Shown: piece after piece, positions 1 through 64,000 of the stretch
Position numbering within the stretch: the stretch's first letter is position 1
How the letters are laid out: the number at the start of each line of letters is the position of its first letter
Source of the DNA: Candidatus Iainarchaeum sp.
Lineage (GTDB): Archaea > Iainarchaeota > Iainarchaeia > Iainarchaeales > UBA10191
Assembly (NCBI GenBank): GCA_030649735.1
Contig: JAUSFL010000036.1
Coordinates: 32,001 to 96,000, forward strand
Length of the DNA: 64,000 nt
Direction of reading: 5' to 3'
Translations under genes and position numbers: made by a program
Notes under the pieces: generated by a model
The model's database searches: none
Seen by the model: the letters and a program-made list of their open reading frames with translations, nothing else
Told to the model about the DNA's origin: nothing

Positions 1-4
1 CAAA

Positions 5-1978
5 TTGCTTCCAACATACACTACAAGATGCGACACTATTTTCAGCGTTACATTCTTGGCAATTGCCCCAGAGCATCCAATGATTCCAGAACTTGTCAAA
101 GGAACCGGGCAAGAAAAAAAAGTCCAAGAATTCATTGCCGAAACAAAAAGACAAAGCATGATTGACCGCGAGAATGAAGAGAAAGAAAAAGCAGGCGTGT
201 TTACTGGAAAATACGCGATCAATCCAGTGAATGGGGAAAAAACCCCAATTTGGGTTGCAAACTTTGCGTTAATGTACGGTTCTGGAATTGTAATGTGCGA
301 TGCCCATGACAAGAGAGACTTCAGGTTTGCAAAAAAATATGGAATTCCATTAAAGTTTGTGATAAGCCATGATGGAAAGCCAATAATGCCTGAAAACTTC
401 AAGGACGCGTTCACTGATGATGGAATTTTGTTTAATTCTGGAAAGTTTTCAGGAATGAAAAACCGTGAAGCGCTTCCAAAAATTGCGGAATGGATTGAAA
501 AAAGCGCTTTTGGGAAAATAGCAATCAATTACAAGCTCCGCGACTGGCTTATCAGCAGGCAAAGGTATTGGGGAACTCCAATTCCAGTAATTTACTGCCC
601 AAAATGCGGAATTGTTCCAGTTCCAGAGAATGAATTGCCAGTGAAGCTGCCGGAAAACGCAAAATTCACTGGAGAAGGAAACCCGCTGGACAAAGTTGAA
701 GAATTCGTCAATGCGAAATGCCCTAAATGCAAAGGCAGCGCAAAGCGCGAAACTGACACAATGGACACTTTTGTTGATTCAAGCTGGTATTACTACAGGT
801 ACTGCTCTCCACACGAGAAAAGCCTGCCTTTCAGCAAGGAAGAAGCGGCATACTGGATGCCAGTAGACCAGTACATTGGAGGAATAGAGCACGCAATACT
901 GCACTTATTGTACGCGAGATTCTTCAGCAAGGCCTTGCGCGATGAAGGATTGGCTAAAATTGACGAGCCATTCACGCGCCTATTGACTCAAGGAATGGTC
1001 TTGAACTTGGGAAAAGTAATGAGCAAAAGCGCTGGCAACGGCGTAGACCCAGGAGACTTGATTGAAAAGTACGGGGCAGACACTACAAAATATTACGTGC
1101 TTGCGGTAGCAAACCCCGAGAAAGAGCTGGAATGGAATGGCCAAGGAATTGAAAAAACATTCAAGCTCTTGAAAGGCTTTTTTGAATTCACTGAAGAAAA
1201 CTCTAAAAAGTTCGAGTTTGCAAAAAGCGCAAAGCCCGAAGGCTTAAAGCATTCTGAAAGGCTCTTGCTTTCAAGAATGCATTCAACAATCAAGAAAGTG
1301 ACTGAATGCATTGAATCTTTTGAAACAAACATTGCAATCCGCGAGATTGAAAAATTGTTCGAGCAATTGCAAAAGAGCGACTCGCAAAACAACGCGCTCA
1401 AAGGAGAAGTCTTGAAGAATCTTATTTTGTTGCTGCAGCCTTTCGCTTCCCACTTGACTGAAGAATTGTGGGAAAAAATAGGCGGCAAAGGGCTAATCTC
1501 CCTGGCTGCCTGGCCAAAGTTTGATGAAAAGAAAATCGACAGGCACGCAGAGCAAGGCCAAGAACTATTGGAGCAGACAATTGAAGACATTCGCGCAATC
1601 AAAGAGCTTGCAAAAAAAGAAAAGCTTGAAAAAATCACTATTTTGACCGCGCCGGAATGGAAATGGAAGGGAATTGCGTTAACAATGCAGGCCTGCCTTG
1701 AAAGGCCGGATTTTGGCGCGGCAATGAAATCATTAATGCAGGATCCTGAAGTCAAAAAGCACGGCAAGGAAGCCGAAGCTTTTGTAAAGCAGGCCGTGAA
1801 AGTCTGCAAAGAATTCCAAGACAAGGAAAGAATTGACGAATTCTTCCTCCTGCAAGAGAACAAAAAGGCAATAGAGCGGGCGTTCAACTCAAAAGTAGAG
1901 ATTGAACGGGCTGAAAATTCGCAAAACCCAAAAGCAAAAAACGCTTTCCCGCTAAAGCCAGCAATTTTTGTGGAGTGA
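5..1978 (+). CDS. leuS: Leucyl-tRNA synthetase, 5'-partial (runs in from window edge)
   Basis: [29 protein letters not shown] and VMSKS (KMSKS-like) motifs; editing-domain TTRxDT at start. Confidence 0.95.
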
Positions 1979-2054
1979 ATGTGGAGCAAGGTTTTGAAGA
2001 AAAAGAGTTAGGCACTACAAAATTGAAGAATTAAAAAAAGAAAAAAGGGAGCCT

Positions 2055-2807
2055 TTAAGCCCCGTACATTCTTTGCAATCCTGCAATGTCGGGCTGTTCG
2101 AGAGTTCTTTTTGAAGTTTCTCCCTCTGTTGAATAACCAAACATTGTCACTGTATTGCAAGTTGTGCTGTAAATGTCGCTTAACCCTACCGAATGCCCTA
2201 GCTCGTGAGTTGCAATGTTCTGCAAGTCCATCAATAAAGGATTTTCTGCAGCATCACCCCAAGCAAAGTCAGTGTTCAAAAGCATGTCAAACTCTACAAT
2301 GCGCTTTCCAACTCTAGTGTACCAAACGCTTGTGACTCCAATCACGCCAGAGTCTGGATAGTCTCCGAAAGCAATTGCGTTCTGAAAGTTTTGCACCCCA
2401 TACTGTGCGGCGTAATCAATGCCATAAGAATTGTTGAACAATTCTTGAGAAGTTGCATTATCCCAAGTTTCAGCGCTTGCGGAGATTGCTGACGTTATGG
2501 AACTTTCGCTCAAACCTTGAGGATTTGAAGGATTGATGACATAATTTACTGGCAAAGCAGTCCATTTTACCCCCATTAGCTTGTAACAGCTTGTAGAGCT
2601 TGGCTTTGCATTGCTTGGCGGCTTTGCATAGTGAATAAAATCCACTCTTTCCAAGTCCCAATTATCTCCAATAACCGGGGAATACTCTGGAGCCTGAGAA
2701 TTCTCTTTAGCGTTATCGTTTGCTGGAATCAGCATTGAAGCGCTAGCGCTAATCCCTAATGCCAAAACTAAAAGAATGAAAAATGCCGCAAAATGTTTTA
2801 CCCCCAT
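2055..2807 (-). CDS. Secreted matrixin-family (M10-like) zinc metalloprotease
   Basis: Signal peptide; HELGHSVGLSD zinc motif followed by Met-turn TMFG. Confidence 0.85.
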   Translation of the reverse strand: MGVKHFAAFFILLVLALGISASASMLIPANDNAKENSQAPEYSPVIGDNWDLERVDFIHYAKPPSNAKPSSTSCYKLMGVKWTALPVNYVINPSNPQGLSESSITSAISASAETWDNATSQELFNNSYGIDYAAQYGVQNFQNAIAFGDYPDSGVIGVTSVWYTRVGKRIVEFDMLLNTDFAWGDAAENPLLMDLQNIATHELGHSVGLSDIYSTTCNTVTMFGYSTEGETSKRTLEQPDIAGLQRMYGA

Positions 2808-3029
2808 TCAAAAACCCCCTTAAATATTATAATAATCATTAATAGTCAATCGTATATAATAAAGTTCTGGGTGGTTTTCTAGAAGCGCCTTCAAAACCAT
2901 AAGCGATTATAAAATTCTACTTCTTAATTCTTGAAGGCATTAAAACTTTTGGGAAACCAATGAATAAAAACTTATTTGAACAAGCTTCAATTATGAAACA
3001 TTTTGAACCATTGCATCAAAGAAAAGGAA

Positions 3030-3545
3030 ATGAAAATGGAATTCCAAACCCTAATTAAAGAAAGGCATTCCACAAGAAAATTCAAAAGCCAGGAAATTCC
3101 TGAAGAAACATTGCAGGAAATTTTCAAGGCAATTAATTCGGCCCCAAGCGCGGGAAACATCCAGGCAGTCCAAGTTTTCGCCGCAAAAAAGCCGGAGTTG
3201 AAAAAGCAAATTGCAAGCGCGTGCTTTGGCCAAAATTTTATCGCGCAAGCGCCTGTTGTCCTTGTGTTTTGCGCAAACTTGAAGGAAAGCGAAAGGCTTT
3301 ACAAAGAGCGCGGAAAAACGCTTTACGCAATCCAGGACGCTTCAATTGCTGCAACTTTTGCATGGCTGGCCGCAGTCAATGAAGGGCTTTCAAGCGTTTG
3401 GGTCGGGGCTTTCAACGATGAAGAATTGCAGAATGCGATTGGAAGCGAATTGCAGCCAGTGGCTGTTTTGCCTTTGGGCTTTGCCGATGAAAAACCGCGA
3501 AAAACTCCGAGAAAAAGCTTGAAGGAAATAATCAAGGAAATTTAA
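3030..3545 (+). CDS. Nitroreductase family protein
   Basis: RHSTRKF and APSAGNIQ motifs; LPLGF near C-terminus. Confidence 0.9.
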   Translation: MKMEFQTLIKERHSTRKFKSQEIPEETLQEIFKAINSAPSAGNIQAVQVFAAKKPELKKQIASACFGQNFIAQAPVVLVFCANLKESERLYKERGKTLYAIQDASIAATFAWLAAVNEGLSSVWVGAFNDEELQNAIGSELQPVAVLPLGFADEKPRKTPRKSLKEIIKEI

Positions 3546-4534
3546 AGCTTGAAAGCAGCGGCAACCAATATTGGGAACGCAATGCTTGCCTCGCACCAGA
3601 CCTTCACTGCCTTTTTAGAGGCTGCTGCCTTTCCCCAACTTTTTGCCTCTTCAGGGTTTGCGCCAGCATTGCTTCCTTCGGCCTCTATGCCAGTGTTGAT
3701 GTAAACAGTAAAGTCAGCGCCTTCACGCAGCATGCACGCGTTCATAATGTGGTGCTTTGGGACAGAACCGCCAATGATTATTGCGCCGACCTTGTCCGCG
3801 TTCAAAACGCTGTCGTAAAGCACTTCAACCTCTTTAATCAAGTCTATTAAAAATTCCTTGTGCTTTTTCTTGAACAAGTAAATATGGTCTCCGATTGCCC
3901 CGTCAGCCAATGGAACGCAAAGCAATGGAATCTTGTTCTTGAAAGCCCAGTAAACAAAAGATTCTTCGCAATTCGCTTTTCCTTCAAGCTCTCGCGCGAG
4001 CTCTTGCACGAATTCAACATTGTCAACCGGCTTTCCAGTACTTTTTTGCTTTTCCAAAAGCCTTTCAAAAACAGGCTTGACAAACTGCTCGAACCAAATG
4101 TAACGCTCGTTCGGAATGAAAATGTTTCCAGTCCTGTTGATTCCTTTCCCGCGCAAGAAAGCGCCGTTTGCTTCAAAATCGCCGTGAAGGAAGTGCTTGT
4201 GAGTTTTGATGATGTCTTCTTCAACGCCGCCCGTAGTAGTCACTAGAAAGTCAACTAGATTGTTTTTCACAAGGTAGGTTATTGACTCGCGCACTCCGCA
4301 AGAAGCCATGTTGGAAGTGAAGCCAAAAAAAATCTTGGCCTTTTGCCTTCGCATTTCCCTGCAAAGGCCGATTGCAGAGCCGAGGTTTGAGGCCTGAAAG
4401 CCAGTGCTTTTGAAAGACTCAAAAAACTCTTTCACGTTAAACTGGCCTTCAAAAGAATATCCTTTGACTTTGCCTTTGCCCAGCTCGACGGACTTTTTGA
4501 AAAGCTGCTTCTCAATGTTTTTAGTGCTGGACAT
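3542..4534 (-). CDS. dys: Deoxyhypusine synthase
   Basis: GFQAS, FTSNM, GGVEED and EAKSWGK (catalytic Lys) motifs. Confidence 0.93.
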   Translation of the reverse strand: MSSTKNIEKQLFKKSVELGKGKVKGYSFEGQFNVKEFFESFKSTGFQASNLGSAIGLCREMRRQKAKIFFGFTSNMASCGVRESITYLVKNNLVDFLVTTTGGVEEDIIKTHKHFLHGDFEANGAFLRGKGINRTGNIFIPNERYIWFEQFVKPVFERLLEKQKSTGKPVDNVEFVQELARELEGKANCEESFVYWAFKNKIPLLCVPLADGAIGDHIYLFKKKHKEFLIDLIKEVEVLYDSVLNADKVGAIIIGGSVPKHHIMNACMLREGADFTVYINTGIEAEGSNAGANPEEAKSWGKAAASKKAVKVWCEASIAFPILVAAAFKL

Positions 4535-4575
4535 GCTTTAGAATTTGGCTTGGAAATTGTTTAAAAAACAGCGTT

Positions 4576-4842
4576 TTACTTTGAAAACTTCAGCTCGAAT
4601 TCGCCTTTTGGGCTTTTTAAAATCTTGACTGCCTGGCCTTTCTTGAAGTCAATGCTCAAGAACAAGTGCATATAACAGTCTTCAGAATTGGAGAGCTTGT
4701 CAACGTATGCAGTGACCTGCTTTTTTCCAAGCTTTAGCTTGAATGCTTTCCCAAACTTCGGAAACATTTTCAAGGCTTTCTTTTCCACAAGCAAAGCGCT
4801 TTTTTGCGCTTCATCAACAGAGACTTTTCTTGAATAAATCAT
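4576..4842 (-). CDS. Small basic hypothetical protein
   Basis: ATG-initiated ORF filling the gap in a minus-strand gene run. Confidence 0.6.
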   Translation of the reverse strand: MIYSRKVSVDEAQKSALLVEKKALKMFPKFGKAFKLKLGKKQVTAYVDKLSNSEDCYMHLFLSIDFKKGQAVKILKSPKGEFELKFSK

Positions 4843-4864
4843 AAATGCCGTAATTAAAACTGTT

Positions 4865-6301
4865 TTACCCTTTTTTAAACCTTCTTTTCAAAGCCTCTAA
4901 AGCGCCGTGGCTTTTGACAGACTGCAGCCATTTAGGCCTTGCCTGAAGCTTTTTTGAAACAATGATTTCAACAACATCGCCGGCATTAATTATCTTGGTT
5001 ATTGGAACTTGCCTTCCGTTGACAATGCTTTTCAGGCAATGGTCTCCAAGCTCTGTGTGAACTCCGTAAGCAAAGTCTATTGAATTGCTTTCCAAAGGAA
5101 GCTCTACTTTTCCGCCTTTTGGAGTGAACAAAATCATTGACTGCGCCAATTCAGAATTCAGGCTTTTGATGAATTCCTTATGGCCTTTTGCAGAACGCGG
5201 CCTGATGAGATTTTGGACCCATTTGGTTTTCTCGCGCAAAACACTCATGTTTTTTGCGCTCTTGTTCCGGAAAAAGTAAATCACGCCATAGTCCGCAATT
5301 TCATGCATTTCAAAAGTGCTGATGTAGCATTTTATCGGGATTCCTTTAGGGCCAATCACTGTAGTGTGAAGCGCCCTGTACAAATTGTATTCAGGCAATG
5401 CAATGAAGTCCTTGAATTTTTTAGGCACTGGCTTGTACAGCGAATGCAGTTTTCCCAGGATCAAATAGCAATCTTCAGTGCTGTTGGTCAAAATGTTCAA
5501 TATTATGAAATCCCTCACTTCCTGGAATGTTTTGTTGAACTTAACTATTTTTTCTTCAGTGGAATGAACCGCCTTTTCTTCCTTTGAAAACACTGCCGGA
5601 ATCCCGGACTTTACGCACTCGCGCTTCAACTCGGCGCATAAGGAACTAATCGCCTTTTCCAAGGCAGGCTTTTTTTGGATTATTTGCTTTTGCAATTCAG
5701 CAAACCTTTCAGGATTCAGGATTTTGAAAGCCAAATCCTCTATTTCAAAGCGAATCTTGTGCATTGAAAGCTTGTGGGCCAATGGCGCGTAAACATTCAA
5801 GGCACTGGACGCGATTTGCTTCTGGCGTTCGGCAGGCAAAAACTTCAAGGTTTGCAAATTATGGATTTTGTCAGCAAGCTTTATGACCAGAATGCGCAAG
5901 TCTTTAGCGCTGGCCAAAAGAAGCTTTTCAAGGTCTTTTGTGTCCTTTTCAAACCTGGATTCTGACGCAATCTGCCTCAAGTTTGTCACTCCTTCAACGA
6001 GTGAAAAAACCTCGCCGCCAAACTCTTTTTTCAAAACCGCCTTGCTGATTTCAGTGTCTTCAAGGCAGTCATGCAATAATCCTGCAGCGACTGTTTCAGA
6101 ATCCATTCCCCAATCAGCCATAAGCAAGGCCGACTCTAACGGATGAATGAAGTAAGGCTCGCCTGAAGCGCGCTTTTGCCCGCGATGCGCTTTTTTTGCA
6201 AAATCAAATGCTTTCTTCACCAGGCGCACATTAGGCTTTGGCGACTTTGATTTCACTAGCTTTAAAAGCTTCAAATAGCTTTCCCTGAATTCAGCATGCA
6301 T
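4865..6301 (-). CDS. RelA/SpoT homolog: HD hydrolase + degenerate synthetase + TGS, no ACT domain
   Basis: HRGQKRASGEPYFIHP, LLHDCLEDT, IKLADKIHN; TGS motif DFAYGVHTELG. Confidence 0.9.
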   Translation of the reverse strand: MHAEFRESYLKLLKLVKSKSPKPNVRLVKKAFDFAKKAHRGQKRASGEPYFIHPLESALLMADWGMDSETVAAGLLHDCLEDTEISKAVLKKEFGGEVFSLVEGVTNLRQIASESRFEKDTKDLEKLLLASAKDLRILVIKLADKIHNLQTLKFLPAERQKQIASSALNVYAPLAHKLSMHKIRFEIEDLAFKILNPERFAELQKQIIQKKPALEKAISSLCAELKRECVKSGIPAVFSKEEKAVHSTEEKIVKFNKTFQEVRDFIILNILTNSTEDCYLILGKLHSLYKPVPKKFKDFIALPEYNLYRALHTTVIGPKGIPIKCYISTFEMHEIADYGVIYFFRNKSAKNMSVLREKTKWVQNLIRPRSAKGHKEFIKSLNSELAQSMILFTPKGGKVELPLESNSIDFAYGVHTELGDHCLKSIVNGRQVPITKIINAGDVVEIIVSKKLQARPKWLQSVKSHGALEALKRRFKKG

Positions 6302-6357
6302 TAAAAGCGCCTTTTGCTAGAATTGAACTTGAAAGAATTTAAAAAGGAATAAACAAG

Positions 6358-8085
6358 TCACATTTCGTCAAGCGCCTGAATTCCCAGAATATCCAGGCCA
6401 TTCTGGACTGTGATTCCAACAGCCTTCACCAAGGCAAGCCTTGCCTTCACAGTGCTTGCATTCTCCGCCTTCAAGACCGGGGTTTCATGATAGTAAGAGT
6501 TAAAGGTTGAGGAAAGCTTGAGCAAGTAATGGCACAAAACATGCGGGGAATAATTTTTGAGCGAGTTTTGCAAAACTTCAGGAAACCTGGCAATCAATGT
6601 AGAAATTTCCTTTTCTTTCTCTAAAGTCAGGAAAGAATAATCCGCCTTTCCTGAAAGCAAGTTTTTTGGAGCTTTTTTCAAAATGCTGTTGCTTCTTGCA
6701 AAAGTGTAAAGCAAGTAAGGCCCTGTCTCTCCCTCAAAGCTAATGCTTTCTGAAGGATTGAACACAAAATCCTTTTGGGCCTCGATTTTCAAGAGGAAAA
6801 ACTTCAATGCAGAAAGCGCAATTGCCTCTTTTCTTTTCTCCAGTTCTTTCTCAGAAATTTCATTCCCGTATCTTTTCACAAGCTCTGTCTCTGCCAATGC
6901 CTCAAGCTCGCTAATCAAATCGTCAGCGTCAACAACAGTTCCTTCACGGCTTTTCATCCTGCCTTCAGGAAGGCTGACATACCCATAAAAAACATGCCTG
7001 CATTTTTGGGCAAAATCAAAGCCCAAAAGCTCGAGTATTTTGAACAATTGCTTGAAGTGCAAGTCCTGCTCGCTTGCAGTGACAGTAAGGCTTTCCTTCA
7101 AGCCCTTGAAATCATCAAATTTTTTCTTTGCCAAAAAAATGTCCTGCGTCATATAAATGCTTGTTCCGTCAGCGCGCAAAAGCACTTTCTTTCCAAGCTT
7201 GAAAGGCTCCAAATTTGCAATTACTGCGCCAGTCTCGTCCTTTTCAAAAATTCCGTTCTTCAAGCCTTCCAGAACAATTTCTTTTCCTTTCCTGTAAATT
7301 TGGCTTTCAAAATAAATCCTGTCGAATTCAACACCGCATTTTTTGCAGGTCTCGGCCTGGCCTTTCAAGGCCCAGTCATTCATTAATTCCGAAAGCTTCA
7401 GGACTTCGGGCTTTCCAAACTCCCAATCATTAAGCATTTGCAAGGCTTCCTGCTCTAATTCTGGATTTTCTGCAGCCTTTTGCGCAAACATTACATAATA
7501 GTCTCCGACAAAATGGTCGCTTTTCTTTCCAGCCTTTTTTGGAGTGCTGTCCTTTCCCCACTTCTTGTACGCAAGCATGCTTTTGCAAATGTGCACTCCG
7601 CGATCATTGATCAACTCTGTGCGAATCGGCTTCAAGCCCTGGGTTTCAAAAGCATTAGAGAAAAACTCTCCCAAAAACATGTTACGCAAGTGCCCAATGT
7701 GCAATGGCTTGTTCGTGTTTGGAGAGACAAACTCCACCATTATTTTCCCGCTGCCTGCCTTTGCAAAGCCAAACTTTTGCTTTTCCTTCAATACCTTCTG
7801 CAAAACATCGGCCGAAAGCACTGTCTGCTTGACAAAAAAATTCAGGAAAGGCCCAATGGCCTGAACTTTCTCAATGCTTTTCGGAAGCAAAATTTTCTTC
7901 TGCAAATCTGTCGAAATCTGCACTGGAGATTTTTTCAAAAGCGCGGCAAGCTTGAAGCATGGAAATGCAAAATCCCCCATTTTTCCGTCCGGCGGAATTT
8001 CCAAAAAACCGACTGCCTCTTCAAGCCGCAGTTCAGGCACTGCGTTCACAATAGACCGCGCAATTTCTTTCTTAAAATCAACCAT
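6358..8085 (-). CDS. argS: Arginyl-tRNA synthetase
   Basis: SPNTNKPLHIGHLRN (HIGH), MKSREG, GETGPYLLY. Confidence 0.97.
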   Translation of the reverse strand: MVDFKKEIARSIVNAVPELRLEEAVGFLEIPPDGKMGDFAFPCFKLAALLKKSPVQISTDLQKKILLPKSIEKVQAIGPFLNFFVKQTVLSADVLQKVLKEKQKFGFAKAGSGKIMVEFVSPNTNKPLHIGHLRNMFLGEFFSNAFETQGLKPIRTELINDRGVHICKSMLAYKKWGKDSTPKKAGKKSDHFVGDYYVMFAQKAAENPELEQEALQMLNDWEFGKPEVLKLSELMNDWALKGQAETCKKCGVEFDRIYFESQIYRKGKEIVLEGLKNGIFEKDETGAVIANLEPFKLGKKVLLRADGTSIYMTQDIFLAKKKFDDFKGLKESLTVTASEQDLHFKQLFKILELLGFDFAQKCRHVFYGYVSLPEGRMKSREGTVVDADDLISELEALAETELVKRYGNEISEKELEKRKEAIALSALKFFLLKIEAQKDFVFNPSESISFEGETGPYLLYTFARSNSILKKAPKNLLSGKADYSFLTLEKEKEISTLIARFPEVLQNSLKNYSPHVLCHYLLKLSSTFNSYYHETPVLKAENASTVKARLALVKAVGITVQNGLDILGIQALDEM

Positions 8086-8104
8086 TCTTTTTCACCGCAA
8101 AAAC

Positions 8105-8971
8105 TTAGTCCAAAAAAACGCTTACTCCTTCAAAAACGCTTTCTGGATTGTAGCCGCCTTCAAGGACTGCAAAAACATCATATGAAGAAAGGAGTTCTTT
8201 AATTTTTTGGAAAGAACGCTTTGTAAGCGAAAATCCCGCCGCGTTAACGCCATTGCCTTTTTCTTCCTTGGAAAGCAAAAAATCGCTGGAAGGATTAGAG
8301 TCCTTGTAATACACGTCAAAGCCTGCAGAAAGCCCTATAATGTCTGGCTTGAACTTTTCAATTGCCGGAAGCAAGCGCCTTTCCAAAACCCCTATGAATT
8401 CTGTATCCCTGCAGCCCGCAGGCAATTGCACATTAATCGAGTTTTTTCCATTCTCCACTCCAGTTCCGGGAAAAATTCCAGCCTGGTGAGTGGAAAAGTA
8501 AAACGCGTTAGGCTCGCTTTCCAAGATTTCCTCTGTTCCATCGCCGTGATGCAGGTCAAAGTCAAAAACAAAAACTTTCTTGTTTTTTCCAATCAAGTGC
8601 TTTGCGGCAATTGCCATGTTGTTGAAGAGGCAAAACCCGTGGCCTTTCGCAATGCCTGCGTGATGGCCTGGCGGCCTCACCAATGCAAAAGCCTTTTTTT
8701 CCGCAGCCTGCACTGCCATGCCGACAGCATAGCTTGCTGTTTCAAAAGAGTCCTTCCTTGTGAAAGTGTCTTCAGCAAGCCAAAGTTCTTTCTCACAATA
8801 CTTCTTCACCAAATTAATGTATTCCTTGCTGTGGCAAAGCTCCAAAAAAGACTCCCCGCTCAAAACCCGGGTTTCCTTTTCAGATTGGAAAAACTTCAGG
8901 CGCTCGAGGCTTTCAGGATGCGCTTTTGGAGGCACGTGGCCCAAAAACTTGCTGTTATAAAGCAACTTCAT
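8105..8971 (-). CDS. Histone deacetylase-family (Zn-dependent acetylpolyamine/lysine deacetylase) protein
   Basis: HPES, RPPGHHA, GFCLFNN, DFDLHHGDGT, SAGFD, LEGGY. Confidence 0.93.
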   Translation of the reverse strand: MKLLYNSKFLGHVPPKAHPESLERLKFFQSEKETRVLSGESFLELCHSKEYINLVKKYCEKELWLAEDTFTRKDSFETASYAVGMAVQAAEKKAFALVRPPGHHAGIAKGHGFCLFNNMAIAAKHLIGKNKKVFVFDFDLHHGDGTEEILESEPNAFYFSTHQAGIFPGTGVENGKNSINVQLPAGCRDTEFIGVLERRLLPAIEKFKPDIIGLSAGFDVYYKDSNPSSDFLLSKEEKGNGVNAAGFSLTKRSFQKIKELLSSYDVFAVLEGGYNPESVFEGVSVFLD

Positions 8972-9069
8972 GCAAAACAGAAGTAAAGCAAACAATATAA
9001 TGGTTTTTCTACAACGAGCGGAAATCTGGCTTGAAAAGCAAGTTAAAAAGCAAAAAACAAAATTATAAA

Positions 9070-9816
9070 ATGCAAGAAATAACTCCAGAAATCAGCGAAA
9101 TTGCAGGAGTTTTTGCAGCTGATGGTTCAATGCAAGAAAAACACATTTGCTTTTGGGGCAATCCAATTGAAGACAAAGAATATTATGACAATGTACTTGG
9201 AGAATTATTCAAGAAAGCTTTTGGAATTGAAATCAGGCTGCATGAAAAGAAAAGCAATGGCGTTTACGGGTTTTACGTTTGCAAAAAGCACGTTTTGGAT
9301 TATTTCAAGAATGAATTAGGATTCAAGCCAGGCCCAAAAACATATACTGTTCAAGTCCCAAAAATAATTTTAGAAAGCAATGATTTGAAAATTCAAAAGG
9401 CTTTTGTGCAGGGATTCATGAGTGCTGACGGTTGTTTGACATTTTATAAAAGAGGCGGAACCGCTTCCAATTTCAATAAAAAATATAATGTTTGTCCCCG
9501 AATAATGTTAAGTTCTGTCTCTGAGAAAATAATTCTTCAGTTACAAGAAATATTAAATAAAATTGAGATCAATAGTTTTATTATGAAAGCAAAAAGTGCG
9601 AATCCCAAATGGAAAGATAACATTATACTTTACGTCAATGGCACAGAGCGAGTAAAAAGATGGAACGAGCTAATTGGCTTTTCAAATCCAAAGGACAAAA
9701 CAAAATTTGAAATATTCAAACAATTTGGCTTCTGCCCATTAAAAACAAGCATTTTTCAAAGATACAAGATTTTAAATAATGAATTAAGCATTTATGATTT
9801 TTATCAGGGCCCGTAA
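9070..9816 (+). CDS. Free-standing double-motif LAGLIDADG endonuclease-like protein (alternative TTG start 9031)
   Basis: EIAGVFAADGS and FVQGFMSADGC LAGLIDADG helices; IGFSNP C-terminal motif. Confidence 0.85.
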   Translation: MQEITPEISEIAGVFAADGSMQEKHICFWGNPIEDKEYYDNVLGELFKKAFGIEIRLHEKKSNGVYGFYVCKKHVLDYFKNELGFKPGPKTYTVQVPKIILESNDLKIQKAFVQGFMSADGCLTFYKRGGTASNFNKKYNVCPRIMLSSVSEKIILQLQEILNKIEINSFIMKAKSANPKWKDNIILYVNGTERVKRWNELIGFSNPKDKTKFEIFKQFGFCPLKTSIFQRYKILNNELSIYDFYQGP

Positions 9817-9904
9817 CTCAGCCTGGATAGAGTGCCAGCCTTCTACATAAAAATATTATTGTGGAGCTAGCTGGAGGTCGAGGGTTCAAATCCCTCCGGG
9901 CTCG
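9807..9904 (+). tRNA. tRNA-Arg(TCT) with 23-nt intron (9846-9868) at position 37/38
   Basis: Acceptor GGGCCCG/CGGGCTC, anticodon stem CCAGC/GCTGG, T-arm GAGGG-TTCAAAT-CCCTC; BHB with helix CTTC/GGAG and bulges TAC and CTA. Confidence 0.95.
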
Positions 9905-9977
9905 CTCTTTTTCAATTCTTAAAAGAAAAGCGTTCGGTTTTAAATCTTGCCGAGAATAGAATAATCGGGAGAGAACT

Positions 9978-10901
9978 TTGGGAAACATAATCAATGCAAG
10001 CTTGGCTGGAGTTGAATTAAAAACTCCCACAATCCTGGCGTCAGGTTTTTTGGGAGTTAATTCTGGAATTCTAAAGCGCGCTGCAGAATGCGGAGCAGGT
10101 GCTGTGACAACAAAAAGCATTGGCTTTGAAAAACGCGACGGCCACAACAACCCCACAGTATTCGAGCTTGAAGCAGGAACAGGATTGATTAATGCAGTAG
10201 GACTGCCGACTCCTGGCTTTAGAAACATGGAGGAAGAATGGCTGGAATTAAAAGAATGCAAAGTGCCTGTGATTGCAAGCATTTTTGGCGCAAGCGTTCA
10301 AGAATTTGTTGAAGTCGCAGAATTTGTTGCAGGAAAAAAGCCCGCAATGATTGAACTAAACATTTCCTGCCCTAACTCTAAAAGCCACGGGCAATTGTTT
10401 GGGACAAGTAAGGAAGCAAGCTTTGAAGTCACAAGCGCAGTGAAAAACGTTATTGGAAAAATTCCTTTAATGCCAAAATTAAGCCCGCAGGCATTAAACA
10501 TTGCAGAAATTGGAAAAGCCTGCGAAGAAGCAGGCGCTGACGCGCTTTGCGCAATAAACACTTTAGGGCCTGGAATGGTCATTAACATTGAAGCACGCAA
10601 GCCAGTACTGCACTACAAGACAGGCGGATTATCAGGGCCTGCAATAAAGCCAATTGCAGTAAGGTGCGTTTGGCAATTGTTCGAAAGCGTGAAAATCCCA
10701 ATCTTAGGGTTGGGGGGAATAACTAATGGAAGAGACGCTGTTGAAATCATACAAGCAGGCGCTAGCGCTGTCGGAGTCGGAACGGCAATACACTACAATG
10801 GAATTGAAGCCTTCGGCAAAATCAACAGCGAGCTGGAAGACTGGATGCAGGCCAACGGATTTTCAAGCATTGAAAAATTAAGGGGAATAGCGCATGATTA
10901 A
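9978..10901 (+). CDS. pyrD: Dihydroorotate dehydrogenase (class 1B) catalytic subunit
   Basis: ILASG, TTKS, ELNISCPN, GGLSG motifs. Confidence 0.95.
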   Translation: MGNIINASLAGVELKTPTILASGFLGVNSGILKRAAECGAGAVTTKSIGFEKRDGHNNPTVFELEAGTGLINAVGLPTPGFRNMEEEWLELKECKVPVIASIFGASVQEFVEVAEFVAGKKPAMIELNISCPNSKSHGQLFGTSKEASFEVTSAVKNVIGKIPLMPKLSPQALNIAEIGKACEEAGADALCAINTLGPGMVINIEARKPVLHYKTGGLSGPAIKPIAVRCVWQLFESVKIPILGLGGITNGRDAVEIIQAGASAVGVGTAIHYNGIEAFGKINSELEDWMQANGFSSIEKLRGIAHD

Positions 10902-11703
10902 GGCTCCAGAGTTTGCAAAAATCTCACGCATAGTACCGGAAACCCCGACAGTGAAAACTTTCTATTTGGAAAAAGAATTGAATGGAATTCCAGGACAATT
11001 TGTAATGCTTTGGCTGCCTGGAGTTGACGAAAAGCCATTCAGTGTTTCGCAATTTGGAAAGCAAATTGCAGTAAGCATTCAAAAAAAGGGAAAATTCACT
11101 GAAAAATGCTTTGAGCTGAAAGAATGCGACAGCATTGGAGTGCGCGGGCCTTTCGGGAAAGGATTCAGCATTGCAGGAGTGAAAAAGGCAATAGTGATTG
11201 GCGGAGGCTGTGGAACAGCGGCAGTTGCAGGACTGCCGAAAATGCTCAAAGAGCAAAACATCAAATTTGTTTCAATAACTGGCGCCCGCACTAAAGAAGA
11301 ACTGTTTTCGCAAAAGAATTTCCAGAACTTTGGAGAATTGATTGAATGCACTGATGACGGAAGCTTTGGAAAAAAAGGCTTCGTGACTGAAGCCTTAAAG
11401 GAAATGCTTGCGAAAGAAAAGTTTGACTGCGTAATGGCCTGCGGGCCTGAAGCAATGCTATTGAATGTCTTCAAAACTTGCGAAGCAAACAGCACGCAAT
11501 GCCAGTTGAGTTTGGAAAGATTCATGAAATGCGGGCTTGGAGTTTGCGCGCAATGCGTGATTGACGACCAACTGGTGTGCAAGGACGGGCCAGTGTTCAA
11601 CAGCGAAAAAATGCGCAAGCTTTCAGAGTTTGGAAAATTCGCTCGCTTGAAAAGCGGGGAAAAAGTCGAATTGAAAGAATACTATGCCTGGAGGCAAAAA
11701 TAA
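10894..11703 (+). CDS. pyrK: Dihydroorotate dehydrogenase electron transfer subunit
   Basis: PGQFVM, RGPFGKGF, ERFMKCGLGVCAQC...CKDGPVF [2Fe-2S] motif; overlaps pyrD. Confidence 0.95.
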   Translation: MIKAPEFAKISRIVPETPTVKTFYLEKELNGIPGQFVMLWLPGVDEKPFSVSQFGKQIAVSIQKKGKFTEKCFELKECDSIGVRGPFGKGFSIAGVKKAIVIGGGCGTAAVAGLPKMLKEQNIKFVSITGARTKEELFSQKNFQNFGELIECTDDGSFGKKGFVTEALKEMLAKEKFDCVMACGPEAMLLNVFKTCEANSTQCQLSLERFMKCGLGVCAQCVIDDQLVCKDGPVFNSEKMRKLSEFGKFARLKSGEKVELKEYYAWRQK

Positions 11704-12398
11704 TGCTAAAAAAGCCAATTCAGGCACTTCGAGCCGCAAGATTGAAGCTCCGCGACCCTTCAAGGCCAGCATTTTACAAATTTCCGAAAAAAACTGTTTC
11801 CAGGGAAAGGCTTGATTCTTTCTGGACTGACTGGCGAGTTGGAAAAAGAGTCAAAAAATTCATACTTCCAATGTTCAATGCAAGGCAGGTAGTTGCTGTT
11901 TCGCCAAGCGTTTTGGGAACAGTAAGGAGGTTTAGGAGTGATGACCAAGCGAGAGTTTACTGGCATGATGCTGACAAAGTCAATAAGATAGTGAAATTGC
12001 TAAAGCCCAAAACTTTTAACCTGCTGCCAATCCAGCTTTTGGACTTGAATGGAAGCAATATTCTAGAAAGGATTTATTTGGCTCCCACAATATCAGATAT
12101 TGAAGGAGAAATTAAAGGCGGAATTTTTCAAAACAGGCATTTCAAGCACTTAGCTGCAAGGCTTGAAAGAAAAAATGTTCCAATTGAAAAAGTTTGGAAA
12201 GCATGCGAAAAGGCTGCAGAGGAAGCAGACAAAATTTCTAAAATTGAAGGACAAAAATTACATGGCGCAAGCTTTTACTTGTTTGACTCTCACAAGTCAA
12301 ACATTCTGGTACTGGATTATAATCCAAAAACAAAAAAAGTGCTTTTAGGGCTTGTTGACATTGGCGGCTCAATTAAGGAAGGAGACTATTCTTCATAG
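11703..12398 (+). CDS. Basic hypothetical protein, possible kinase-like fold
   Basis: TAATG overlap with pyrK stop; DSHKSNIL...LVDIG resembles catalytic-loop/DFG elements. Confidence 0.6.
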   Translation: MLKKPIQALRAARLKLRDPSRPAFYKFPKKTVSRERLDSFWTDWRVGKRVKKFILPMFNARQVVAVSPSVLGTVRRFRSDDQARVYWHDADKVNKIVKLLKPKTFNLLPIQLLDLNGSNILERIYLAPTISDIEGEIKGGIFQNRHFKHLAARLERKNVPIEKVWKACEKAAEEADKISKIEGQKLHGASFYLFDSHKSNILVLDYNPKTKKVLLGLVDIGGSIKEGDYSS

Positions 12399-12408
12399 GC
12401 GGGATTTT

Positions 12409-13689
12409 GTGGATTTGGCGCTAAACAATGGAACAGCAGTCATTGACAGGGAGCTTTACAAGGCAAACCTTGGCATAAAAGACGGAAAGATTGCGGAAAT
12501 TTCCGGCGAGATCTTAAAGGCAGACAGGGAAATTGACTGTGCTGGCAAAATAATACTTCCAGGAATAATTGACGAGCATGTGCATTTCAGGGTTCCTGGA
12601 GGAGAGCACAAGGAAGACTGGAAAACCGCGAGCCTTGCCGCAATTGCTGGCGGAGTCTGCACTGTAATTGACATGCCAAATACTAACCCGGCATTGACAA
12701 CTTGCGCCTTGCTTGAAGAAAGGCAAAAAATTGTTGAAAAAGACGCTCTTGTGAACTTCAAATTCCATTTCGGCGCAACAAGCGACAATTTTCAAGAGCT
12801 TGAAAACGCTCAAGAAATTGCATCGATAAAAGTTTTCATGGGCTCAAGCACTGGAAACTTGCTTGTCGAAGACAGCAAGGCATTGGAGAAGATTTTTGAA
12901 ATCGCAAAATCAAGGAACATCACAGTAAGCGTTCATTGCGAAGATGAAGAGCTAATGAGGCAGAATTTGGAAAAATTCAAGAGGGCAAATCACGCAAGAT
13001 TCCACAACAAAATACGAGACAATGAAGTTGAATGGAAGTCAATCAAGAAAGCGCTTGCAATCCAGGAAAAAGTAGGAAACAAATTGCACTTCATGCACGT
13101 TTCCACAAAGGAAGGATTAAGGTTCATTGAAAGCGCAAAAGAAAACGGCTTGAAAGTGACTTGTGAAGTCACTCCGCACCATTTGTTCCTGACTGACAAA
13201 GATACTGAATCATTGGGAAATTTTGGAAAAATGAACCCGCCATTAAGAAGCGGCGCAGACCTTGACGCCTTATGGACTGCAATCGCGAAAGGAACAATCG
13301 ATTGCATTGGAACAGACCACGCTCCGCACACGATTGAAGAAAAAAACCAGGAATACCAAAAGGCTCCAAGCGGAGTGCCCGGCATTGAGACAATGCTGCC
13401 ATTGCTTTTGAACGCGCGCTCCAAAGGAATGATAAGCATTGAAAAAATTGCTGCAATGTGCAGTGAAAACCCTGCAAGGATTTTCGGGCTTGAAGGAAAA
13501 GGAAAAATTCAACTTGGCTTTGACGCTGATTTCACAATAGTCGATTTGAAAGGAAGGACAGAAATAAGGAACGAAAACTTGCAGACAAAATGCAAATGGA
13601 GCCCTTTTAACGGCTTAAAATTAAAAGGAATTGTTGAAAAGACAATAATTAACGGAAAAGTAGTTTTTGATTTTGGAGGGAGTTTGTAA
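12409..13689 (+). CDS. pyrC: Dihydroorotase
   Basis: [34 protein letters not shown]. Confidence 0.93.
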
Positions 13690-14303
13690 TGGGAAAGAAA
13701 GAATTGTGCAATGAATTATTTGATATAGGCGCAGTAAAGTTTGGATTGTTCACTTTAAAGTCTGGATTGAAAAGCCCGATTTACATTGACTTAAGAGTTC
13801 TTGTAAGCTATCCAGAGACCTTGAAAAAAGTCGGGAAAGAATTAGTTAAAATCTCAAAAGACCTGCAGTTTGACAAGATTGCCGGAATCCCGTACGCTGC
13901 AATCGCAATCGCGACAGCGTTTTCATTACAGTCTGGAAAGCCAATGATTTACCCGCGCAAGGAAGCAAAAGATTATGGGACAGCAAAGCAGATTGAAGGA
14001 GTTTTCAAGGCTGGCGAGCAAATATTGGTAATTGATGATTTGATTACCACTGGCGCGAGCAAGTTTGAGGCAATAAAGCCTTTGGAAGAAGCTGGATTGA
14101 AAATCAAGGACATTACAGTGCTTGTCGACAGGGAGCAGGGCGGAACCAAAGAGCTTGCGGAAAAAGGATATTCCTTGCATTCAGTGCTGACAATGACAGA
14201 GCTTTTGAAAAACCTCAAAAAAACCGGAAAAATTTCAGAAGAGCAATTCAAGGACTTGCGCTCTTACTTCAAAAACCCTGAAAAATGGCAAGAGGGGAAG
14301 TAA
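13689..14303 (+). CDS. pyrE: Orotate phosphoribosyltransferase
   Basis: [26 protein letters not shown] motif [11 protein letters not shown]. Confidence 0.95.
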
Positions 14304-14304
14304 A

Positions 14305-15159
14305 ATGCAATTCTCTGAATTCTTGAAGGAAAGCAGTGAAAAAAACAAGAGCATTGTCTGCATGGGCGCAGACCCTGCCTTGGAAAAAATCGAGCTAGTG
14401 ATAAAAAAAGGCGACATTGAATACAAGATTTCAAAATTCTATTCAGAAATAATTGAAACATGCATTTCAGAAAATACTCTACCCGCAGCAGTAAAGCCAA
14501 ACTATGCGTTTTACGCACAGTACGGCTTTGAAGGCCTGCGCGCCTTGAAAAGCGTTTGCGAAAAAGTCAAGGAAGCAAACATTCCATTGATTTTTGACGG
14601 CAAAAGAGGAGACATTGGAAACACTTCAACGGCCTACGCAAAAGAGGCATTCGATTTTTGGGGCGCTGACTGCCTGACTGTAGCGCCTTACATGGGCAGC
14701 GACAGTGTTGGGCCTTTCATAAAATACTGTGAAGAGAAAGGAAAAGGCGTCTACATTCTAAATCGCACTTCAAATGCCGGTGCAGTGGATTTGCAAAACC
14801 TGATGGTTGAAGGAAAGCCATTGTTCTTGAAGACTGCAGAAAAAATTGTTGAATGGGGCGCTAAAGCCAATGGAAATGTCGGGGCAGTCGTCGGCGCAAC
14901 CTCAACTTTAGAACTGAAACAATTAGCAGAATTTTTTGCACCAAAGAAAGTGCCTTTGTTGATTCCTGGAGTTGGAAAGCAAGGCGGAAGCGCGCAAGAA
15001 GTAGTTAAAATACTGCAGGATTCTGGAAGCGAGCTTGCATTGCACAGGATTAACAGCTCTCGCGAAATCAATTACGCCTTTGAGGCAGAGAAGAATGAAG
15101 ACTATGCGGGCGCGGCAGTTCGAGCAATCCAAAAAATGAACAAAGAAATAAACTTTTGA
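14305..15159 (+). CDS. pyrF: Orotidine-5'-phosphate decarboxylase (type 2)
   Basis: DGKRGDIGNT, RTSN, GAVVGAT, LIPGVGKQGG. Confidence 0.95.
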   Translation: MQFSEFLKESSEKNKSIVCMGADPALEKIELVIKKGDIEYKISKFYSEIIETCISENTLPAAVKPNYAFYAQYGFEGLRALKSVCEKVKEANIPLIFDGKRGDIGNTSTAYAKEAFDFWGADCLTVAPYMGSDSVGPFIKYCEEKGKGVYILNRTSNAGAVDLQNLMVEGKPLFLKTAEKIVEWGAKANGNVGAVVGATSTLELKQLAEFFAPKKVPLLIPGVGKQGGSAQEVVKILQDSGSELALHRINSSREINYAFEAEKNEDYAGAAVRAIQKMNKEINF

Positions 15160-15191
15160 AAAATGAAACTCCGCACTAAAGGTTTTCAAGA

Positions 15192-15908
15192 ATGGAAAAG
15201 CCGGCAATCAAAAACATTGAGCTTTTGGTCCATCCGTTCTTTCACCTTAGATACCGCTTTCCAGAGCCGGGTACTCTGGCTGTGCTCCGCGATTATTACA
15301 ATCCAAACAGTGAATTAACTGGGCAAGAGCATGAGCAAATCAGAACTTCTTTTTTCAAAAAATGGATGGGCGTTTGGGGAAAGATTGTGCAGTCTGTGGA
15401 AAAAAACCCTCAAAGCATTCTGGTAATGACCCGCATGAATTTGCCTGATGCAACTACAAAAGTCTGGGATGGAAAAAAGGCTAAAATCACCAAACTGACC
15501 AGACCGCAGGAAGAATATTCAAGATTTGCGGCTTTCGCGCACAAAAGATTGGGCAATCGCTTTGTGACTGTTTCTCCATCAATAGATTCTGGATGGAAAT
15601 CTTTAGATTTAAAGAGAATTGTTGAAAACCGGCATTTTAACATTGCTCAAAGATTGCACATTAATGGTTTTGGAGAATATGCTAGCGATTGCGTATTGCA
15701 TTCAACCCAAGAACTTGAAAACTCGCTAAAAGCAGGAGGATTCAGAGTAACAAAAGCAATAAACCCAAAAGCTTCTTTTTCTCATTCAGATGCATTTCAA
15801 TACTACAATAATAAAGAAAGAGAAATTTTGCGCAAAAGACAATTGCAAGAGGCACGAAAGAAAAAGCCCGCAGTGCCAAAACCGCGGAACAGGCATTTCA
15901 GGCCTTAG
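15192..15908 (+). CDS. Basic hypothetical protein
   Basis: 238-aa ORF; LLVHPFF and GFGEY..CV motifs; Arg/Lys-rich tail. Confidence 0.65.
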   Translation: MEKPAIKNIELLVHPFFHLRYRFPEPGTLAVLRDYYNPNSELTGQEHEQIRTSFFKKWMGVWGKIVQSVEKNPQSILVMTRMNLPDATTKVWDGKKAKITKLTRPQEEYSRFAAFAHKRLGNRFVTVSPSIDSGWKSLDLKRIVENRHFNIAQRLHINGFGEYASDCVLHSTQELENSLKAGGFRVTKAINPKASFSHSDAFQYYNNKEREILRKRQLQEARKKKPAVPKPRNRHFRP

Positions 15909-16594
15909 GCCTTTTTCAATGCTTCACTGATTTTCAGCAATTCGCAAAGCTCGCTGATTTCAAAGTCTGATTTTCCTTTAGGCTCGCGCTTCTTGTTCAA
16001 GAAAACAGTTTTCAAACCAAATTTTTTTGCAAGCAGAACATCATCATTGTAGCTGTTTCCTACAAAAGCGGCATCGCGAGGCTTTAGCTTGAATTTTTTC
16101 AACGCGAGCTCGAAAAGCTTTCCTGACTCTTTCAAAAAGCCCTGCTCTGAACTGAAAAGCACTAAGTCAAAGTCTTTCTTGAAGTCAAACCCAAAAATTC
16201 TCTTGAAATCATAATAGCCCCAAGGCGCAACTCCAGAGCTGACCACTGCAAGCCCGAAATCTTTTCTCAAGGCCTGCAAAGTTTTCTTGTAATCTTTCGG
16301 AAGCCAAGTGAAATCCTTCCTAATTTCCAAATGCTTTTTCACAATATTTAGAATTTGCCGCTTGCTTGCGTTCAAGCCCAATTGCTTGAAAAGCAAGTCA
16401 AAGAATTCAAAATCTGAGGAAATCCAGCCAAGGCGGTAGCTTTCGTAAACCTGCTGGTATTTTTGCCTGAAAACTTCCCCGTCAATGTCATGCTTTAGTT
16501 CTTTACCCACTATTGGAACCAAGAGCTTCCACTGCTTGCTCCAGTCAAATTCCTGCAAAGTGTCAGTCAAGTCAAAAAACAAGGCATTTACCAT
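15905..16594 (-). CDS. HAD-superfamily hydrolase
   Basis: FFDLTDTL motif I, VVSS motif II, FVGNSYNDD motif IV. Confidence 0.85.
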   Translation of the reverse strand: MVNALFFDLTDTLQEFDWSKQWKLLVPIVGKELKHDIDGEVFRQKYQQVYESYRLGWISSDFEFFDLLFKQLGLNASKRQILNIVKKHLEIRKDFTWLPKDYKKTLQALRKDFGLAVVSSGVAPWGYYDFKRIFGFDFKKDFDLVLFSSEQGFLKESGKLFELALKKFKLKPRDAAFVGNSYNDDVLLAKKFGLKTVFLNKKREPKGKSDFEISELCELLKISEALKKA

Positions 16595-16671
16595 AATAAT
16601 TCTCCATAGAAGATTGCCTTGCAAGGATTATTTAAGCCTTTTTGCGCTTTGTTAAGAACGGTGGATGATTA

Positions 16672-17016
16672 ATGTTTCAGTTTGGTAAAGTTTTGAAAGT
16701 CTTCAAGCCCGAAGACAAGGAAATAGAATCTGGAGACAAAAGCGTTCAGGCACTTGTTGAAATGTGGGACGAAGTCATTTTGACGACTGCAGTAATGCAA
16801 AACATTGAAGAAAAATTAAAGGCCGGCGATTTTGTAATCACTGAAATCAGCCCTTTAAGCCCGAATCTTTACAGGCACACTATAGTGAAGGCATTGAGGG
16901 GAAAAGCGGGATTGGAAGCATGGAACGAGTACAAGAAAGTATTCAACAAGAGAAAAGAAGCCGAAATGCCGCAAATGGACTTGGACATTCCAAAAGGAAG
17001 AGGAATGATAAGGTAA
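16672..17016 (+). CDS. Hypothetical protein
   Basis: 114-aa ORF with GGTGG SD-like sequence upstream. Confidence 0.7.
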   Translation: MFQFGKVLKVFKPEDKEIESGDKSVQALVEMWDEVILTTAVMQNIEEKLKAGDFVITEISPLSPNLYRHTIVKALRGKAGLEAWNEYKKVFNKRKEAEMPQMDLDIPKGRGMIR

Positions 17017-17047
17017 AAGCTCAAAAAGAATAATCCACTGGTTTTAG

Positions 17048-17560
17048 CTAGTGGACTATTCCACTCTTCTCAACCTTTAAAACAACACTGGCTTCAGGCC
17101 GCACGCTTATTGAAACAAGGCGCACGGCATAGCCTTGCCAGTTAAAATCAGTGCGCTTTGTGAAAACAGAATCAGTATACTTTTCCTCTAGCTCAACGAG
17201 CTTTGTCTCGTTCCCAAGCCTTAACTTTAAGCTGACAGAAACAACAGCCGCTCGCTTTCCATTATCTTCAAGCACAATGTGCTCAATGGGGCCAAAACTG
17301 CATAACACTGTGAAATTGTTTTCCATAGTTTTCCTGTCCAAAAGCGGCTCTTCCAAAATCATTACTGGCTCGCCTGAAGAAATAGCGAACTCTTCGCCCA
17401 ATCGCACTAGCTTATGGTTTCTATAATAAACCATTCTCCCAGGGTCGGCCCAAAGCAAAACCCAATTGCTTGGCGTGCCTTTCTTTTTTCCGTCTTTTTG
17501 GACTTCATACCAGCCCAAGTCTGCGTCAACTTCATTGAATTCATGAACAGTTCCAGCCAT
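17048..17560 (-). CDS. Hypothetical protein
   Basis: 170-aa ATG ORF, no recognised motif. Confidence 0.65.
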   Translation of the reverse strand: MAGTVHEFNEVDADLGWYEVQKDGKKKGTPSNWVLLWADPGRMVYYRNHKLVRLGEEFAISSGEPVMILEEPLLDRKTMENNFTVLCSFGPIEHIVLEDNGKRAAVVSVSLKLRLGNETKLVELEEKYTDSVFTKRTDFNWQGYAVRLVSISVRPEASVVLKVEKSGIVH

Positions 17561-17626
17561 GCAATCACTTAAGATTGTTCTGCATTAAAAACTTTGCTGA
17601 ACTGCCAGTCCAAAAAAAAACAGGAA

Positions 17627-18199
17627 TCATTTTTTTCCAGAATGGTCGACAAACTTGAAGTTTGGCTTTTTCCTGCAAAGACTGCCAGTCAAGTGCATTA
17701 CTTTTTCCAAATTCTTTCTCTCTCCAGACAAAAGCAATGAATTGTAAAATCCATCCATCATTTCAACCTTGAATTTTCTTGCGGCCACTGTAATGTCCGT
17801 GAAAAACAAGTCAAACAAAATGTCATAATCATTCAAAGTGCGCGAAAGCCTTTTCACTGGAAGGACTGCCGTCAAGACATTCTTGTGCCTGTGCAAAGCA
17901 TGGGACAGCGTAAAGCGCGAAAGCGCGTGCAATATCTTGTCCCTTGACTTTAACGGCAAGTTCACATGCAGTGAGTCCAAAGGCTCCAAGCGGTCTATCT
18001 TCAACCCGACTTTTTTCTCGCCCATTTTTTCCAAAATCACTGGCAGGTAATTGTAAAAGAAAGCGTAAATTTCAGGCCGATTGTCTTCCAAAACCCCAAA
18101 TTTGAATCTGACAAACTGCTCTTTTTCCGGCATTGCTTTTAGCGCGGGTTTTTTTGCTTGCTTCACTTTTTTCTTTAATGCCTTTGATTTAGACTTCAT
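17627..18199 (-). CDS. Hypothetical protein
   Basis: ORF with Lys-rich N-terminus; no recognised motif. Confidence 0.6.
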   Translation of the reverse strand: MKSKSKALKKKVKQAKKPALKAMPEKEQFVRFKFGVLEDNRPEIYAFFYNYLPVILEKMGEKKVGLKIDRLEPLDSLHVNLPLKSRDKILHALSRFTLSHALHRHKNVLTAVLPVKRLSRTLNDYDILFDLFFTDITVAARKFKVEMMDGFYNSLLLSGERKNLEKVMHLTGSLCRKKPNFKFVDHSGKK

Positions 18200-18301
18200 G
18201 ATTAAAGCAGGAAATCCCATATATTTAAATTTTCCCGCAAAAGCCCGCAAATATCAAAGATGTTCCCAGCAGATTATAAATTATAAGCGCTTATTTTAAT
18301 C

Positions 18302-19309
18302 ATGGCTTCAAAGAATTGCATTATTGAAACTAAAGGACTGGTCAAGAAATTCGACAATTTTGAGGCAGTCAAAGACGTCAGCCTGTGCATTAATGAAGGC
18401 GAAATTTTCGGGCTTTTAGGCCCTAATGGCGCTGGAAAAACAACTTTTCTTTCAGTCTTGGCAACAACTCTTCAGGCAAACGGCGGAAGCGCAATGGTCA
18501 ATGGCTTTGATGTTTCAAAAAGCCCTGACGGAGTCAGGAAAAGCATTGGAATGAGCTTTCAGGACAATTCACTGGACATTGACTTGACAGCAAAGGAAAA
18601 CCTGTGGTTTCATTGCAGAATGTACCACATTCCAGAAAATCAAATCAATGAAAAAATAAGCCAGGCATTAAAGCTTGCTGACTTGGAGCAGTTTGCAGAC
18701 CGTGAGATAAAAAAATATTCTGGCGGAATGAAACGCAGATTGGAAATAGTGCGCGCTTTAATGCACGAGCCAAAAATACTGTTCTTGGACGAGCCGACGC
18801 TTGGCTTGGATCCTCAAACAAGGAGGGCATTGTGGGAAAAAATCAAGCAATTAAACCAAGAGAAAGGAATGACAATTATTTTGACAACGCATTACATGGA
18901 AGAAGCCAACGAGCTTTGCGACAGGATTGCAATAATTGACAAGGGAAGAATTGTGGCTTTGGGAACTTCCCAAGAATTGAAAAAAAGCGTGAAAGGAGAC
19001 GTCATAACGCTTGAAACAAGAAACAACCAGGCATTTGCGGGCAAAAAGTTCAAGTTTGTGAAAAACACAAAACTTCACAATGGAGAAATTTCTTTGACTG
19101 TTGATTCTGCAGAAAAACGCATTACAGAAATAGTGCTTTTTGCGAAAAAGAGCAAAATCCAAATCGACAATATCAACCTCAAAAAGCCTTCCTTAGAGGA
19201 TGTTTTCCTTCATTTCACAGGCAAGACAATCCGAGAGGCAGAATTAAGCGCCGAAGGCCAGTTTGCCGAGAGATTCAAGGCTTCAAAGCCTGAATTGAGG
19301 GCAAGGTGA
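18302..19309 (+). CDS. ABC-2 (DrrA-like) exporter ATP-binding protein
   Basis: GPNGAGKTT, YSGGMKRRL, LFLDEPT, PSLEDVF. Confidence 0.95.
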   Translation: MASKNCIIETKGLVKKFDNFEAVKDVSLCINEGEIFGLLGPNGAGKTTFLSVLATTLQANGGSAMVNGFDVSKSPDGVRKSIGMSFQDNSLDIDLTAKENLWFHCRMYHIPENQINEKISQALKLADLEQFADREIKKYSGGMKRRLEIVRALMHEPKILFLDEPTLGLDPQTRRALWEKIKQLNQEKGMTIILTTHYMEEANELCDRIAIIDKGRIVALGTSQELKKSVKGDVITLETRNNQAFAGKKFKFVKNTKLHNGEISLTVDSAEKRITEIVLFAKKSKIQIDNINLKKPSLEDVFLHFTGKTIREAELSAEGQFAERFKASKPELRAR

Positions 19310-19313
19310 AAAA

Positions 19314-20057
19314 ATGTGGAATGACGTTTTCACTCTGGCGTACAGGGAAGTCTTGATTCTGACAAAAATCAAAATCAGGATTTTAGGGCTGATTTTCAAT
19401 GCATTAATCTGGCTTGTTGCAATGGGCTTTGGCTTAAGCCCTTTGCTTTCAATAAGCGGAGTTTCATACTTTGCTTTCCTGGTGCCTGGAATGATTGGAA
19501 TAAACTTGCTTTTCCCAAGCTTTTTTGGGGCAAGCACTCTAATTACTGACAGGCAATTCGGGTTTTTGAAAGAAATGCTTGTCGCGCCAATCCCGAGAAC
19601 AACTTTGGTTTTGGGAAAGGCATTAGGGCTTTCATTTTACGCGACAGTTTCTGCGGCAATGGTTCTTGCATTCAGCATTATTTTGGGCTTTCAAATAAAC
19701 CATTGGTGGACTATTCCTGCATTGATTGGAATTGCATTGCTTGCTTCCTTGGGATTGACTTGCTTTGGACTGGCTTTGGCGATTAAAATCAAGGACACCC
19801 AGTCATTCCAGCTTTTGGGAAACTTCATTGTGTTTCCATTCTTCCTGCTTTCCGGCGCTTTTTTTCCATTAGACCAGGCGCCTTGGTTCATCAGGTACTT
19901 TTCCTACATTAACCCAATAACTTACGCGATTGACGCAATGCGCCAAATCACTTTAGGAATAGGCCACACGCCATTAATCCTGGACCTTGGAGTGCTTTTC
20001 GGATTCTTCATCATAACCTTGATTGTCGCGGCCAAATTGTTTGACAAAAGCGAATAA
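19314..20057 (+). CDS. ABC-2 type exporter permease
   Basis: About six TM segments; DRQFGFLKEMLVAP, LSGAFFP, NPITYAIDA. Confidence 0.93.
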   Translation: MWNDVFTLAYREVLILTKIKIRILGLIFNALIWLVAMGFGLSPLLSISGVSYFAFLVPGMIGINLLFPSFFGASTLITDRQFGFLKEMLVAPIPRTTLVLGKALGLSFYATVSAAMVLAFSIILGFQINHWWTIPALIGIALLASLGLTCFGLALAIKIKDTQSFQLLGNFIVFPFFLLSGAFFPLDQAPWFIRYFSYINPITYAIDAMRQITLGIGHTPLILDLGVLFGFFIITLIVAAKLFDKSE

Positions 20058-20124
20058 AAGAAAAGCATTAAAAAGCGGAAAAACTATTAAACAATGCAAG
20101 ACATAACTTATGCAAGGTTTAATA

Positions 20125-20934
20125 ATGAAAAAAGTGTTTGGCGCTGCATTGCTAATTTTTTTTGCTTTAGGGATTGCTTCCACTGCAAGCGCAATTACCG
20201 CAACTGTTGACGTTAAAGGCGGAAGCGAAGTGCTTCTCCCAACAGGAACAGGAGTAACTGACGGAATAGTGAAAGTCACTGTTGAAAAATTGACTGGCGA
20301 ATCTGTTTGGAGTTGGATAACCGACTGGTTTGCTGGCGGAACAAAAAAAGTTGAAGGCAGGGTTTACATACAAAAAGGCAATGATTTCTTTGAACTTGAC
20401 TGCACTCCAAAAACAATGCGTTATTTCATTCTAGACCCTAATGAAGAAGCAAACTGCAACTTGGATGATTCAACACTTCAACAGTACTTTTATGGCGAGA
20501 CTTTTGCGGGCAATCCAGAGCCGGTAAAAGTCAAGGTAATTTCAAACGATACTGAAAAGGCAAGACTGCAAATAACAATTAATGACGATTTCTTGAGAAA
20601 AGCAATGAACAAAATAAGTTCAGGCAGCAATAAATGGTTGAGATTAGATTTCTCCAGCAGCTTGAAAGACGGCTTGACTTTTGACATGGTAAAAAATAGC
20701 TTAACAATGTATTCTGATGCCGGGCTAACTAAACAAATTAATTTAACCCAGAAAAAATCAGTAGGAAACATTGTTTACATCCCCGCAGGCGATTTGGGGC
20801 TTACAACCGCAAGCATAAATAAAACAATTTACTTCACTATCTCCAAAGATGGGCAAGTTGGAAATTCTTCAATAACAATTACAAACCTTGATTTATCAAA
20901 GGACTTGGATGCTTTGCCAGCTGGGGCGAATTGA
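20125..20934 (+). CDS. Secreted hypothetical protein
   Basis: Signal peptide MKKVFGAALL...ASA; first gene of a tight cluster. Confidence 0.75.
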   Translation: MKKVFGAALLIFFALGIASTASAITATVDVKGGSEVLLPTGTGVTDGIVKVTVEKLTGESVWSWITDWFAGGTKKVEGRVYIQKGNDFFELDCTPKTMRYFILDPNEEANCNLDDSTLQQYFYGETFAGNPEPVKVKVISNDTEKARLQITINDDFLRKAMNKISSGSNKWLRLDFSSSLKDGLTFDMVKNSLTMYSDAGLTKQINLTQKKSVGNIVYIPAGDLGLTTASINKTIYFTISKDGQVGNSSITITNLDLSKDLDALPAGAN

Positions 20935-21999
20935 ATGGAAACTAGAATTTTGATTGCATCAATTGCTTTAGTGCTAATTTCAGCCACTGCAATGGCAGTA
21001 GTATCTGTAGGCCCAATCACATTTCCTTCAAACCCCGGAACAACTTACTTTGAGCCAGCTTTCGAATTTGGAGGCGGAACTACAGCAAGCCACAGAATAG
21101 CATTGACATTCAATAGCGGGGTTGGAAAGATTACTGAAGTTGCAATGGTTCCAACATTCGATAATTGCCTTCCCCTAAGTTCTAGATCTGCAACAGATAC
21201 TGCAAACTGCTCTGCCCAAGAATTCTCAAAAGACAGCAAATGCCAAGTTTACGCGCAAAAGGTAACTGCCAATGCGCCAAGATGCGTCATTAAAATTTCA
21301 TACCTTTCAGGAACAGAAACAAAAAGCAAATTTTTTGAAGCAAACAATGACCAGACAATTAAAATTATTGACGACCCAACAGGAACAATAACTCCTACTA
21401 ATTGCGCTGCTGCAATAGCCAAAATTAATGACAAACCCCTTTCGCAGGTTCCATTCTATATTGACCCAACAGTAGCACTTAAAGTCGATTTTATAGTAGA
21501 CCCAAAATGCGATTTCAGCAAGTATTCCTTGGATGTTTGGGCATTGGATGCAAGCAGTGACATAACTGCGGTTTTAAAAGATAAAAAAGCAAACCGATTG
21601 AAGCAGTTCCTTTTTGCGTCTGGCGACAAAACTAATATTTTCACAACAAAATCAATTTCAATAGCCGCCCCATTGAATAATGCAAAATATTACAAAAACC
21701 CAGAAACTGATGTGCTGCCTGAAAACAAGGCAGAAATAACCGCAAGAAACGCAAGTTTAACATTCAGCGGATTCATACAAGCCAAGTCAGGAAATAAATT
21801 TTATTTGATTGTTGAAAATGCTGCAAAGAAAGATTCTCCAATAGAGCCTACTGACTGGAAGGATTCTCAAACTATTGAAGCGACTTTCACAAAGCCACAG
21901 CCCCCGGTTTCTGGCTGTTCCACTGTTTTGCAGTGCTTGGTTGAGTTGAACCAAAATATTGTGAAACAGCTTACTGAGTTAAAAAAAAAAATTGGATAG
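20935..21999 (+). CDS. Secreted Cys-containing protein; probably the N-terminal part of a frameshifted fusion with the downstream amidase
   Basis: Signal peptide; ORF ends just after the A11 run at 21981-21991. Confidence 0.75.
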   Translation: METRILIASIALVLISATAMAVVSVGPITFPSNPGTTYFEPAFEFGGGTTASHRIALTFNSGVGKITEVAMVPTFDNCLPLSSRSATDTANCSAQEFSKDSKCQVYAQKVTANAPRCVIKISYLSGTETKSKFFEANNDQTIKIIDDPTGTITPTNCAAAIAKINDKPLSQVPFYIDPTVALKVDFIVDPKCDFSKYSLDVWALDASSDITAVLKDKKANRLKQFLFASGDKTNIFTTKSISIAAPLNNAKYYKNPETDVLPENKAEITARNASLTFSGFIQAKSGNKFYLIVENAAKKDSPIEPTDWKDSQTIEATFTKPQPPVSGCSTVLQCLVELNQNIVKQLTELKKKIG

Positions 22000-22016
22000 T
22001 TAATCCAAAGCCGTCT

Positions 22017-23438
22017 TTGACTGTTGGAATTGCCGACAATTCAACAGATTTTTCATTTGCTACTGAATTTGCGCAAGACTTGACAGTTGATGTTCCAGCG
22101 CCTGCATTGAATGAAACCCCATTACAAGTGAATATAATAGTGCAGGACTTGCCTGAAAACTCAGTGCCTTCAGTAGTTATTGAAAAAGACAGTCCAGTCG
22201 CCAAACTGTTTTCTGACGAATTCAAAAGAACAAGCCCGGATTTGCCAATCACTGAAGTTCCAAGAGAAGAGCTTCCAAAAGTTGATTTAGGCCTGCTTAA
22301 TGCGCCGCAAGCCCCAATTGTGGTTTTGAAAGTGCCTAAAGGCAACGAGGCAGAAAACCGGCAGCTTAGAACTGCAGCAGCTAACGCATTGAAGAAATTA
22401 AGCATTGCGCAAGCGCCAGTCACTCCAAGCGCTGAAGGAATCAAAGTTTTCATTGACCCGGGCCATGGAGTGAATGGAGATTCTGGCGCTAGCTTTAACG
22501 GAGTTTCAGAAAGGGAAATTGTGCTGAAAGTCGCCAAACTGCTTGATGCAGACTTGAAAGCGCGAGGGTTTTCAACAATGCTTTCAAACAGCGCTTTACG
22601 CCCGCAAGAAAGAGCGGCTGAAGCAAGCCAATTCTTCCAAGGAAGCACAGTAGCATCAACTTTTTTCCTGAGCATTCATTTGAATTCAACAGGAAGCGGG
22701 ACTTGCCCTGGAAAAAGCGAAGCTTGGGCAATGTACGACCTGCAAACCCCAGGCTCTAAATCATTTTCTGAAAACTTGGCGAAATTGCTGCAGGCAAAAG
22801 GAATTGCGGCTTCAGTCAATCCAGTTCCTGAAACTTACTCGAATTTTACAAACTTGGGAGTGCTTGAAGCACAAACTGACAATAAAGCGCTCATTGAATT
22901 GGAATTCTTGTGCAATCAGGAAAACTCAATTAAAGTCAATTCAAGCCAATGGCAGGATTCAACAAGCAAGGCGCTTGCTGAAGCCATTTCCTCGCTTTCC
23001 GGAAGCATGCTTGCAGACTCGCAAGGATTCAAGACAGTTTTTGCAACGCGTTTTGACGGCAGTTCTAACACTGCAGGAAACTGCAATAATTCTTGCGCTG
23101 CATTGCCTGACAATACTGCGTTAGGAAAATCAATTACAGTCTGCAATATAGGCAGGACAAAATGCGTGAACACTAAAGTTGGAGACATTGGGCCGTGGTG
23201 CACTAAAGATTCAGCATATGTCTTTGGAACTACCAAATCAATTGGAGAACAATTTAATGGAAAATACTGGAGAGAGCTTCCTGAATCAGTCCAAACAACT
23301 TGCGGAAACCCGATCGAATGGCCGCAGGGAAATTTGAAAAGCAATGGGGCTGGAATTGACTTGACCCAAGACTTGCTTGAACAATTAGGGATTTCTGGAG
23401 ATCCTTTAAGAGACCAAGTAAAGTGGAAGTTTGTTTAA
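22017..23438 (+). CDS. N-acetylmuramoyl-L-alanine amidase (Amidase_3) fused to C-terminal RlpA-like double-psi beta-barrel
   Basis: VFIDPGHG, SEREIVL, SIHLN, LIELEFL Zn/catalytic residues; KVGDIGPW...GIDLT DPBB motifs; frame is open from 21978. Confidence 0.85.
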   Translation: MTVGIADNSTDFSFATEFAQDLTVDVPAPALNETPLQVNIIVQDLPENSVPSVVIEKDSPVAKLFSDEFKRTSPDLPITEVPREELPKVDLGLLNAPQAPIVVLKVPKGNEAENRQLRTAAANALKKLSIAQAPVTPSAEGIKVFIDPGHGVNGDSGASFNGVSEREIVLKVAKLLDADLKARGFSTMLSNSALRPQERAAEASQFFQGSTVASTFFLSIHLNSTGSGTCPGKSEAWAMYDLQTPGSKSFSENLAKLLQAKGIAASVNPVPETYSNFTNLGVLEAQTDNKALIELEFLCNQENSIKVNSSQWQDSTSKALAEAISSLSGSMLADSQGFKTVFATRFDGSSNTAGNCNNSCAALPDNTALGKSITVCNIGRTKCVNTKVGDIGPWCTKDSAYVFGTTKSIGEQFNGKYWRELPESVQTTCGNPIEWPQGNLKSNGAGIDLTQDLLEQLGISGDPLRDQVKWKFV

Positions 23439-23719
23439 TTGCCAAGCCATTCGTAAGCTTTGCTTCTATGGAGAATGCGGGTTATTTTGACTGAATCTTC
23501 AAAGATTGAGTAGATCATTCTGTAATCGCCAACCCTAATCCTGTAAAGTATTGGATTGAAAGAACCCTTAAGCTTTAGGATATCAGCCCCGCTTCTAGGC
23601 CTGAAAGGATTTTCAGCAAGTGCATCAAAAGCCTTTTTGATTCGCTTTTGCATTTCATTTCCAAGACTGTAAAAGTCTTTCCTTGCAGACTCTGAAATCA
23701 AAACTTGCCATTTTTTCAT
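23435..23719 (-). CDS. RelE/ParE family type II toxin
   Basis: 94 aa; YRIRVGDYRMIY and ILHRSKAY. Confidence 0.9.
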   Translation of the reverse strand: MKKWQVLISESARKDFYSLGNEMQKRIKKAFDALAENPFRPRSGADILKLKGSFNPILYRIRVGDYRMIYSIFEDSVKITRILHRSKAYEWLGN

Positions 23720-23898
23720 AGGTCTTCAGCTTTGAAGAATTTTTCATTTTCCAGAATGAACTTTTGCTCTTCAAAAAAACGGCATTTTTCGGCAATTTTT
23801 ATCAGCCTGGAAATTATCTGATCGTAAGTGTCGTCCTTCTTGCCGTAAATTTTAAGCAAGTCCCTGGTTTCTTCCTTAACCAAAATAGTAGTAGCCAT
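23716..23898 (-). CDS. Putative antitoxin (RHH-like, archaeal RelB type)
   Basis: MATTILV...TYDQIISRLI; 4-nt overlap with relE start. Confidence 0.8.
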   Translation of the reverse strand: MATTILVKEETRDLLKIYGKKDDTYDQIISRLIKIAEKCRFFEEQKFILENEKFFKAEDL

Positions 23899-23952
23899 AT
23901 AATCACTAATAATCAACTATAGTGAAACATATTTATAAATATTGGCTCAATT

Positions 23953-25494
23953 CTAGCATTCGTAAGTTCTTTTTCCGGAAGTCCCAAAGCAGGCTTTTGC
24001 TTTTTTGGAAAGCTCTGTGCCTTTTGGAGTCGGGTATTTTCCATTAAGGCATGCAAGGCACAAGTCTTCCTTAGGCATGCCGATTGCTTTCACCAGGCCG
24101 TCAAAAGTCTGGTAAACCAATGAGTCGGCCCCGAGTTCCTTGCGGATTTTTTCAACTGTTTCTTCGCTTAATTCAATGCCTTCGGAGCGTTCTTCAGGCA
24201 TTGAAAGCCTTGCGGCAATCAATTCATTCAAAGTGCTCATGTCAATTCCGTAAAAGCAGGGAAAGCGGACTGCAGGGCAGGAAACGCGCACGTGAACTTC
24301 TTTCGCTCCGCCTTTTTCGCGAATGTAATTAATCAATGCCTTTCCAGTTGTTCCACGCACAATGCTGTCTTCAACCAAAAGCACTTTTTTTCCTTCAACA
24401 ATTGGCTTTACAATAGTGTATTTTTCATTCGCTTTGTCAGAGCGCGAATCTCCTTCAATGAAAGTCCTGCCGACAAAACGGTTTCTTAACAGGCCTTCCA
24501 TTGAAGCAAGGCCCAGCTCGCGCGCGAAAGAGTCAGCCGCGGGCTTTGCAGTGTCAGGCACTGGAACAACGACAAAATCACTGCTGTTTGTTTCCAAAGG
24601 CTCTATTTTTGCAAGCTCTTTTCCCAAACGCCAGCGGGTTTCATAAACGCTCACTTCATCCAAGATTGAAGAGGCGCTGGCAAAGTAAATCCACTCAAAC
24701 ATGCAGTGCGCTTTGCGCGGGCTTTTCGCGAACTGTTTTCTTTCAACAATTCCATCATGCACAATAATTAATTCTCCAGGCTTGACGTCAATGGCTTTAG
24801 GGTCTGAAAGCAAAGCGCTTGTTTCTGAAGAAACCAGGACTTTTCCATCAACTTCAGAATAGCATAATGGCTTTATTCCTAAAGGATCGCGCGCCGCAAC
24901 CAATTCTCCCTCGGCATTCAAGAAAACCATTGAGTAAGCGCCGTCAATTGCTTCTGAAACTCCCTTGAACATTTCTGCAAACTCCGGTCTCTTGTCGCCT
25001 TTCAACTGCCGCGCAAGCAAAAGCATCAATAATTCAGTGTCAAAGTTTCTCACAAAATGGTACTCTCTTTGTTCCATTTGCTTTTTCAAGTCATTATAGT
25101 TTGCAATGTTTCCATTGAATGCAAAACTAAACCACTTCCATTTCCTATTGTGATGGCGCTCGAAAGGCTGTGCAAAACTGTCGTCATCGCCCCCGCAAGT
25201 CGCATAGCGCACGTGGCCAATGCCTTTAGTGCCTGCATAGTCTTTGAGAATGTTCTCGAATTTTGGCCTTACATTTGTTGAAAAAACTTCATTGACCAGG
25301 CCGACTTTCTTGAAAGTGTCAATCAATTGAAGCCTTTCAGGATTGTAGGTTGTAATGCCTGCTGAAAGCTGGCCGCGGTTCTGAAGCCTCAAAAGCATTT
25401 TGTAAAGAATGCCTGAAGCGCTTTCTGAAGGCTTGTCGTAAGAAGGCAAAGAAACAGCAGCAATGCCGCAATTATGTCCTAAAAATTCTTCCAA
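23953..25494 (-). CDS. purF: Amidophosphoribosyltransferase
   Basis: N-terminal CG after short propeptide, QNRGQ, GHVRYAT, CMFEWIYFA, VEDSIVRGTT, CFYGID. Confidence 0.96.
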   Translation of the reverse strand: MEEFLGHNCGIAAVSLPSYDKPSESASGILYKMLLRLQNRGQLSAGITTYNPERLQLIDTFKKVGLVNEVFSTNVRPKFENILKDYAGTKGIGHVRYATCGGDDDSFAQPFERHHNRKWKWFSFAFNGNIANYNDLKKQMEQREYHFVRNFDTELLMLLLARQLKGDKRPEFAEMFKGVSEAIDGAYSMVFLNAEGELVAARDPLGIKPLCYSEVDGKVLVSSETSALLSDPKAIDVKPGELIIVHDGIVERKQFAKSPRKAHCMFEWIYFASASSILDEVSVYETRWRLGKELAKIEPLETNSSDFVVVPVPDTAKPAADSFARELGLASMEGLLRNRFVGRTFIEGDSRSDKANEKYTIVKPIVEGKKVLLVEDSIVRGTTGKALINYIREKGGAKEVHVRVSCPAVRFPCFYGIDMSTLNELIAARLSMPEERSEGIELSEETVEKIRKELGADSLVYQTFDGLVKAIGMPKEDLCLACLNGKYPTPKGTELSKKAKACFGTSGKRTYEC

Positions 25495-25555
25495 GTCGTC
25501 CCTTTAAAGTTAAGGGCATGAACAATTTAAAAAAAGCACTAATTGGCTGGAATTT

Positions 25556-26794
25556 TTAATTCCAGCGCCTTTTGCTTTGCGGCCTTTGGAAATTCCTTCC
25601 GCCAGAACTGCCGCCCCGCCTGAAGTTTCCCCCGCCACGGCTTTCATGCCTGAAACTCTTGTGAGGCGAGAATTTTGGCGCCGGAATGTCGTCTGGAAGA
25701 ATTCTTTCGTCCAATTGCTTTCCCATTAAACGCTCAATTTGGCCTAAAGTGCCCATTTCTTCAGAATAACACAGCGAAATTGCCTCACCAACGGCTCTCA
25801 TTCTGCCAGTCCTGCCAATCCTGTGAATATAATAGTTGATGTCATGCGGCAATTCATAATTGAACACGTGAGAGACACTGTCAATGTGAATTCCCCTGGA
25901 TGCAACGTCAGTTGCTATCAAAATCCTGATTTTATGGTTTTTGAAGTCTTCCATTACAGCATTTCTTTTGGCCTGCGTCAAGTCTCCTTGAATGCCGGAA
26001 GCTGAAATTCCATTAAAATTCAATTGGACTTCCAAGTCTTCCACTTGGCGCTTGGTTTTGCAGAAAATTATTGCCCTTGAAGGATTCAACTGGTTAAGCA
26101 GGAAAATCAAGGAGCCAAGCTTTCTTCCAGGCAGTATTTGGAAAAAATACTGTTTTACGCCTTGCGCGCTCTTGTCTTCAGAAACCAATTTCACGTGCTG
26201 TGGAAAGCGCATGAAGTTTTTTGCCAACTGCATTACTTCCTGCGGAAAATCAACGCAAAACAATAAAGTCTGCTTTTTTTGCCCGGTGTAAGACATTATT
26301 TTTTCAACATCCCTGATGAATCCCATTGCAAGCATCAAGTCTGCCTCGTCAAGCACAAAAAACTTTATTCTGGACAAGTCCAAAGTATGCCTGCCCAATA
26401 AGTCCAAAACCCTTCCAGGAGTTCCGACAACAATTTGCGCTCCGGCGCGGATTTTAGCGGCCTGTCCGTCAATTCCAACGCCGCCGTAAACAACAACTGA
26501 ATTCAATTTGGAAAATTTTCCTATTTTCTTAAAGTCCTCAAAAACTTGGGTTGCAAGCTCTCTTGTCGGAACCAAAACAATTGCCTGGACAAAACGCTCT
26601 TCAGTAATCATTTCCAAAATAGGTATTGCAAAAGCCGCAGTCTTTCCAGTGCCAGTCCTTGACTGCACTATCAAATCCTCGCCTTTCAACACAAAAGGAA
26701 TGGCTTTTTCCTGCACTTCAGTGAAAGTTTCAAAGCCCAAACTAGCCAAGGCCTTAGTGGTATTTTCGCTTAATTCTACATTCAATCTAAACAT
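25556..26794 (-). CDS. DEAD-box RNA helicase
   Basis: Q motif, TGTGKT, PTRELA, DEAD, HRIGRTGR; RGG-rich tail. Confidence 0.95.
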   Translation of the reverse strand: MFRLNVELSENTTKALASLGFETFTEVQEKAIPFVLKGEDLIVQSRTGTGKTAAFAIPILEMITEERFVQAIVLVPTRELATQVFEDFKKIGKFSKLNSVVVYGGVGIDGQAAKIRAGAQIVVGTPGRVLDLLGRHTLDLSRIKFFVLDEADLMLAMGFIRDVEKIMSYTGQKKQTLLFCVDFPQEVMQLAKNFMRFPQHVKLVSEDKSAQGVKQYFFQILPGRKLGSLIFLLNQLNPSRAIIFCKTKRQVEDLEVQLNFNGISASGIQGDLTQAKRNAVMEDFKNHKIRILIATDVASRGIHIDSVSHVFNYELPHDINYYIHRIGRTGRMRAVGEAISLCYSEEMGTLGQIERLMGKQLDERILPDDIPAPKFSPHKSFRHESRGGGNFRRGGSSGGRNFQRPQSKRRWN

Positions 26795-26922
26795 TCTCCA
26801 TTATTTTTCATTTATAAACAATTAACTAAGCAAAACGCACTTAAAACCAATCATTTCAAGCAAAACCAGCCAAGGGAAAAGAATAAAAAACACAAAAACA
26901 TCAATTGTTCTGGTGGAAATAA

Positions 26923-27867
26923 ATGCCGCTTTTCAAAAGAGCTCCAAAAAATGTTTTTTCAGCAATCCAGCAAAGGCAGGCGAGAGCAAACGCTTTCGGG
27001 CAAAAAATCAAAAAATTTGAGCAAAAAAACCGCCCGCGGCTTTCTGCAGCAAATCAAAAAGTCAGAACTGCCGCAAGAAAGAATGAAAAAGCGCTCTCCT
27101 CAAAAATTCGGACTGTTCAAAAGCAGGCAAGCCAGCAAATTAAGGCTGTCCAAAAGCAAGTGAAAAAAGTCGACAAGAGATTGACAAAGCTTCAAATCGC
27201 GCAAAGAGCTGCAGAAATTGCAAGAATCAAGAACAAGCTAGCGCAGGCAAAAACAGGCTGGCTTATTCCAAAGCTCAGAAGGCGCTTTTGGATTAGCCGC
27301 CTTGAAAAATTAAGGAAATACAGGCAGCGCCAGCCGCTCTTGCGGCAAATGCAAAGTCTTGAACTGAAAGAACAGGAAAAAACGCGAAAGCTGGAATTGC
27401 AAAAGCAGGCAGTAAGGAAGAAAAAAACTGCAGGAATAGAGCTTGGAAAAGCAAAATTCAAGCTTGAAAGGCAAAAGCTCGCTTCAAAAAGAGACCTTGA
27501 AAGAACACAATTAAGGAAACTGGCAAAAAACCAGGTTTTGAAAGAAAAGCTGATAGAAAAAATCCTTGCGCTCCAAATGAAAAACGTTGGCAATCCAATA
27601 ACTAACGATCAAGGCCACACTATTGCAAGGCTTGATGAAACTCCTTTCAAAAGATTCTTGCATGACATAATGAAAGCAAAAAAGACTGGCGAATTAATGC
27701 AGTTGAACTCTGTCTTGGACAATGCTGCAAGACTATTCGCTAAAAACAGGATAAGCGCGGCCTTAATTGAAATGAGCACTTCCCAAGGACTGGTTGTTAA
27801 TGGAATCATTCCAGCCAAAAAGCCGGCTGTGAGAAAAGAATTCAAAAATGCGGGGGAAGGAATTTAA
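26923..27867 (+). CDS. Highly basic coiled-coil hypothetical protein
   Basis: 314-aa K/R/Q-rich ORF. Confidence 0.65.
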   Translation: MPLFKRAPKNVFSAIQQRQARANAFGQKIKKFEQKNRPRLSAANQKVRTAARKNEKALSSKIRTVQKQASQQIKAVQKQVKKVDKRLTKLQIAQRAAEIARIKNKLAQAKTGWLIPKLRRRFWISRLEKLRKYRQRQPLLRQMQSLELKEQEKTRKLELQKQAVRKKKTAGIELGKAKFKLERQKLASKRDLERTQLRKLAKNQVLKEKLIEKILALQMKNVGNPITNDQGHTIARLDETPFKRFLHDIMKAKKTGELMQLNSVLDNAARLFAKNRISAALIEMSTSQGLVVNGIIPAKKPAVRKEFKNAGEGI

Positions 27868-27879
27868 GAAAATTCTTTT

Positions 27880-27985
27880 GCCAGTATTACCGCACTATCA
27901 GGGATAGTGCACATACTTCGGCGCTGCCCACGATGTTCAACCAATGGTTGAACAGACAGTTGACATTAGTCAACTGGAAAGGGCA
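27880..27985 (-). ncRNA. Candidate structured RNA directly downstream of tRNA-Leu 3' end (three-way junction plus long hairpin)
   Basis: TGCCC/GGGCA closing two perfect hairpins (8 and 9 bp), then GCC-AGTAT-GCACTATC/GATAGTGC-ATACT-GGC. Confidence 0.5.
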
Positions 27986-27986
27986 A

Positions 27987-28071
27987 TGCAGGGGAAGGGA
28001 TTTGAACCCTCGAAGGCACTAAGCCACTACCCCCTCAAGGTAGCCGAATTGACCGGGCTATCGGACCCCTG
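27987..28071 (-). tRNA. tRNA-Leu(GAG)
   Basis: GCAGGGG/CCCCTGC acceptor, CTACC-TT-GAG-GG-GGTAG, long variable arm, TTCAAAT T-loop. Confidence 0.93.
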
Positions 28072-28130
28072 CAGTTTAACTAATTGTTTCCAAACCTGTT
28101 TTTCTTTACTTGTTTTTGCTAAAAAGGCAA

Positions 28131-28304
28131 CGCGGGGAACGAGATTCGAACTCGCGCTCCCTTTCGAGAACACGCTCTCAGAACTTCCTTTTTGAAGTGC
28201 AACTCGTATTTATGCAGTGCCGCAAAGCATTGCAGCGTACTTTGTTACTCGCGGGCAAAACCGCGATTCCAGGCGTGCGCATTGGACCGCTCTGCCATCC
28301 CCGC
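28131..28304 (-). tRNA. tRNA-Ser(GGA) with ~90-nt intron (about 28177-28266)
   Basis: GCGGGGA/TCCCCGC acceptor, G73, CACGC-CT-GGA-A[intron]A-GCGTG, long variable arm, GCGAG-TTCGAAT-CTCGT. Confidence 0.88.
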
Positions 28305-28383
28305 AATTAAAGATTTAATTCTGCTAAAGGATTAAAAACTGGTTTTAAATCAGAATAAAAGCATTAACAATCTTAATTTTGGA

Positions 28384-29286
28384 ATGAACCAAAATTTTTT
28401 AGGAATTGGCAGGCAATTTGCTGGATTGCTTGAGGGGAAAACTGCAGTTGTCACTGGAGCAGGCTCTGGATTGGGAAAGGCAATCGCATTAGGCCTGCCT
28501 TTTGCAGGAGTGAAAGTCGGAGTCTTGGACATCAATGCAAAGGCAGTCTTTGAAGTTGCTGAAAGAATAAACGCCGAGTTTGAAGGATTTGCTTTTCCAA
28601 TGATTGCAAGCGTCAGCGATGAAGGACAATTGCAAACTGCATATGCTGGCTTTGTGAAAGCCTTTGAAAAAATCGACATTTTAGTGAATTGCGCCGGAAT
28701 TGCAAGGCTTGCCGCAGTGAATGAATTAAGCGCCAAAGACATCAAACTCGCAAACGACGTCAACATTGACGGCTATTTCTTGAATGCAAAGATCGCTTCA
28801 GAATTCATGATTAAGGAAAAATGCGGAGAAATAATAAACATCAGTTCTGCCTCAGCGCGCGGAGCTTCTGAAAACTCATCACTTTACGGAGTTGCCAAAG
28901 AAACGCAGTGCATGATGGCAAGGTCTTGGGCAATGGACTTGGGAAAGCACAACATTCGCGTTAACGCAATCCTTGCGGGCGATTTGTTCGGAGATGAAAA
29001 TTTTGGGATTGATTCTGGAATCTGGAACAAGGACTATTTTGAAAAAAAGGCAGTCGACAAAGGGCTTGTGAAAGCAGGAGACAAAAGGATTAGTGGAGAA
29101 AAACTTCACCCAGAAGTCAGGGAAATGGTCATCCAGCATTACTGCAAAAGGACTGCTTTGGGAAAACAAATAGAGTACGCTGATGTCTTGAACTTGATTG
29201 CTTTCTTAAGCTCTGGATTGGGAAGCAAAATAACTGGAGAGTCAATTGCAATAACGTCCGGAAACCCAAGCGCTTTTTCAAGATAA
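28384..29286 (+). CDS. Short-chain dehydrogenase/reductase (sugar/polyol dehydrogenase-like)
   Basis: TGAGSGLG, NCAG, YGVAK, IRVNAI. Confidence 0.9.
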   Translation: MNQNFLGIGRQFAGLLEGKTAVVTGAGSGLGKAIALGLPFAGVKVGVLDINAKAVFEVAERINAEFEGFAFPMIASVSDEGQLQTAYAGFVKAFEKIDILVNCAGIARLAAVNELSAKDIKLANDVNIDGYFLNAKIASEFMIKEKCGEIINISSASARGASENSSLYGVAKETQCMMARSWAMDLGKHNIRVNAILAGDLFGDENFGIDSGIWNKDYFEKKAVDKGLVKAGDKRISGEKLHPEVREMVIQHYCKRTALGKQIEYADVLNLIAFLSSGLGSKITGESIAITSGNPSAFSR

Positions 29287-29295
29287 AGGAATCTG

Positions 29296-30099
29296 ATGAA
29301 CTCTGAAAAAGTGCAGGAATTTTACGAAAGATTTCCCTATCCCGACAAGCGCATTGAAACAAAGGAAAACCTCCAAAAAAATGCGGAATGGATTGCAAAG
29401 CTTGCTGAAAAAAAAATCCCAGAATTAAAAGGATTTAAAATGTTGGATGCAGGCTGCGGAACAGGAGAATTCGCATGCGGTTTTGCTCTTGGCGGCGCGA
29501 AAGTCTTGGGAATTGACTTGAGCGCAAAGTCAATTGAAAAGGCAAAAGCCCTCGCAAAAAAATTCAGGCTGGAAAATGCCGAATTCAGGCAAAGAAATTT
29601 GCTGAGTGAAGAACTGCCGGAAAAAAGCTTTGACTTGGTTTACAGCATGGGCGTATTGCACCATAATCCAAGCCCAAAAGAAGCCTTCAAAAAAATTTCA
29701 AGGCTGGTGAAGCCTGAAGGAATCATTGTGATTGGATTGTACAATTCTTTCGGAAGGTTTCCAGTGCATTGCAAAAGAAGAATTGTGGAATTGCTTGCTG
29801 GAAAAGACAGCGAGAAAAAGCTTTTGTTGGCAAACAGGCTATTTCACAAAGGAAAGCCAGTGACTGAGGCAAGAAAAGCATGGCTTGCTGACAAGTACTT
29901 GCACCCTTTGGAAAAGACATTAACAATTGAAGAAGTGCTGGACTGGCTTGAAAAAGAAGGATTTGAATTCTTGAACGCAAAGCCGGAAATTCCTGAAAGA
30001 AAAAACTTGCTTTTGCTCCAGCTGGAATGGATGATTTCTGGAGAAAGCTTTTTCACAATTGCTGGAAAAAAAAGACTTAACGCGGAGGACGAGATTTGA
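29296..30099 (+). CDS. Class I SAM-dependent methyltransferase
   Basis: FYERFPYP, LDAGCGTG, FDLVYSMGVLHH; last 19 nt overlap tRNA-Ser(TGA) on the other strand. Confidence 0.9.
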   Translation: MNSEKVQEFYERFPYPDKRIETKENLQKNAEWIAKLAEKKIPELKGFKMLDAGCGTGEFACGFALGGAKVLGIDLSAKSIEKAKALAKKFRLENAEFRQRNLLSEELPEKSFDLVYSMGVLHHNPSPKEAFKKISRLVKPEGIIVIGLYNSFGRFPVHCKRRIVELLAGKDSEKKLLLANRLFHKGKPVTEARKAWLADKYLHPLEKTLTIEEVLDWLEKEGFEFLNAKPEIPERKNLLLLQLEWMISGESFFTIAGKKRLNAEDEI

Positions 30100-30164
30100 A
30101 CTCGCGTATCCTTTCGGATACCAGCTCTCAAGGCTGGCGCATTTGACCACTCTGCCACCTCCGC
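30081..30164 (-). tRNA. tRNA-Ser(TGA)
   Basis: GCGGAGG/CCTCCGC, CCAGC-CT-TGA-GA-GCTGG, variable arm TATCC-GAAA-GGATA. Confidence 0.95.
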
Positions 30165-30231
30165 AAGCTTATGAATTAATAAAAGCAAATATTATTTTAT
30201 AAGATGCCTTGAATCTTAAAAAAGTGGTAAA

Positions 30232-30822
30232 ATGAACGATGAACAGGTTGCAATGGCTGTTTTGTTTTCTTCAACAATCATTCTGCTATTAAGCCTGAAT
30301 TTTGTCCTATTTTCAAGGGAAATCCACAATTTGGTTTTTTACCTGGCAATTCCATCAATCATTCTCCTGACTTGCGGAAAAAAACTAAAGGAGTATTTCT
30401 CAATAAATGCGAAAGAGTTTTTCTGCAAAGAGTTCCTGCTGGTCTTTGCAGTATTTCTCATTAGCGTGATTGCAGCGTCAAGAATTGCAGAGTTCAAGAA
30501 TTATTACGGCAGTTATTCGCAGGCATTGGTTTCAAACCCGCTTTATTTCATTGGAGCAAGCATCATCATTCTTTTCTCCTGGGAGTTTTTGTTCCGAAGC
30601 TTCATGATTAAAGGAATGAAAAGTTTTGGGAAAAGCGCTGTATTGATTCAGGCAATTCCTTTCGCTTTCATGCATTTCGGCAAGCCGGCGCTGGAATTGT
30701 ACGCTTCGTTCTTTGCGGGAATTCTTTTGGGGTATTTGGCATTAAAGCAAGAGTCTTTCATTGGCGCTTTCCTGCTGCACTTGATGGTTTATTTGCTGAT
30801 TCCCTTGCTTGTTCTTTTCTGA
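30232..30822 (+). CDS. CPBP (CAAX/Abi) family intramembrane metalloprotease
   Basis: WEFLFR, FAFMH, LLH motifs; hydrophobic. Confidence 0.85.
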   Translation: MNDEQVAMAVLFSSTIILLLSLNFVLFSREIHNLVFYLAIPSIILLTCGKKLKEYFSINAKEFFCKEFLLVFAVFLISVIAASRIAEFKNYYGSYSQALVSNPLYFIGASIIILFSWEFLFRSFMIKGMKSFGKSAVLIQAIPFAFMHFGKPALELYASFFAGILLGYLALKQESFIGAFLLHLMVYLLIPLLVLF

Positions 30823-30868
30823 AAAAGCCATTGGTTAAAATACTTTTGAGTTAACAGGTTTATACTTT

Positions 30869-31219
30869 ATGCAGGAAGAGAAAACTTGTGAAGGCTGCGG
30901 GGCAAAATGCTGCCGCGAGGCAAACGTATGGCTTGAAGAGCCAAAGACTGACGAAGACTTTGACGAGTGGAAATGGCTGTTAAGCCACAAAAGCCTGTAC
31001 ATTTACAATGATTCAAGGTATGGCTGGATGATTTGCTTTGAGACAGACTGCAAATTCTTGGACAATGAAAGCAAATGCGTCAATTATGCAAACAGGCCAA
31101 ACTTGTGCAAAGAATACGACATAAAAGACTGCATCAAGTACGGCAGCATGAAATTTGACCCGATTTTAAGGAATCCTGAAGACGTTGACGAATTGAAAAA
31201 AAAGCTTCAGAAAAAGTAA
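30869..31219 (+). CDS. YkgJ-family cysteine cluster protein
   Basis: CEGCGAKCC...CKFL...C..Y..RP..C. Confidence 0.85.
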   Translation: MQEEKTCEGCGAKCCREANVWLEEPKTDEDFDEWKWLLSHKSLYIYNDSRYGWMICFETDCKFLDNESKCVNYANRPNLCKEYDIKDCIKYGSMKFDPILRNPEDVDELKKKLQKK

Positions 31220-31222
31220 GAA

Positions 31223-31310
31223 GGAAGCAAGCCAGGGAATCTGCCCCACCATTAAAATAATAGCGCGTGGAAATTCTTCGTCCCCACAAAATGCAGTATG
31301 GCTTGCCCCC
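31223..31310 (-). ncRNA. Candidate free-standing structured ncRNA of unknown class
   Basis: 12-bp terminal stem enclosing a multi-helix junction; several pairs work only as G-U on the minus strand. Confidence 0.45.
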
Positions 31311-31395
31311 AAAACTCCCAATACTAAAGGATTAATTTGAAGTGGAAGAGTTTAAAAAAGAAATTGATGGTCTACATAAATGTTCGGAGACAATT

Positions 31396-31647
31396 ATGCC
31401 AATTGATTCAAACGAAAAGGAAAAAGAGAAAAAAGCAATTCAATTGGCAAAAAAGGCAATTATTGCAAAAGGCTACAGTGAAAAAGAATTCAAGCAATAT
31501 TCCTTGATTAAAAGCGGGCCAGTTGCAAAAAATCCCGCGCAGTGGCATTTGCATTTTGACATTGAAGACAAGACTGATTCTTCAATTGAAATAATTGTTG
31601 ACTTAAGCACTGGAAGAGCAGTTTATTTCAAAAACCAATGGGCTTGA
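31396..31647 (+). CDS. Small hypothetical protein
   Basis: ATG ORF (track start 31342 is a GTG). Confidence 0.55.
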   Translation: MPIDSNEKEKEKKAIQLAKKAIIAKGYSEKEFKQYSLIKSGPVAKNPAQWHLHFDIEDKTDSSIEIIVDLSTGRAVYFKNQWA

Positions 31648-31652
31648 ATTCT

Positions 31653-32357
31653 TCAAAAGGATTTTTCTTTAAAATCCTTCAGCCAGCTTTCAAAGAATTC
31701 TTCCTTAGAAAGACTAAAAATTCTTTCAAAAGCGGCAGTAATGCTTGAATCATTGCCTTTAATGAATTCAATAAGTTTCTTTTTGCCTTTTTTCTCCAAA
31801 AGCCACTTTATCATGCTGCCGCTTTGCTGGTAGAATAGAGTAACATGGCTGTCAAAATCAGAAGTAAACTCAAAATCAGCCCCAAATAAAAGAGCCCCTT
31901 GCTTTTCAATAAGCTCAATCACCCAGTTTTCATTGGTTTGGCTATTTATTGCATAAGGCAGGCCTTCCTTGAAAACAAAAGGCAAATCATTGGATTGTAT
32001 TTCCCTAATAAACAAATGGGATATTTCATGCCCTGTTGTTTTCTGAAAGCGATCCAGCTTGTTGTTGGAAAGTTCTTCCAACACTGTTGGAGATAGGAAA
32101 AAGAGCTGGTTTTTGAGTGTTTTAATGGCATATGCTGACAGCCACTTGTTTTCCAAAGCATATTCAGGCGGAATCCAATTCTTTGAAAATTCTTCCCTAG
32201 TGTAGTAAAAAAAGACTTTAAACTTCAATTCAAACCCAAAAAATCCAACATTCCGCTTATATCCTTCAGTAATGCTTTGAACAATCAAATCTTTGAACTG
32301 TTCTTTTTCACCATCATATGAAAACTCGCAAAAGCCAAGATCTTCAACTTTAAGCAT
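31653..32357 (-). CDS. Peptidase MA-like (gluzincin) protein
   Basis: GHEISHLF...EGLP; starts 15 nt after tRNA-Ala 3' end. Confidence 0.75.
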   Translation of the reverse strand: MLKVEDLGFCEFSYDGEKEQFKDLIVQSITEGYKRNVGFFGFELKFKVFFYYTREEFSKNWIPPEYALENKWLSAYAIKTLKNQLFFLSPTVLEELSNNKLDRFQKTTGHEISHLFIREIQSNDLPFVFKEGLPYAINSQTNENWVIELIEKQGALLFGADFEFTSDFDSHVTLFYQQSGSMIKWLLEKKGKKKLIEFIKGNDSSITAAFERIFSLSKEEFFESWLKDFKEKSF

Positions 32358-32372
32358 TTTCAAACCTAAAAA

Positions 32373-32443
32373 TGGACCCGGCGGGAATCGCACCCGCGCT
32401 ACGTCCTTGCGAAGGACGAGTCCTACTACTAGACTACGGGCCC
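32373..32443 (-). tRNA. tRNA-Ala(CGC)
   Basis: GGGCCCG/CGGGTCC with G3:U70, CGTCC-TT-CGC-AA-GGACG; atypical T-loop TGCGATT. Confidence 0.92.
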
Positions 32444-32475
32444 AATAAGAAACAGTTGAAGGAAAGAGTATTTAT

Positions 32476-32532
32476 GCGCTATTGCTTGCAATAGCGCGAC
32501 GTACGCGCACGTAAACTGGACGTGACGGTTTT
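32476..32532 (-). ncRNA. tRNA-trailer structured motif, copy 1 (after tRNA-Trp)
   Basis: AAAC-CGT-CACGT-CCA-GTTT-ACGTG-CGCGT-ACGTC plus 10-bp hairpin; homologous to 46531-46583 with compensatory changes. Confidence 0.75.
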
Positions 32533-32605
32533 TGGGGACACGGGGATTTGAACCCCGACTTAAAGGTCTGGAGCCTTTCGCGCTACCAGGTTACGCAATG
32601 TCCCC
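32533..32605 (-). tRNA. tRNA-Trp(CCA), intronless
   Basis: GGGGACA/TGTCCCC, AAAGG-CT-CCA-GA-CCTTT, CGGGG-TTCAAAT-CCCCG. Confidence 0.95.
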
Positions 32606-32827
32606 ATTCAGGTCTTGAAAGTAAGATAAAGAATTAACGTTCAAAAAAGTTTTAAAACTAGAGAAAAGCAAGAAAAAGGCGTCAATGCCAGGGTAAATCA
32701 ACTTTTGCCATTGTAATCAAATTTACTTGGCTTGTTTTTTTAAACTTAAGCGCAAAACCTGCTTGAAAAATGCAAGGCTTTAAAATAGCTAAAGCATTAT
32801 TTTAATCAAAGAACTAAAGTGGTCTCT

Positions 32828-35800
32828 ATGGCTGAAGAAGAAGCCCGAATTAAAAAAACAAGCGAACAGTCTGAAGACTTGTTTGAAGAACTAGAGCATG
32901 ATGATGAAGAAAGCGGCAGCCCTGCCAATGAAGAGCCTGAAGGCAGGGACAATGAAGACTTGGTTCCTTTAAAGAAGGAAAAAAAGCACAAGAAAGCAAA
33001 AAAGCACCACGAGCAGGAAAGCAAGGACGAAGACACTGAAATTTCCGGCGCAAAATTAAGGACGCTTGAAGAAGACACAAACCTGCCTGTTTCTGAAAGC
33101 CAGAAAAAAACCCTCTCTGACGAAGACACTGAAATTGTAAAGCCAAAAAAGCAAAAGTGGAAAGAAGCCGAAGTTTCAGGATTCAGGGAAGACAAGGAAG
33201 AAACAGAAATTTACAGGCCAATCAGGGGAGAAAAAAAATTCACAATCCACGTTGAAGGAGACCTGGAGCAAAAGGAAGAAACTGACGTTTACACTCCCAA
33301 GAAAAAAACCGAGGGAAAATGGGCAAAGGAAAAAGAAATTGAAGTAAAGGAAGAAGGCGAACTGGAAAAAGAGGAAGGAATAAAGGAAGAAGAAGAGGAA
33401 ATTGAAGAGCGCGAAGAAGACAGGATTGACGACTTTGAAGTGGAAGATGACGATTTTGACATTGACTTGGAAGGCGAAGGCCTTTCCACTGAAGGAATCC
33501 GCAAAAGAATCCTGGAAAAGGCGGAAAAAGAAAGCGTTCGCGTTTCAGAAACCAGCATTCCATTAAAATTCCTTGAAGACGGAGAAAACGTCCTGATTGG
33601 ACGGAAAAAAAGCGTTCACGCAAAGTACGGAATGCAAGGCGCATTATATGTTGGAAAAGTCGGGGAAGACGAGCAAAACAGCAAAAGCGTTTTCTTGGAT
33701 TCCTTAAACCCTCACGTGGTTTTTGTCTGCGGAGCAAGAGGCAGTGGAAAATGCCTGGCTGGAGATTCTCTAATAAGTCTTGCTGACGGAAGCGAAAAAC
33801 CAATCAAAGAGTTAGAAAATGATTTTGAAATCTTGGCATTAAATGATGAATTAAAAGTCCAAAACTCAAAGAAGGAAGGATTCTTCAAAAGGACTGTAGA
33901 ACGCATTCTGGAAGTAAGGCTTGCCAGTGGAAAAAGCATCAAACTCACTCCGGAGCATCCTTTGCTAACAATTAATGGATGGAAAGAGGCAGAAAGCATT
34001 GGTGTTGGGGGAAGGATTGCGACCCCAAGGCGCATTGGCTTCTTTGGAAATCTAAAAGCAAGAGAATGCGATGTTAAATTGCTGGCGTACTTGCTTGCAG
34101 AAGGGCATTTGGGAAACCAGTTTGTGCTTTTCTCAAACTTTGATGAAAGAATAGTTTCAGAATTCAATGAATGTATTGGAGAGTTTGACCAAAACTTGAG
34201 GATTGAACAACATTCAAAACCAGGATGCTTTAGGATTGCTCAAAAAAGAAAAGAGACTGACATTTCCAAAATCAAAAGAAACCCAAAAGGGCAATTCACC
34301 CAAGAAAGCAGAATCAAGTGCAGCAAAAGCTCGCTGATGCTCTGGCTTGAAAGTTTGGGAATTTACGGAAAGCTTTCTGCAGAAAAATTCATTCCAGAAA
34401 ACATTTTCAAGCTTGAGAAAGAACAGCTTTCAGTATTCTTGAACAGGCTTTTCAGCTGTGATGGAAGCATTTACAGAATCAACAAGAAAAAAAACAATTG
34501 GGCAATATGCTATGCTTCAAGCTCTGAAAAAATGATTTACCAAGTGCAGTCATTGCTGCTGAAGTTTGGAATAATATCAAGCGTCAGGGAAAAGAGAATT
34601 TTATGCAACAAGAAAGAATTCAAGTCTTTCGAACTGGTTGTTTATTCGGAAAGCGTGCTGGAATTCATTAAAGAAATAGGGTTTTTTGGAAAAAAAGAAG
34701 ACAAAGAAAAAACCGCGCTTTTTGAAATGTCAGGAATTCAAAGAAACCCAAACAATGACACAATCCCAATGGAAGTTTGGGCAAAGCTTGATGGAATAAA
34801 CTGGATGAAGACTGGAAGGGAATTTGGCTACAAAAACTGCAAGTCATTCCATAATGTCAAGAATTATGCCCCTTCAAGGGAAAAACTATTGAAAATCGCG
34901 CAAATCAACAATCTTAAAGGAATTCAACTGCTTGCAGAAAGCGACATTTATTGGGATGAAATAAAAGAAGTCAAAGAATTAAACGGAAGTTTTGAAGTTT
35001 TCGACATTAGCATTCCAGAATTGCATAATTTTGTAGCAAACAATATTATCGTGCACAATTCTTACGTGCTTGGAGTCATTGCTGAAGAGCTCGCGAAAAA
35101 AAACAACAATGTAGGAATTGTAGTCATTGACCCAATCGGCGTGTTTTGGAGCATGCGATTCCCAAACCGCGAAAAAAAAGAAATTGACGCAATGGGCGAA
35201 TGGAATTTAATGCCTGAAGGATTGAACAACCTAAAAGTGTTCATTCCTGAAGGAATCGCGAACGAAGTCCCAAAAAACACTTATGACGCAACTTTCAGCA
35301 TCCAGCCTTCATTGCTTACAAGCGAAGACTGGTGCCTTACTTTTGGAATAGACCGGTTTTCGCCAACAGGCCTATTGCTTGAAAAGGCAGTGAAGAGAGT
35401 GGAAGCCGGCTACAAGACTGCAGCTAGCGAAACCCAAAAGGCATTAATTGTAAAGCCCAAGGGAAGAAAGTACGGAATTGACGACCTTGTAAACTGCCTT
35501 GAAAGAGACGCTGAAATCAACAGCCGCGACAAAGGATTCAAGCAAGACTCTGTAAGGGCATTGGTTTCAAGGTTTGAGGCAGCAAAAAACTGGGGAGTAT
35601 TCTCAAACAATGGAACTCCGTTGGCAGAAATTTCACGAGAAGGCCAATTGACAGTCCTTGACACCAGCTTCTTGGAAGATAACGTAACCGCGCTTGTAAT
35701 TGGAATCCTGGCAAGAAGGCTCTTGGCTGCAAGAAAAATCATAACTAGAAAAGAGGCTTCAGTAAAGTTTGACAAAAAAGACATGGACCAAATGCTCGAG

Positions 35801-37279
35801 CTTGAAGTTCCAGCAACATGGCTTTTCATTGATGAAGCCCACACTTTAATTCCTTCAGGAAATGTAAGGACTCCTGCAACCGCAGGCCTTATTGAGTATG
35901 TAAAGCAGGGAAGAAGACCGGGGCTTTCACTCGTGTTTGCGACACAGCAGCCTTCAGCAATTGACTCTAAAGTGCTAAGCCAATTGGACGTGATAATGAC
36001 CCACAAGCTGGTTTTTGACGATGACATCAAGGCAGTCTACAAAAGAACTCCAACAATAATTCCTGCAAAGTACAGGAAAGCAATGTTCATCAAAACTCTT
36101 CCAGTGGGCGTGGCATTGACTGGAGACAGGGCTGAAGAAACATCCCGCGCGTTTGTAATGCGCATTAGGCCCAGAATGAGCCAGCATGAAGGCAGGGACG
36201 CAGTCACAATGGAAAACACTAAAGAAATCAGCCCTAAAGAAATTCAAGAACTGGCATTAAGCATGGCGAGCTCCAAACTAAAGGCCGAAGGAATAATGCC
36301 TTTGGAAAAACTCCGCGCGCTCATTGACACTTTAAACACAAAATACAAGGCAAAAATCAATACAGAAGACATCTTGAAAGCCTTGGAAAAATCAGGCTGC
36401 GTTGTCGACCTTGCAGCAGGAACAATTGCAATCAAAGGATTCAAGCCGCAAGAAAAAGAAGTTGAAGAGTTTTCAAAGCAGGAAAGCATTGCAAACGCAA
36501 TTGAAGAAAGCGCTGAAGTTGCCGAAAAGGAAGAAAGAAAATCACTGCATGAAACAAGCGAAGAACTGACAGAGCTATTGGCAATTCCGGCAACTCTCAC
36601 AGAACAGCAGGCCCGCAAAGTATTTGACAACGCGAGAAAAAAGAAAACATTCGGGCTGTTCGGAAGCGAAGAACGCATTACCTCAATGCAATTAAAGTAC
36701 AGGACAGTGTGGAAAGTGGTTTTCAACGAGTACAACCTGCGGAAGGAATTCGCCAAGAACGAATGCTACATTGACTCAGTAACTGGAGAGTTTTTGCACT
36801 TTAACGGGAAAGAATTCATTGAAAGCAAGGGCGCAAAATTCCTTTACGATTTAAGCGATGAAGAAATCTCAGTCGCAAAAGAAATTGCGGTGAAAAAAAG
36901 AATGCCTGAAGGAAAAGAGCAAAAATTCAGGAAAATTGCTGAAAAGCTTGCGGAAAAAGGGCTGATTAAAATCAAGGAAGACAAGGGAATTGTAAAATAC
37001 GCCATTGACGAGCAAGCATTCGACCTTCCCCCATCGCCAGACCATGAACTGCTTTCAAGCATTGGAAAAATGCGCTTAATTACAGTCGAGGCCTTGGGAA
37101 AAGAAAAGGAAAACATTGGGCGCGAGAGCGCAATGAAGCTTGTCCAGAGATTATGGCCGACCATTATAGTGAAGAAAATCGAGGAAGTCGAAAGGCCATT
37201 GTTTGAAGCCACTTTCGAGTCAGCGAACGGCGAAAGCAGACGGGTAAAAATTGACGGTTTGAGCGGAAAAAGCGTTTAA
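32828..37279 (+). CDS. HerA-like (DUF87) P-loop ATPase with long acidic N-terminus and an intein
   Basis: PHVVFVCGARGSGK/S Walker A split by intein; VIDPIG, WLFIDEAH, GRRPGLSLVFATQQPS. Confidence 0.88.
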   Translation: MAEEEARIKKTSEQSEDLFEELEHDDEESGSPANEEPEGRDNEDLVPLKKEKKHKKAKKHHEQESKDEDTEISGAKLRTLEEDTNLPVSESQKKTLSDEDTEIVKPKKQKWKEAEVSGFREDKEETEIYRPIRGEKKFTIHVEGDLEQKEETDVYTPKKKTEGKWAKEKEIEVKEEGELEKEEGIKEEEEEIEEREEDRIDDFEVEDDDFDIDLEGEGLSTEGIRKRILEKAEKESVRVSETSIPLKFLEDGENVLIGRKKSVHAKYGMQGALYVGKVGEDEQNSKSVFLDSLNPHVVFVCGARGSGKCLAGDSLISLADGSEKPIKELENDFEILALNDELKVQNSKKEGFFKRTVERILEVRLASGKSIKLTPEHPLLTINGWKEAESIGVGGRIATPRRIGFFGNLKARECDVKLLAYLLAEGHLGNQFVLFSNFDERIVSEFNECIGEFDQNLRIEQHSKPGCFRIAQKRKETDISKIKRNPKGQFTQESRIKCSKSSLMLWLESLGIYGKLSAEKFIPENIFKLEKEQLSVFLNRLFSCDGSIYRINKKKNNWAICYASSSEKMIYQVQSLLLKFGIISSVREKRILCNKKEFKSFELVVYSESVLEFIKEIGFFGKKEDKEKTALFEMSGIQRNPNNDTIPMEVWAKLDGINWMKTGREFGYKNCKSFHNVKNYAPSREKLLKIAQINNLKGIQLLAESDIYWDEIKEVKELNGSFEVFDISIPELHNFVANNIIVHNSYVLGVIAEELAKKNNNVGIVVIDPIGVFWSMRFPNREKKEIDAMGEWNLMPEGLNNLKVFIPEGIANEVPKNTYDATFSIQPSLLTSEDWCLTFGIDRFSPTGLLLEKAVKRVEAGYKTAASETQKALIVKPKGRKYGIDDLVNCLERDAEINSRDKGFKQDSVRALVSRFEAAKNWGVFSNNGTPLAEISREGQLTVLDTSFLEDNVTALVIGILARRLLAARKIITRKEASVKFDKKDMDQMLELEVPATWLFIDEAHTLIPSGNVRTPATAGLIEYVKQGRRPGLSLVFATQQPSAIDSKVLSQLDVIMTHKLVFDDDIKAVYKRTPTIIPAKYRKAMFIKTLPVGVALTGDRAEETSRAFVMRIRPRMSQHEGRDAVTMENTKEISPKEIQELALSMASSKLKAEGIMPLEKLRALIDTLNTKYKAKINTEDILKALEKSGCVVDLAAGTIAIKGFKPQEKEVEEFSKQESIANAIEESAEVAEKEERKSLHETSEELTELLAIPATLTEQQARKVFDNARKKKTFGLFGSEERITSMQLKYRTVWKVVFNEYNLRKEFAKNECYIDSVTGEFLHFNGKEFIESKGAKFLYDLSDEEISVAKEIAVKKRMPEGKEQKFRKIAEKLAEKGLIKIKEDKGIVKYAIDEQAFDLPPSPDHELLSSIGKMRLITVEALGKEKENIGRESAMKLVQRLWPTIIVKKIEEVERPLFEATFESANGESRRVKIDGLSGKSV
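33752..35059 (+). mobile_element. Intein (436 aa) with LAGLIDADG homing endonuclease, inserted in the Walker A loop
   Basis: Begins CLAGDS, TPEHP block B, LLAEG and FSCDGS motifs, ends NFVANNIIVHN with Ser +1. Confidence 0.95.
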
Positions 37280-37389
37280 AAGTTAAAAATACGCCTTTTT
37301 AATTCTTTTGATTGCAAAATTTAACAGTAAAGCAAATTTTTCGCAAGGAAAAAGGCTTTAAAAAAATAAAAAAGAGATGAAAAAAAAAT

Positions 37390-37551
37390 ATGAGTTTCGG
37401 AAGATTTAATAACGGCCCAAGGCAAATGTTCAAGGTAACCTGCTCGGATTGCGGACAGGAAACAGAAGTTCCATTCAAGCCAGACGGAACAAGACCAGTC
37501 TATTGCAGGGACTGCTACCAAAAGCACAAGCCAAAAAGAGACAATTACTAA
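37390..37551 (+). CDS. CxxC-x17-CxxC zinc-ribbon small protein (53 aa, not in ORF track)
   Basis: Read directly: MSFGRFNNGPRQMFKVTCSDCGQETEVPFKPDGTRPVYCRDCYQKHKPKRDNY. Confidence 0.9.
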   Translation: MSFGRFNNGPRQMFKVTCSDCGQETEVPFKPDGTRPVYCRDCYQKHKPKRDNY

Positions 37552-37662
37552 TTGCTCTAAAAAGTTTGAAAATTTGGACAAAAAAATTGAGTTTTTGAGA
37601 AAAAACTCCTTTTTCTTTTTATTTTTAATTTCCCCACCTAGTTTAAACAAGAAGGCTCGCGA

Positions 37663-38361
37663 ATGAAAGGGACAATAGCATACAGGTTTGAAACTCCAAC
37701 ATATCCCGGGAACATACTTTACTTGAATTTGATAAGCAATTACTCCTGCACTAACTCCTGCGTATTCTGCGGCAGGCCAAAATCAAGAAAAGAAATTGGG
37801 CAGCCAAACATTTACGAAAAAAAAGCAGGCAGTTCCCTTTATCTTGAAAAAAAACCAACTGTAAAGCAAGCCCTTAATGCAATCGCGGCAAAAATCAAGC
37901 CAACAGACAATGAAATAGCAATTGTGGGACTCGGCGAGCCGCTTTTGAATTTTCTGACAGTAGAAAAATTACTAACGGAAATAAAACGCAAGTACTCTGT
38001 GAAAACAAGAATTGACACTAACGGGACAATAAGGTGCATTTTCAAAAACCCTGCGCAAAGGCTTGCAAAAGCAGGACTGGACGAAATCAGAATCTCATTG
38101 AATGCAGTAAGCAAGAAAGAATACGACAAATTATGCAATCCAATATTTCCTCAAGCATTTGAAGAATTACAAAAATTCATTAAAGACTGCATTAAGGAAA
38201 GCATTGAAACCAAGGCAAGTTTTGTTGAAGATTTCAAGCGAAAAGAAATCAAGCAAAGCGGCAGGAAAGAGCGTGAAAAATTTGCGCTATCTTTAGGAAT
38301 CAAGAAAAAAAACATTATTTTCAGGAAATTCATGAAACCCATAAAAGTTTGGGGATTTTAA
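37663..38361 (+). CDS. Radical SAM protein (TatD-associated type)
   Basis: LYLNL..CTNSCVFC, GLGEPL, DTNG, ISLNA. Confidence 0.85.
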   Translation: MKGTIAYRFETPTYPGNILYLNLISNYSCTNSCVFCGRPKSRKEIGQPNIYEKKAGSSLYLEKKPTVKQALNAIAAKIKPTDNEIAIVGLGEPLLNFLTVEKLLTEIKRKYSVKTRIDTNGTIRCIFKNPAQRLAKAGLDEIRISLNAVSKKEYDKLCNPIFPQAFEELQKFIKDCIKESIETKASFVEDFKRKEIKQSGRKEREKFALSLGIKKKNIIFRKFMKPIKVWGF

Positions 38362-38362
38362 A

Positions 38363-38998
38363 ATGAAACTCTTGCTTTTAATCAGTGGAGGCATTGACAG
38401 CCCGGTTGCGGGCGCACTTGCGCTAAAGGCAAAGCACGAGCTTGTTGCAGTGCACTTTCACAATACCCCATTCACTGACGAATTAAATAAGCAAAAGGCA
38501 ATTGACGCCTTGAAAATTTTGGCAAAAAAATTTGGCAAAACAATCAAACTCTACATAATCCCCCATGGTTTTTCGCTGACTTCAATTGCAAAAAACTGCG
38601 ACAGGAAAATGAACTGCGTTTTATGCAGGAGAATAATGCTGCGCGTTGCCTCAAGGATTGCGGAGCAAGAAGGCTGCGGCGCCTTGCTTACTGGCGAAAG
38701 CCTTGCGCAAGTCGCTTCCCAGACGTTATGGAATTTGGAGGCAGAGCATTCTGCAGCAAGCAAAATTATTGTACGGCCTCTTTTGGGAATGGATAAGAGT
38801 GAAATTACAGAACTCGCCCGAGAGTTTGGAACTTTCAGCAATTCAATAAAGCCAGCATTATGCTGCACTATAGTCCCAAGCCAGCCTGCAACGCATTCAA
38901 GCCTTGAACGGGCAGAGCTTGAGGAAAAAAAGCTTGATTTGGAAGCGATTGTGCAAAAGGCTTTTGAAGGCAAAGAAGTTATAGAAATCAAACAATAA
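38363..38998 (+). CDS. thiI: ThiI-like PP-loop sulfurtransferase lacking the THUMP domain
   Basis: SGGIDSPVA, CVLCRR, TGESLAQVASQT, RPLLGMDK. Confidence 0.8.
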   Translation: MKLLLLISGGIDSPVAGALALKAKHELVAVHFHNTPFTDELNKQKAIDALKILAKKFGKTIKLYIIPHGFSLTSIAKNCDRKMNCVLCRRIMLRVASRIAEQEGCGALLTGESLAQVASQTLWNLEAEHSAASKIIVRPLLGMDKSEITELAREFGTFSNSIKPALCCTIVPSQPATHSSLERAELEEKKLDLEAIVQKAFEGKEVIEIKQ

Positions 38999-39007
38999 GG
39001 TGTTTTT

Positions 39008-39757
39008 TTGGAAAGCCAGGGTTTTTTCACTAGTCCAAAAATTGCGGGCGGGTTTGCAATTAAAGAATACTCTGGATTCTTGACTGAAAAACAAGCAATG
39101 CAGCTTTTACAGGAGCATAGGCAATACCTCAAAGAGCTTGAGAACGCCGGCATAACAACAGCCCAAACTCAAATGCATTTTGAAAGAACGCCAAAAGGAT
39201 GCAAGATTAGAATTATTCAAGAAGCTTTTGATGAAAAAGAATTGGTTAAGCAAATTATTGCAAGTTCTGGAAGAGAACAGGCATTAAAAACAGTCGGGAT
39301 TGTTTTGCAAGCCGCTGAAAAAGCAATTGTTTACAGCACGACAAAAAACTCGAATTTTGGATTTCACCCAAGCTTGAGAAATTTTGCTTTAAAAAAAGGG
39401 ATTCTTTACTACATTGACACTTTCCCGCCATTAGTTTCAAGAAAACAAGTTGCAAGAACAATTAGAATGCATTCGCCGTGGCCAAAATCAAAAATCGCAA
39501 GAATTGCATTATCTCCAATTGCAAGAATTGCGGCCAGCGAATACTACAATCCAGAAAGAATGATTAACGGAATCCTGGCAAGCGCTTCAAGGCTAAGGCC
39601 CGAATTAAAGAAAGAATTCCTGGAAGCAGGCATCAGAACAAGCCTGCGGGTTTTGCCAAAAAAAGCGGAAAAAATCAGGAAACTGGCGATTGCAAGCATT
39701 GAAAGGAAAGGATACAGGAAAGCAGTCGATTTCCTGAAAAGAATAAGGAGAAAATGA
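39008..39757 (+). CDS. Basic hypothetical protein, kinase-like (DUF6206-like)
   Basis: HPSLRNF...YYIDTFPP. Confidence 0.6.
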   Translation: MESQGFFTSPKIAGGFAIKEYSGFLTEKQAMQLLQEHRQYLKELENAGITTAQTQMHFERTPKGCKIRIIQEAFDEKELVKQIIASSGREQALKTVGIVLQAAEKAIVYSTTKNSNFGFHPSLRNFALKKGILYYIDTFPPLVSRKQVARTIRMHSPWPKSKIARIALSPIARIAASEYYNPERMINGILASASRLRPELKKEFLEAGIRTSLRVLPKKAEKIRKLAIASIERKGYRKAVDFLKRIRRK

Positions 39758-40035
39758 AGTTTATGGAATTGTCTGATTTTGTCGGAAAGCCCTGCAAGAG
39801 CAGGGTTGCTTTTGAGTTCATTCCAAAAAAGAGAATAAAACTTGACTTGGAAGAAATTGCGAAAAGACTGAAGGAAAAGGAAGTTTTTGTCGAAATTGAA
39901 ACTCCCTTCCTGCTGATTTTGAGAATGCAAGTTCCAATCACTCTCTTCCAGACTGGAAAAATACTGATTAAGGAAACCAACATGGAAAAAGACGCCAGAA
40001 AAATCGCTGAAAAGCTCGTGAAAATCATGGGCTGA
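39754..40035 (+). CDS. Small hypothetical protein
   Basis: ATGA overlap; ITLFQTGKILIK motif. Confidence 0.7.
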   Translation: MKFMELSDFVGKPCKSRVAFEFIPKKRIKLDLEEIAKRLKEKEVFVEIETPFLLILRMQVPITLFQTGKILIKETNMEKDARKIAEKLVKIMG

Positions 40036-40096
40036 TTCTTGAATTCGCAAATGCTTTTAAACTAGAAAAGCCTGCTTGATTTAGAAAGCACAATTT

Positions 40097-40438
40097 TTGA
40101 AAAAAGAAGGTGGAAAAATACCAGTAGCAAAAAAACAGAACACTTCAAAAGCCAAGCTGCAGGAAATCAAAAGCATGGACTTGATGTCTACTGCAAAATT
40201 CTATGCCGTACTTGGCGCAATAATAGGCGCGATTTACGGGCTAATATTCGGGGCAATTTTTGGAATTGCATTAGGCATTAAAGGCGGCGCCGCACTTGCG
40301 GGGCTTGGAATAATCGGCGGCTTGATTTTAGGAATTGTTTTTGGAATAATCGGCGGTTTTGTCAGCGGAGCAATATCTGCAGTACTGTACAACATTATTG
40401 CCAAAAGATTCGGCGGAATTAAGATTGAATTGAAGTGA
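40097..40438 (+). CDS. Small two-TM membrane protein (DUF3566-like)
   Basis: Gly/Ile-rich TM segments; YNIIAKRFGGIKIEL C-terminus. Confidence 0.7.
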   Translation: MKKEGGKIPVAKKQNTSKAKLQEIKSMDLMSTAKFYAVLGAIIGAIYGLIFGAIFGIALGIKGGAALAGLGIIGGLILGIVFGIIGGFVSGAISAVLYNIIAKRFGGIKIELK

Positions 40439-40566
40439 AAAAAGCCTTGCAAGCTTTTTTTGCAAAAAACCGCTGTTTCTTGAGTGTTTTAAGAAATCTT
40501 TAAATACTTAGTTTCTTTATTCACTAAAGGCAAGGCAATAATGCCTTTGCATTTGTGAGGGATTTT

Positions 40567-41217
40567 ATGGGTTTTTTTGACATTTTAACAAAGCCTGAAG
40601 AAACAATGAAAGCATTGGTTTCAAAGGCAAACTTAAATGACGCGTTAAAGACTTTTGCAATTTACGGCGCAATCATCGGTATTATTATTGGCGCAATATT
40701 ATGGACTATTGGCTTCGCTGCGGCATGGATTATTGGCACGATTCCTGGCGTAAATACGGGTGGGCTTGCAGTTTTTGTAGCATCTCTAGCATCCCTTGGC
40801 GTTTTGGCAATTATTATCTGCGCAATTCTTGGCGTAATACTTTCAGTAATAGGAAGCGCAATAATGTATGGAATAATCTGGCTTTGCGCAAAGCTTTTGG
40901 GAGGCACTGGAACTTTCACGCAAAACTATTACCTTGCTTCAAAGCTTGTTTGGCCAAGCCTAGTGGCCGGATTAATTGCCTACATTGTCGGATCAATCCT
41001 AATGATAGTGTTCATTGGATTCTTGATAATACTGGCATTTGAGCTCTACATGATTTTCGTCATTGTAGTACTGGTTTCAGTAGCCAACAAAATAAGCAAG
41101 CTAAGGGCATTGGCTGCAGTATTATTGCCAATAATCGTGGTTGGAATAATTGCAATAATCATTGCAATCATTGTTGCGTTGGCAGTTTCTTCCGCAGGCC
41201 CAACAGTTGTTTACTAA
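40567..41217 (+). CDS. Yip1-family membrane protein
   Basis: ILTKPEET start, AKLLGGTGTF, about five TM segments. Confidence 0.8.
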   Translation: MGFFDILTKPEETMKALVSKANLNDALKTFAIYGAIIGIIIGAILWTIGFAAAWIIGTIPGVNTGGLAVFVASLASLGVLAIIICAILGVILSVIGSAIMYGIIWLCAKLLGGTGTFTQNYYLASKLVWPSLVAGLIAYIVGSILMIVFIGFLIILAFELYMIFVIVVLVSVANKISKLRALAAVLLPIIVVGIIAIIIAIIVALAVSSAGPTVVY

Positions 41218-41225
41218 TTAGAAAT

Positions 41226-41258
41226 GCCCGAAATTTCGGGCTTTCTTTTTTCTTTTTT
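41226..41258 (+). terminator. Hairpin plus T-tract terminator-like element
   Basis: Perfect palindrome GCCCGAAATTTCGGGC followed by a long T-rich run right after the Yip1 stop. Confidence 0.6.
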
Positions 41259-41303
41259 AGGAAATTCAAATAAGTTTAAATATACAGGACTTTTCTTTAA
41301 TTC

Positions 41304-42254
41304 ATGGACATTGGAAAAACAGTAAACCAGACTTTTTCATGGCTTAATCTTAAATCATTGAAAATAATCCTGGTTTGGATTGTTTTCTCACTTGTTAGTT
41401 TTGGATTGCTTTTTAGCCTTGGCTTGAATTTTATAACCGAACTATTTGCTTTAATGACTCCGCAATCAATCAGTAACCCGCAGTTAATAATCCAAGTAAT
41501 CATTAACGCGGCAGTGCAAATATTTGCGTTAATCTTGGCTTTAGGAATAATTTCCATGCTCTTGAGCGCTTATACCATAAGTCATGCCTTGAAGTCTTTG
41601 GGAAGCAAGACAAGCAATTTTAGCATAATGAAAGTAATAAGGATAATTGCGGCAATACTTCTGATATTTTTGGGTCTTGGAATTGCTTTTCTAATTGGAA
41701 TTATATTGGTTTTAATTCTTGGGGCATTAGGGCTTTCAGCAATGCTTTTGGCAATAGTTATTACAATAATCCTCATATTTGCCAGTATTGCATTACTCTA
41801 CATACTTGTCAGGCTTACTGTTTTTGAGCAAGTTGTTATTGACTCTGAAGCAGGCGTGATTGAATCATTAAAAACAAGCTGGGATTTGACTAATGGAAAA
41901 TTCTGGCAAATCGTAGCAAACGCATTAGTTGCAGGAATTATTACATTAATTGCATTTTTTGTAATTTCAACAATTGTTCAAATTGCAACTCAACCAATGA
42001 TCAGCTCTGCACTTAGCCCAATAATTGATGAAAAAGTGGCACAAATAACTCCGCTGCTTGAAAGCCTTCCAAAAAACCCGTCTCTAGCAACTGGAACTTA
42101 CCCGGGCTATATAAAAACACAAGTTATCAACGGAATAAACGGGTATTTTGCAAACTCATTGGTTTCATTCTTTAGCATTTTGTGCTCTGCTTTCCTTTCA
42201 GCAAGCATTTACCTGCAGCTGAAAAGCGAAGCGCCAAAAAAAACCAAAGCCTAA
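41304..42254 (+). CDS. Multi-pass membrane protein (GDPD-membrane-domain-like)
   Basis: SLKTSWDLTNGKFW motif; multiple TM segments. Confidence 0.75.
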   Translation: MDIGKTVNQTFSWLNLKSLKIILVWIVFSLVSFGLLFSLGLNFITELFALMTPQSISNPQLIIQVIINAAVQIFALILALGIISMLLSAYTISHALKSLGSKTSNFSIMKVIRIIAAILLIFLGLGIAFLIGIILVLILGALGLSAMLLAIVITIILIFASIALLYILVRLTVFEQVVIDSEAGVIESLKTSWDLTNGKFWQIVANALVAGIITLIAFFVISTIVQIATQPMISSALSPIIDEKVAQITPLLESLPKNPSLATGTYPGYIKTQVINGINGYFANSLVSFFSILCSAFLSASIYLQLKSEAPKKTKA

Positions 42255-42313
42255 TTTTAGTTTTCCAAGCTTGAAACAATCCTTTTTTATCCATTACCAG
42301 CAACTTTTAGTTT

Positions 42314-43417
42314 ATGGCAAACTTTGTTTTGGGAAAAGTCAAGGGAATAAGCATTGAATTGCACCCAACATTCCTGCTGCTCATAATTGCAATTTTCGGT
42401 TTTTTGCTGGTTTTTGACGCAAAAAGCCTTGCTTCAACAATGCTTTTGCTTGCGTTCCTTTTCATTTCAGTCTTATTGCATGAGCTAAGCCATTCCCTAG
42501 TGGCATTAAGCAAGGGCTTCAAGATAAAATCAATCACTTTGCTTCCGATTGGCGGAGTCGCACAGGCTGAAGAACTGCCTGAAAAGCCAAAGGACGAATT
42601 ATTGATTGCAATTGCAGGGCCTTTCTTCAACTTTGCAATGGTTTTTGGAATTCTTGCAATAGGATACGCGTTAATTCCGCAGGCAAAACTGCTTCCATCA
42701 CTCGAGCTATTGCAAAATCCTGACAATCTTGGATTATTGATTGAAAAATTCCCGCTGTTCGCTTTGCTTTGGGTTAACTTGCTTTTGGGATCATTCAATC
42801 TTTTCGTGCCTGCATTGCCAATGGACGGCGGCAGAGTATTAAGGTCTTTACTGGCTTTCAGAATGCCTTTTGAGAAAGCAACAGGCATTGCAACAAAAAT
42901 AAGCAGTTTCATTGCTTTGATAATGGCAATTTTTGGAATTCTTTCCGGGGACTTTTGGCTGATTTTGATTGCCGCTTTTGTCTGGATTGGCGCAATGTCT
43001 GAAATGCAGTCAGTCAGCATCAAACAAACACTGCGGCCAGTGCATTTTGAAAAAATCATCAGCCAAAAGCCAAAGGCATTCTCTGGGCTTTTGAATTTGG
43101 AAGACGCTTTTGAAAAAATGCAGGAAAAAAACCAGGTTGAATCCTTGGTTGAGTTAGAGAAAGGATTTGGCTTTGTAAGCATTGAATTAATGTCAAGCGT
43201 CAAGCGCGCGAGCTGGTTTGAAACCAGGCTTTCAGACATTGCAGTGAAAATTCCCGCAGTCTTGGCAAGCACTCCGGCAGACAAGATTCTGCAGACAATG
43301 AACCAGTCTGGAATCCCATTCATTGAACTTGTGAAAAACCACGAGTTTGCGGGAATTGTCTCAGAAAAAGACCTCACAAAGCTTTACAGGCTTCAAAAAG
43401 CAGAGAACGCCCCATAA
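42314..43417 (+). CDS. Site-2 protease (M50) with CBS domains
   Basis: HELSH, IAIAGP, FNLFVPALPMDGGR. Confidence 0.92.
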   Translation: MANFVLGKVKGISIELHPTFLLLIIAIFGFLLVFDAKSLASTMLLLAFLFISVLLHELSHSLVALSKGFKIKSITLLPIGGVAQAEELPEKPKDELLIAIAGPFFNFAMVFGILAIGYALIPQAKLLPSLELLQNPDNLGLLIEKFPLFALLWVNLLLGSFNLFVPALPMDGGRVLRSLLAFRMPFEKATGIATKISSFIALIMAIFGILSGDFWLILIAAFVWIGAMSEMQSVSIKQTLRPVHFEKIISQKPKAFSGLLNLEDAFEKMQEKNQVESLVELEKGFGFVSIELMSSVKRASWFETRLSDIAVKIPAVLASTPADKILQTMNQSGIPFIELVKNHEFAGIVSEKDLTKLYRLQKAENAP

Positions 43418-43435
43418 TGCTTGAGGGTGCAAATT

Positions 43436-44689
43436 TTATTTTTTTTCAGTGCAATATTTCCCGCACATGGAACAGCCTTCAGAAATCTCGGGATTGCTCT
43501 TGCATTCTTCCTTCAATAATTTTCTAAAATTGACTGGATCCAAAGAATAATCAGCCATTGCTTCCCAATCAAGCCTTGAACGTGCTTCAGACATTAATTT
43601 ATCGCGTTGTTTGGATGATTGCCTTCCTTTCGCAATGTCTGCAATGTGGGCTGCAATTCTCATTACAATAACTCCATCCCTGACGTCTGAAACATCGGGC
43701 AAACTAATGTGCTCTTTTGGCGTGACATAACACAGGAAGTCTGCCCCATGCATTCCTGCCAAAGCCCCGCCAATCGCACAGGTCACATGATCATAACCCG
43801 CTGCAATGTCTGTCGGCAGCGGGCCCAAAACATAAAAAGGGGCATTTTTGCAAATTTCTTTTTCTAATCTAACATTTTTCTCTATTTCATTCAATGGAAT
43901 GTGCCCTGGGCCTTCAATCATTACCTGAACTTGTTTTTCCCTGCATCTTGCCGCAAGCTCTCCCAAAACTTTCAATTCATGCAGTTGTGCTTCATCAGTC
44001 GCATCTTCAATGCATCCTGGCCTTAAGCCATCGCCCAAACTTATTGTAACGTCATATTTTTTGGCTATCTTTAGAATTTCATCAAATCCTTCATACAAAA
44101 AAGATTGCTTGTTGTGCTTTCTCATCCAATTTACTAGAAAAGTCCCGCCCCTGCTTACTGTGGGCATTACTCTTTTTTCAAGCAGCGATATTGCTTCTTT
44201 GGTGACTCCAGCATGAACTGTTGCGAAATCAACTCCATCTCTTGCATGTTTTTCAAAAACTTCTAAATATTTGTCCAATGTTAAATTTTCTGGACCGCCA
44301 GCTTCGATAACTGCCTGGTAGATTGGGACAGTCCCTACTGGAACAGCAGATTTTTCCATTAACCTTTTTCTAATCTCGTCAACATTGCCGCCCAAGCTCA
44401 AATCCATTACTGTGTCAGCTCCAGCACTGATTGCAGCGCTTAATTTTTCTAATTCAGTTTCCAAATTTGACTTTATTGGAGAAGTTCCGATATTTGCATT
44501 AACCTTTGTTTTAAGCCCATAACCGATTCCAACAGGCTTTAGGTGTTTGTGATTGATATTTGCGGGAATAACAGCCAGCCCTTCAGCCACGCGCTTCCTT
44601 AAAAGATTGGCATCAATTTCTTCTTGTTCGGCAACATACTTCATTTCTTTTGTAATTTCATTATTTGCCGCTTTTTCCAATTGAGTCAT
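43436..44689 (-). CDS. thiC: Phosphomethylpyrimidine synthase ThiC
   Basis: TKVNANIGTS, SRGG, GDGLRPG, EGPGH, CYVTPKEH, CSMCGKYC. Confidence 0.92.
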   Translation of the reverse strand: MTQLEKAANNEITKEMKYVAEQEEIDANLLRKRVAEGLAVIPANINHKHLKPVGIGYGLKTKVNANIGTSPIKSNLETELEKLSAAISAGADTVMDLSLGGNVDEIRKRLMEKSAVPVGTVPIYQAVIEAGGPENLTLDKYLEVFEKHARDGVDFATVHAGVTKEAISLLEKRVMPTVSRGGTFLVNWMRKHNKQSFLYEGFDEILKIAKKYDVTISLGDGLRPGCIEDATDEAQLHELKVLGELAARCREKQVQVMIEGPGHIPLNEIEKNVRLEKEICKNAPFYVLGPLPTDIAAGYDHVTCAIGGALAGMHGADFLCYVTPKEHISLPDVSDVRDGVIVMRIAAHIADIAKGRQSSKQRDKLMSEARSRLDWEAMADYSLDPVNFRKLLKEECKSNPEISEGCSMCGKYCTEKK

Positions 44690-44732
44690 TCAACACACCA
44701 CCCACACATGCTATAAGCGTTGTCACCTAAAA

Positions 44733-45497
44733 CTATACATGCCTTATTTTACATTCAACGCACTTTTCAAGGTATTTGCCGCTTAATGTCTGGCTTTCTA
44801 TCTGTTCAGCATCCCAGCAATCATGAGAATCCATAAACAAGTGTTTTACAATCAATGGAAATCCAAACCTCGCCGCGATTTCGCGGCATTTCTGAATGTC
44901 TGGAACAGGACAGTCCCCGGAAATATCCCCAATCCTTCTTAATGGCATAAGGTCTTTTCTGGAAGTATCCACTACAGTTAATCTAATCTCGGGAAAATGC
45001 TTTCTTTTTTCCCTTTCCTCAGATAATGCCTGCAAAAAACCCATTAAAGTATTGAAAGCGCCAGGAATTCTTGGCTGGCAAATTTTCAAATATTTTTCCT
45101 CAGATTCGGCATTCAAGCTAATGCTTAATGAATCAATGCTTTCAAGAAAGGACAGGTTTTTATTGGATTTCCACCAGAGGCCTGAAGTGTCTGCCCTTAC
45201 AGGGACATTTTTTCCAAATAATCGCTTGCAGTGCTTTGCAATCTTGATTAGCTCGCGATAATGCAAAAATGGCTCTCCAATGCCGCAGATTACAACCTCT
45301 GAAATGTTTGCGCATTTATTCTTGATTGACTCCAAGCCATCCAAAATTGGCTTTTCTGAATACTCTTTTCCAAGCTCATATCCAAAGAATTTCCCGAATC
45401 GTTTCACGCAGAACCTGCAGTCATTCAGGCAGGCAGCCCCAAAATTCACGTAAACTGATCCGGGCTTGCATGGCAGGGTATAAACGTGCTGTTCCAT
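44733..45497 (-). CDS. Radical SAM protein (TatD-associated type), paralog of 37663-38361
   Basis: VYVNF..CLNDCRFC, CGIGEP, DTSG, ISLNA. Confidence 0.8.
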   Translation of the reverse strand: MEQHVYTLPCKPGSVYVNFGAACLNDCRFCVKRFGKFFGYELGKEYSEKPILDGLESIKNKCANISEVVICGIGEPFLHYRELIKIAKHCKRLFGKNVPVRADTSGLWWKSNKNLSFLESIDSLSISLNAESEEKYLKICQPRIPGAFNTLMGFLQALSEEREKRKHFPEIRLTVVDTSRKDLMPLRRIGDISGDCPVPDIQKCREIAARFGFPLIVKHLFMDSHDCWDAEQIESQTLSGKYLEKCVECKIRHV

Positions 45498-45623
45498 TTT
45501 ATTTTTACCAATATTATCTTCGGGCATAAGTAACATTCAGGCTGGAAAGTATTTATGGTTTATATCCCTCTAAGTGAGGTGCAATTGGAAAGAATTATAT
45601 GCTTATAACTCCTTTCTTTAGCC

Positions 45624-46370
45624 ATGAATGAGCAATTATTGGAAGAAATAGGGTTTACAAAGGGGGAAATAAAAGTGTATTTTGCTCTTTTGAGGCTTGG
45701 CGAAACCACTACAGGCAGGATAATTGAGAAAGCCCAGATTTCAAGCGGAAAAATTTATGAAATATTGGAAAAGCTCATGAAAAAAGGGTTGGTGAGCTGC
45801 ACAATCATGGAGAAAACAAAGTATTTCAGCGCCGCTTCCCCAAACAGGATATTGGATTACTTGCATGAAAAAGAGAAGAACCTCGAAGAAAAAAAGCGGG
45901 AAATCCTGAAAGAATTGCCATCACTGCTGGCAATCAGAAAAGCAATGAAAAAAGAGCATGAAACAAACCTGTTCAAGGGATTCAAAGGAATGCAAACAGC
46001 AATATTTGAAGCGTTGGAAGATTTGAGTGAAAAAGACGAGATTCTCGCCACTGGAATAATATCCCATAAAAAGGAAAAATACAATCTCTTATGGCAAAAA
46101 TGGCATAAGGAAAGAATAAGCAAAAAAATCATTTGCAGGGCAATCTTTTCCGACAAGTCCAGCAATTATTTTAAAGGATTCAATAAAATGAAATTCACAG
46201 AAGTCCGAGTATTGCGGGGAATCACGCCGTCAGCAATCGATGTAATGAATGATAAAGTCTTGATTTTCACGTATGGGGAAGAGCCATCCTGCCTCTCCAT
46301 TAAAAACCCAGAAATCGCGCAATCGTTCAAGACTTTCTTTGAAACAATGTGGAAAACAGCAAAAGAATGA
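45624..46370 (+). CDS. TrmB-family transcriptional regulator
   Basis: IGFTKGEIKVYFALL wHTH, KIYEILEKL, FETMW tail. Confidence 0.9.
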   Translation: MNEQLLEEIGFTKGEIKVYFALLRLGETTTGRIIEKAQISSGKIYEILEKLMKKGLVSCTIMEKTKYFSAASPNRILDYLHEKEKNLEEKKREILKELPSLLAIRKAMKKEHETNLFKGFKGMQTAIFEALEDLSEKDEILATGIISHKKEKYNLLWQKWHKERISKKIICRAIFSDKSSNYFKGFNKMKFTEVRVLRGITPSAIDVMNDKVLIFTYGEEPSCLSIKNPEIAQSFKTFFETMWKTAKE

Positions 46371-46415
46371 GTTTAAAACCAGTATAAAAACTAAAGCACG
46401 GAAAAAAAGACACTA

Positions 46416-46423
46416 TTTAAATA
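46416..46423 (+). promoter_or_regulatory. Putative archaeal TATA box for tRNA-Ser(CGA)
   Basis: TTTAAATA about 25-30 nt upstream of the tRNA, preceded by a purine-rich BRE-like run. Confidence 0.5.
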
Positions 46424-46447
46424 GAAAATTTTTAACAAAAGTATTAT

Positions 46448-46530
46448 GCGGGGATGGCAGAGTGGTCTAATGCAACAGTCTCGAAAACTGTGTCCGCAAG
46501 GACTCGTCGGTTCAAATCCGGCTCCCCGCG
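46448..46530 (+). tRNA. tRNA-Ser(CGA)
   Basis: GCGGGGA/TCCCCGC, ACAGT-CT-CGA-AA-ACTGT, variable arm GTCC-GCAA-GGAC, G73. Confidence 0.95.
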
Positions 46531-46583
46531 TGCCCGTCACGCCCAGGCAGCGTGCGCGAACGTCGAGCCATTTTCAATGGCTC
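46531..46583 (+). ncRNA. tRNA-trailer structured motif, copy 2 (after tRNA-Ser CGA)
   Basis: TGCC-CGT-CACGC-CCA-GGCA-GCGTG-CGCGA-ACGTC-GAGCCATT-TTC-AATGGCTC. Confidence 0.75.
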
Positions 46584-46590
46584 ATTAATT

Positions 46591-46971
46591 CTACTTTTTT
46601 TGCGCAGTGTCTTCCTTCATTATCATTTTAACAATCAAGAAGACAACTAAAGCGATTATTGCAAAGTCTATTACTGCGCCGACAAAATCGCCAATCAAGA
46701 ATTTCACAGGGCCTAACTGAAGTATTGAAGCTCTCCAGTCTCCGCCGGGAACCAGCACTGCAATTAATGGCATTATCAAATCAGTCACTATTGCGGTGAT
46801 AAGCTTTGTTGACGCCACGCCAATAACAAAAGCAACAGCAAGAGCCAAAACCTGGTATTTTTTCAAGAACTTCTTGAAATCTGAAATGAAACCTTTTCCC
46901 GCATTCCGGACTTTAAGCAATTCTTCAGCTTTCAGTTTTTCTCTCAATAGATTACTTCCTAATTTGGCCAA
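46591..46971 (-). CDS. mscL: Large-conductance mechanosensitive channel
   Basis: DFKKFL, LAVAFVIG, DLIMPLI, GDFVGAVIDF. Confidence 0.9.
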   Translation of the reverse strand: MAKLGSNLLREKLKAEELLKVRNAGKGFISDFKKFLKKYQVLALAVAFVIGVASTKLITAIVTDLIMPLIAVLVPGGDWRASILQLGPVKFLIGDFVGAVIDFAIIALVVFLIVKMIMKEDTAQKK

Positions 46972-47051
46972 TAAAACCAGCCCCTTGCAATTGAATGAAA
47001 CAGCCAGAGTTAAAAAAGCTTTTCACCAAAAAACCTACTTAGTGATGTAAA

Positions 47052-47498
47052 ATGAGTGACTGCCTTTTTTGCAAAATAGTGAAGGGAGAAATTCCAAGCG
47101 AGAAAATCTGGGAAGATTCAAAGCACTTGGCTATTTTGGACATTTTTCCAAACACCAAGGGAATGACTTTGGTTTTGACAAAAAAGCATTTTGACAGTTA
47201 CGCTTTCGACATGCCTGCAGAAGAAATGGCGGAATTTTTCAAGGCAGCGCAAAAAGTCGCGAAAATCCTTGACAAAAAGCTCAAAGTGCAAAGGACAGCG
47301 CTCGTAATGGAAGGACTGGGAATCAATCACGCGCACTTGAAGCTTTACCCAATTTACGGGCTTGATGAAAAATTCAAGGAAACATGGGCTTCAGAAAAAA
47401 GATTCTTCAGCCATTATGAAGGATACATTAGCACCCAGCTTGGCCCAAAGGCTGACGAAAAAAAGCTTAAAGCGCTTGCTGAACAGCTGAAAGAGTGA
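47052..47498 (+). CDS. HIT family nucleotide hydrolase
   Basis: CLFCKIVKGEIP, HAHLKLYP variant triad. Confidence 0.9.
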   Translation: MSDCLFCKIVKGEIPSEKIWEDSKHLAILDIFPNTKGMTLVLTKKHFDSYAFDMPAEEMAEFFKAAQKVAKILDKKLKVQRTALVMEGLGINHAHLKLYPIYGLDEKFKETWASEKRFFSHYEGYISTQLGPKADEKKLKALAEQLKE

Positions 47499-47509
47499 AA
47501 GTGAAAAGA

Positions 47510-47923
47510 ATGAAGCACGAATGCAGTTTTTGTAGGATTGTTGAAGGAAAAATCCCTTCTTTCAAGATTGCGGAAAACGAGCGAGCGCTTGCGTTCCTTG
47601 ACATTGCGCCAACAGCCAAGGGAACAGCGCTTGTAATTCCAAAATTCCACGCAAACGACATTTTTGGAGTCACTGAAAAAGACATTGAGGCTATTGGATT
47701 GCTTATTAAACAAGTTTCTGAAAAAATGAGAAAGAATTTAAACGCTAACGGAGTAAATATTCTGAACGCTTCAGGAAAGGCAGCACAGCAAAGCGTTTAC
47801 CACCTGCACTTTCACTTGATTCCAAGGTTTGAAAATGACGGCTTGAACGCGTGGCCTTTCAAGAAAACACTGAAGCTTTCACAGAAAGAATTCGAAAAAA
47901 TAGCGCAAAAATTGAAAGAGTGA
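47510..47923 (+). CDS. HIT family nucleotide hydrolase
   Basis: CSFCRIVEGKIP, HLHFHLIPR. Confidence 0.92.
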   Translation: MKHECSFCRIVEGKIPSFKIAENERALAFLDIAPTAKGTALVIPKFHANDIFGVTEKDIEAIGLLIKQVSEKMRKNLNANGVNILNASGKAAQQSVYHLHFHLIPRFENDGLNAWPFKKTLKLSQKEFEKIAQKLKE

Positions 47924-47928
47924 AAAAA

Positions 47929-48597
47929 ATGAGTGAAAATTTTGCAAGATTATTGCTTTACACAGACCAGGAAGTTTTTGCCGAAAAAAACTCTGGGAAA
48001 ATCAGGCTTTTGGAGACAGAATTCAATGACGAGGAAATTCCTGAAGAAGCCCTTGCAAAAAAAGCCCAAGAAGTTTGGGGCGTAAGGCCGGAAAACCTGA
48101 AATTATTGTGCGTTCTGCCAAAAGCAAACAGCGAATTTGTCCACTATTATGCCAGCAGGGACTGGAACGGAAGCTTTGAAAACTGCCAAGTTGAAGAAAT
48201 AGTCACTGTAGACTTCAAGGAAATGACGGAATTTGCAGAAAAAAATGACATTCTTGCAGCGCAAGTCCTGGAAAAAATCGTTTTAGGAAAAGACTTCAAA
48301 AAGCCTTCAACAATTGCTGCATCGCAAGCGCAAAGGCCAATTAACGACGACTTTGAAATCATCAGGCCAAAACAGCAAAAAACCGAAGCGCATGTTCCTG
48401 AAAGCACTTCAGACTTTGAAATAATCCGCGCAGTGCCTAAAGGAATGGGCCGCAAGCAGCAGGAATCAACGCGTGAAGGAATAGACTTTGAGTTTTTGAG
48501 CCGCGGCGGAAAAAAGACAGAGCCCGGCCAAAAATCAAATTTCTTGGAGCCCCCAACCAAAACCAAGAAAGTGCAAAAAAGCGTTTTCGCCCCGTAA
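47929..48597 (+). CDS. Hypothetical protein with disordered C-terminus
   Basis: Possible degenerate Nudix-like N-terminus; DFEIIR-like repeats. Confidence 0.6.
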   Translation: MSENFARLLLYTDQEVFAEKNSGKIRLLETEFNDEEIPEEALAKKAQEVWGVRPENLKLLCVLPKANSEFVHYYASRDWNGSFENCQVEEIVTVDFKEMTEFAEKNDILAAQVLEKIVLGKDFKKPSTIAASQAQRPINDDFEIIRPKQQKTEAHVPESTSDFEIIRAVPKGMGRKQQESTREGIDFEFLSRGGKKTEPGQKSNFLEPPTKTKKVQKSVFAP

Positions 48598-48623
48598 TTT
48601 TTAATTTTTATGAAGTGGTTTGG

Positions 48624-49637
48624 ATGATTATAGTTTTAGGCAAGGCCAGCGAAAAGCAAGTCCAGCAAATTCTTGACAAAATCAAGGAGAAAGGCTTCAA
48701 GCCGCACGTCATTCAAGGAAGCCAAAAAACAGTCATTGCAGTCATTGGAAACAATGCAGCCGCATTCATTGAAGAATTCAGGCAAATGCCAGGCGTTGAA
48801 AGCGTTGCGCAAGTCAGCGCCGCATTCAAGCTCGCGTCCAAAGAAACGCACCACGAAAAAACCAGCATTAAAGTCGGCAGCGAAGTTTTTGGGAAAGGAA
48901 ACATTGGAATTATTGCAGGGCCTTGCGGAGTAGAGTCTGAAGAGCAAACTTTAAACACTGCAAAAGCATTGCAGCCTTTAGGAGTGAAGTTTTTCCGCGC
49001 CAGCATTTTCAAGCCGCGCACTTCCCCTTACGACTTTCAAGGAATTGGGCTGAAAGGACTGGAAATTCTTGAAAAAGTCCGTTCACAGTATGGAATGGCA
49101 ATAGAAACTGAAGTAATGGACGTTCGGGATGTAAAGCCAGTCAGTGAAGTTGTAGACTGCCTGCGTATTGGCGCGCGCAACATGCAAAACTTTGACCTTT
49201 TAAAGGAAGTTGGAAGGCAGGAAAAGCCAGTAATCCTAAAGCGCGGCCTTAGCGCGACAATTAAAGAATGGCTAATGGCTGCAGAATACATCCTAAGCGA
49301 AGGCAACAATAAAGTCATTTTGTGCGAGCGCGGCATTCGAACTTTCGAAACTGAAGCCAGAAACACTGCAGACATTTCTGCAATTCCTTTAGTGCATTTA
49401 ATGAGCCACTTGCCAGTAATTTTCGACCCAAACCATTCAACAGGCCGCAAGGACTTGATTCTGCCTTTAAGCAAGGCAGCAATTGCGGCAGGAGCCGACG
49501 GATTGCTTGTTGAAGTGCACGAGCATCCAGAAAAAGCTCTTTCTGATGCAAAGCAGCAATTCACTCCAAAAGAATTCGCGCAGTTTTTGCAGGAAATTCG
49601 CCCAATAGCAAAGGCAGTTGGAAAAACAATAATTTGA
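48624..49637 (+). CDS. aroF: 3-deoxy-7-phosphoheptulonate (DAHP) synthase, type I-beta with ferredoxin-like regulatory domain
   Basis: IAGPC, KPRTSPYDFQG, IGARNMQNF, LCERGIRTFE, EVH. Confidence 0.93.
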   Translation: MIIVLGKASEKQVQQILDKIKEKGFKPHVIQGSQKTVIAVIGNNAAAFIEEFRQMPGVESVAQVSAAFKLASKETHHEKTSIKVGSEVFGKGNIGIIAGPCGVESEEQTLNTAKALQPLGVKFFRASIFKPRTSPYDFQGIGLKGLEILEKVRSQYGMAIETEVMDVRDVKPVSEVVDCLRIGARNMQNFDLLKEVGRQEKPVILKRGLSATIKEWLMAAEYILSEGNNKVILCERGIRTFETEARNTADISAIPLVHLMSHLPVIFDPNHSTGRKDLILPLSKAAIAAGADGLLVEVHEHPEKALSDAKQQFTPKEFAQFLQEIRPIAKAVGKTII

Positions 49638-49648
49638 AGGAAACTGCA

Positions 49649-50431
49649 ATGCCAAAAAAGCCAGCAAAAATTGCAAAGCCAATCCAACAACAGCCTAAAA
49701 AACGGTTTTTCAAAAGGGCTTTAGTGACTGGCGGAGTGATTGCTGGATTGACGCTTGGCGGAATTACAGCACTAAAAAATTCAGCATTGCGGGAAAAGAT
49801 TGAATTCAAAAGAGCAGAGATTTCCGCAATTCGGGCTGAAAAAAAAGGCCAATTTTCAATCGGCTTTTGGGCAAATTCAAAAAAGCCAGAACAGCTTTCA
49901 AAGACAGTGAATTACGCGCTTGGCTTTTTGCAAAAGGAATTGCCTGCAGAACTGAATGGAAAAAAAGTAAGCGTTTACCTTGTGAACGAGCTTCCAAAGA
50001 CAGGATTTACTGAATCTTACGATTTGGCGCTCGCTAAAGCTAAAACTCCAAAAAGATTTGTCGACACTCCGGTTAATTTTGTTCCTGGAGAAACTCCCGC
50101 ATTTAATGTCCACTTGAACTTGCAAGAGGTTACAAACTCACTGGGCAAGCTTGCAAGCGTTGAAAGAATCAATGCAAGAAGCTTTGGGCTAATCTTCAAC
50201 CAAGTTGCCGGAACCGCAATTATTTTTGAAAAAAACAGGAGCATAATTGACCGAAGATATGCCACAACTTCAGAAATGCGCCATGAATTGGAATTAAAGA
50301 CTTTTGAGAAAGGAATTGGGGCTCTTTCAAGATTCGCGCAAAACAGGCCAAAAAATTCCCGATTCAGGCAAAACCTTGAACTAGAGGTAAAATTCCAGCA
50401 AGGGCTTCTTGAAAGCTGGAAGCGTTTTTAA
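49649..50431 (+). CDS. Basic hypothetical protein with one N-terminal TM segment
   Basis: MPKKP... basic N-terminus followed by hydrophobic helix. Confidence 0.6.
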   Translation: MPKKPAKIAKPIQQQPKKRFFKRALVTGGVIAGLTLGGITALKNSALREKIEFKRAEISAIRAEKKGQFSIGFWANSKKPEQLSKTVNYALGFLQKELPAELNGKKVSVYLVNELPKTGFTESYDLALAKAKTPKRFVDTPVNFVPGETPAFNVHLNLQEVTNSLGKLASVERINARSFGLIFNQVAGTAIIFEKNRSIIDRRYATTSEMRHELELKTFEKGIGALSRFAQNRPKNSRFRQNLELEVKFQQGLLESWKRF

Positions 50432-50461
50432 CTATTTTCCAAAACAAGTTCTAAAACAAGC

Positions 50462-50532
50462 GCAGCCGTAGTGTAGCGGTAGCATCCGACCTTCCCAAGG
50501 TCGTAGCCCGAGTTCGAATCCCGGCGGCTGCA
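50462..50532 (+). tRNA. tRNA-Gly(CCC)
   Basis: GCAGCCG/CGGCTGC, CGACC-TT-CCC-AA-GGTCG; T-stem CCGAG/CCCGG has one A-C mismatch. Confidence 0.93.
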
Positions 50533-50591
50533 TTTGAGAAAATAGCAGTAGATTCTTATACTACCTCCAACTTTTTGTTTGCTGGTTATAG

Positions 50592-51596
50592 ATGAAAAAG
50601 ATTGTTTTTGGGCTAATTTTGTTAATTGCTTTGTTTTTGGTTTTTGGATGTACAAGCCCAAACACTATCCCAAATGATAGCGGCTCGAGCGCAACTCCAA
50701 ATAATAGCGGCCCGAACGTAACTCCAGATAATGGCGGCTCAAATAATTCTGGCAACGGTCAGACTTCCCTGGAACTTACTTTTTTGCCGCCTGCTGTGCT
50801 TCCAGAAGCAGCGGAAGGCACTGATTATTTATATAGTTTTTGCAAACCGCAGTCTGCAATATCAAGCGATTGGAGTTGTGGGTATCGTGGAAGTCCAGGA
50901 GGGACAACAGATCCTAAGGGGGGAACTTGGGCGTATTCGTTCACACCTCAACCTAGCGAATCCTTGCCAGAGGGACTCTACCTTGGCTATAATGGATTAT
51001 TTAAAGGCACGCCAAGGATTCCTGGAACCTATACTTTTGACATATGTGTACGCGAAGATCAACAAGTCAAACTTTGTAAAACCACTTCTATAACTGTCGC
51101 GCCTTACAAGCAAAAAGTGGATTACAATGTTTCAATAACAATTGACTCGGCGGACATCAGCAAATGCAAAATAAGCACCTACTATAACGGTGCTTGGGAA
51201 GTTACTGCCCATGGAACAATGACATCTAATGTAAACTTTCGAGAAGGGTATGGAAATACGAACGGAGATAAAGCCCCCGCTGTTGAATTTTGGATGCTAG
51301 CCACTACCGCAAAATATGGGGAGATGGGTTATACTGTAGATGCAGAAGATATGGATTGCGGGGCATGGAAATTAGTCGATAAAGAAGGACATTTACCGTA
51401 TTGCGAGAAAGAAGCTGGAGACCCTGACACAGCCATTTGGAAACTCACTTATTCAAGGGGAACTATTGCATCAGAAATTGTAAGCGTTGGGGCAAGCATA
51501 ACTTCTTACAATCCAAACTATTATGCAGATTATGTTCCGATTTCGACCGAGTTAACATTATATTCTAAGATTACAAAATCAGCCGGCACCTGCTAG
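50592..51596 (+). CDS. Lipoprotein-like surface protein with Ig-like (He_PIG-type) domain; cargo of cassette 1
   Basis: MKK-hydrophobic-FGC lipobox, Asn/Ser/Pro linker, LPEGL...GTP..PGTYTF. Confidence 0.75.
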   Translation: MKKIVFGLILLIALFLVFGCTSPNTIPNDSGSSATPNNSGPNVTPDNGGSNNSGNGQTSLELTFLPPAVLPEAAEGTDYLYSFCKPQSAISSDWSCGYRGSPGGTTDPKGGTWAYSFTPQPSESLPEGLYLGYNGLFKGTPRIPGTYTFDICVREDQQVKLCKTTSITVAPYKQKVDYNVSITIDSADISKCKISTYYNGAWEVTAHGTMTSNVNFREGYGNTNGDKAPAVEFWMLATTAKYGEMGYTVDAEDMDCGAWKLVDKEGHLPYCEKEAGDPDTAIWKLTYSRGTIASEIVSVGASITSYNPNYYADYVPISTELTLYSKITKSAGTC

Positions 51597-51600
51597 TGTG

Positions 51601-51638
51601 GATATCTAACCCCAACCCGCTAAAACTCGGCGGCTGCA
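51601..51638 (+). repeat. Conserved arm plus tRNA-Gly 3'-end copy (att-like site 2)
   Basis: GATATCTAACCCCAACCCGCTAAAA-CTCGGCGGCTGCA. Confidence 0.85.
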
Positions 51639-51831
51639 TCAGCAGACGCGACTGCTTACTGCCAACAAACTAATAAAATAAGCAAAGACCGCAAAAATGG
51701 GCTTTAAGCTTGTTTTTGGCTTTTAACTGCATAATTGGCTTATTTTAAGCGTTTAAAGCAGGAGAAAGCTCCTGATTAAATCAAGAAAAGCTTTAAATAT
51801 TGCGCAATAGTATTGTAATTACAATTAGTCC

Positions 51832-51857
51832 CCTGCCATTGCTTCGGCAACGGCAGG
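51832..51857 (+). other. Stable cUUCGg hairpin upstream of NYN gene (candidate sRNA)
   Basis: CCTGCC-A-TTGC-TTCG-GCAA-C-GGCAGG, TATA-like box upstream, T-tract downstream. Confidence 0.5.
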
Positions 51858-51920
51858 CTTTCTCTTATTCTCTTTTTTTTTCCATTCTGCTTAAATATTT
51901 CTTCAGCAATAAATGATTCA

Positions 51921-52547
51921 ATGCTAAAGAAAATTGTATTTGTTGATGGGAGCAACTTGTACCATTCAATGAGAGATGACAATATTGACCCAAGAATAAT
52001 CGACTTGGCAAAATTCTTTGAGAAAATTAGCGGGGAAAAAGATCCAACAGTAAGGTATTATACTGCCCCGAGAAAAAGAGAAGAAGACGCTGAAAAATAC
52101 GTTCAACAGCAAAGATTCTTTACAGAATTAAAGAACAGAAACCCGAATTTGACAATAATCTTTGGAAGGCTTCAAAAGAACAAGGAAGCAGACCCAAAAG
52201 CAAGAAGCCTGGTTGTGAAAGCATTGGGCTTTTGCGAGAATTGCGCTCAAAAAATACCCAAATTATTCTCAACACTAAGAATTGACAAACCGCACCGGGA
52301 AAAAGGAGTTGACGTGAAAATTGCCTTGGACTTGGCAATAATGGCAGGAACAAATGAATTTGACTTAGCAATACTCCTTTCAGGAGACGCTGACTTGGCT
52401 CCAGCAGTCCAAATAGCAGTCAAGAACGGAAAGAAAGTAATTAACGGAAGATTCAAAAATTCAAGCTCCAGCGAACTAAGAAACATTTGCACTTCCAACT
52501 TTCTAATAACCGAAGAAATACTGAAAGATTGCGTTAGAAAACACTAA
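51921..52547 (+). CDS. NYN/LabA (PIN-like) domain ribonuclease
   Basis: VFVDGSNLYH, EKGVDVKIALD, LSGDADLAP. Confidence 0.92.
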   Translation: MLKKIVFVDGSNLYHSMRDDNIDPRIIDLAKFFEKISGEKDPTVRYYTAPRKREEDAEKYVQQQRFFTELKNRNPNLTIIFGRLQKNKEADPKARSLVVKALGFCENCAQKIPKLFSTLRIDKPHREKGVDVKIALDLAIMAGTNEFDLAILLSGDADLAPAVQIAVKNGKKVINGRFKNSSSSELRNICTSNFLITEEILKDCVRKH

Positions 52548-52557
52548 GGTTGATTTT

Positions 52558-53049
52558 ATGAAAGAAAGAAAAGAAGAATTAGCAAAGGTAACAAGGCAAG
52601 AATTTTTCAAAGAACTCAATAAATTGAAAATCAGAAAAATATTGAAAGTACCTAATGAGTACCTTGTTGGAAAGGAGAGATTTTTAGGAGACTATTACGT
52701 TGGCTGGTTGGCTGATATTTTAGATTACCAAAATGAAGAGAAAATAGTAGATCTTGGAGTGGCTTACCTTTTTGGACGGGCTTTTGTTATTGCGCAGGAC
52801 AGAATTCTAGATAATCCTTGCCAGGAAAACAAAGATTATGTAATTGCAGCCCCCATATTACTTAAAGAATTCTTAGAAAGAAATCAAAAAATAGTTGGGA
52901 ATTCTAATTTTGAAAAAGAGGCGGGCCAAGTACTATTTGAATACACGTTAGCAAATCTGAAAGAATCAAAAAGAAAGAAAAGCCCATTCACAAAGTTCCT
53001 CACTGAAGAAATAATAAAACAACATTCAAAGAAACAGAAAGTGATTTGA
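52558..53049 (+). CDS. Hypothetical helical protein, possibly truncated
   Basis: 163-aa ORF; QDRILD resembles a DDxxD-type motif. Confidence 0.55.
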   Translation: MKERKEELAKVTRQEFFKELNKLKIRKILKVPNEYLVGKERFLGDYYVGWLADILDYQNEEKIVDLGVAYLFGRAFVIAQDRILDNPCQENKDYVIAAPILLKEFLERNQKIVGNSNFEKEAGQVLFEYTLANLKESKRKKSPFTKFLTEEIIKQHSKKQKVI

Positions 53050-53474
53050 TGCAAATTGGGAAAGACTTTATTGGAGTGAGTTGCGGAGCGCAAATAATCA
53101 ATGAGAAAAAGCAGATTTTACTAATGAAAAGAAGCAAAAAATGCAAAAACAAGCCAGGCTATTGGATGAATGCCGGCGGAAAAGTCGAATTCTTTGAAAA
53201 AATAGAAAACGCGGTAAAAAGAGAGGTAATGGAAGAACTCGGCGTTAAAATCAAAATACTGAAATTGCTTCCAGTGCTTGACGACATTAAAACAGCAGAA
53301 AAACAGCATTGGATAGCCCCGCAATTCCTTTGCAAAATAACAAAAGGCGCTCCGCGAAACAAGGAGCCGGAAAAATGCGAGGAAATCAAATGGTTTAACT
53401 TGGAGAAAATCCCAAAAAAGACAACAAAAACAACAAAAAACGGAGTAAGAGAAATCAAAAAGATAGTGAAATAA
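53049..53474 (+). CDS. Nudix hydrolase
   Basis: GGKVEFFE...AVKREVMEELG Nudix box; EPEKC. Confidence 0.92.
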   Translation: MQIGKDFIGVSCGAQIINEKKQILLMKRSKKCKNKPGYWMNAGGKVEFFEKIENAVKREVMEELGVKIKILKLLPVLDDIKTAEKQHWIAPQFLCKITKGAPRNKEPEKCEEIKWFNLEKIPKKTTKTTKNGVREIKKIVK

Positions 53475-53938
53475 TGATTATCCGAAAAGCCAAGCTTGAA
53501 AACGCGAGAGAAATAAGCCTGCTCTTATGCAATACAATAAAAACAGTGAATCGCAAGGACTATACTGCCAGGCAAATTAAAGCATGGTTAACAAGAAACG
53601 ATTACAAGTCAATCAAAAATAAAATACTAAGCGGAAGAACCATCTTTGTCGCCATTAACAAATCAAAAATTGTCGGCATAATCGCCTTATTTCTTAACGA
53701 ATGCAAAATTGGCGCACTTTATGTCAAACACACCCTGCACAACCAAGGCATAGGCACAAAACTGTTAAATTATGCTGAAAAACTGGCCAAAAGAAAAGGC
53801 TTGAAAAAGCTAAAGCTAAATTCAACAAAAACTGCTTTTGAATTCTACAAAAGCAAAGGATACAAAAAAATTAGAATGGCAAGCCATACAACAAATGGCG
53901 TCAAAACTCCAACAATACTAATGGTAAAAAATTTATGA
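53474..53938 (+). CDS. GNAT family N-acetyltransferase
   Basis: IRKA start, LYV..HNQGIGTKLL, AFEFYKSKGY. Confidence 0.92.
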   Translation: MIIRKAKLENAREISLLLCNTIKTVNRKDYTARQIKAWLTRNDYKSIKNKILSGRTIFVAINKSKIVGIIALFLNECKIGALYVKHTLHNQGIGTKLLNYAEKLAKRKGLKKLKLNSTKTAFEFYKSKGYKKIRMASHTTNGVKTPTILMVKNL

Positions 53939-54044
53939 ACCAACAAAATAAAGGAGTTGAAATTATGAAAAAAACCTTAGAACTGGATCGAATCCAATCT
54001 TCCGAAAACCGCAAGCCTCAAACTGCCCACCCAGCAAGCAGAGG

Positions 54045-54058
54045 TCCCGGCGGCTGCA
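54045..54058 (+). repeat. tRNA-Gly 3'-end copy (att-like site 3)
   Basis: TCCCGGCGGCTGCA, identical to 50519-50532. Confidence 0.8.
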
Positions 54059-54101
54059 AAAATATTTAAAGCCAGCAAAACTTGATTCTATTGATGATTA
54101 A

Positions 54102-54884
54102 ATGAAAAAAGTATTTGCTTTAATTTTGATAATTATCGGCTTGGCTGCTGCTATTTTTCTTGGTAGTTCGCTGTTTGATAAACTTAGTTATTTTTTGATT
54201 GCAGTCTTCGGACTATTTTTCATGCTTAAACCAGGAAAACAAGTGCAGATTAACAAAGAAACTGTCACTCCAGAATCAGCCAATATTTTATTTAAAGAGC
54301 ATGATTTTACAGAGAATGAAAAAGAATCATATCGAGAAGCATTGCTTCAGGTCAAGGACATTACAGAAAACCCTTCAAAATGGGCGGCCTTTATTATTTT
54401 TTCAGGAGTACTCTCAATTCCTGTTTTTTTAAGCAAAACCATGTCAACAATCCCTGCATTGCTTGTTTTAAGCATTGCATTTGTACTCGCTCTTTTCATT
54501 AAAGAGCTTAATATTTTTGCTATAAGAGGCAATAAGTTTTACCAGCTTATCGGGGGTTTAGCTTTTGTCTACGTCTTTACAGGGGCGGGGTTTTTAATTA
54601 GCGTTGGCGAGTCTGGCAAAACTTTCATTCCGATAAATTGGATTCAAATTGGATATTATTACTTGTATTTTTTATCATTCCTCACTTGTATTGCATTAGC
54701 AACCATTGGGCTTGTTTACTTCAAGAAAACAAAAAGAAACCTTTACGAAGCATTAGTGTATCGAGAAAACACAACCCTAACCAGCAGCATCTTATTTGCA
54801 AGAGGATATTTGATAGCTATCAACATTTTTTCAATTTTTATGATAGCTTACAATGTAGTGCTTGCAATTTTGTTCATCCAATAA
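54102..54884 (+). CDS. Multi-pass membrane protein; cargo of cassette 3
   Basis: About seven hydrophobic segments. Confidence 0.7.
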   Translation: MKKVFALILIIIGLAAAIFLGSSLFDKLSYFLIAVFGLFFMLKPGKQVQINKETVTPESANILFKEHDFTENEKESYREALLQVKDITENPSKWAAFIIFSGVLSIPVFLSKTMSTIPALLVLSIAFVLALFIKELNIFAIRGNKFYQLIGGLAFVYVFTGAGFLISVGESGKTFIPINWIQIGYYYLYFLSFLTCIALATIGLVYFKKTKRNLYEALVYRENTTLTSSILFARGYLIAINIFSIFMIAYNVVLAILFIQ

Positions 54885-54933
54885 AAAAGAGAATATTTAA
54901 ATATCTGCAGATAATATTAGGAACTGATAATTG

Positions 54934-55116
54934 ATGACTCTAGAATTTAATAACCCAATATTCCCTGCTTTGGGACTTTTATTAATCGTCATTTCAATAA
55001 TTGACATTTTTATCTCAAGCTCAATGCTTTCATTAGTTGGGGATGCCCTTGGAATTATTGCTGGTTTAGCGCTTATAATAAGATACTTTTTAACAAAAAA
55101 AGGTGCGAAAAAATGA
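54934..55116 (+). CDS. Small two-TM membrane protein
   Basis: Hydrophobic 60-aa ORF overlapping the next start (ATGA). Confidence 0.55.
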   Translation: MTLEFNNPIFPALGLLLIVISIIDIFISSSMLSLVGDALGIIAGLALIIRYFLTKKGAKK

Positions 55117-55505
55117 AATTGAGTCTTTTGATTATTTTTGGAATAATGTGTCTCGTAACTCTTAGTGGTTGCGCACAAAACCCCAGTGATACTCCATTAA
55201 TTGTAAGACAAAACTTTGACAACATTGACTTAAGTAATTTCCAAAACTGCAAAGGCGTTTTTTTAGTACAAGACAGTTATGATATCGGACTTGCAGTCTT
55301 TGTTGCGGGAGATGTTGCAAAGGGAGAAATAGCCGTTGGGGATAAAACTAATATAGATGGAAATACAATAGTAGTAAAAACCATTGAAGGCAATAAGAAA
55401 CAATGGGATAAAGCCATTAAAACATACCGTGTTGGGCTAAACTTTGAAAGACAAATTACAAAAGAGTCATATAAGCCAAACGACCTTATCTGCTTCAACC
55501 CTTGA
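55113..55505 (+). CDS. Small lipoprotein
   Basis: MK-hydrophobic-LSGC lipobox. Confidence 0.7.
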   Translation: MKLSLLIIFGIMCLVTLSGCAQNPSDTPLIVRQNFDNIDLSNFQNCKGVFLVQDSYDIGLAVFVAGDVAKGEIAVGDKTNIDGNTIVVKTIEGNKKQWDKAIKTYRVGLNFERQITKESYKPNDLICFNP

Positions 55506-55526
55506 TTACATTTAAGGAATCTGACA

Positions 55527-55563
55527 GATACTAACCCCAACCTGCTAACACTCGGCGGCTGCA
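55527..55563 (+). repeat. Conserved arm plus tRNA-Gly 3'-end copy (att-like site 4, distal)
   Basis: GATACTAACCCCAACCTGCTAACA-CTCGGCGGCTGCA; near-identical to 51601-51638. Confidence 0.85.
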
Positions 55564-55617
55564 TTTTGCAGTAAGAATTTAAACAACTTGATCCTTCAAA
55601 TTAAGTGCTGGTTTTGA

Positions 55618-55830
55618 ATGGGTGCTGAAGAAAAAATGAGCAGGGAAGCTTTTGACCGCTTCAACAACTTAAAAATGGCTTACGGTTCAATGATTGTTGA
55701 CTTCACTTTTAACGCGTTAAAGATCAGGATGCCAATGGCGAGCGATGACGAGCTGGTGGTTGCAGTCGCTAAACGCTTGAGGAAAAAAAAGAATGAAAAA
55801 TTGCTGGAAAAGCAGAATTCGCTGTTGTAA
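55618..55830 (+). CDS. Small hypothetical protein
   Basis: 70-aa ATG ORF. Confidence 0.55.
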   Translation: MGAEEKMSREAFDRFNNLKMAYGSMIVDFTFNALKIRMPMASDDELVVAVAKRLRKKKNEKLLEKQNSLL

Positions 55831-55843
55831 AATCAAGAGAGAA

Positions 55844-56845
55844 TCATTTCTTTTTTTTCAGGAAATCCAGCGCTATTTCATTTATTGAATGCTTTGCAAT
55901 AGTGAATTTTTCATAGTCTTTAAGGTAAAAGTAAACGCCCAGTTGGAAAAAGTCCTTGCCGACTTTTTCAATGTAGATTTTAAAAGATGATTTTTTTTCC
56001 AATCCTTCAATCCTGCCAGCGCCGGCCTTTTTTTCAAGCAAGGAAACCAGCTTTTTCACGCCAGCCCATGCCGGAACATCAATCAAGACTATTGCATTAG
56101 AATCGTGGTATGTTCTGGAAAGGTTTGTAATGCGCTGTTTTGCAAACTCGCTGTTGGAAATTATTATTTTGTTTCCATTCAAGTCTTCAAGCATTGCGCT
56201 CCGCAATCCGATTTTTTCAAGCCTTGCAATTTCATCATTGTTGAGCTTTAAGAAATCCCCGTAATAGAACGGTCTGTCAAGCTGTAATGCCAGGCCTGCA
56301 AACAAATTTGCCAAGGTTTCCTGGGAAGCAAGCCCTAAAACCAGGACAGCAACGCTTGTTACTGCCAAGACTCCTGTCAAGTCAACGCCAATCACTGCCA
56401 GGCCTATTGAAATTCCCAATAAGGGGATTACAACACGGGAAATTTTCCTTACAAAAGGCAATAATGAAATGTCCATTTTGAATTTTGAAAGCTCATTCCC
56501 TTCAACGTAATACCACCGCAATAAGGCCCCAAAAATTTCAGAAAGCATGAAAGAGGCAAGAATGATTATTATTGAAAGCAAGTATTTTGAAATCGCCTGG
56601 CTTATGGCCTGCAAGTTTGCAAAAAGCCCTGAAAGAAAAAACAATGCCAATAGAATGACTATTGTTTGAAGCGGCTTTTCCATTGCCTCAATTAGGAAGT
56701 CGTCAAGCTTGCTTTTTGTTTCCCTAGTCAGCCTTTTGAAAACTAGCAAAATTGCCTTGTGCAGGAATTTTCCCAGAAAAAAGCCCAAAAAAGCAATGAC
56801 TAGGATTTCAAATCCAAAAACCGCAAAATCTACCAGCAAAACCAT
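55844..56845 (-). CDS. mscS: Small-conductance mechanosensitive channel (MscS family)
   Basis: GLASQETLANLFAGL..DRPF..GD, IGLRS, ISNS. Confidence 0.9.
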   Translation of the reverse strand: MVLLVDFAVFGFEILVIAFLGFFLGKFLHKAILLVFKRLTRETKSKLDDFLIEAMEKPLQTIVILLALFFLSGLFANLQAISQAISKYLLSIIIILASFMLSEIFGALLRWYYVEGNELSKFKMDISLLPFVRKISRVVIPLLGISIGLAVIGVDLTGVLAVTSVAVLVLGLASQETLANLFAGLALQLDRPFYYGDFLKLNNDEIARLEKIGLRSAMLEDLNGNKIIISNSEFAKQRITNLSRTYHDSNAIVLIDVPAWAGVKKLVSLLEKKAGAGRIEGLEKKSSFKIYIEKVGKDFFQLGVYFYLKDYEKFTIAKHSINEIALDFLKKKK

Positions 56846-56912
56846 ACCATGTAACTTAATGTCAAAAGTTTAAAAAACACATTATAAAAACAAAATCCTT
56901 GACTAATTGATA

Positions 56913-59249
56913 ATGCAGGCAAAAAAGCCAGAATTGATTCTTCCAGCCGGAAATTTCGAGAATTTGAAGGCCGCGGTCTTGAACGGCGCAGACTCTGTTT
57001 ACGGCGGGGCTAAAAAGTTTAATGCGCGCATTCCTGCAGCAAACTTTGCAGAAAACGAGCTGAATGACGGAATAGACTACTGTCACTTGCATGGAAAGCG
57101 CTTTTACCTAACGCTCAACACGCTAATTAAAGACTCGGAACTGGAAGAGGCGATTGGAATTGCAAAAAACGCTTTCGAACTGGGCGTTGATGCAATAATC
57201 TGCCAGGATTTGGGATTAATCAATGCTTTAAGAGAGCTTTTGCCAGAATTGGAAATTCACGCAAGCACGCAAACAACCTGCCATAACAGCGCTGGCGCAA
57301 AGTTTTTGGAAAACTTGGGGGTTAAGAAAATTGTTCTGGCAAGAGAGCTTTCCCTGCAGGAAATCAAGGAAATCAAAAAAAGCACAAGTGCAGGAATTGA
57401 ATGCTTCATTCACGGGGCATTGTGCTTTTCCTACTCGGGACAGTGCCTGTTCAGCAGTTTTGCATTCAATAAGTCTGGCAATCGCGGGCGATGCCTGCAG
57501 CCTTGCAGGCTAAAGTTCGAGCTTTACTCAAAAGAAGGCATTGAGAAAGGATTTGTGCTTTCAATGAAAGACCTGATGACAATTTACGGCATTAAAGAGC
57601 TCATTAACGCTGGAATTGATTCTTTCAAGGTTGAGGGAAGATTGAAGGGCATTGCTTACGTTGCGTCAGTCGCGCGCGCCTATCGGAAAGCAATAGACTC
57701 TTGCTTTGGCAATTCGGAAAGGCCTTCTGAAGAGGATGTAAAACTAATGAAGATTGCATTCTTGCGCGAGGCGACTAAAGGCTATTTTTTCGAGCAGGAA
57801 ACAATGACTTTTCCTGAAACTCCAATGAGAAAGGGAGTTCTTGCCGCAAAAGTCATTGGGTTCAAGGGAAGGGCAATCAGGCTGAAATTGTTTGAAAGCA
57901 TTTACAAGTGGGACAGGCTCACTGCGTTAAAGGATGATTCTTTGGAAGAATTCAGCGCTGCAAAAATTTTCAGGGATGGAAAGGAAGTGCCAAAGGCAAT
58001 CAAGGGAAACGAGATTGTGATTGAAACCGGCGAAAAGCCATTCTTGGAAATTGGGCAGGAATTGTTTTTTACCTCGCACAAGCTTTTGAAAGACCTGGAG
58101 GAAAAGGCATTGTTTGGCGGGAAAAAAGTTTTTTACTCATTGAAAGTTTTTGCAAAAGTGGGGGAAAACTTGAAGGCGATTGCGGAGTTTGCGGGCAAAA
58201 AATCCGAAGTCGAGTTTGACTTCAGGCCAGAGGCCGCAAAAACTTCGGAATTTTCTGAAAAAATGCTCAAAGAACGCCTGTTCAAAGAGGATGATTTTTT
58301 CAAGCCAGTGAAGTTTGAGGCAAAAATTGATGGCAAAATCTTTATTCCAGTAAGCAAGCTCAAGGAATTCCAAAAGGCAATAATGGATTCAATGCGCGAA
58401 AAATTCTTTGAAGAATTCAGGAAAACTGCCGGAAGCGATTTTGAAGGCAGGATGAAAAGAATGCTTAATTTCAAGGCTCAAAAAATCGGGAAAGAAAAAC
58501 GGGAAATCGCGGTTTTTTGCGACAGTGTTGAACAGGCAGGGCTTGCAAAAGAAAACGCGGATTTTATTGCATTCTATGATTGCGTGGGACTGGAAAAAAT
58601 AGAGAAATTTGCAAAGGAAAATCCGGCAATAAAAATTTTTGTGAAATCTTCAAACATTCAGTCAGACAAGGAATTGCAAGAGTTCGAAAAAAACTTTCTG
58701 AAAGCAAAAACCCCAATAATTTGCTCTAACCTCGGGGTTTTGCAAAAGGCAATTGAGGCAAAATCAAGGTTTTGGGCTGACAGGGAATTGAATTGCTTTA
58801 ATTCATTAAGCGCAAGGCTTTTGGCAGGCCTTGGGGCTGAAAGAATAATTCCTTCTTCCGAATGCTCTTTGCAGCAGCTGGAAATGATTTCAGAAAAGCA
58901 AAAGATCATGCCGCTTGTTTTCCAGTATCCTTTGCTAATGACTTCAAAGGCTTTTGCAAAGAACAGGAAGCCAGGCCGGCTTGATTTGAAGGACAGGAAA
59001 GGATTCGCTTACAGGGCGGTTGTTGAACAAAACGGATTGTTCAGGATTTACAATCCAGTGCCTTTAAGCATGATTTTTGAAGTTGAAAAATTTGGAGAGT
59101 TTTCAGCAATTGGGCTGGATTTCAGGGAAGCCGGCGTGAAAGAAGCCAAGGAAAGCCTTGAGTTCTTGCGTGAAAAGCTTGCTGGAAAAAGCCCCAGGAA
59201 AGAATTCGCGAAATTCACGCGCGGGCATTATTTCAACGAGCTTGAATGA
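56913..59249 (+). CDS. Peptidase U32 family protein (RNA-hydroxylation RlhA/TrhP-like, long form)
   Basis: PELILPAG, HASTQ, LARELSL, HGALCFSYSGQC, NRGRCLQPCR, KVEGR. Confidence 0.9.
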   Translation: MQAKKPELILPAGNFENLKAAVLNGADSVYGGAKKFNARIPAANFAENELNDGIDYCHLHGKRFYLTLNTLIKDSELEEAIGIAKNAFELGVDAIICQDLGLINALRELLPELEIHASTQTTCHNSAGAKFLENLGVKKIVLARELSLQEIKEIKKSTSAGIECFIHGALCFSYSGQCLFSSFAFNKSGNRGRCLQPCRLKFELYSKEGIEKGFVLSMKDLMTIYGIKELINAGIDSFKVEGRLKGIAYVASVARAYRKAIDSCFGNSERPSEEDVKLMKIAFLREATKGYFFEQETMTFPETPMRKGVLAAKVIGFKGRAIRLKLFESIYKWDRLTALKDDSLEEFSAAKIFRDGKEVPKAIKGNEIVIETGEKPFLEIGQELFFTSHKLLKDLEEKALFGGKKVFYSLKVFAKVGENLKAIAEFAGKKSEVEFDFRPEAAKTSEFSEKMLKERLFKEDDFFKPVKFEAKIDGKIFIPVSKLKEFQKAIMDSMREKFFEEFRKTAGSDFEGRMKRMLNFKAQKIGKEKREIAVFCDSVEQAGLAKENADFIAFYDCVGLEKIEKFAKENPAIKIFVKSSNIQSDKELQEFEKNFLKAKTPIICSNLGVLQKAIEAKSRFWADRELNCFNSLSARLLAGLGAERIIPSSECSLQQLEMISEKQKIMPLVFQYPLLMTSKAFAKNRKPGRLDLKDRKGFAYRAVVEQNGLFRIYNPVPLSMIFEVEKFGEFSAIGLDFREAGVKEAKESLEFLREKLAGKSPRKEFAKFTRGHYFNELE

Positions 59250-59290
59250 AAGGATTAAAAACAAGAAACCAGTAATTCTTTCGAAGGCTA

Positions 59291-61051
59291 ATGAATAGGA
59301 AGCTGGCGCTGGTTTTTGTTTTTGCAATTTTTCTTTCAGGCTTTGCTTTCGCAAAGTCTTACTATTTACTTAATGTTTCAGTCGATTACAAGTTCAATGA
59401 AGACGCAAGCATTGACGTGACTGAAGACTTGGTTTTCCAATTCAGCGGGCCTTATAGTTTTGCATATCGGGAAATTACCTTGACTGGAAGCCAAACTATT
59501 GAAGGCTTTCAAGTTTTTGAGAAAACCCAGAATGGGCTTGTTGAATTGACTCCGGAAATTCAGAGTTATCCTTTCAAGGCAACCTGGAAATACCGGGCAG
59601 TCAATGAAAGCAGGGAATTTGTGCTAAAATACAGGCTGAAAAATATTGTAAAGTCTTACTCTGACTCTTTCGAGTTTTACTGGAAGATTTGGGGGGACTA
59701 TTGGGATGCCCCAATCACGCAATTCAATGCAGTGCTTGAGTTTCCAAGGCCACTGGCTGAAGGAAGCAAGGTCTGGGCCCATCCAGCACTAAACGGAAGT
59801 TGGAATATTGACGGAAAGACAGTCACGATTTCCGCCAGCAATATTCCCGCAAGGACTTTTGTCGAAGCTCGCGTGCTTTTCAACAAGGACGTATTGAATG
59901 ATGTTTTCACTGAAAAAATTTCAGGGCCCGGATTGCAGAAAGTCGAAAATGACGAAAGCACTAATGCTTTGATTTACGGCTCGACAGGCTTGCTTTGGGC
60001 CTGGCCGGTGATTGTGCTTTTGGTTTTGGCTTTCTTTTTTTGGGGGTTTTACAAAAAATACGGAATGGAACCGAAAGTGCAGGAAACAAAATACCAGCGG
60101 GAAATCCCTTTTGCGGACAAGCCATACTTGGTGGATTACTTGATGCATTTGAGAATCACTCCAAATGGAATGAGTGCGACATTAATGGACCTAGTGAGAA
60201 GAAAGCACATCAAAATTGAAAAAGTCAAAAAGAAGGGAATTCTTGCAGGAATTTTTGGGGGGGAAGACTACAAGCTGACTAAATTGCCAAGCGCTGACCT
60301 TTTGACAGCGCCGGAAAACTTTTTGATTAATTCAATTTTCAAAAAAAGAGTGGGAAAAGGAATTTTCAATTCAGGCCACCGCAAATCAGTCGTGGAAATC
60401 ACTCTTTCGGAAATTGCAGAAACCAATAAAACTGAAACAACTTCACTTTTTGAGGACTGGAAGCAAGTGGCTGAGCAAAACATTGAAACAAACAAGACAA
60501 AAAACAATTATTTTGACTTTACGGGAAACAAAAAGTTCACGGTTGTTTTAGGTATCTTAATGCTGACAAATTTTATAATATTATGGGCTGGAGTCAAAAT
60601 TATTGCTTTAGCCGCTATTTCGATTGCTGGTTTGGCAGTTTGCGTTGCATTTATTCTCATAGTGGCTATTTTCCCGCGCGCTTTGCCTTCAATGACACAG
60701 CTCGGAGCAGAGCATTACAGCAAATGGAATGCGCTGAAAAGGTTTTTTGACGATTTCAATTACATGAAGGAAAAGACAATTCCAGACATTGTGCTTTGGG
60801 AGCAATACTTGGTTTTCTCGACTGTTTTTGGAAATTCTGAAAAAGTGCTCAAGGAATTCAGGACGCCATTCTCTGCAGAAATGCAAAAGCACAATGCTGG
60901 ATTTTACGCTTTCTCAAGCCCTGCATTTTACAGCGCCTTCAACTCCAGCTTTTCCCAAGCAGGGTTTTCTTCAGCCTCAGCTTCTGGCTCCGGCGGGTTT
61001 TCCGGCGGCGGAGGCGGTGGTGGAGGAGGCGGGGGCGGCGGCGCAGGATAA
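59291..61051 (+). CDS. DUF2207 family membrane protein
   Basis: Signal peptide, W..LKRF, WEQYLVF, poly-Gly C-terminus. Confidence 0.88.
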   Translation: MNRKLALVFVFAIFLSGFAFAKSYYLLNVSVDYKFNEDASIDVTEDLVFQFSGPYSFAYREITLTGSQTIEGFQVFEKTQNGLVELTPEIQSYPFKATWKYRAVNESREFVLKYRLKNIVKSYSDSFEFYWKIWGDYWDAPITQFNAVLEFPRPLAEGSKVWAHPALNGSWNIDGKTVTISASNIPARTFVEARVLFNKDVLNDVFTEKISGPGLQKVENDESTNALIYGSTGLLWAWPVIVLLVLAFFFWGFYKKYGMEPKVQETKYQREIPFADKPYLVDYLMHLRITPNGMSATLMDLVRRKHIKIEKVKKKGILAGIFGGEDYKLTKLPSADLLTAPENFLINSIFKKRVGKGIFNSGHRKSVVEITLSEIAETNKTETTSLFEDWKQVAEQNIETNKTKNNYFDFTGNKKFTVVLGILMLTNFIILWAGVKIIALAAISIAGLAVCVAFILIVAIFPRALPSMTQLGAEHYSKWNALKRFFDDFNYMKEKTIPDIVLWEQYLVFSTVFGNSEKVLKEFRTPFSAEMQKHNAGFYAFSSPAFYSAFNSSFSQAGFSSASASGSGGFSGGGGGGGGGGGGGAG

Positions 61052-61091
61052 AGATTTTAAACACGCAATTCCTGAATTGAATGGTGCCTTA

Positions 61092-61688
61092 ATGATTGGA
61101 ATTCTTGGGAACGAACTGCAGCTGATAATCCTATTTTTCGTGATTTTTGACCCGCTCGCAAGCCTTGTTGTTTTTTTCACTGCAACCAAAAGCATGCCTG
61201 TTGAAGAAAAGAAAAAGATAGCCGCATTGGCAATCACTGTTGCTTCATGCATTTCGGCAGTGTTCTTGATTGCGGGGGAAAGCGTGCTTTACTTGTTCAA
61301 CACAAACATCAACGAGTTCAGGATTGCTGGCGGAATAATTCTCGCAATTTTGGGAGTCAAAATGGCCTTGGGCCAGTCATTGACAGACCCTGATTCAATC
61401 AAGGACAAGCCGTCAAGGGCGATTGCCGCAATCATTGGAACTCCCTTGATAACAGGGCCTGCCGCAATCACTTCAATAATAATTTCAACGCACGATTACG
61501 GCTTTTTGCCGACCGCAATTGCAGTGATTACAGTCATGCTTTTGACTGCCGCAATGTTCTATAATGTCTCAAATCACGCAAGCATTGCAGAAAAAAACCA
61601 GACATTAATCAAAGTGCTTTCAACAATACTCGGGCTGATAACCTTGGCTTGGGGCGTCAACTTCATCAGGGTCGGGCTGGGTTTCTAA
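61092..61688 (+). CDS. MarC family membrane protein
   Basis: FVIFDPL, FRIAGGIIL, PLITGPAAI. Confidence 0.9.
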   Translation: MIGILGNELQLIILFFVIFDPLASLVVFFTATKSMPVEEKKKIAALAITVASCISAVFLIAGESVLYLFNTNINEFRIAGGIILAILGVKMALGQSLTDPDSIKDKPSRAIAAIIGTPLITGPAAITSIIISTHDYGFLPTAIAVITVMLLTAAMFYNVSNHASIAEKNQTLIKVLSTILGLITLAWGVNFIRVGLGF

Positions 61689-61690
61689 AA

Positions 61691-62638
61691 ATGGCCGAAT
61701 ACGTTCTCTGGGCGATTCCCTCGCTTACCTTGATTCTTTGCTCAATCCTGTTCTTTCACTTTTACAAGAAATACGGCGTAGAGCTTTATTCAGGCCGAGA
61801 AATAGTCCAAGTCAAGGAAATTCCATTCAAGGACAAGCCGTACGTTGTGGACTACTTGCTTAATTTGAAGGCCACAACCAATGGAATGGTCGCAACACTG
61901 ATGGACTTGTTCTTAAGAAAGCACATCAAGATAGAGCGGGTTGAAAGCGAAAGCGTTCTCGGAATGATTTTCAAGGGATATGACTACAAGCTTTCAAGGC
62001 TTGAAAGCAATGGCCCATTGGCCCCAAGCGAGCAGGCCCTTTTGGACCTGATTTTTATTAGGAAAGTCAGGACAGGCTGGTTTTCAACAAGCAAAATCCC
62101 ATCCAATGACGTGACTATTTCTGGAATAATATTAAGGCAGGAGCAAGAGGAAACGCCATTAATAGTCGAATGGGCAAGGACTGCGGAAGCTGAAGTGAGA
62201 ACAAACCATGTAGTCAATGACTTTTACAATTTCACGGGAGCAAGAAAATTCAAAATGTCGCTTATTGCATTAGAAGCCGCATTAATTGCGCTCTTGCTTG
62301 CGGGAATTTTCGCCAAGATTCCAGAACTGGCAATAGGCGCTGTTTATTCAATCCCAATAGTGTTCTTATTCCTGCTGATTACTGCATTGGCACCCAGGAT
62401 TCTTTCAAAAATGACTTACTTGGGGGCCGAGCACTACATTAAATGGCTGGGGTACAAGAAATTCCTCACTGACTTCCATTATCTGGAAAAGAAAATCCCT
62501 GAAGACATCACGCTTTGGGAAGAGCACTTGGTCTATGCCACTGTCTGCGGCAATGCCGAGACTGTCTTGAGGGAATTCAGCTATGCGTTTGAAGCGCGCA
62601 AGGAGCCAAAAAACCACGCGGTAGTATTCCACCAATAA
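61691..62638 (+). CDS. Shortened DUF2207 paralog (lacks extracellular N-terminal domain and Gly tail)
   Basis: Shares FYKKYG, EIPF.DKPY.VDYL, GM.ATLMDL and GAEHY.KW with 59291-61051. Confidence 0.8.
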   Translation: MAEYVLWAIPSLTLILCSILFFHFYKKYGVELYSGREIVQVKEIPFKDKPYVVDYLLNLKATTNGMVATLMDLFLRKHIKIERVESESVLGMIFKGYDYKLSRLESNGPLAPSEQALLDLIFIRKVRTGWFSTSKIPSNDVTISGIILRQEQEETPLIVEWARTAEAEVRTNHVVNDFYNFTGARKFKMSLIALEAALIALLLAGIFAKIPELAIGAVYSIPIVFLFLLITALAPRILSKMTYLGAEHYIKWLGYKKFLTDFHYLEKKIPEDITLWEEHLVYATVCGNAETVLREFSYAFEARKEPKNHAVVFHQ

Positions 62639-62680
62639 GCGAAAAGCAAGCATTAAAAACAAAAAAGCAATTTTATTCTT

Positions 62681-63166
62681 ATGGTTCGATTGGAAAGCGA
62701 GCTTTGGAAGTTTTCAGAGCTTTGCGAAACCCACAGCATTGAAAAAACCAATGATTTATTGAGCGAAGGCTGGGTTTTGATTGAAGCCCACGCGCGTGAT
62801 GGAAAAAAGACATTCCTTTTAGGGAAAGAGAAAATCCATCAGGCCGCAAAACTGGATTTGGACAAGGAAATTGAGGCAGTGCTTGAAAAGCACGGGAAAA
62901 AATACGAGAACTTGGATTTTAACGAAAGCAAAGAAGCAATGGAAGTCAACAGTTCAACAATCAAGTCGTTAATCAAAGGCCCTGTTTTTTTAGGGCTGGG
63001 AATTTACATTTTCTTCCAGTCAGCCCAGAAAAGCCTGCTTCTTTTGGGAAGCGAATCAACTTTGCTGCAGAATGTGCTGTTTTTTGCGGGCGTGGTTTTA
63101 ACTCTTGTTGGTTTAATGAATGTTTTAGGATTCATTGCAAAAAAAGAAGGCGGCAAAAATGAATAA
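62681..63166 (+). CDS. Hypothetical protein with two C-terminal TM segments
   Basis: 161-aa ORF. Confidence 0.6.
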   Translation: MVRLESELWKFSELCETHSIEKTNDLLSEGWVLIEAHARDGKKTFLLGKEKIHQAAKLDLDKEIEAVLEKHGKKYENLDFNESKEAMEVNSSTIKSLIKGPVFLGLGIYIFFQSAQKSLLLLGSESTLLQNVLFFAGVVLTLVGLMNVLGFIAKKEGGKNE

Positions 63167-64000
63167 GTCAAGAAAATTCATTGGAGTGGCCTTGGCTTTT
63201 TTTACAATCTTGCTTGCCCAGCTTGTTTTGGCAATTCCAGAGCCGGCAGCTTTGTGGAAGTTTGACGAAAGCTCTGGAAGCACTGCCTTTGACACTAAAG
63301 GGGCATATAATGGGACTCTTGCAGGCAATGCGTCTTTTGTGGCTGGAAAGTTTGGCAATGCCGCAAGCTTTGACGGAACAAACTCTTACATTACTGTAGG
63401 AACAGGCAAGTTTGGAATAACCACTGAATTTTCAATGGCTTACTGGATTTTCCTAAAAGGCTCTACTGGAACAAGCCAGGCAATAATTGCAAGAAGCGCT
63501 TTCACAAGGCCTTTTGTGGCAAACTTGGAAAGCAACTTGAGGCAAAGGTTTGGAGTGAGGACTTCAACAACAAGCTATCTTACCGCGACTTCAGCAATTC
63601 CATTAAGCCAATGGGTTCACGTTGCATTGACTTTCAAAAGCGGGGAAAGAATAGTTTACATTAACGGCCAGCCAATCACAACCGATGCTTGGATTGGAAG
63701 CCTGAATTGGGTTTCAGACAATGAAATCACTGTAATTGGAATGAATCCCGGCTCGCCTTACAGCAATCCATTAAACGCAAACTTGGATGACTTAAGAGTT
63801 TACAATACTGCATTAAGCGCTGCCGAAGTGCAGGAATTGTATTCTGGAATAGTGCAGCCTCCAACATGCACTTTGCCGCAAATTCTTTGCGGAGCGAACT
63901 GCATTACTCCAGCATGCACTTCAAGCGCGCAGTGCAATGACTCAAACCCAAACACAACAGACACATGCAACAACGCAGGAACTTGCACAGCAAACTGCAC
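63159..64000 (+). CDS. Secreted LamG-like jellyroll protein with Cys-rich repeats, 3'-partial (not in ORF track)
   Basis: Read directly: signal peptide, WKFDESSGSTAFD, GKFGNAASFDG, WVHVALT, LDDLRVYNTALS, CNDSNPNTTDTC. Confidence 0.88.
   Translation, partial: MNKSRKFIGVALAFFTILLAQLVLAIPEPAALWKFDESSGSTAFDTKGAYNGTLAGNASFVAGKFGNAASFDGTNSYITVGTGKFGITTEFSMAYWIFLKGSTGTSQAIIARSAFTRPFVANLESNLRQRFGVRTSTTSYLTATSAIPLSQWVHVALTFKSGERIVYINGQPITTDAWIGSLNWVSDNEITVIGMNPGSPYSNPLNANLDDLRVYNTALSAAEVQELYSGIVQPPTCTLPQILCGANCITPACTSSAQCNDSNPNTTDTCNNAGTCTANC

Follow-up and report, generated by a model that had tools for sequence, protein, structure and literature searches.

A pseudoknot-bearing repeat at stable-RNA gene ends of small archaeal genomes, probably a miniature mobile element

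Here, we analyze a motif that occurs twice in a 64,000-nucleotide stretch of DNA from Candidatus Iainarchaeum sp. (positions 32,001 to 96,000 of contig JAUSFL010000036.1; hereafter, the window). The motif probably represents a miniature mobile repeat, short, structured and of a new form, that inhabits small archaeal genomes. Units are about 60–75 nt long and sometimes joined into composites; a polar stem-1 end, an H-type pseudoknot, a variable hairpin and a short tail box rich in A/T are combined in each. Small archaeal genomes contain at least 86 related copies (64 of a first subfamily and 22 of a sister subfamily), with up to 15 in a single genome. A preliminary description, made from the letters of the window alone, had presented the motif as a novel RNA fused to tRNA 3′ ends and possibly a self-cleaving ribozyme for 3′ processing; it did not foresee that the element is present in many copies, whose insertions are polymorphic and carry target-site duplications.

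Both window copies are present exactly as first written, one after tRNA-Ser (46531–46583, forward strand) and one after tRNA-Trp (32476–32531, reverse strand). Their linkers are identical and their cores align without gaps. The element extends 8 nt beyond the end first given, taking in a conserved A/T box (46584–46591 and 32468–32475). In the numbering used here, the base before stem 1 is position 1, which for the Ser copy is the discriminator G of tRNA-Ser(cga) at 46530. The stop codon (46591–46593) of a convergent 126-aa ORF, which by eye looks like MscL, touches the tail box of the Ser copy, and hence this copy spans the entire intergenic gap between tRNA-Ser and the ORF. Within the same copy, GAA at 46558–46560 is able to pair with TTC at 46589–46591. 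The Trp copy occupies the spacer between tRNA-Trp and tRNA-Ala, where its tail box ATAAATAC falls at about −32 to −25 relative to tRNA-Ala and may serve as the TATA box of that gene. In the copies of this genome, the top pair of stem 1 (C6/A16) is mismatched. Related strains, represented by DNA contigs from three runs, keep the element at both loci with no empty site; in one run (X3), position 13 of the Trp copy (window 32520) is C rather than T, which restores a C-G pair. The neighboring genes are housekeeping genes. Intron-bearing tRNAs were also found in the window by the Rfam scan; with the archaeal RNase P RNA of the genome, they mark the source as an archaeon, probably one of the DPANN group. 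No flanking duplication of either window copy was found anywhere in the genome, and on the best reading these are long-standing copies that lack flanking duplications and are dispensable for tRNA 3′ processing.

Table 1. Positions of the two window copies, their parts and the adjacent genes. S2, loop-to-tail helix of the pseudoknot.
Feature	Position in window	Strand	Details and basis
tRNA-Ala(cgc)	32372–32444	−	ARAGORN; 23 nt downstream of Trp copy tail box
Trp copy, full element	32468–32531	−	Sequence; pattern match; covariance model R1, 38.5 bits, E=1.1e-5
Trp copy, stem 1	32531–32527 with 32517–32513	−	AAACC with AGTTT
Trp copy, loop	between 32527 and 32517	−	GTCACGTCC
Trp copy, S2	32522–32520 with 32508–32506	−	C G T with G C G
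Trp copy, hairpin	32497–32476	−	GCGCTATT-gcaagc-AATAGCGC
Trp copy, tail box	32475–32468	−	ATAAATAC
tRNA-Trp(cca)	32533–32605	−	ARAGORN 32532–32606; Rfam 32533–32605, 64 bits
tRNA-Ser(cga)	46447–46530	+	ARAGORN 46447–46531; Rfam tRNA 46448–46530, 56 bits
Ser copy, full element	46531–46591	+	Directly after tRNA-Ser(cga)
Ser copy, stem 1 and loop	46531–46549	+	Sequence; family pairing 2–6:16–20
Ser copy, stem 1, 5′ strand	46531–46535	+	TGCCC
Ser copy, 9-nt loop	46536–46544	+	GTCACGCCC
Ser copy, stem 1, 3′ strand	46545–46549	+	AGGCA
Ser copy, S2	46540–46556	+	C11 G12 C13 (46540–46542) with G25 C26 G27 (46554–46556)
Ser copy, position 23	46552	+	G; tracks stem-1 top pair across family
Ser copy, linker, variable hairpin and tail box	46557–46591	+	Sequence
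Ser copy, hairpin	46565–46583	+	GAGCCATT-ttc-AATGGCTC
Ser copy, tail box	46584–46591	+	ATTAATTC
Convergent 126-aa membrane-protein ORF	46591–46971	−	ORF list; right-flank analysis

The idea of a structured, single-stranded motif with real covariation, a pseudoknot plus a hairpin, is borne out by the wider family. Across 83 distinct sequences, stem 1 (5 bp, positions 2–6 with 16–20) is 97.3% paired, with double changes in four of its five pairs. The three compensatory differences originally seen between the two window copies (TGCC/GGCA versus AAAC/GTTT) are confirmed, and the covariation of stem 1 is retained in this larger alignment. The 9-nt loop of stem 1 is conserved and contributes one strand of helix S2, in which positions 11–13 pair with 25–27 (3 bp, 98.4% paired in the same 83 sequences). 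S2 is CGC:GCG in one subfamily and CUG:CAG in the other. Pair 12:26 is GC in 59 sequences and UA in 20, and pair 13:25 is CG in 56, GC in 22 and UA in 2, with U-A and G-C exchanges found within the first subfamily as well. None of 500 shuffles matched the covariation score, and controls in which the partner strand was slid along were 20–38% paired. Where the preliminary description fell short was in the register of its second stem, placed at 9–13:21–25. One compensatory difference between the two window copies does exist there; however, this helix is only 52% paired over the 83 distinct family members, and it is a peculiarity of the copies in this genome. Pair 9:25 breaks in exactly those sequences where 13:25 compensates. 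Moreover, a helix in the 9–13:21–25 register leaves no linker across stem 1, so it and stem 1 could not coexist.

These data support an H-type pseudoknot. Among 61 distinct copies, positions 6, 16 and 23 read TAA in 45, CGG in 9 and other combinations in 7; both window copies have an unusual CAG form. Position 23 thereby tracks the top pair of stem 1 as the third base of a triple would. The loops of the element are highly conserved and unpaired. Beyond the pseudoknot lies a hairpin of free sequence whose pairing is kept, with two compensatory differences between the Ser and Trp copies (GAGCCATT/AATGGCTC versus GCGCTATT/AATAGCGC) and others relative to a same-genus copy in genome G003. Co-changes of the form GWA/TWC (GAA/TTC, GTA/TAC, ATA/TAT) are also seen among copies. 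The unit closes with the A/T tail box, variously TAATCAA, TAATAC, TAAATAC or TAATTC, and similarity between copies stops there.

Which of the two strands folds is a separate question. For the region after the pseudoknot, summed over 61 copies, the complement of the strand first described forms 48 G·U pairs with a total of −869 kcal/mol, versus 26 G·U pairs and −779 kcal/mol for the described strand. Inside the pseudoknot, a by-eye alignment count of G·U versus A·C gives 6 versus 5, which does not separate the strands. The complement would read as a standard H-type pseudoknot, 5′-CGC AUGN NNNNU GG GCG UGAC ANNNN-3′, in which the first loop is predicted to cross the major groove of the 5-bp stem. 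Judging from geometry and isostericity, position 23 on this strand would form U·A-U or C+·G-C triples.

The two window copies are not explained by chance. A 31-nt degenerate pattern for the core matches twice in the window, versus no match in 100 dinucleotide-preserving shuffles, and the two window sites are its only matches in the 1.28-Mb genome. Its relatives have genomes of 0.3–1.5 Mb. A 30-nt pattern with up to three mismatches is found in 9 of 215 genomes of the class, versus 1 for a reversed-pattern control; a looser 21-nt pattern with up to two mismatches is found in 36 of 171 genomes. Because the reversed control for the latter matched 17 genomes, we used from that scan only matches with zero or one mismatch and a paired stem 1. 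Genome G092 holds 16 pattern matches at up to two mismatches. A covariance model (R1), built from 64 copies, finds 1–15 copies in each of the nine genomes of family f4; the sister subfamily, with loop GCCNCTGTC and tail RCACCAG, accounts for 22 copies in this family. In the genome under study, R1 finds the two strong window copies and two degenerate ones, the first (on contig C40) adjoining the ATG of an opposite-strand gene and the second (on C22) flanked by a 15-nt direct repeat.

Further copies are evident from an exact-pattern scan with one genome per species. It listed at least 120 matches, most of them chance matches in GC-rich bacteria, and at least eight of the loci have both T at position 6 and a perfect stem 1; among the matches listed, loci with the full motif lie in archaeal or low-to-mid-GC records. 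Those with full motif and perfect stem 1 are L036, L041 and L054 (uncultured archaeon), L042 (Altiarchaeales), L070 (single-cell euryarchaeote), L088 (Methanobacteriota), L118 and L131. The motif matches no Rfam family, as the preliminary description had anticipated: a gathering-score scan of the whole window returned tRNAs only, and a permissive scan of 201 nt (46440–46640) returned only tRNA at E≤0.1, with weaker matches to Plastid-ycf2 (E=0.13, over the tRNA) and PGK (E=3.2). Literature searches with an 11-mer of the core on either strand gave nothing relevant; those on archaeal tRNA-linked repeats, MITEs and pseudoknots yielded no description of the element, and the accessible part of a genome-language-model preprint contains nothing on archaeal tRNA-linked pseudoknots. 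Our best reading is that the repeat family was previously undescribed.

The positions of the copies bear directly on function. Copies adjoin a gene boundary directly with their stem-1 end and are oriented away from the gene concerned. Copies following a tRNA 3′ end on the same strand make up 8 of 64 in the first subfamily, both window copies and a same-genus copy included, and 2 of 22 in the sister subfamily; those abutting a tRNA 5′ end on the opposite strand make up 21 of 64 and 7 of 22, and those within a tRNA intron 4 of 64 and 2 of 22. Three of the four first-subfamily intron copies begin at the 5′ splice site, and intron copies occur in both orientations. One copy begins at the base after the 3′ end of an archaeal SRP RNA (Rfam, 145 bits). 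At least four long ORFs on the opposite strand have their ATG at the junction, at least three ORFs end at or within the first bases of the element, and in 13 of 62 copies, the window Ser copy among them, the tail box marks the stop of a complement-strand ORF. The RNase P RNA gene of G092 contains, just before the conserved ACA(A/G)AAGG..GGCUUA block, two units joined into a composite with outward-facing stem-1 ends; no bulge-helix-bulge splice motif is evident around this insertion in the minimum free energy fold. The tRNA-Trp gene of the related genome G001 lacks the element. Pseudoknot riboswitches such as preQ1-I were considered and set aside, given the lack of an Rfam match and contexts that are tRNA ends, ORF ends and introns.

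This distribution does not sustain the proposed fusion to tRNA 3′ ends, since only 10 of 86 copies have that arrangement on the tRNA's own strand and another 28 adjoin a tRNA 5′ end from the opposite strand. It also argues against a self-cleaving ribozyme, or another 3′-trailer element, that matures the tRNA 3′ end. The attraction of such a role comes from the 10 copies directly after a same-strand tRNA discriminator, the one directly after SRP RNA, the highly conserved, unpaired loops, and the precedent of phage theta ribozymes beside viral tRNAs (reported in the accessible part of PMC10879173). Most copies, though, are not downstream of a tRNA on its strand, the element's orientation to the tRNA varies, and the complement strand folds better. 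No ribozyme family matches at E≤10; hammerhead, twister, twister-sister, pistol and hatchet in particular have no Rfam match at that threshold in 46440–46640 or at the gathering score in the window, in agreement with the original view for hammerhead, twister and pistol. The helix order was likewise rightly judged not to be that of HDV, and an HDV-type reading is ruled out on spacing: the 11 nt between the strands of stem 1 are too short for the HDV helices P2 and P3. Finally, the genome encodes RNase Z (TIGR02651, 327 bits versus a cut-off of 293) and carries an archaeal RNase P RNA. A processing ribozyme is thus unsupported, and we give the idea next to no credence.

A functional cis-acting RNA on the complement strand deserves more weight, although we still regard it as unlikely. 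Here, the element would be an intergenic module whose pseudoknot ends where the next gene starts, with mobility secondary or spread occurring by duplication. RNase P, in cutting at the following tRNA, would free the upstream RNA with its 3′ end tucked into the triple-containing pseudoknot, and the tucked end would shield the RNA from 3′ exonucleases; in the window, the antisense tRNA cloverleaf could be the RNase P substrate. In 28 of 86 copies the complement-strand pseudoknot runs with its last base right up to a tRNA 5′ end, and in at least four up to an ATG, and it is because the pseudoknot so often ends at the first base of the next gene that this alternative stays live. It is favored as well by the complement-strand ORFs that stop at the tail box in 13 of 62 copies, by the better fold of that strand, by the TAA and CGG forms at positions 6, 16 and 23 (U·A-U and C+·G-C on the complement), and by the presence of RNase P RNA. 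Two observations fit an RNA function in place: the tRNA-Glu 5′ end bears the element in six of six species of one genus, kept as different variants, and same-genus copies show compensatory hairpin changes, as selection for such a function would produce. On the other side are the 10 copies after tRNA 3′ ends, in the other orientation; the window Trp copy, which has no upstream complement-strand ORF; the intron copies in both orientations; and recent insertions, decayed copies and within-genome homogenization, all typical of selfish repeats. The cis-acting RNA and the mobile repeat that we favor are compatible with each other.

The case for a mobile repeat rests most firmly on two copies that are proven insertions, from empty sites in sister species and target duplications of 26–27 bp. 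One, G018:C2, is part of a ~165-nt insertion with no counterpart in G015, G016, G017 or G019; a 27 bp sequence, CTTCAAATAATTTTTTTTCCATGTTTA, flanks the insertion as a duplication and is single in these same four genomes. In the insert, a single unit and a second hairpin are accompanied by a sister-subfamily unit in inverted orientation, which is flush with the duplication. No donor locus for this composite was found, and only its parts recur. The other, G019:C4, is a solo 63-nt unit, absent from G016, G017 and G018, with a 26–27 bp duplication. Direct repeats also flank L042, L088 and L150 (25–28 nt), L070 (about 25 nt, imperfect), and L009, L041 and the C22 copy of the genome studied here (13–17 nt). 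Identical units are present at two loci 7 kb apart in G017, and G018 has its own variant in at least six copies. Parts of the element, for example one type of hairpin, recur alone. The differing variants at the tRNA-Glu 5′ end within one genus and the bare tRNA-Trp of G001 are further signs of mobility. Solo units have unlike ends, and two composites carry two units with their stem-1 ends outward. One caveat concerns the tRNA-end copies: the 21 first-subfamily copies at opposite-strand tRNA 5′ ends show no duplication of 9 nt or more within 350 nt, and hence their flush junctions are not explained by a staggered cut of 26–27 bp. They may be old insertions in which the duplicate has decayed, or may have some other origin.

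How the element moves can be approached through the enzymes of its hosts. We searched five element-bearing genomes, all metagenome bins of 89–94% completeness. Y1 transposase (PF01797) was found in none of the five, while its controls matched; Cas1 (PF01867) was found in none, reverse transcriptase in one, and TnpB in one, namely the genome of the window, being absent from the multi-copy genomes G015, G018, G019 and G092. These four enzymes do not co-occur with the element in the five genomes. Tyrosine recombinases are present in all five, and the only one in G018, which has 15 copies, is putatively XerA-like. No ORF linked to the element was seen. To our knowledge, the element has no partner transposase, and duplications of 26–27 bp fit no known transposase family.

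The tyrosine recombinases in all five genomes bring to mind integrative elements that target tRNA genes, whether plasmids or viruses, with the repeat as an arm or attachment site that they left behind. Association with tRNA genes would be natural for such a site, as would the direct repeats after the element that consist of a tRNA 3′ end in L041 and a tRNA 5′ part in L088. Nevertheless, we consider this origin very unlikely: what is duplicated is ordinary target DNA, present once in sister species, and not a fixed att core; units of only 63 nt are complete; 11 pattern matches in viral contigs are all chance matches, none with stem 1; no second copy of 11 nt or more of the tRNA-Ser or tRNA-Trp 3′ end exists in the genome; and a protein-binding site in double-stranded DNA would not be expected to show covariation within one molecule. 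A derivative of an IS200/IS605-type single-strand transposon (PATE or REP-like), or a guide-RNA scaffold for TnpB, is highly improbable in our estimation. The hairpin-based fold would suit such a derivative, and its short stem could pair as guide and cleavage site; when reverse-complemented, the tail box (TTGATTA or GTATTAC) looks similar to known target motifs, and TnpB is encoded in the genome of the window. Against this are the lack of Y1 transposase in all five genomes and the 26–27 bp duplications, IS200/IS605 insertion making no target duplication. An omega-RNA scaffold was rejected in its own right, as the window copies have tRNAs and a membrane-protein ORF for neighbors and the four multi-copy genomes have no TnpB.

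We return to the mobile repeat. The data show that it is multi-copy, with variants particular to each genome, that it inserts in DNA, and that its stem-1 end is placed flush with gene boundaries, chiefly both ends of tRNA genes, always pointing away from the tRNA. The fold may be what a putative integration machinery recognizes on a single-stranded intermediate, whether DNA or RNA, and the folding strand would be the complement of the one first described. The ends of stable-RNA genes would be preferred or tolerated landing sites, where the landed element may become a leader, trailer or intron that RNase P, RNase Z or the splicing endonuclease removes. A more elaborate version, which we hold to be decidedly unlikely, casts the element as a mobile small RNA gene that lacks a promoter and hitch-hikes on other genes. 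Such a gene would insert exactly where a promoter meets the first base of a tRNA or leaderless mRNA, or just after a stable RNA; RNase P or RNase Z of the host would free its exact ends, the triple-containing pseudoknot would cap the 3′ end, and the RNA would serve as template or intermediate of insertion (with the 26–27 bp as a ruler) or, once adopted by the host, would protect the 3′ ends of upstream transcripts.

Small symbiotic archaea are presumed to have few mobile elements, and their non-coding DNA has barely been described. Here, a repeat of 60–75 nt fills a large share of tRNA flanks and introns, and even enters the RNase P RNA gene. A well-supported pseudoknot is unusual among miniature repeats, and the element points to a novel integration mechanism. 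It may account for the long tRNA leaders, trailers and introns in these lineages, and a covariance model of the element would explain many orphan conserved intergenic blocks.

Among known systems, the element appears most like repeats of the REP/BIME or MITE type. MITEs, REP/BIME, Correia/NEMIS and Rickettsia palindromic elements are short, non-coding, multi-copy, hairpin-forming and modular. The element shares all of these traits, including modular combinations, and similarly resides at gene ends of compact genomes, is tolerated in transcripts, and shows target duplications and insertion polymorphism. It differs in having as its core an H-type pseudoknot with a triple-like position rather than a simple palindrome or, apparently, a terminal inverted repeat, in the asymmetry of its solo units, in its unusually long duplications (26–27 bp), and in strongly favoring, with fixed polarity, the ends of genes for tRNAs and other stable RNAs.

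The HDV fold is a nested double pseudoknot (P1-P2-P3-P1′-P1.1-P4-P2′). Tested against this order, the element offers only 9–11 nt between its first-stem strands, and no pairing beyond the hairpin follows that order. HDV-like theta ribozymes lie at phage tRNA 3′ ends, according to the accessible part of PMC10879173. Like them, the element is a small pseudoknotted motif directly after a tRNA in 10 of 86 copies; unlike them, it has no HDV-type Rfam match, its helix order and spacing are incompatible, most of its copies either lie on the opposite strand or adjoin different genes, and its hosts are archaea rather than phages.

Casposons and their Cas1 integrase are the subject of PMC4046053 and PMC4779613. 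The element resembles casposons as archaeal mobile DNA that makes long target duplications and inserts at tRNA 3′ ends. A casposon, however, is bounded by terminal inverted repeats, carries genes for Cas1 and a polymerase, and makes duplications of 14–15 bp, compared with 26–27 bp for the element, whose five searched host genomes have no Cas1. In MALAT1 and MEN-beta, a 3′-end triple helix precedes a tRNA-like structure (mascRNA in MALAT1) that is cut by RNase P. The complement strand of the element, with a putative triple-containing structure ending where an RNase P substrate begins, could work similarly. However, it is a 26-nt pseudoknot rather than an A-rich tail clamped by U-rich motifs, it occurs in archaea in variable orientation, and the shared role is putative. 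Finally, Ty3 and the Dictyostelium TRE elements are eukaryotic retroelements guided to tRNA genes by Pol III factors. Unlike these, the element comes without a reverse transcriptase in four of the five element-bearing genomes; like them, it lands no more than a few bases from the edges of tRNA genes, which act as safe havens where genomes are compact.

The element belongs to a wider group of repeats. A sister subfamily (loci L276-L299), found in related genomes of family f4, has the same architecture as the first and differs from it in the loop, GCCNCTGTC, and the tail, RCACCAG. Counting copies that retain at least four of the five stem-1 pairs, it comprises 22 members in these genomes, in contexts similar to those of the first subfamily. 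The hairpin module, GCACTATC-ttcgc..gctc-GATAG(T/A)GC (L186 523-553 and further matches), occurs at many loci without the pseudoknot. Because the module recurs in this way, the repeats are modular mosaics.

Two units can also occur at a single tRNA gene. A tRNA-Ala(cgc) gene of the related archaeal genome G018 (contig C59; L284 1495-1634) carries two units, both on the tRNA strand: one of the sister subfamily at the start of the intron, and another immediately after the tRNA 3′ end. At L041 (700-1300), a locus of an uncultured archaeon, the last 17 nt of one tRNA-Gly are present three times and the first 15 nt twice, with short structured inserts between these end copies. This pattern suggests that insertion occurred repeatedly at a single tRNA locus.

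An insertion is likewise seen in the RNase P RNA gene of G092, another related genome. The sole match there in a model search (contig C38, L304 1500-2029; 36.7 bits) is 529 nt long, versus 288 positions in the model, and holds a composite insertion, made up of two inverted units, immediately 5′ of a conserved 3′ block. There are three possibilities: the RNA tolerates the insertion, the insertion is cut out, or the gene is defective.

The tRNA cluster of the window (27986-32606) contains five or six genes. Two tRNAs called by Rfam were missed by the default ARAGORN run, and both probably have introns. The phage-integrase match is 2 kb away from this cluster and falls inside an open frame of 414 aa. 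The TnpB-like genes of the same genome show no linkage to the element.

tRNA and mobile-element features of the source genome (G000)
Feature	Location	Strand	Basis
tRNA, 98 nt	window 9807-9904		Rfam
tRNA, 174 nt	window 28131-28304		Rfam
Phage-integrase domain, weak	window 25823-26083 (G000:C46:57823-58083)	minus	20.9 bits, sub-threshold
Two TnpB-like genes, intact (374 and 408 aa frames)	L218, L219 (G000:C44)		PF07282, 85 and 82 bits

Finally, the tail box of the copy that follows tRNA-Trp, ATAAATAC (window 32468-32475), is placed as an archaeal TATA box would be, 25-32 nt upstream of tRNA-Ala, and at L009 the tail box lies 37 nt upstream of an ATG. The element may supply outward promoters.

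What the first reader, a model, noticed from the sequence alone, without database searches (positions are those of the whole stretch)
50462..55563. Integron-like array of integrase-free gene cassettes stacked at the tRNA-Gly 3' end
Seen: the 13-nt tRNA end CYCGGCGGCTGCA recurs at 51626, 54046 and 55551. These copies delimit cassettes of about 1.1 kb (surface lipoprotein), 2.4 kb (NYN RNase, orphan, Nudix, GNAT) and 1.5 kb (membrane proteins, lipoprotein). All cargo is co-oriented with the tRNA. No integrase, transposase or replication gene is present in the cassettes or elsewhere in the window. Cassettes 1 and 3 carry unrelated cargo yet end in the same ~25-nt arm, GATA(T)CTAACCCCAACCYGCTAAMA, immediately before the repeat. 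Known: tyrosine integrases use tRNA 3' ends as attB and can build tandem arrays, but such islands normally encode their own integrase. Inference: minimal non-autonomous cassettes mobilised in trans, i.e. a tRNA-anchored gene-capture platform in an archaeon.
Basis: partly seen in the sequence, partly recalled or inferred. Interest (0 to 1): 0.88.

Follow-up and report, generated by a model that had tools for sequence, protein, structure and literature searches.

The report
Integrase-free gene cassettes beside tRNA-Gly
A small groundwater archaeon carries, right after its tRNA-Gly gene, a row of short gene packets separated by copies of the tRNA's last 13 bases; related species hold different packets, or none, at the same spot, so they look like small mobile cassettes that need a recombinase made elsewhere.

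Summary
tRNA-Gly(CCC) lies at 50462-50532. Its last 13 nt recur at 51626, 54046 and 55551, and nowhere else between genes in the 1.28 Mb genome. No integrase lies in or near the array.

- A same-family genome (G003) has the empty site: the tRNA is followed directly by TCAGCAGACG...
- A metagenome contig (L043, 84% identical flanks) has a different 0.6 kb lipoprotein unit between the tRNA and that flank.
- A same-genus contig (L094/L151) ends a third cargo, an RmlD-like gene, with the same arm, core and flank.

So units 1 and 3 of the window belong to a family of integrase-free units of 0.6-1.5 kb, each ending in GGATNNCTAAC-N14/15-CTCGG core.

The core has the same make-up as the 12-18 nt att repeats around integrase-bearing islands of this archaeal order. 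G000 encodes three such integrases on other contigs.

"Cassette 2" is different. It begins with the native tRNA flank, lacks the arm, and varies between strains at a point that is not a core.

The array is not an integron: there is no IntI and no attC-like fold. I saw no circles or excision joints, so supply of the integrase in trans is inferred. Clean decay of larger islands remains a serious rival.

The parts
50462..50532 (+). tRNA-Gly(CCC), the anchor (attL side). Its T stem has an A:C mismatch with the CCCGG form of the core.
   Evidence: ARAGORN; Rfam RF00005, 58 bits
50520..50532 (+). Core copy 0 (CCCGGCGGCTGCA): T-stem 3' strand, acceptor 3' strand and discriminator.
50533..51625 (+). 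Unit 1 (1093 nt): 59-nt leader with a TATA-like box, then a 334-aa Ig-domain lipoprotein ORF at 50592-51596, then the arm at 51597-51625 (GTGGATATCTAACCCCAACCCGCTAAAA).
   Evidence: The 5' leader, from its first base, is homologous to the leader of the G158 homologue (0 of 2000 shuffles).
51626..51638 (+). Core copy 1 (CTCGGCGGCTGCA), the attR of unit 1.
51639..51666 (+). Remnant of the native tRNA downstream flank (TCAGCAGACGCGACTGC...). With the core it forms an 8-4-8 inverted repeat.
   Evidence: The same flank follows the intact tRNA in G003 and the displaced cores in L043 and L151. Hairpin.
51667..53036 (+). Strain-variable block inside the middle segment: 254 nt of non-coding DNA with a hairpin and T-run (51832-51881), NYN 51921-52547, and an orphan ORF 52558-53049.
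   Evidence: One X2 contig joins 51666 to 53037 with 29 other letters between. Pfam.
53046..53938 (+). NUDIX (53046-53474) and GNAT (53474-53938) genes of the middle segment.
   Evidence: X2 contig on 53051-53640 with 23 differences.
54046..54058 (+). Core copy 2 (CCCGGCGGCTGCA), preceded by an unrelated arm and overlapped by a 34-codon ORF.
54059..55550 (+). Unit 3 (1492 nt): TATA-like box; 260-aa membrane ORF 54102-54884 (ORFan); small TM ORF 54931-55116; 130-aa lipoprotein 55113-55505; arm 55506-55550 (TTGATTACATTTAAGGAATC...GATACTAACCCCAACCTGCTAACA).
55551..55563 (+). Core copy 3 (CTCGGCGGCTGCA), the attR of unit 3, followed by a CTGCA-TTT-TGCAG dyad.
55564..55843 (+). Distal flank with a 70-aa ORF (55618-55830). 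After it come MscS (55844-56845, minus strand) and a U32 peptidase.

Best explanation
The four 13-nt repeats are att junctions left by site-specific, tyrosine-integrase-type insertions into the 3' end of tRNA-Gly(CCC). The exchange lies within CGGCGGCTGCA.

The most economical history has three steps (inferred):
1. An old insertion, whose remnant is the middle segment 51639-54045, had already put TCAGCAGACG... after the tRNA in the family ancestor. It left a second CCCGG core in front of the original flank (TTTTGCAG...).
2. Unit 1 then entered the tRNA-side site.
3. Unit 3 entered the distal site.

Units 1 and 3, the L043 unit and the L094/L151 unit belong to one family of small cassettes: a promoter-like leader, 1-3 genes that mostly encode surface or membrane proteins, and a 25-55 nt arm (GGATNNCTAAC, then 14-15 nt, then CTCGG).

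These cassettes carry no recombinase. They are inserted, and presumably excised, by an integrase supplied in trans from the tRNA-3'-end-targeting family that is common in this order. G000 has three members on other contigs.

What is shown: the repeats; the empty and the differently filled sites; the shared arm; the absence of an integrase; and the same core make-up as in integrase-bearing islands. What is inferred: the order of events, which integrase acts, and that the cassettes still move.
For: 1. Repeats far beyond chance and unique in the genome.
2. Empty site. In G003 the intact tRNA-Gly(CCC) is followed directly by TCAGCAGACGTGG, a conserved non-coding block and a Fic gene.
3. Same site, other cargo. 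L043 is 84.45% identical to the window over 2161 nt, up to and including the tRNA. It then has an unrelated 165-aa Cys-rich lipoprotein unit. It matches the window again for 31 nt (96.8%) at the CTCGG core plus flank. L094/L151 ends an RmlD-like ORF with arm, CTCGG core and flank.
4. Arm identity: unit 1 vs unit 3, 24 of 30; unit 1 vs L151, 24 of 30; unit 1 vs L043, 13 of 30. The L043 and unit 3 arms share a second, distal block (1 of 1000 shuffles).
5. Arm likeness does not follow species distance. The same-genus genome is 72% identical in the DAHP synthase gene and L043 is 84%, yet the former has the more similar arm.
6. The three complete units are 1093, 1492 and about 580 nt. None has a PF00589 signal or room for an integrase remnant.
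7. Integrase-bearing islands show the same core make-up. Of 21 loci examined (20 from relatives plus own C44), 10 show a 12-18 nt repeat of the T-stem 3' strand, acceptor 3' strand and discriminator, 4.1-17.5 kb downstream. Homologues of the C37 integrase occur in 140 of 196 genomes of the order. 22 of the 30 best loci have a tRNA just upstream.
8. G000 holds candidate helpers: C37 (intact; its attR is on C45), C47 (cut by the contig end) and C44 (interrupted by a TGA).
9. The unit 1 gene has a 59% identical homologue in another family (G158). There it also sits as a single-gene, integrase-free unit between direct repeats. Homology of the leader starts at the first base of the unit in both.
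10. GC content of the middle segment and unit 3 is 32-37%, against about 41-42% for the genome.
Against: No excised circle, attP form or empty-site variant was seen. Only contigs were available.

Arm+core was found in no other place of G000. It had 0 exact-pattern hits in viral contigs and in metagenome contigs. In species genomes it was found in only one other record.

Unit 1 is present at about 94-95% identity in contigs of two other groundwater studies (X2, X3), so it has been stable over that divergence.

The left ends of the units share no detectable site, which is unusual for a tyrosine-recombinase attP. No arm motif links the cassettes firmly to one of the genome's integrases. The attR of the C44 island has GGAATTCTTAC 14 nt before its core, 8 of 11 like the arm motif. 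That was found post hoc and I estimate about 1 in 100 by chance.

Variation inside the middle segment is not at a core. The left end of the L094/L151 unit is not assembled, so its size and lack of an integrase are unknown. The review of archaeal recombinases ascribes integrase-less integrated elements to loss of the gene (PMC8371274, passages read).
Confidence: 0.5

Rival explanations
1. Decayed islands. Each unit is the attR-proximal remainder of a larger integrase-bearing element that integrated at tRNA-Gly and then lost its integrase and most genes. The units are now fixed, immobile DNA.
For: Integrase loss after integration is the accepted reading for integrase-less archaeal elements, and tandem integration is known (PMC8371274, passages). 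The CIME route of bacteria is the same idea (PMC5704250, passage). In G000 itself the integrase of the tRNA-Gln island is already interrupted by a stop. In integrase-bearing islands of this order the integrase lies at the tRNA side and the far end carries cargo, so a deletion on the tRNA side would leave cargo, arm and core. Genomes of this order are small (0.3-1.5 Mb), which suggests a strong deletion bias (inference). Unit 1 is stable across related strains.
Against: It needs at least three independent clean deletions (unit 1, unit 3, the L043 unit). Each would have to leave an intact promoter-plus-gene packet 37-59 nt from the core, with no pseudogene debris. In unit 1 the homology with the G158 leader starts at the first base after the core, so the deletion would have had to end exactly at the core. 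No larger relative carrying this arm was found.
Confidence: 0.3
2. Resident landmark plus gene replacement. Arm-core-flank is an old, vertically inherited scar. The genes between the tRNA and the scar are swapped by homologous or illegitimate recombination, as in a strain-variable 'flexible island', with no present-day site-specific step.
For: The break inside the middle segment (51666/53037 in X2) shows that content here also changes away from cores. The flank after the displaced core is conserved across G003, L043 and L151, which gives homology for exchange.
Against: The same arm occurs twice in one genome, at two different cores and with different cargo. Arm similarity runs against species distance. 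Replacement by homologous exchange only moves the origin of the different cargos to other strains.
Confidence: 0.12
3. Not mobile-element scars at all. The extra copies would be tRNA-gene pieces with an RNA function (split or intron-bearing tRNA, processing signal), chance matches, or an assembly artefact.
For: In two relatives (G030, G028) a second copy of the tRNA-Gly 3' end turned out to be, or is likely to be, a real second tRNA-Gly(UCC) gene. ARAGORN finds it, with an intron, in G030. For G028 this rests on my reading of the anticodon arm.
Against: ARAGORN with introns allowed, and Rfam, find only the one tRNA in 50000-56500. The copies lack a T loop. Their arms are not significantly tRNA-like (137 to 1910 of 2000 shuffles reach the score). 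Chance is excluded. An independent contig reproduces the order of the parts.
Confidence: 0.03

Closest known systems
Classical (non-suicidal) archaeal tyrosine-integrase elements with very short att sites at tRNA 3' ends (SNJ2-type, 13-14 nt), including tandem and integrase-less integrated elements
   Same: Direct repeat of the tRNA 3' end. The tRNA is restored. The identity block is short (11-13 nt here). The review lists 8-14 bp cases, tandem integration and integrase-less elements (PMC8371274, passages read). The core has the same make-up as the integrase-bearing islands of this order.
   Different: The units are 0.6-1.5 kb with 1-3 genes and no integrase. Several different cargos share one arm. 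The host is a DPANN-type archaeon, and the review text has 0 occurrences of 'DPANN'. The integrase family here (PF00589 plus a C-terminal zinc ribbon) was not placed in the review's families.
CIMEs (cis-mobilizable elements) and tandem accretion at tRNA or other target genes in streptococci
   Same: att-flanked, without integration or transfer genes, stacked in tandem at one target. A helper that integrates beside them could move them (PMC5704250, passage read).
   Different: CIMEs are defined as decay products of ICEs or IMEs and usually keep relics. These units are compact with no relics, conjugation is not at issue, and they are archaeal.
Integron gene cassettes, including the integrons reported in Archaea (bioRxiv 10.1101/2022.02.06.479319 / PMC9668308; search listing and start of abstract only)
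   Same: Small packets, co-oriented and without a recombinase, each ending in a conserved site, stacked at one anchor. The position next to the anchor differs between relatives.
   Different: No IntI next to the array. The arm does not fold as an attC-like hairpin (z = -0.5 to -1.1 for the window's three sites). The anchor is a tRNA 3' end, not attI. Each unit seems to carry its own TATA-like box.
Xer-dependent integrase-free elements (IMEX, pdif modules). Recalled; no call.
   Same: Integrase-free modules that use a recombinase encoded elsewhere in the host and can stack in tandem. G000 has a strong Xer-like gene on C49 (E 2.8e-47).
   Different: The arm and core hold no 11-6-11 dyad. There are only short dyads: 8-4-8 at core plus flank, and 5-3-5 at the last core. 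I could not compare with an archaeal dif site, because the papers give it only in figures.

Membership tests
Integron | An integron-type integrase (IntI) gene adjacent to the array | tested here: not met
   PF00589 scan of G000 gives 5 hits. None is within 24 kb of the array, and the only one on C46 is a sub-threshold hit in a DEAD-box helicase.
Integron | Each cassette ends in an attC site that folds as an imperfect hairpin | tested here: not met
   Single-strand DNA folds of the 4 junctions give z = -1.10, -1.09 and -0.51 for the window and -3.20 for L043, the last owing to two small local hairpins. No arm-spanning hairpin appears.
Integron | attI site and Pc promoter that drive mostly promoterless cassettes | tested here: inconclusive
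   The anchor is a tRNA end. TATA-like boxes lie 5-25 nt after each core (read). No expression data.
tRNA-targeting tyrosine-integrase integrative element | The insert is flanked by a direct repeat of the tRNA 3' end, and the tRNA stays intact | tested here: met
tRNA-targeting tyrosine-integrase integrative element | An unoccupied site exists in a relative | tested here: met
   In G003 the tRNA is directly followed by the flank that follows the displaced cores elsewhere.
tRNA-targeting tyrosine-integrase integrative element | The element encodes its own integrase | tested here: not met
   L043 unit read.
tRNA-targeting tyrosine-integrase integrative element | The att core has the make-up used by integrases of the same lineage | tested here: met
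   10 of 21 integrase loci show 12-18 nt repeats starting in the T-stem 3' strand. The other 11 had no repeat within the DNA fetched.
CIME (cis-mobilizable element) | attL and attR are kept while the integration and transfer genes are absent | tested here: met
CIME (cis-mobilizable element) | Derived by decay of an autonomous element (relics, intermediates) | tested here: not met
   No pseudogene or spare DNA in units 1 and 3 or the L043 unit. No larger element with this arm was found. Absence of relics does not exclude decay.
CIME (cis-mobilizable element) | Moves together with, or by means of, a helper element | not testable with these tools
   Needs raw reads or experiments.
SSV-type 'suicidal' integrase element | The integrase gene is split into N- and C-terminal parts at the two ends of the insert, with att inside the ORF | tested here: not met
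   No PF00589 signal at the ends. By my reading, the ORFs that cross or start at the cores are 34, 22 and 95 codons; one search lists only the 95-codon one (55277-55564, minus strand). They are not conserved.
Xer-dependent element (IMEX / dif module) | A dif-like site: two 11-bp inverted arms around a 6-bp spacer | tested here: inconclusive
   Only short dyads were seen. The archaeal dif sequence was not readable in the papers. dif of G000 was not determined.
Split or intron-bearing tRNA gene piece | T arm and acceptor strand able to form a tRNA with a partner | tested here: not met
   ARAGORN with introns and Rfam find only one tRNA in 50000-56500. Arms are not tRNA-like.

The most novel reading that the evidence does not exclude
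Iainarchaeum-like DPANN archaea possess a tRNA-anchored gene-capture system that is distinct from integrons. It consists of minimal cassettes of 0.6-1.5 kb: a leader with promoter, then 1-3 surface or membrane genes, then a 25-55 nt arm. The cassettes carry no recombinase. A tRNA-3'-end-specific tyrosine integrase encoded elsewhere inserts them into the last 11-13 nt of tRNA-Gly(CCC) or into displaced copies of it. The array grows at both ends of older inserts. It lets these cell-surface-dependent symbionts exchange surface proteins between species.
Probability: 0.4. Interest if true: 0.75.

Novelty: new variant of a known kind. Interest (0 to 1): 0.58.

Why it matters
If the small arm-bearing units move with a recombinase supplied in trans, this would be a second route to integron-like stacking of single genes. 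It would be built on the ordinary tRNA-integrase machinery, in archaea whose mobile elements are barely described. My full-text search for DPANN + integrase + tRNA + integrated listed no paper on such arrays among the 10 of 29 shown.

The cargo is mostly lipoproteins, membrane proteins and a sugar-nucleotide enzyme. That is the cell surface these small, probably host-attached archaea depend on. The locus may therefore be where surface variation is acquired.

It also gives a clean test system: a 13-nt core, a 25-55 nt arm, three candidate integrases in the same genome, and natural empty and filled sites. If the units turn out to be decayed islands, the locus is an ordinary though tidy example of accretion and streamlining.

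Tried and rejected
1. Relatives with two copies of the tRNA-Gly 3' end (G030, 2.5 kb apart; G028, 3.45 kb apart) looked like further integrase-free islands (Fic, thymidylate kinase, HD). In G030 the second copy is an intron-bearing tRNA-Gly(UCC) gene. In G028 it is probably the same, by my reading of the anticodon arm; ARAGORN did not call it. Dropped.

2. Arms as degenerate tRNA copies: not significant.

3. attC-like folding: none.

4. Xer/dif idea: the arm's ATCTAA reminded me of an archaeal dif half-site (recall only). The two papers give dif only in figures, and the arms have no 11-6-11 dyad. Left as untested.

5. A common arm motif for all integrase-bearing islands: none visible in the 10 attR arms. 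The attR arm of the C37/C45 island shares only an out-of-register CGCTAAA.

6. Similarity of the window's arm to the G158 repeats: not significant (176 of 2000; 47-979 of 1000).

7. Similarity of the left end of unit 3 to the distal flank: not significant (186 of 2000).

8. Exact-pattern scans for arm+core: 0 hits in genome, viral and metagenome contigs with the first pattern. That pattern was too strict, since it would have missed the L151 arm. The looser pattern gave 1 genome record and 0 viral.

9. Core+flank pattern across 196 genomes of the order: 4 genomes. The G132 hit lies in an open reading frame and is taken as chance.

10. Homologue searches. The 260-aa protein of unit 3 has no relative among the candidates scored. 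The L043 lipoprotein belongs to a widespread Cys-rich family (57 of 196 genomes, weak matches) and says nothing about context.

11. Runs X2, X3 and X4. No listed contig lies on 54219-55121 (unit 3) in X2 or X3, nor on 52112-52713 in X2. The tool warns that holes prove nothing, so this is not used as evidence. No listed X3 record bridges the tRNA/unit 1 junction by the tool's 31-letter rule. A row in table 5c (X1, 50062 to 56909 with 14 letters between, depth 5) is unexplained. X4 gave only short pieces under 90% identity.

The integrase family tables of PMC8371274 and the dif figures of PMC2958812 might bear on family assignment and on the Xer idea.

Full report
WHAT IS THERE

The window is G000:C46:32001-96000 of a 1.28 Mb, 51-contig genome (92.7% complete). 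tRNA-Gly(CCC) lies at 50462-50532. Its last 13 nt are the T-stem 3' strand, the acceptor 3' strand and the discriminator. They recur in the same orientation at 51626, 54046 and 55551. Chance would give 0.04 matches, and 0 of 100 shuffles reach 4. The 13-mer occurs nowhere else in the genome. The two extra 11-mer hits lie inside ORFs of 1036 and 2646 aa.

Copies 1 and 3 read CTCGG. The tRNA and copy 2 read CCCGG. The invariant block is therefore CGGCGGCTGCA.

The three intervals are 1093, 2407 and 1492 nt, and all their ORFs are on the + strand. Pfam gives:
- an Ig-domain lipoprotein in interval 1;
- NYN, an orphan, NUDIX and GNAT in interval 2;
- a 260-aa membrane protein, a small TM ORF and a 130-aa lipoprotein in interval 3.

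Beyond the array lie a 70-aa ORF, MscS (minus strand) and a U32 peptidase. Intervals 1 and 3 end in the same arm: 24 of 30 nt identical, with 1 of 1000 shuffles reaching the score. The arm is unique to these two places in G000. A contig of run X1 assembled independently reproduces the whole stretch.

NO RECOMBINASE HERE, BUT SEVERAL ELSEWHERE

A PF00589 scan of G000 gives five hits:
- a strong Xer-like gene on C49;
- an intact 405-aa integrase with a C-terminal zinc ribbon on C37;
- one cut by the end of C47;
- one on C44, interrupted by a TGA;
- a sub-threshold hit in the window that is a DEAD-box helicase.

There is no serine recombinase. Two TnpB-like genes lie on C44.

The C44 integrase lies right after tRNA-Gln. 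The last 16-17 nt of that tRNA recur 13 kb downstream. The C37 integrase lies right after an intron-bearing tRNA, and its attR is on C45.

WHAT THE CORE IS

Homologues of the C37 integrase occur in 140 of 196 genomes of the order, and 22 of the 30 best loci have a tRNA just upstream. I fetched up to 20 kb for 20 such loci and added C44. In 10 of these 21, the tRNA 3' end recurs 4.1-17.5 kb downstream as a 12-18 nt repeat that starts in the T-stem 3' strand. The other 11 showed no repeat within the DNA fetched.

That is exactly the make-up of the tRNA-Gly core. The review of archaeal tyrosine recombinases lists att sites as short as 8-14 bp. SNJ2 is one of them, with its site at the very 3' end of a tRNA. 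The review also mentions tandem integrations and integrase-less integrated elements, which it ascribes to gene loss (PMC8371274, passages).

I am therefore about 90% sure that the repeats are scars of integrase-type recombination. They are not tRNA pieces. ARAGORN with introns allowed, and Rfam, see one tRNA only, and the arms are not tRNA-like.

COMPARISON WITH RELATIVES: THE KEY RESULT

Only three genomes of the same family are held.

(a) G003, of another genus, has the intact tRNA-Gly(CCC) followed directly by TCAGCAGACGTGG, a conserved non-coding block and a Fic gene. This is the unoccupied state with respect to the arm-bearing units.

(b) L043, a 2.9-kb metagenome contig, is 84.45% identical to the window over 2161 nt up to the last base of the tRNA. 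Then comes an unrelated unit of about 580 nt encoding a 165-aa Cys-rich lipoprotein. That unit ends in a related arm and a CTCGG core. After it come TCAGCAGACGCGA, the same non-coding block and the start of the Fic gene.

(c) A same-genus contig (L094; the same arm, core and flank in L151, whose record title names a Candidatus Iainarchaeum archaeon) ends an RmlD-like ORF with GTGGATAACTAACCCCAACCC..., a CTCGG core and the same flank. Its left end is not assembled.

(d) In the window the same flank follows core 1, but only for 17-28 nt.

TCAGCAGACG... is therefore what normally follows the tRNA. Unit 1, the L043 unit and the L094/L151 unit are three different cargos placed precisely between the tRNA end and that flank. 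Each brought an arm and a CTCGG core.

The T at core position 2 always travels with the arm (4 of 4). The exchange must therefore lie to its right.

Arm similarity runs against species distance. The same-genus genome is 72% identical in DAHP synthase and L043 is 84%. Yet the arm identities to unit 1 are 24 of 30 and 13 of 30 respectively. In addition, the L043 and unit 3 arms share a distal block. This mosaic argues that arms come with the cargo, rather than being one inherited scar.

THE MIDDLE SEGMENT IS NOT A CASSETTE OF THIS KIND

It starts with the native flank. It ends in a CCCGG core with an unrelated arm. A contig of run X2, from another study and about 90-96% identical, joins 51666 to 53037 with 29 other letters between. 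That strain therefore has NUDIX and GNAT directly behind the flank and lacks the NYN and orphan genes, and the break is not at a core.

My reading, which is inference, is this. The segment is what remains of an older insert whose attR was core 2 followed by TTTTGCAG.... Unit 1 later entered at the tRNA side, and unit 3 entered at that distal site. GC content fits foreign origin for the middle segment and unit 3: 32-37% against 41-42% for the genome. Unit 1 is host-like at 43-44%.

A PARALLEL CASE

The unit 1 lipoprotein has only two relatives among the candidates scored in the large protein search, at 55-56% identity. One lies in G158, a genome of another family (59% identity). There it is again a single-gene unit without an integrase, lying between 54-70 nt direct repeats. 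The last of those repeats looks like a C/D-box sRNA gene (Rfam matches far below threshold, E 0.4).

The 5' leader of the two genes is homologous. Its first aligned base is the first base after the repeat in both genomes (0 of 2000 shuffles). The 3' flanks are not homologous (176 of 2000). This fits a packet with a defined left end and speaks against a random deletion end-point. It rests on one pair.

WEIGHING THE EXPLANATIONS

For small cassettes served in trans:
- three complete units without debris;
- four cargos on one arm family;
- two copies in one genome at different cores;
- precise boundaries;
- arm similarity incongruent with species distance;
- helper integrases present in the genome.

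For decay:
- it is the accepted explanation for such elements;
- the genome shows an integrase in decay;
- these genomes are streamlined;
- unit 1 is stable across strains that differ by 5-10%;
- no free or larger copy of arm+core, and no excision product, was seen;
- the left ends share no site.

My odds are 0.5 for cassettes in trans, 0.3 for decay, 0.12 for a resident scar with gene replacement, and the rest for other readings.

MEMBERSHIP AND NOVELTY

It is not an integron: there is no IntI and no attC-like fold. It meets the structural definition of a CIME, but not the feature of derivation from an autonomous element (PMC5704250, passage). It works most like tRNA-targeted integration with a short att site.

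The new feature would be a family of minimal cassettes defined by their arm in a DPANN-type archaeon. I rate it a new variant of a known kind. Interest is 0.58 because mobility is inferred from comparison, not observed.

Noticed in passing
G000:C44:51153-64240 (start held as L004): A 13-kb island lies after tRNA-Gln(TTG), flanked by a 16-17 nt repeat of the tRNA end. Its integrase is interrupted by one TGA (226 + 191 aa). Its attR has GGAATTCTTAC 14 nt before the core, 8 of 11 like the cassette arm motif and at the same distance. This is a weak lead to a cognate integrase.
   Followed up: partly
G000:C37:38139-39505 and G000:C45:38189 (minus strand): An intact 405-aa integrase sits directly after an intron-bearing tRNA. 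ARAGORN calls it Ile(gat) with an intron; I read the anticodon loop as GTT. The matching 22-nt attR lies on another contig, so this island is split by the assembly.
   Followed up: partly
L162 (G158:C10) 9254-11115: Two single-gene, integrase-free units lie between three 54-70 nt direct repeats. One unit is a homologue of the unit 1 lipoprotein, the other a 149-aa ORF. The third repeat has C and D boxes and terminal GGCC stems like a C/D-box sRNA gene (Rfam matches only at E 0.4).
   Followed up: partly
L076 (G003), L043 and L151, just after TCAGCAGACG...: A conserved non-coding block with inverted repeats (AAGTTATCAC...GGTGGTGATAAC, the latter twice) lies between the tRNA-Gly flank and a Fic-family gene. 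It may be an operator or a small RNA. The window has lost it.
   Followed up: no
window 51832-51881: A strong hairpin with a TTCG loop (CCTGCC.TTGC/GCAA.GGCAGG) is followed by a run of T, in the 282-nt non-coding stretch before the NYN gene. No Rfam match.
   Followed up: no
window 50510-50524: The T stem of tRNA-Gly(CCC) has an A:C mismatch (ARAGORN drawing). The CTCGG form found at the arm-linked copies would make it A-U. G003 has CCCGG with a fully paired stem.
   Followed up: partly
G000:C11, C20 and C49:35-109: tRNA-Lys(TTT) lies at the ends of three contigs. C11 and C20 give two different continuations after the same 40 nt downstream of the tRNA, each opening a long ORF. This may be strain mixture or a variable locus. 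Not annotated.
   Followed up: no
L074 (G030) and L075 (G028): tRNA-Gly(CCC) and a second tRNA-Gly(UCC) copy lie 2.5-3.5 kb apart, with a thymidylate kinase gene between them in both families. The UCC copy carries a 42-nt intron in G030 by ARAGORN. In G028 it is my reading only. Ordinary tRNA finders without the intron option miss the second gene, which then mimics an att repeat.
   Followed up: yes
window 50062 / 56909 (run X1, table 5c): One row reports a record of depth 5 that joins 50062 to 56909 with 14 other letters between. It is not listed among the joints. Unexplained; possibly a relative with another gene order.
   Followed up: no
window 28305 (minus strand): The first 12 nt of tRNA-Ser(CGA) recur at C46:60305 on the minus strand, 230 nt from tRNA-Leu(GAG). 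It may be an undetected intron-bearing tRNA-Ser or a fragment.
   Followed up: no
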